This document shows, piece by piece, positions 1 through 64,000 of a stretch of 64,000 nucleotides of DNA (its first letter is position 1; each line of letters opens with the position of its first letter). Under the pieces are notes generated by a model. It did no database searches. It saw nothing but the letters and a program-made list of their open reading frames with translations, and was not told where the DNA came from. The stretch lies in assembly GCF_057098645.1 (NCBI RefSeq), contig NZ_CM169472.1; one strand, 5' to 3'. Position numbers and translations under genes: made by a program.

Positions 1-32721: not shown

Positions 32722-33388
32722 AATAAAGAAAACCTTTTAACGCCAAAACAAAAAAGTATTTCGTCGCGTAGTGTAAGCGATCATTTATTATATTTCCACA
32801 AAATTTAATCTATTTACAGTCCTGCGGGAGATTATTTCAGCTGTTATTTTCTGAAACTCTCAGAATAATTTCAAGATTATATATTAGCCATTTTGATGAG
32901 TAATTTAGGTTATTGGTGAACAGAGTGGCGCTCTCTGCTCGCTAATTCCGCAAGCCTGACAAAACCGAAGTGAATAAAAATGCAATATAACAGAATAAAA
33001 GAAAACACCCCTCACTGGTGCTTTCTGCTGTTAATGTACATTTTCTGGCATAAAAAATGCTGTAAATGATCCGGTCACGACATACACCGAATTCTCTACG
33101 TTTATAGCGTTACCTCACCCCCAAACTTTCATTAGTTAAATTAAAGGTAATCTCATATCTAATTGATTTAATTTAAAATAAATCATATCGGCATGTAAAA
33201 ATCCACAATGTACAAAAAACGAGCCGTTACGGAATATTTTATCTACAAAAACTGACTAAATAAAAATTCTTCACTAATTGATTAGTCATATCCAGCGATA
33301 TACGCTATGCGAAAATGCAGATGGCAATGAGATCCACTGTTTTCATCTCCATTAACATCCCATTACGCTTTTATTAAGGAGCATTAGC

Positions 33389-33838
33389 ATGTTCTCACCG
33401 CAGTCACGCTTGCGTCATGCAGTTGCAGATACGTTCGCGATGGTTGTTTACTGTTCTGTCGTGAACATGTGTATTGAAGTTTTCCTCTCCGGAATGAGCT
33501 TCGAACAGTCTTTTTATTCCAGATTGGTAGCGATTCCGGTGAACATCTTAATTGCATGGCCATACGGTATGTACCGTGATCTGTTTATGCGCGCGGCACG
33601 CAAAGTTAGCCCGTCGGGCTGGATAAAAAATCTGGCGGATATCCTGGCTTATGTGACGTTCCAGTCACCGGTGTATGTGGCGATCTTGTTAGTGGTGGGC
33701 GCAGACTGGCATCAGATTATGGCGGCGGTCAGTTCAAACATCGTTGTTTCGATGTTGATGGGGGCGGTTTATGGCTACTTCCTCGATTATTGCCGCCGAC
33801 TGTTTAAAGTCAGCCGTTACCAGCAGGTAAAAGCCTGA
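33389..33838 (+). CDS. alaE: L-alanine exporter AlaE (YgaW)
   Basis: 149-aa membrane ORF in the expected position. Confidence 0.85.
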
Positions 33839-33874
33839 CCCTTCTTTTCGCGACTGGCATCGCCAGTCGCGTCT

Positions 33875-34219
33875 TTAACTGGCTTCGCCAAATAAACCAT
33901 TCAAATAACGTTCAAGCGCAACACGCGAACTAAAGCCATGCGGGATACCGTAATGCTCGTGTCGCTCGCCTGCTAAATAGAGCGGAAATTGTTGATAATG
34001 ATCGCAAGTTTTAATATCGGAAGCGGGTTCAGCCAGTGTCGAACTACGTTCTTTTAATGTTGGATGAATTACCAGTGCGGTACGTCCCATTCGCGCTTCG
34101 CGATTAACATAGACATAATTTTCCCCACGGCGGTAACCATACGCTTTCTGGGTTACCACATCGACAGTAAAACCGACTTTTTCAAGTACGCGCGCCACCT
34201 CGTCTGGTCGTAAATACAT
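33875..34219 (-). CDS. ygaC: Uncharacterised protein YgaC
   Basis: 114-aa ORF, context match. Confidence 0.8.
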
Positions 34220-34370
34220 ATTTGATCCTCGTTATTATCAACCGCGGGCCTACCTTACCTGATTGCGCATTCACAACGCTTTCAGAAAAGTCCATAAAGC
34301 CGCGATGAACCTCAGTTAAGAAAATTATGGTCTACACTGAAAATTACATCGAATTCTAATGGGGGATCAT

Positions 34371-34700
34371 ATGTTTAACCGACCGAACCGCAACGACGTT
34401 GATGATGGCGTGCAGGATATCCAGAATGATGTCAATCAATTAGCTGACAGCCTCGAATCTGTATTGAAGTCCTGGGGCAGCGACGCCAAAGGGGAAGCTG
34501 AAGCCGCACGCAGTAAAGCTCAGGCATTGCTGAAAGAAACCAGGGCGCGAATGCATGGTCGTACTCGCGTCCAGCAAGCCGCACGCGATGCCGTTGGCTG
34601 CGCGGATTCTTTTGTTCGTGAAAGACCCTGGTGTAGCGTGGGTACAGCAGCTGCGGTAGGTATTTTTATCGGTGCGTTGTTGAGCATGCGTAAATCGTAG
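34371..34700 (+). CDS. ygaM: ElaB/YqjD-family membrane-anchored protein YgaM
   Basis: ORF track 34359..34700 trimmed to MFNRPNRNDVDD start; C-terminal transmembrane anchor. Confidence 0.8.
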   Translation: MFNRPNRNDVDDGVQDIQNDVNQLADSLESVLKSWGSDAKGEAEAARSKAQALLKETRARMHGRTRVQQAARDAVGCADSFVRERPWCSVGTAAAVGIFIGALLSMRKS

Positions 34701-34849
34701 TGAGACGATGACAAGCAGTAGTCTGACTTCTGAAAAGTACTCAGTGCGTCAACGCCTTGTCCGCCTACAGGCCTGAAAAACATAGCGCATCAGGGGATTT
34801 TGCCCTAGTCACCAGTCTTATAGGACCCCGAAGCCTGGCTTCGGGGTTA

Positions 34850-36184
34850 TTAATTTAAAGCACTGCGCAATTGCTGTGCTACCTGTCGCGCCATACTTTC
34901 GCTAACGATATTCGTAAACGAGAGCAATAATCCTCCGTCCTCGCTTGAGCGGATACGCCAGTCGCTAAGTGCCTGTACGGCAAGACCAGCAGCATTGGCT
35001 TTATGCACGAATGTCACGTCATTACCTGCTAGTTTGATCACCATCTGGATACCGCCTTTTTGCGGCACAACCTGAAATCCCTGCTGCGTAAGTGCCTGCT
35101 CAATCCACTGCCGTCGCTGGGCATAATGCTGGCGCATTTTCTTCAGATGCCGCCAGAAATGCCCCTCACGGATGAAATCTGCCAGTGTGTTCTGCCACAG
35201 TACGGGTACAGCACATGGTTCCAGTGACGCCTGCTGCCGGAATTGCGAAATCTGCTCCACCGGCACCACCAGCCACGCACAGCGCAATGCAGGAAATAGC
35301 GCTTTGCTGAATGTTCCGGCATAAATCACCCGCTGCGGCGCGTCGAGACTTTTTAGTGCCGGTAACGGCTTACCGTGATAGCGAAACTCACTGTCGTAAT
35401 CATCTTCAATAATCCATGCCTGACTACGCTCTGCCCATTCCAGTATCTGATACCTACGCGCTAAAGAGAGTGCCACACCCAGCGGGCTTTGGTGTGCCGG
35501 AGTAATCAGGGCAAAACGCGCATCAGGATAATTTTGTATTCCGCTTGTGACATCCAGTCCGTTGTCATCAACCGGCACAGGTAAAATTTCCACACCGTGG
35601 CGAGTGACAATCGGGCGAATCAGCGGTAAGCCGGGATCTTCCATCCACATCCCGTCTCCCGGTTGCGCCAGAGCGTGCAGAATTAAAGCCATTGAGGCCG
35701 CATAACCGTGAGTGATAAAGACCTGCTCTGGCTGACAATCAATCCCACGTGAAACGCGTAAATAATCAACAATAGCCTCGCGCAAGGCCGCCTCGCCGCA
35801 GACATCGCCTAATGCCAAATCAAAACGCGTCTGGGTACGCAGACGGCGGCCCATCACCCGCACCCACAATTCACGCGGAAAAAGATCAAGTGCAGGTAGC
35901 CCCATCTGAAAAGGCAGCGGCTGCTGACTTTCACCAGCAAAAGCCACGACATCCACAGCAGACTGTTGCGGATGTATCTGCTCACTGACAAAGGTACCCG
36001 CCTGTCCCCGCCTGACCAGCCATCCCTGCGCCACCAGCTCAGCATAAGCATTTTCGACAGTGGATCGAGAGACACCCAGCTCCTGCGACCAGGTACGGCT
36101 CGAGGGTAGCCTTGCGCCAGGTTTCAGCGCTCCTTGCTCGATAGCCGTTTTTAACTGACGGGCGATATCCTGATAACGTGGCAT
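34850..36184 (-). CDS. MocR/GabR-type regulator (GntR HTH fused to an aminotransferase-like PLP domain)
   Basis: 444-aa ORF; N-terminal GntR-type HTH followed by a long aminotransferase-fold domain; divergent from the AhpD-like gene. Confidence 0.7.
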   Translation of the reverse strand: MPRYQDIARQLKTAIEQGALKPGARLPSSRTWSQELGVSRSTVENAYAELVAQGWLVRRGQAGTFVSEQIHPQQSAVDVVAFAGESQQPLPFQMGLPALDLFPRELWVRVMGRRLRTQTRFDLALGDVCGEAALREAIVDYLRVSRGIDCQPEQVFITHGYAASMALILHALAQPGDGMWMEDPGLPLIRPIVTRHGVEILPVPVDDNGLDVTSGIQNYPDARFALITPAHQSPLGVALSLARRYQILEWAERSQAWIIEDDYDSEFRYHGKPLPALKSLDAPQRVIYAGTFSKALFPALRCAWLVVPVEQISQFRQQASLEPCAVPVLWQNTLADFIREGHFWRHLKKMRQHYAQRRQWIEQALTQQGFQVVPQKGGIQMVIKLAGNDVTFVHKANAAGLAVQALSDWRIRSSEDGGLLLSFTNIVSESMARQVAQQLRSALN

Positions 36185-36271
36185 ATGGTCTGCTTTTTTA
36201 GGTAATTTATGGCTCTCTTTAGCAGTCCATTATAGTGCTACATTGCGGGCGTTAATAAGAGGAGAAACTTT

Positions 36272-36703
36272 ATGACTACATTACGTCAGCCTTACTACGA
36301 ACTTAGCCCGGCAGTGTATAACGCACTGGTGCAGGCCAAAACGGCACTGGAAAATAGCACGCTGGATACCACGTTGATGGAGTTAATTTATTTGCGCGTC
36401 TCGCAAATCAACGGCTGCGCATTTTGTCTGGAGATGCACAGCAAAGCATTGCGCAAATCCGGTGTGCCACAACACAAACTGGACGCCCTGGCAGGCTGGC
36501 GCGTAAGCCATCATTTTGATGAACGCGAGCGAGCGGCGCTGGCATGGGCGGAATCAGTGACCGATATTGCCAGAACCCATGCGGAAGACGAGGTTTATCA
36601 GCCTTTGCTTGAGCATTTCAGCGCAGCAGAAATCAGCGACTTAACGTTTGCCATCGGGCTGATGAATTGTTTTAACCGTCTGGCCGTTTCCATGCGGATG
36701 TAA
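36272..36703 (+). CDS. Carboxymuconolactone decarboxylase/AhpD-like family protein
   Basis: 143-aa ORF with the CxxC-containing AhpD-core-like motif (QINGCAFCLEMH). Confidence 0.65.
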   Translation: MTTLRQPYYELSPAVYNALVQAKTALENSTLDTTLMELIYLRVSQINGCAFCLEMHSKALRKSGVPQHKLDALAGWRVSHHFDERERAALAWAESVTDIARTHAEDEVYQPLLEHFSAAEISDLTFAIGLMNCFNRLAVSMRM

Positions 36704-36709
36704 TTTGCT

Positions 36710-36738
36710 GTTGCCGGGTATGCGCCCGGCAAAAAAAC
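36710..36738 (+). terminator. Rho-independent terminator after the AhpD-like gene
   Basis: GCCGGGTATGCGCCCGGC hairpin followed by an A/T run. Confidence 0.5.
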
Positions 36739-36911
36739 ACAAAATCCCCTACCCCGTTGAGCCACTCACCGGTGGCGTAATCAATCTAAAATTCCCATAT
36801 CTTGTGTGGTTGAATCTTTTTTCAACTACATCTAGTATCTCTGTATCAACAGAGAGACAACCCGACGCGTATCATCGCGCCGTATCTTCATTTTAAGCGG
36901 AAATACGAATC

Positions 36912-37157
36912 ATGCGCATTACTATTTACACTCGTAACGATTGCGTTCAGTGCCACGCCACCAAACGGGCGATGGAAAACCGGGGCTTTGATTTTGAAAT
37001 GATTAATGTCGATCGCGTTCCTGAAGCGGCAGAAGCGTTGCGTGCTCAGGGCTTTCGTCAGTTGCCGGTAGTGATTGCTGGCGATCTTAGCTGGTCTGGT
37101 TTCCGTCCGGACATGATTAACCGTCTGCATCCAGCGCCACACGCGGCCAGTGCATGA
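36912..37157 (+). CDS. nrdH: Glutaredoxin-like protein NrdH
   Basis: 81-aa ORF with CVQC redox motif; first gene of nrdHIEF. Confidence 0.95.
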
Positions 37158-37564
37158 GCCAGCTCGTCTACTTCTCCAGCAGCTCCGAAAACACGCAGCG
37201 TTTTATCGAACGTTTAGGTCTGCCCGCGGTGCGCATCCCGCTCAATGAGCGGGAACGGATTCAGGTAGACGAGCCTTACATCCTGATCGTGCCCTCTTAC
37301 GGCGGCGGCGGTACGGCTGGCGCGGTGCCACGACAGGTAATTCGCTTTTTAAACAACGAGCATAACCGGGCATTGCTGCGCGGCGTTATTGCTTCGGGTA
37401 ATCGCAACTTTGGTGAGGCGTATGGCCGCGCCGGAGATGTGATTGCCCGGAAATGCGGCGTGCCGTGGCTGTACCGTTTTGAACTCATGGGTACGCAAAG
37501 CGATATCGAAAACGTTCGTAAAGGAGTAACCGAATTTTGGCAACGACAACCGCAGAACGCCTGA
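37154..37564 (+). CDS. nrdI: Flavodoxin-like protein NrdI
   Basis: 136-aa ORF overlapping nrdH stop. Confidence 0.95.
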
Positions 37565-39681
37565 CGCAGGAAACGATGGATTATCACGCGCTGAATGCGA
37601 TGCTTAACCTCTACGATAGCGCAGGTCGCATTCAGTTCGATAAAGACCGCCAGGCCGTTGACGCCTTTATTGCGACGCATGTGCGTCCGAACAGTGTGAC
37701 CTTCAGTAGCCAGCAGCAGCGCCTGAACTGGCTGGTCAACGAAGGTTACTATGATGAAAGCGTTCTTAATCGCTACCCTCGCGACTTTGTCATTACGCTG
37801 TTTGCCCACGCACACACCAGCGGTTTTCGTTTCCAGACATTCCTCGGGGCATGGAAGTTTTACACCAGCTATACGTTGAAGACATTCGACGGTAAACGTT
37901 ATCTGGAAGATTTTGCCGATCGAGTCACGATGGTGGCGCTGACGCTGGCACAAGGCGATGAAACACTGGCGACGCAGCTCACTGATGAGATGCTGTCAGG
38001 ACGCTTTCAGCCAGCCACGCCGACATTCCTCAACTGCGGTAAGCAGCAGCGCGGCGAACTGGTTTCCTGTTTTCTGCTGCGTATTGAAGACAATATGGAG
38101 TCGATTGGCCGGGCGGTAAATTCCGCACTACAACTGTCGAAACGCGGCGGCGGCGTGGCATTTTTGCTGTCGAATCTGCGAGAAGCGGGCGCGCCAATTA
38201 AACGTATTGAAAATCAATCTTCTGGCGTAATTCCGGTGATGAAAATGCTGGAAGACGCATTTTCCTATGCCAACCAACTCGGCGCTCGTCAGGGGGCTGG
38301 TGCAGTCTATTTACATGCTCATCATCCCGATATTCTGCGTTTTCTCGACACGAAACGGGAAAATGCCGACGAAAAAATCCGCATTAAAACACTGTCGCTG
38401 GGCGTGGTGATCCCGGATATCACTTTCCATCTGGCAAAAGAGAATGCGCAGATGGCGCTGTTTTCGCCTTATGACGTAGAGCGAGTTTATGGCAAGCCGT
38501 TTGCCGATGTGGCCATCAGCCAACACTATGACGAACTGGTTGCCGATGAACGCATTCGCAAAAAATACCTCAACGCCCGTGATTTCTTCCAGCGACTGGC
38601 AGAAATCCAGTTTGAGTCTGGCTATCCGTACATCATGTATGAAGACACGGTAAACCGTGCTAACCCTATCGCCGGGCGCATAAATATGAGTAATCTCTGC
38701 TCAGAAATTTTGCAGGTTAACAGCGCCTCAGAGTATAACGAGAATCTCGACTATGCCCGCACAGGCCATGATATCTCCTGCAATTTAGGTTCGTTGAATA
38801 TTGCCCACACCATGGATTCCCCCGACTTTGCCCGCACGGTAGAGACTGCCGTACGCGGTTTAACGGCGGTGTCAGATATGAGTCATATCCGCAGCGTGCC
38901 CTCCATCGAAGCCGGAAATGCCGCCTCGCACGCCATCGGACTGGGGCAGATGAATTTACATGGTTATCTGGCGAGGGAAGGCATCGCTTATGGTTCGCCG
39001 GAAGCACTGGATTTCACCAATCTCTATTTCTATACCATCACCTGGCAAGCACTGCGTACCTCGATGTTGCTGGCGCGCGAACGCGGTCAAACCTTCGCCG
39101 GGTTCAAACAGTCACGCTATGCCAGTGGTGAATATTTCAGCCAATATCTGCAAGGTAACTGGCAGCCGAAAACGGCGAAAGTTGGCGAACTGTTTGCCCG
39201 CAGCGGTATTACGTTACCTACCCGTGAGATGTGGGCGCAACTGCGCGATGACGTGATGCGATACGGCATTTACAACCAGAATCTCCAGGCGGTGCCGCCA
39301 ACCGGTTCTATCTCTTATATCAACCATGCTACGTCGAGTATTCATCCGATTGTGGCGAAAGTAGAGATACGCAAAGAGGGCAAAACAGGACGCGTTTACT
39401 ACCCTGCCCCATTTATGACTAACGAAAATCTGGCGCTGTATCAGGACGCTTACGAAATCGGCGCAGAAAAGATCATCGACACCTACGCGGAAGCGACTCG
39501 CCATGTCGATCAGGGGCTGTCGCTGACGCTGTTTTTCCCCGATACCGCCACCACTCGCGATATCAACAAAGCGCAGATTTACGCCTGGCGCAAAGGTATC
39601 AAAACGCTCTATTACATCCGCCTGCGTCAGATGGCGCTGGAAGGCACTGAAATTGAAGGCTGCGTCTCCTGTGCACTTTAA
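37537..39681 (+). CDS. nrdE: Class Ib ribonucleotide reductase alpha subunit NrdE
   Basis: 714-aa ORF, operon context. Confidence 0.95.
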
Positions 39682-40650
<969 letters not shown>

Positions 40651-40909
40651 GGGGGTTATTTTCAAAAATATCACTACCTGCTGCAGGGAAATAATTCCCG
40701 CCAAATAGCTTTATATCACGTAAATAATTTGTGGTGATCTACACTGATACTCTGTTGCATTATTCGCCTGAAACCACAATATTCAGGCGTTTTTTTGCTA
40801 TCTTTGACAAAAAATATCAACTTTTCTCGATTTGCTCTCAGCCCTTATATCATGGGAAATTCCGGCGATTTGCTCACATCAATATTCATGCCACATTTGC
40901 CCTCAGGGG

Positions 40910-40937
40910 TTGCCTCAGATTCTCAGTATGTTAGGGT
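40910..40937 (+). promoter_or_regulatory. proU sigma70 promoter (-35 TTGCCT, 16-bp spacer, -10 TAGGGT)
   Basis: Hexamers read at 40910-40915 and 40932-40937, about 70 bp upstream of the proV start; matches the proU P2 promoter as I recall it. Confidence 0.6.
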
Positions 40938-41005
40938 AGAAAAAAGTGACTATTTCCATTGGGTAATGTATCGACATAAACAAATAACAGGAATCTTTCT
41001 ATTGC

Positions 41006-42208
41006 ATGGCAATTAAATTAGAAATTAAAAATCTTTATAAAATATTTGGTGAGCATCCACAGCGAGCTTTCAAATATATCGAACAAGGACTTTCAAAAGA
41101 ACAAATTCTGGAAAAAACTGGGCTATCGCTTGGCGTAAAAGACGCCAGTCTGGCCATTGAAGAAGGCGAGATATTTGTCATCATGGGATTATCCGGTTCG
41201 GGTAAATCCACAATGGTACGCCTTCTCAATCGCCTGATTGAACCCACCCGCGGGCAAGTGCTGATTGATGGTGTGGATATTGCCAAAATATCCGACGCCG
41301 AACTCCGTGAGGTGCGCAGAAAAAAGATTGCGATGGTCTTCCAGTCCTTTGCCTTAATGCCGCATATGACCGTGCTGGACAATACTGCGTTCGGTATGGA
41401 ACTGGCCGGAATTAATGCCGAAGAACGCCGGGAAAAAGCCCTTGATGCACTGCGTCAGGTCGGGCTGGAAAATTATGCCCACAGCTACCCGGATGAACTC
41501 TCTGGCGGGATGCGTCAACGTGTGGGATTAGCCCGCGCGTTAGCAATTAATCCGGATATATTATTAATGGACGAAGCCTTCTCGGCACTCGATCCATTAA
41601 TTCGCACCGAGATGCAGGATGAGCTGGTAAAATTACAGGCGAAACATCAGCGCACCATTGTCTTTATTTCCCACGATCTCGATGAAGCCATGCGTATTGG
41701 CGACCGAATTGCCATTATGCAAAATGGTGAAGTGGTACAGGTCGGCACACCGGATGAAATTCTCAATAATCCGGCGAATGATTATGTCCGTACCTTCTTC
41801 CGTGGTGTTGATATTAGTCAGGTATTCAGTGCGAAAGATATTGCCCGCCGGACACCGAATGGCTTAATTCGTAAAACCCCTGGCTTCGGCCCACGTTCGG
41901 CACTGAAATTATTGCAGGATGAAGATCGCGAATATGGCTACGTTATCGAACGCGGTAATAAGTTTGTCGGCGCAGTCTCCATCGATTCGCTTAAAACCGC
42001 GTTAACGCAGCAGCAAGGTCTTGATGCGGCGCTGATTGATGCGCCGTTAGCAGTCGATGCACAAACGCCTCTTAGCGAGTTGCTCTCTCATGTCGGACAG
42101 GCACCCTGTGCGGTGCCCGTGGTCGACGAGGACCAACAGTATGTCGGCATCATTTCGAAAGGAATGCTGCTGCGCGCTTTAGATCGTGAGGGGGTAAATA
42201 ATGGCTGA
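41006..42208 (+). CDS. proV: Glycine betaine/proline ABC transporter ATPase ProV
   Basis: 400-aa ORF; Walker [13 protein letters not shown] signature, C-terminal CBS domains. Confidence 0.95.
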
Positions 42209-43265
42209 TCAAAATAATCCGTGGGATACCACGCCAGCGGCGGACAGTGCCGCGCAATCCGCAGACGCCTGGGGTACACCGACGACTGCACCGACTGACG
42301 GCGGTGGTGCTGACTGGCTGACCAGTACGCCTGCGCCAAACGTCGAGCATTTTAATATTCTCGATCCGTTCCATAAAACGCTGATCCCGCTCGACAGTTG
42401 GGTCACTGAAGGGATCGACTGGGTCGTTACCCATTTCCGTCCCGTCTTCCAGGGCGTGCGCGTTCCGGTTGATTATATCCTCAACGGTTTCCAGCAATTG
42501 CTGCTGGGTATGCCAGCGCCAGTGGCGATTATCGTTTTCGCTCTCATCGCCTGGCAGATTTCCGGGGTCGGAATGGGCGTGGCGACGCTGGTTTCGCTGA
42601 TTGCCATCGGCGCAATCGGTGCCTGGTCGCAGGCAATGGTGACTCTGGCGCTGGTGTTAACCGCCCTGCTGTTCTGTATCGTCATCGGTTTGCCGTTGGG
42701 GATCTGGCTGGCGAGAAGTCCGCGAGCGGCGAAAATTATTCGTCCACTGCTTGATGCCATGCAGACCACGCCAGCGTTTGTTTATCTGGTGCCAATCGTC
42801 ATGCTATTTGGTATCGGTAACGTGCCGGGCGTGGTGGTGACAATCATCTTTGCTCTGCCGCCGATTATCCGTCTGACCATTCTGGGGATTAACCAGGTTC
42901 CGGCGGATCTGATTGAAGCCTCGCGCTCATTCGGTGCCAGCCCGCGCCAGATGCTGTTCAAAGTTCAGTTACCGCTGGCGATGCCGACCATTATGGCGGG
43001 CGTTAACCAGACGCTGATGCTGGCCCTTTCTATGGTGGTCATTGCCTCGATGATTGCCGTCGGCGGGCTGGGTCAGATGGTACTTCGCGGTATCGGTCGT
43101 CTGGATATGGGGCTTGCCACCGTTGGAGGCGTCGGGATTGTGATCCTCGCCATTATCCTCGATCGCCTGACGCAGGCCGTTGGGCGCGACTCACGCAGTC
43201 GCGGCAACCGTCGCTGGTACACCACTGGCCCTGTCGGTCTGCTGACCCGCCCATTCATTAAGTAA
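42201..43265 (+). CDS. proW: Glycine betaine/proline ABC transporter permease ProW
   Basis: 354-aa membrane ORF overlapping proV stop. Confidence 0.95.
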
Positions 43266-43321
43266 CTCTGCACTTGCCCGGTGACGCCGGGCATATCACC
43301 CTGCCAAAAAAAGGAATAACA

Positions 43322-44314
43322 ATGCGACATAGCGTACTTTTTGCGACAGCGTTTGCCACGCTTATCTCTACACAAACTTTTGCTGCCGATCTGCCGGGCA
43401 AAGGCATTACTGTTAATCCAGTTCAAAGCACCATCACCGAAGAAACCTTCCAGACACTGCTGGTCAGTCGTGCGCTGGAGAAATTAGGTTATACCGTCAA
43501 TAAACCCAGCGAAGTGGATTACAACGTTGGCTACACCTCGCTTGCTTCCGGCGATGCAACCTTCACCGCCGTGAACTGGACGCCACTGCATGACAACATG
43601 TACGAAGCTGCCGGTGGCGATAAGAAATTTTATCGTGAAGGGGTATTTGTTAACGGCGCGGCACAGGGTTACCTGATCGATAAGAAAACCGCCGACCAGT
43701 ACAAAATCACCAACATCGCACAACTGAAAGATCCGAAGATCGCCAAACTGTTCGATACCAACGGCGACGGTAAAGCGGATTTAACCGGTTGTAACCCAGG
43801 CTGGGGCTGCGAAGGTGCGATCAACCACCAGCTTGCCGCGTATGAACTGACCAACACCGTGACGCATAATCAGGGGAACTACGCAGCGATGATGGCCGAC
43901 ACCATCAGTCGCTACAAAGAGGGCAAACCGGTGTTTTACTACACCTGGACGCCGTACTGGGTGAGTAATGAGCTGAAGCCAGGGAAAGATGTGGTCTGGT
44001 TGCAGGTGCCGTTCTCTGCACTGCCGGGCGATAAAAATGCCGATACCAAACTGCCGAATGGCGCGAATTACGGCTTCCCGGTCAGCACCATGCATATCGT
44101 TGCCAATAAAGCCTGGGCCGAGAAAAACCCGGCAGCAGCGAAACTGTTTGCCATTATGCAGTTGCCAGTGGCAGATATTAACGCCCAGAACGCCATTATG
44201 CATGACGGCAAAGCCTCAGAAGGCGATATTCAGGGCCACGTTGATGGCTGGATCAAAGCCCACCAGCAACAGTTCGATGGCTGGGTGAATGAGGCGTTGG
44301 CAGCGCAGAAGTAA
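43322..44314 (+). CDS. proX: Glycine betaine-binding periplasmic protein ProX
   Basis: ORF track 43274..44314 trimmed to [21 protein letters not shown] signal-peptide start. Confidence 0.9.
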
Positions 44315-44325
44315 TTTTTATTCGG

Positions 44326-44405
44326 GCGGATAAGGCGTTTTCGCCGCATCCGCCGTTCTGTACACAATGCCTGATGCGACGCTGGCGCGTCTTATCATGC
44401 CTACA
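44326..44405. repeat. REP/BIME-type palindromic repeats downstream of proX
   Basis: GGATAAGGCGTTTTCGCCGCATCCGCC and GCCTGATGCGACGCTGGCGCGTCTTATCATGCCTAC. Confidence 0.55.
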
Positions 44406-44505
44406 AACCACACCGCACATTTCAACAATCTATCTTTCATCCCATATTCATCAACATCCGCTATTATTGATTTCCAGCTTAATCATCACCTGATGAACAA
44501 AAATA

Positions 44506-45690
44506 ATGACTAAACCTAATCATGAGCTTAGCCCGGCGCTGATCGTGCTGATGTCTATCGCCACCGGTCTGGCGGTCGCCAGCAACTATTACGCCCAGCC
44601 ATTGCTCGACACCATCGCGCGTAACTTTTCCCTTTCCGCCAGTTCGGCAGGCTTTATTGTTACCGCCGCGCAGTTGGGCTATGCCGCCGGTCTGCTGTTT
44701 CTTGTTCCCCTCGGTGATATGTTTGAACGCCGCCGCCTGATTGTCTCGATGACCTTACTGGCAGCGGGCGGTATGTTAATCACTGCCAGCAGTCAGTCAC
44801 TGGCGATGATGATCCTCGGTACGGCATTAACCGGTTTATTCTCAGTCGTGGCACAAATTCTGGTTCCACTGGCAGCGACGCTGGCTTCACCGGACAAACG
44901 CGGCAAAGTGGTTGGCACCATTATGAGCGGTCTGCTGTTGGGGATCTTGCTGGCACGAACCGTTGCCGGGTTACTGGCAAACCTCGGCGGCTGGCGCACC
45001 GTCTTTTGGGTTGCCTCGGTGTTAATGGCACTGATGGCGCTGGCATTATGGCGTGGTCTGCCACAAATGAAATCAGAAACCCACCTCAATTACCCACAGT
45101 TGTTGGGTTCCGTGTTCAGTATGTTTATCAGCAATAAGATCCTGCGCACCCGCGCGTTGCTGGGCTGCCTGACCTTTGCCAACTTCAGCATTCTCTGGAC
45201 CTCAATGGCCTTTTTGCTTGCCGCTCCACCTTTTAACTACAGCGATGGTGTAATTGGTCTGTTTGGGCTTGCGGGAGCTGCCGGAGCGTTGGGCGCTCGT
45301 CCGGCGGGCGGTTTTGCCGACAAGGGCAAATCGCACCACACCACAACTTTCGGTCTGCTGCTGCTGTTACTTTCATGGCTGGCAATCTGGTTTGGTCACA
45401 CTTCCGTACTGGCGTTGATTATCGGCATTCTGGTGCTGGACCTCACCGTACAGGGCGTGCATATCACTAACCAGACGGTAATTTATCGAATACATCCTGA
45501 TGCGCGTAATCGCCTGACCGCAGGTTACATGACCAGCTACTTTATTGGCGGTGCCGCCGGTTCGCTAATTTCAGCCTCAGCCTGGCAACATGGCGGTTGG
45601 GCTGGCGTTTGTCTGGCTGGCGCGACGATTGCCCTGGTTAACTTACTGGTCTGGTGGCGAGGTTTTCATCGTCAGGAAGCCGCAAATTAA
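44506..45690 (+). CDS. ygaY: MFS transporter YgaY, uninterrupted here
   Basis: 394-aa ORF with about 12 predicted transmembrane helices; position between proX and ygaZ. Confidence 0.8.
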   Translation: MTKPNHELSPALIVLMSIATGLAVASNYYAQPLLDTIARNFSLSASSAGFIVTAAQLGYAAGLLFLVPLGDMFERRRLIVSMTLLAAGGMLITASSQSLAMMILGTALTGLFSVVAQILVPLAATLASPDKRGKVVGTIMSGLLLGILLARTVAGLLANLGGWRTVFWVASVLMALMALALWRGLPQMKSETHLNYPQLLGSVFSMFISNKILRTRALLGCLTFANFSILWTSMAFLLAAPPFNYSDGVIGLFGLAGAAGALGARPAGGFADKGKSHHTTTFGLLLLLLSWLAIWFGHTSVLALIIGILVLDLTVQGVHITNQTVIYRIHPDARNRLTAGYMTSYFIGGAAGSLISASAWQHGGWAGVCLAGATIALVNLLVWWRGFHRQEAAN

Positions 45691-45813
45691 GCAATCAGCA
45701 ACCGTTTTCGTGGCTTTACACTTATAAGGGTGTTAAGAAGCCCATCAGTCTGATAAGGTTAAGATATTCATTCAGTCTATTTATAATATTAACAATCGTT
45801 AAGCGTACACTCT

Positions 45814-64000: not shown

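What the first reader, a model, noticed from the sequence alone, without database searches (positions are those of the whole stretch)
34850..36703. Divergent MocR-type regulator and AhpD-like gene inserted between ygaM and nrdH
Seen: a 444-aa GntR-HTH plus aminotransferase-fold regulator on the minus strand and a divergently transcribed 143-aa AhpD/carboxymuconolactone-decarboxylase-like gene, followed by a terminator just upstream of nrdH. Established: in K-12, as I recall, nrdH follows ygaM directly; MocR regulators usually control an adjacent divergent gene in response to a PLP-bound ligand. Inference: a self-contained sensor-effector islet, possibly for detoxifying a peroxide or reactive metabolite; its position next to the stress-induced nrdHIEF operon may be relevant.
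Basis: partly seen in the sequence, partly recalled or inferred. Interest (0 to 1): 0.35.

Follow-up and report, generated by a model that had tools for sequence, protein, structure and literature searches.

The report
Ancestral MocR regulator and AhpD-like gene pair
This is an ordinary regulator-plus-target gene pair, a PLP-type MocR transcription factor facing a small thiol (CxxC) AhpD-like enzyme gene; enteric bacteria inherited it at this spot and E. coli K-12 lost it by deletion, so it is not an insertion.

Summary
A 444-aa GntR-HTH plus aminotransferase-fold (MocR-type) regulator lies at 34850-36184 (-). A 143-aa CMD/AhpD-like CxxCxxxH protein lies at 36272-36703 (+). They sit between ygaM and nrdH, 87 bp apart. 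K-12-type genomes lack exactly this segment (window 34847-36703).

The direction of the event is the reverse of the title. The same ygaM-[regulator/CMD]-nrdHI layout occurs in E. albertii, Salmonella, Kluyvera, Cedecea, Shimwellia, Pluralibacter and Rahnella. In Citrobacter the pair sits between ygaC and nrdH, without ygaM. The pair is therefore ancestral and K-12 carries a deletion. Among 5426 complete E. coli genomes, 1276 keep the pair, 111 have a 589-bp deletion in the regulator, and about 4040 lack both genes.

The intergenic region holds a 46-bp three-box operator (ATGGTCTG, T-tract, ATGGCTCT, inverted CAGTCCAT). Its spacing is invariant out to Pseudomonas and Burkholderia relatives, and it overlaps two divergent -10 hexamers. 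The layout matches that of the Bacillus clausii PdxR operator.

Orthologues (STM2803, CKO_04020) were already listed in 2016 as a predicted MocR regulog targeting COG2128. The "terminator" is a hairpin without a U-tract. NCBI's "pdxR" name is probably too specific. Low interest.

The parts
34824..34848 (+). ygaM terminator hairpin (GACCCCGAAGCCTGGCTTCGGGG + T-rich tail). It is shared by genomes with and without the pair, and the left edge of the K-12-type deletion lies just after it (34847).
34850..36184 (-). MocR-type transcription factor gene, 444 aa (PGAP names: 'PLP-dependent aminotransferase family protein' or 'pdxR')
   Evidence: dN/dS 0.06-0.12
35987..36175 (-). GntR-type winged helix-turn-helix domain (residues 4-66)
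   Evidence: PF00392, 62 bits, cut-off 27
35000..35809 (-). Fold-type I aminotransferase-like effector domain (residues 126-395 matched). It contains DDYD 261-264, the PLP lysine K294 (codon 35303-35305) and R301, which align with D276-D279, K309 and R316 of B. clausii PdxR.
   Evidence: PdxR residue roles from PMC10450172
36185..36230 (.). 46-bp three-box operator: box 1 ATGGTCTG (36185-36192), T-tract CTTTTTT (36193-36199), box 2 ATGGCTCT (36209-36216, direct repeat, +24), box 3 CAGTCCAT (36223-36230, inverted copy of box 1)
   Evidence: one match in 64 kb, 0.00 expected; one match per locus, directly upstream of the regulator gene, in 34 loci
36229..36236 (.). Overlapping divergent -10 hexamers: TATAGT (36231-36236, + strand, CMD gene) and TATAAT (reverse complement of 36229-36234, regulator gene). 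This stretch is nearly invariant across Enterobacteriaceae. The assignment is inferred; the promoter scan did not call it because the -35 hexamers are weak.
36260..36264 (+). Shine-Dalgarno AGGAG, 7 nt upstream of the CMD start codon
36272..36703 (+). CMD/AhpD-like gene, 143 aa. The catalytic motif C49-A-F-C52-L-E-M-H56 is at 36416-36439, with E37 upstream.
   Evidence: dN/dS 0.03-0.09
36712..36738 (+). GC-rich hairpin (TTGCCGGG / CCCGGCAA, 36712-36731) followed by A7. It is not a canonical intrinsic terminator. K-12-type genomes keep a remnant of its left arm.
34847..36703 (.). Segment missing in K-12-type E. coli (1857 bp), running from just after the ygaM terminator to the CMD stop codon
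35597..36185 (.). 589-bp segment deleted in a second E. coli variant (111 genomes, e.g. GN4738). The regulator loses its start codon, its HTH and about 200 N-terminal residues, while the CMD gene is intact.

Best explanation
The locus is an ancestral enterobacterial divergon. One gene encodes a MocR-subfamily (GntR wHTH plus PLP-binding aminotransferase-fold) transcription factor. The other, transcribed divergently, encodes a PA0269-like CxxC thiol protein of the CMD/AhpD-like family.

Shown:
- The domain make-up of both proteins, and conservation of the PLP-lysine and CxxCxxxH residues.
- Strong purifying selection on both genes.
- The same position between ygaM and nrdH in many genera.
- A 46-bp operator with two direct boxes and one inverted box at fixed spacing. 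It overlaps the regulator's start codon at one end and both candidate -10 hexamers at the other.
- K-12-type E. coli has a clean 1857-bp deletion of exactly these two genes.

Inferred:
- A regulator dimer sits on the operator and represses its own promoter, because the operator covers roughly -8 to +38 of that promoter.
- Depending on the state of its PLP pocket (PLP alone, or PLP plus an amino compound), it switches between the direct pair (boxes 1+2) and the inverted pair (boxes 1+3).
- This switch turns on the CMD promoter, whose -35 is weak and coincides with box 2 (the operator spans about -58 to -13). GabR and PdxR behave this way at their divergent targets.
- The CMD protein then acts as a thiol-dependent reductase of an oxidant or electrophile. 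The substrate is unknown. Relatives co-express it with a GNAT acetyltransferase and an AzoR-like flavin reductase.
For: Domains and families.

Closest solved structures:
- Regulator: B. clausii PdxR 7PQ9 (E = 4.5e-64, 33% identity) and GabR 4N0B. K294, the DDYD motif and R301 align to the PLP-site residues (PMC10450172).
- CMD protein: PA0269 (2IJC/2O4D, E = 1e-30, 40% identity). E37, C49, C52 and H56 are conserved. PA0269 weakly reduces H2O2 in a thiol-dependent way (PMC3141380).

Synteny: ygaM-regulator/CMD-nrdHI in loci L004, L008-L019, L021, L037 and L045, and in Salmonella L085. Citrobacter L005-L007 have the pair between ygaC and nrdH.

Operator: the boxes are invariant columns in a 17-species alignment whose other intergenic columns vary. 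The pattern occurs once in the window against 0.00 expected. It occurs once per locus, directly upstream of the regulator, in 34 loci. These include Pseudomonas, Collimonas and Moraxellaceae loci that were not inspected when the pattern was written.

Linkage: 61 of 79 loci have a CMD homologue within 4 kb, in divergent or co-directional arrangement.

Selection: dN/dS is 0.03-0.12.

Deletion: the junction and the hairpin remnant in K-12-type genomes, a constant 936-938-bp span across all 29 sampled empty-site genomes, and normal GC content.

Prior prediction: the 'Spro_3719 - Enterobacteriales' regulog (STM2803, CKO_04020, Ent638_0497, KPN_03002, ECA2654) targets COG2128, and COG2128 appears in 53 MocR regulons (PMC5320631 supplement).

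Partner genes in relatives: GNAT plus Flavodoxin_2.
Against: - No experiment exists for this pair in any enterobacterium. The effector, the direction of control and the enzyme's substrate are all inferred.
- Box 3 lies in the promoter spacer and abuts the -10, which would equally suit a plain repressor.
- Both promoters have poor -35 hexamers and were not called by the consensus scan, and no transcription start sites are known.
- The proton-relay Tyr50 of PA0269 is Phe51 here.
- PA0269's measured peroxidase activity is weak, so peroxide may not be the real substrate.
- Most E. coli do without the pair, so its contribution to fitness is small or niche-specific.
Confidence: 0.72

Rival explanations
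1. One reading: a horizontally acquired islet was inserted between ygaM and nrdH in this lineage.
For: The pair is absent from about 74% of complete E. coli genomes, including K-12-type strains. The regulator alleles within E. coli are unusually divergent, with dS 0.30-0.53.
Against: The pair sits at the same locus, in the same orientation, in E. albertii, Salmonella, Kluyvera, Pseudocitrobacter, Pseudescherichia, Cedecea, Shimwellia, Pluralibacter and Rahnella, and next to nrdH in Citrobacter. Protein identities fall with phylogenetic distance (90%, then 76%, then 62-70%, then 47%). GC is 0.52-0.54, like the flanks. The boundaries carry no integrase, tRNA, direct repeats or IS element. K-12-type genomes retain a remnant of the hairpin that follows the CMD gene.
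Confidence: 0.04
2. It is a true PdxR, as PGAP names it: a PLP-sensing regulator of vitamin B6 biosynthesis or salvage, with the CMD gene as an accessory B6-related target.
For: NCBIfam NF052282 (PdxR equivalog) scores 411 bits against a cut-off of 320. The best solved relative is B. clausii PdxR. The operator layout of two direct boxes, one inverted box and an A/T tract within 46 bp mirrors the PdxR operator. The PLP-site residues are conserved.
Against: No pdx gene is adjacent; the only divergent target is a CMD gene. The operator pattern occurs once in the 64-kb window. The NF052282 cut-off is passed equally (394-424 bits) by Pseudomonas, Burkholderia and Rahnella relatives that head GNAT-azoreductase-CMD operons, and those relatives score about as well on the rhizopine MocR model. 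Suvorova and Rodionov place the orthologues in a function-unknown group separate from PdxR, PdxW and PdxQ, while C. koseri has distinct PdxR2 and PdxR3 genes. From established knowledge, E. coli makes PLP through PdxA/PdxJ and has no pdxST.
Confidence: 0.12
3. Same parts, opposite logic: the regulator is a simple repressor of both promoters and releases the DNA when its ligand binds. MocR-family repressors such as EnuR/EhuR and PtsJ work this way.
For: Box 3 lies inside the CMD promoter spacer and touches the -10, and the operator overlaps both -10 hexamers. The CMD gene stays intact in the 111 genomes whose regulator is truncated, which is compatible with constitutive expression after loss of a repressor.
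Against: The CMD -35 region is poor (ATGGCT, 3 of 6 matches) and coincides with box 2. This is the geometry of activator-dependent promoters such as gabT under GabR (established knowledge; PMC5320631 introduction). The truncation may simply be too recent for decay of the CMD gene to show.
Confidence: 0.3
4. The small gene encodes a genuine 4-carboxymuconolactone decarboxylase, or a classical AhpD partner of AhpC.
For: It is a member of Pfam CMD and has the AhpD core domain and CxxCxxxH motif.
Against: The AhpD subfamily model TIGR00777 scores 30.7 bits against a cut-off of 192, and no PcaC model appears among the NCBIfam hits. There are no pca genes nearby. From established knowledge, E. coli AhpC is recycled by AhpF. 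The nearest solved relatives are the PA0269/Atu0492 class of 'hypothetical' hexameric AhpD-like proteins.
Confidence: 0.05

Closest known systems
'Spro_3719 - Enterobacteriales' MocR regulog of Suvorova & Rodionov 2016 (STM2803/STM2804 of Salmonella LT2, CKO_04020, Ent638_0497, KPN_03002, ECA2654, Spro_3719)
   Same: These are orthologous regulators, each predicted to control a single divergent COG2128 (AhpD/CMD) gene. Salmonella has them at the same ygaM-nrdH locus with the same three-box operator.
   Different: That study used E. coli K-12, which lacks the pair, so the E. coli copy was not listed. The function there is 'unknown', and nothing has been tested experimentally.
PdxR-pdxST of Bacillus clausii (PDB 7PQ9; cryo-EM DNA complexes)
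   Same: It is a MocR-family regulator (33% identity, E = 4.5e-64) with the PLP lysine, DDYD and Arg conserved. Its target is divergent, and its operator has two direct repeats and one inverted repeat with an A/T-rich bendable tract within about 46-48 bp.
   Different: Its target is the PLP synthase operon, whereas here the target is a CMD/AhpD-like gene. The box sequence differs. PLP as the sole effector is not established here.
GabR-gabTD of Bacillus subtilis (PDB 4N0B)
   Same: It is a MocR-family regulator (E = 3.6e-58). Its divergon has an operator overlapping the target's -35 and the regulator's own -10/+1, giving autorepression plus effector-dependent activation (background in PMC5320631).
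   Different: The GabR model scores 264 bits against a cut-off of 600 (not a GabR). GabR uses two direct repeats only, and its effector is PLP plus GABA.
PA0268-PA0269 of Pseudomonas aeruginosa (PA0269 structures 2IJC, 2O4D)
   Same: It is a MocR regulator paired with a COG2128 protein. PA0269 is 40% identical over 141 residues and has the same E/C/C/H relay residues. It shows weak thiol-dependent H2O2 reduction (PMC3141380).
   Different: It belongs to a different orthologous group of regulators in the 2016 classification. PA0269 has Tyr50 where this protein has Phe51. The PA0268 regulon also includes a cupin gene.
Mycobacterium tuberculosis AhpD
   Same: It shares the CxxCxxxH active-site motif and the all-helical AhpD-like fold family.
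   Different: The AhpD subfamily model is not met (30.7 against 192 bits). AhpD works with AhpC and lipoamide-linked reductants, and no such partner is indicated here.

Membership tests
MocR subfamily of GntR-family regulators | N-terminal GntR-type winged HTH | tested here: met
   PF00392 at residues 4-66, 62 bits against a cut-off of 27
MocR subfamily of GntR-family regulators | C-terminal fold-type I aminotransferase-like domain | tested here: met
   PF00155 at residues 126-395, 91 bits against 19.7; full-length alignment to PdxR 7PQ9 and GabR 4N0B
MocR subfamily of GntR-family regulators | Conserved PLP-binding lysine and pocket residues | tested here: met
   K294, D261-D264 (DDYD) and R301 align with K309, D276-D279 and R316 of PdxR (residue roles from PMC10450172)
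MocR subfamily of GntR-family regulators | Binds PLP, and binds repeated operator boxes as a dimer | not testable with these tools
   Only indirect evidence: a conserved three-box operator at fixed spacing
PdxR (MocR-like pyridoxine biosynthesis regulator, NF052282) | Profile score above the curated cut-off | tested here: met
   411 bits against 320. The model is equally passed by relatives that head GNAT-azoreductase-CMD operons, so it is not discriminating.
PdxR (MocR-like pyridoxine biosynthesis regulator, NF052282) | Controls an adjacent pdxST, pdxK or other B6 gene | tested here: not met
   The neighbours are the CMD gene, ygaM and nrdH. The operator occurs once in the 64 kb. A whole-genome regulon scan was not possible.
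GabR / rhizopine MocR / PtsJ / EhuR equivalogs | Profile score above the curated cut-off | tested here: not met
   264 against 600, 366 against 650, 129 against 573, and 169 against 480 bits respectively
CMD / AhpD-like family (PF02627, TIGR00778) | CMD domain and AhpD core domain | tested here: met
   PF02627 75.9 bits against 23; TIGR00778 56.1 bits against 27.8
CMD / AhpD-like family (PF02627, TIGR00778) | CxxCxxxH catalytic motif with an upstream Glu | tested here: met
   E37, C49, C52 and H56 align to E36, C48, C51 and H55 of PA0269; Tyr50 is replaced by Phe51 (PMC3141380)
AhpD proper (TIGR00777) | Subfamily profile score | tested here: not met
   30.7 bits against a cut-off of 191.95
4-carboxymuconolactone decarboxylase (PcaC) | PcaC profile match and pca gene context | tested here: not met
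   No PcaC model among the NCBIfam hits at E <= 0.001; no pca genes nearby
Genomic islet acquired by insertion | Absence from outgroups at the locus, atypical composition, mobility genes or target-site repeats | tested here: not met
   The pair is present at the locus in about 20 other taxa. GC is 0.52-0.54. The junctions carry no repeats or mobility genes.
Intrinsic (Rho-independent) terminator downstream of the CMD gene | GC-rich hairpin followed by a U-tract | tested here: not met
   The hairpin is present (-16.9 kcal/mol) but is followed by A7, and the scan did not call it. Pseudocitrobacter orthologues do have the T-run.

The most novel reading that the evidence does not exclude
The module could be a PLP-dependent sensor for a specific host- or diet-derived reactive amine, aldehyde or oxidant. 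The two deeply divergent regulator alleles in E. coli (dS about 0.44 across the regulator gene, against 0.09 in the adjacent target) would then reflect different ligand tuning. Losing the module (K-12-type genomes), or losing only the regulator (the 589-bp deletion lineage), would measurably change oxidant or electrophile tolerance. Because no canonical terminator follows the CMD gene, induction might also read through into nrdHIEF, coupling this sensor to the stress-induced ribonucleotide reductase.
Probability: 0.08. Interest if true: 0.45.

Novelty: already known. Interest (0 to 1): 0.17.

Why it matters
The practical value is mostly corrective.
- The ygaM-nrdH difference between K-12 and O157/B2-type E. 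coli is a deletion in the K-12 type, not an acquired islet.
- The RefSeq label "pdxR" on this gene is probably an over-extension of a permissive model.
- The 46-bp three-box operator gives a ready, testable binding site for a MocR group that is widespread (Enterobacteriaceae to Burkholderiales) and still has no known ligand.

E. coli also offers three natural genotypes: intact, regulator-truncated and fully deleted. These could be used to find the phenotype. None of this overturns current understanding.

Tried and rejected
- Literature searches for MocR with carboxymuconolactone decarboxylase or AhpD found nothing. Searches on locus tags ECs3534/ECs3535, Z3973, STM2803 and KPN_03002 found no functional study. 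STM2804 appears only as a neutral marker-insertion site 'with no known function' (PMC3723669).
- z3974, pulled down from O157 lysate with Tpx and WrbA (PMC3191033), might be this CMD protein, but I could not verify the tag mapping. Only ECs3533 = ygaM is established, so this was not used as evidence.
- I suspected that the extra about 121 bp after the ygaM stop codon (34703-34823) was a REP element. It is rejected as a repeat: there is no second copy in the window, and it is single-copy in the 364 genomes that have it.
- The Rfam scan of 34000-37500 gave no hit at E <= 1.
- The generic repeat finder on the spacer returned only short chance-level repeats and missed the boxes. Cross-species alignment was what revealed them.
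- The consensus promoter scan called no promoter in the spacer, so the promoter assignments remain inference.
Full report
**1. What is in the sequence**

The window is E. coli chromosome around stpA-alaE-ygaC-ygaM ... nrdHIEF. Across the pair it is 99.9% identical to O145:H28 RM12761.

- ORF 34850..36184 (-) encodes 444 aa. It has a GntR winged-HTH at residues 4-66 and a class I/II aminotransferase domain at 126-395.
- ORF 36272..36703 (+) encodes 143 aa. It has a CMD domain and the AhpD core domain, and the sequence GCAFCLEMH, which is a CxxCxxxH motif.
- The two start codons are 87 bp apart (36185-36271), as stated. RefSeq annotates both genes at these coordinates in matching genomes.

The feature called a terminator is different from what was described. 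It is a stable hairpin (core 36712-36731; -16.9 kcal/mol; z = -2.7) followed by AAAAAAA, not by a T-run. The terminator scan does not call it on either strand. Orthologous positions in other genera always carry some GC-rich hairpin, and in Pseudocitrobacter it has a proper T-run. The E. coli version is therefore at best a weak or degenerate terminator.

**2. Insertion or deletion**

K-12-type genomes (L001) have ygaM followed by nrdH after 247 bp. Alignment puts the difference at window 34847-36703. That runs from directly after the ygaM terminator hairpin to the CMD stop codon.

Downstream of the junction, K-12 reads TTTCTTTTTGCCTGGT. The window reads TTTGCTGTTGCCGGGT after the CMD stop codon. 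K-12 thus keeps a remnant of the left arm of the hairpin that follows the CMD gene.

A scan of one genome per species with the regulator protein returned 79 loci. I mapped AlaE, YgaC, YgaM, the CMD protein, NrdH and NrdI onto them.
- The layout ygaM - regulator (one strand) / CMD (other strand) - nrdH - nrdI recurs in E. albertii, Kluyvera, Pseudocitrobacter, Pseudescherichia, Cedecea, Shimwellia, Pluralibacter, several Enterobacter species and Rahnella.
- In Citrobacter the pair lies between ygaC and nrdH, and ygaM is missing.
- A Salmonella contig shows stpA-alaE-ygaC-ygaM-regulator/CMD-nrdHIEF with identical gene lengths.
- Regulator identity declines with taxonomic distance: 90% in E. albertii, 74-76% in Citrobacter, 61-70% in other Enterobacteriaceae, 47% in Rahnella.
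- GC content is 0.52-0.54, like the flanks. No mobility gene, tRNA or target-site repeat marks the edges.

The pair is therefore ancestral at this site, and the K-12 type is a deletion.

Among 5426 complete E. coli genomes:
- 1276 carry the whole pair.
- 111 carry a 589-bp deletion (window 35597-36185). It removes the regulator's start codon, its HTH and about 200 N-terminal residues, and leaves the CMD gene intact.
- The remaining roughly 4040 lack both genes. All 29 sampled empty-site genomes show the same 936-938-bp span.

**3. Are the genes functional**

Both are intact and under strong purifying selection. dN/dS is 0.06-0.12 for the regulator and 0.03-0.09 for the CMD gene, in comparisons within E. 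coli, with E. albertii and with Citrobacter.

The regulator aligns end to end with B. clausii PdxR (7PQ9, E = 4.5e-64, 33% identity) and with GabR (4N0B). Its K294, DDYD 261-264 and R301 align with PdxR K309 (the PLP Schiff-base lysine), D276-D279 and R316. The residue roles come from PMC10450172.

The CMD protein is 40% identical to P. aeruginosa PA0269 (2IJC/2O4D, E = 1e-30). It keeps E37, C49, C52 and H56 of the proposed proton relay, and Tyr50 of PA0269 is Phe51 here. PA0269 reduces H2O2 weakly and in a thiol-dependent way (PMC3141380).

**4. The operator**

I aligned the spacer from 17 species. Three boxes are invariant or nearly so, while the sequence between them drifts.
- Box 1: ATGGTCTG (36185-36192).
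- A conserved T-tract (36193-36199).
- Box 2: ATGGCTCT (36209-16), a direct repeat 24 bp after box 1.
- Box 3: CAGTCCAT (36223-36230), the inverted copy of box 1. It is a perfect inverted copy, CAGACCAT, in Salmonella, in Citrobacter sp. FP75 and in several other genera.

The spacing of 24 + 22 bp does not vary. A pattern encoding only the core letters and the spacing (ATGRNCY-N18-TGGCNNT-N10-CCAT) gave these results:
- It matches once in the 64-kb window, against 0.00 expected from shuffles.
- It matches once per locus, always directly upstream of the regulator gene, in 34 of 84 held loci.
- The matching loci include Pseudomonas (L024, L026, L032), Collimonas (L048) and a Moraxellaceae MAG (L077), none of which I had looked at before writing the pattern.
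- Because the pattern was derived from the enterobacterial sequences, those matches are circular. The distant ones are the real test.

Box 1 abuts or overlaps the regulator's start codon in every species.

Immediately after box 3 lies CCATTATAGTGCTAC, nearly invariant in Enterobacteriaceae. It reads TATAGT on the + strand (36231-36236) and TATAAT on the - strand (36229-36234).

I interpret these as overlapping divergent -10 hexamers. This is inference: both -35 regions are weak, the consensus scan made no call, and no start sites are known. On this reading the operator spans about -58 to -13 of the CMD promoter, with box 2 at the -35 position. It spans about -8 to +38 of the regulator's own promoter.

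This is the geometry described for GabR: autorepression plus effector-dependent activation of the divergent gene (background in PMC5320631). The box layout of two direct repeats, one inverted repeat and an A/T bendable tract within about 46-48 bp is what has been shown for B. clausii PdxR. There, apo and PLP-bound protein prefer different box pairs (PMC10450172).

**5. What the module probably does**

The regulator-CMD link is not peculiar to enterics. In 61 of 79 loci a CMD homologue lies within 4 kb of the regulator's relative:
- 35 are divergent and adjacent.
- 14 are divergent with other genes between.
- 7 are immediately downstream on the same strand.
- 5 are in other arrangements (4 farther downstream on the same strand, 1 other).

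Where other genes intervene, they encode a GNAT acetyltransferase and a Flavodoxin_2 (AzoR/AcpD-like) FMN reductase.

This agrees with the published catalogue. COG2128 is a target in 53 predicted MocR regulons. The 'Spro_3719' group, which contains STM2803, CKO_04020, Ent638_0497, KPN_03002, ECA2654 and Spro_3719, is listed with COG2128 as its target in Enterobacteriales, and with AcpD, GNAT, Bcp and cupin genes elsewhere (PMC5320631 supplement).

I therefore commit to a PLP-dependent regulator that autorepresses and switches on a thiol-based reductase directed against an oxidant or electrophile. My confidence in each step:
- About 0.9 that this is a regulator-target divergon acting through the 46-bp operator.
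- About 0.55 that control of the CMD gene is activation rather than pure repression.
- About 0.5 that the enzyme's physiological substrate is a peroxide-type oxidant.

**6. Names and membership**

PGAP calls the gene either 'PLP-dependent aminotransferase family protein' or 'pdxR'. The PdxR model NF052282 is indeed passed (411 bits against 320). Several observations make the 'pdxR' name doubtful.
- The same model is passed at 394-424 bits by Pseudomonas, Burkholderia and Rahnella relatives that head GNAT-azoreductase-CMD operons. These score about as well on the rhizopine-MocR model.
- The defining biological feature, control of pdxST, pdxK or other B6 genes, is not seen here.
- The 2016 classification keeps these orthologues apart from PdxR, PdxW and PdxQ, and C. 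koseri has separate PdxR2 and PdxR3 genes.

I file the regulator as a MocR-subfamily member of the 'Spro_3719' orthologous group, not as PdxR. The small protein is a CMD/AhpD-like family member of the PA0269 class. It is not AhpD proper (TIGR00777 scores 30.7 bits against 192) and not PcaC.

**7. Link to nrdHIEF**

I found nothing that ties the pair functionally to nrdHIEF.
- Distant relatives keep the pair away from nrd genes.
- Three quarters of E. coli lost the pair and kept nrdHIEF.
- The nrdH promoter-proximal 120 bp is identical with and without the pair.

Read-through past the U-less hairpin remains possible and is untested.

**8. Verdict**

- The 'insertion' reading is wrong, because the K-12 state is a deletion.
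- The 'self-contained sensor-effector' reading is supported.
- The system was already catalogued in silico through its Salmonella, Citrobacter and Klebsiella orthologues, and it is annotated in RefSeq.

It is an ordinary accessory, or more accurately eroding core, divergon. Interest is low.

Noticed in passing
window 34486-36184: The 3' end of ygaM and the whole regulator gene are only 78-96% identical per 100 bp to the other E. coli allele class (L003). The operator, the CMD gene and nrdH are 93-100% identical. Regulator dS between E. coli alleles is 0.30-0.53, against 0.09-0.25 for the CMD gene. This looks like an old or introgressed allele block with a breakpoint exactly at the operator, and dN/dS stays near 0.1.
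   Followed up: partly
window 34703-34823: About 121 bp between the ygaM stop codon and its terminator replaces the 27-bp sequence found in K-12 and in the 92%-identity allele class. It looked REP-like. However, it is single-copy, has no second copy in the window, and occurs in only 364 of 5426 genomes, in the O157:H7/O145 group including EDL933.
   Followed up: yes
window 35597-36185 (variant seen in L083): 111 complete E. coli genomes (e.g. the urine isolate GN4738) carry a 589-bp deletion that removes the regulator's start codon, its HTH and the first base of box 1. The CMD gene is left intact, and PGAP flags the remnant as a pseudogene. These are natural regulator-null strains.
   Followed up: partly
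window 36733-36800: The distal part of the nrdH upstream region differs strongly between K-12-type genomes and genomes carrying the pair. The difference includes the CCCATATCTTGTGT versus GCTATATATTGTGT element, which other genera conserve as CTATATATTGT. From memory this resembles an NrdR box; I did not verify that.
   Followed up: no
window 34850-36184; L024, L037, L051, L085: NCBIfam NF052282 ('PdxR', cut-off 320 bits) is passed at about 390-425 bits by regulators whose targets are CMD, GNAT and azoreductase-like genes. RefSeq records name the same E. coli gene either 'pdxR' or 'PLP-dependent aminotransferase family protein'. The gene name has probably been over-propagated.
   Followed up: partly
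L005, L006, L007 (Citrobacter): In these Citrobacter loci the regulator gene is followed directly by ygaC, and no YgaM homologue was found between them.
   Followed up: no
window 36272-36703: A JBC 2011 study (PMC3191033) recovered 'z3974' from E. coli O157 lysate on a salicylidene-acylhydrazide affinity matrix, together with the redox proteins Tpx and WrbA. z3974 may be this CMD protein, but the tag mapping could not be verified with the tools. Only ECs3533 = ygaM is established.
   Followed up: partly
L035, L038, L040, L050, L057, L058, L065: In Salinicola, Paraburkholderia, Caballeronia, Bradyrhizobium, Rhizobium and a Rhodospirillaceae MAG, the CMD homologue lies immediately downstream of the regulator on the same strand instead of divergently. 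The linkage therefore survives rearrangement.
   Followed up: no
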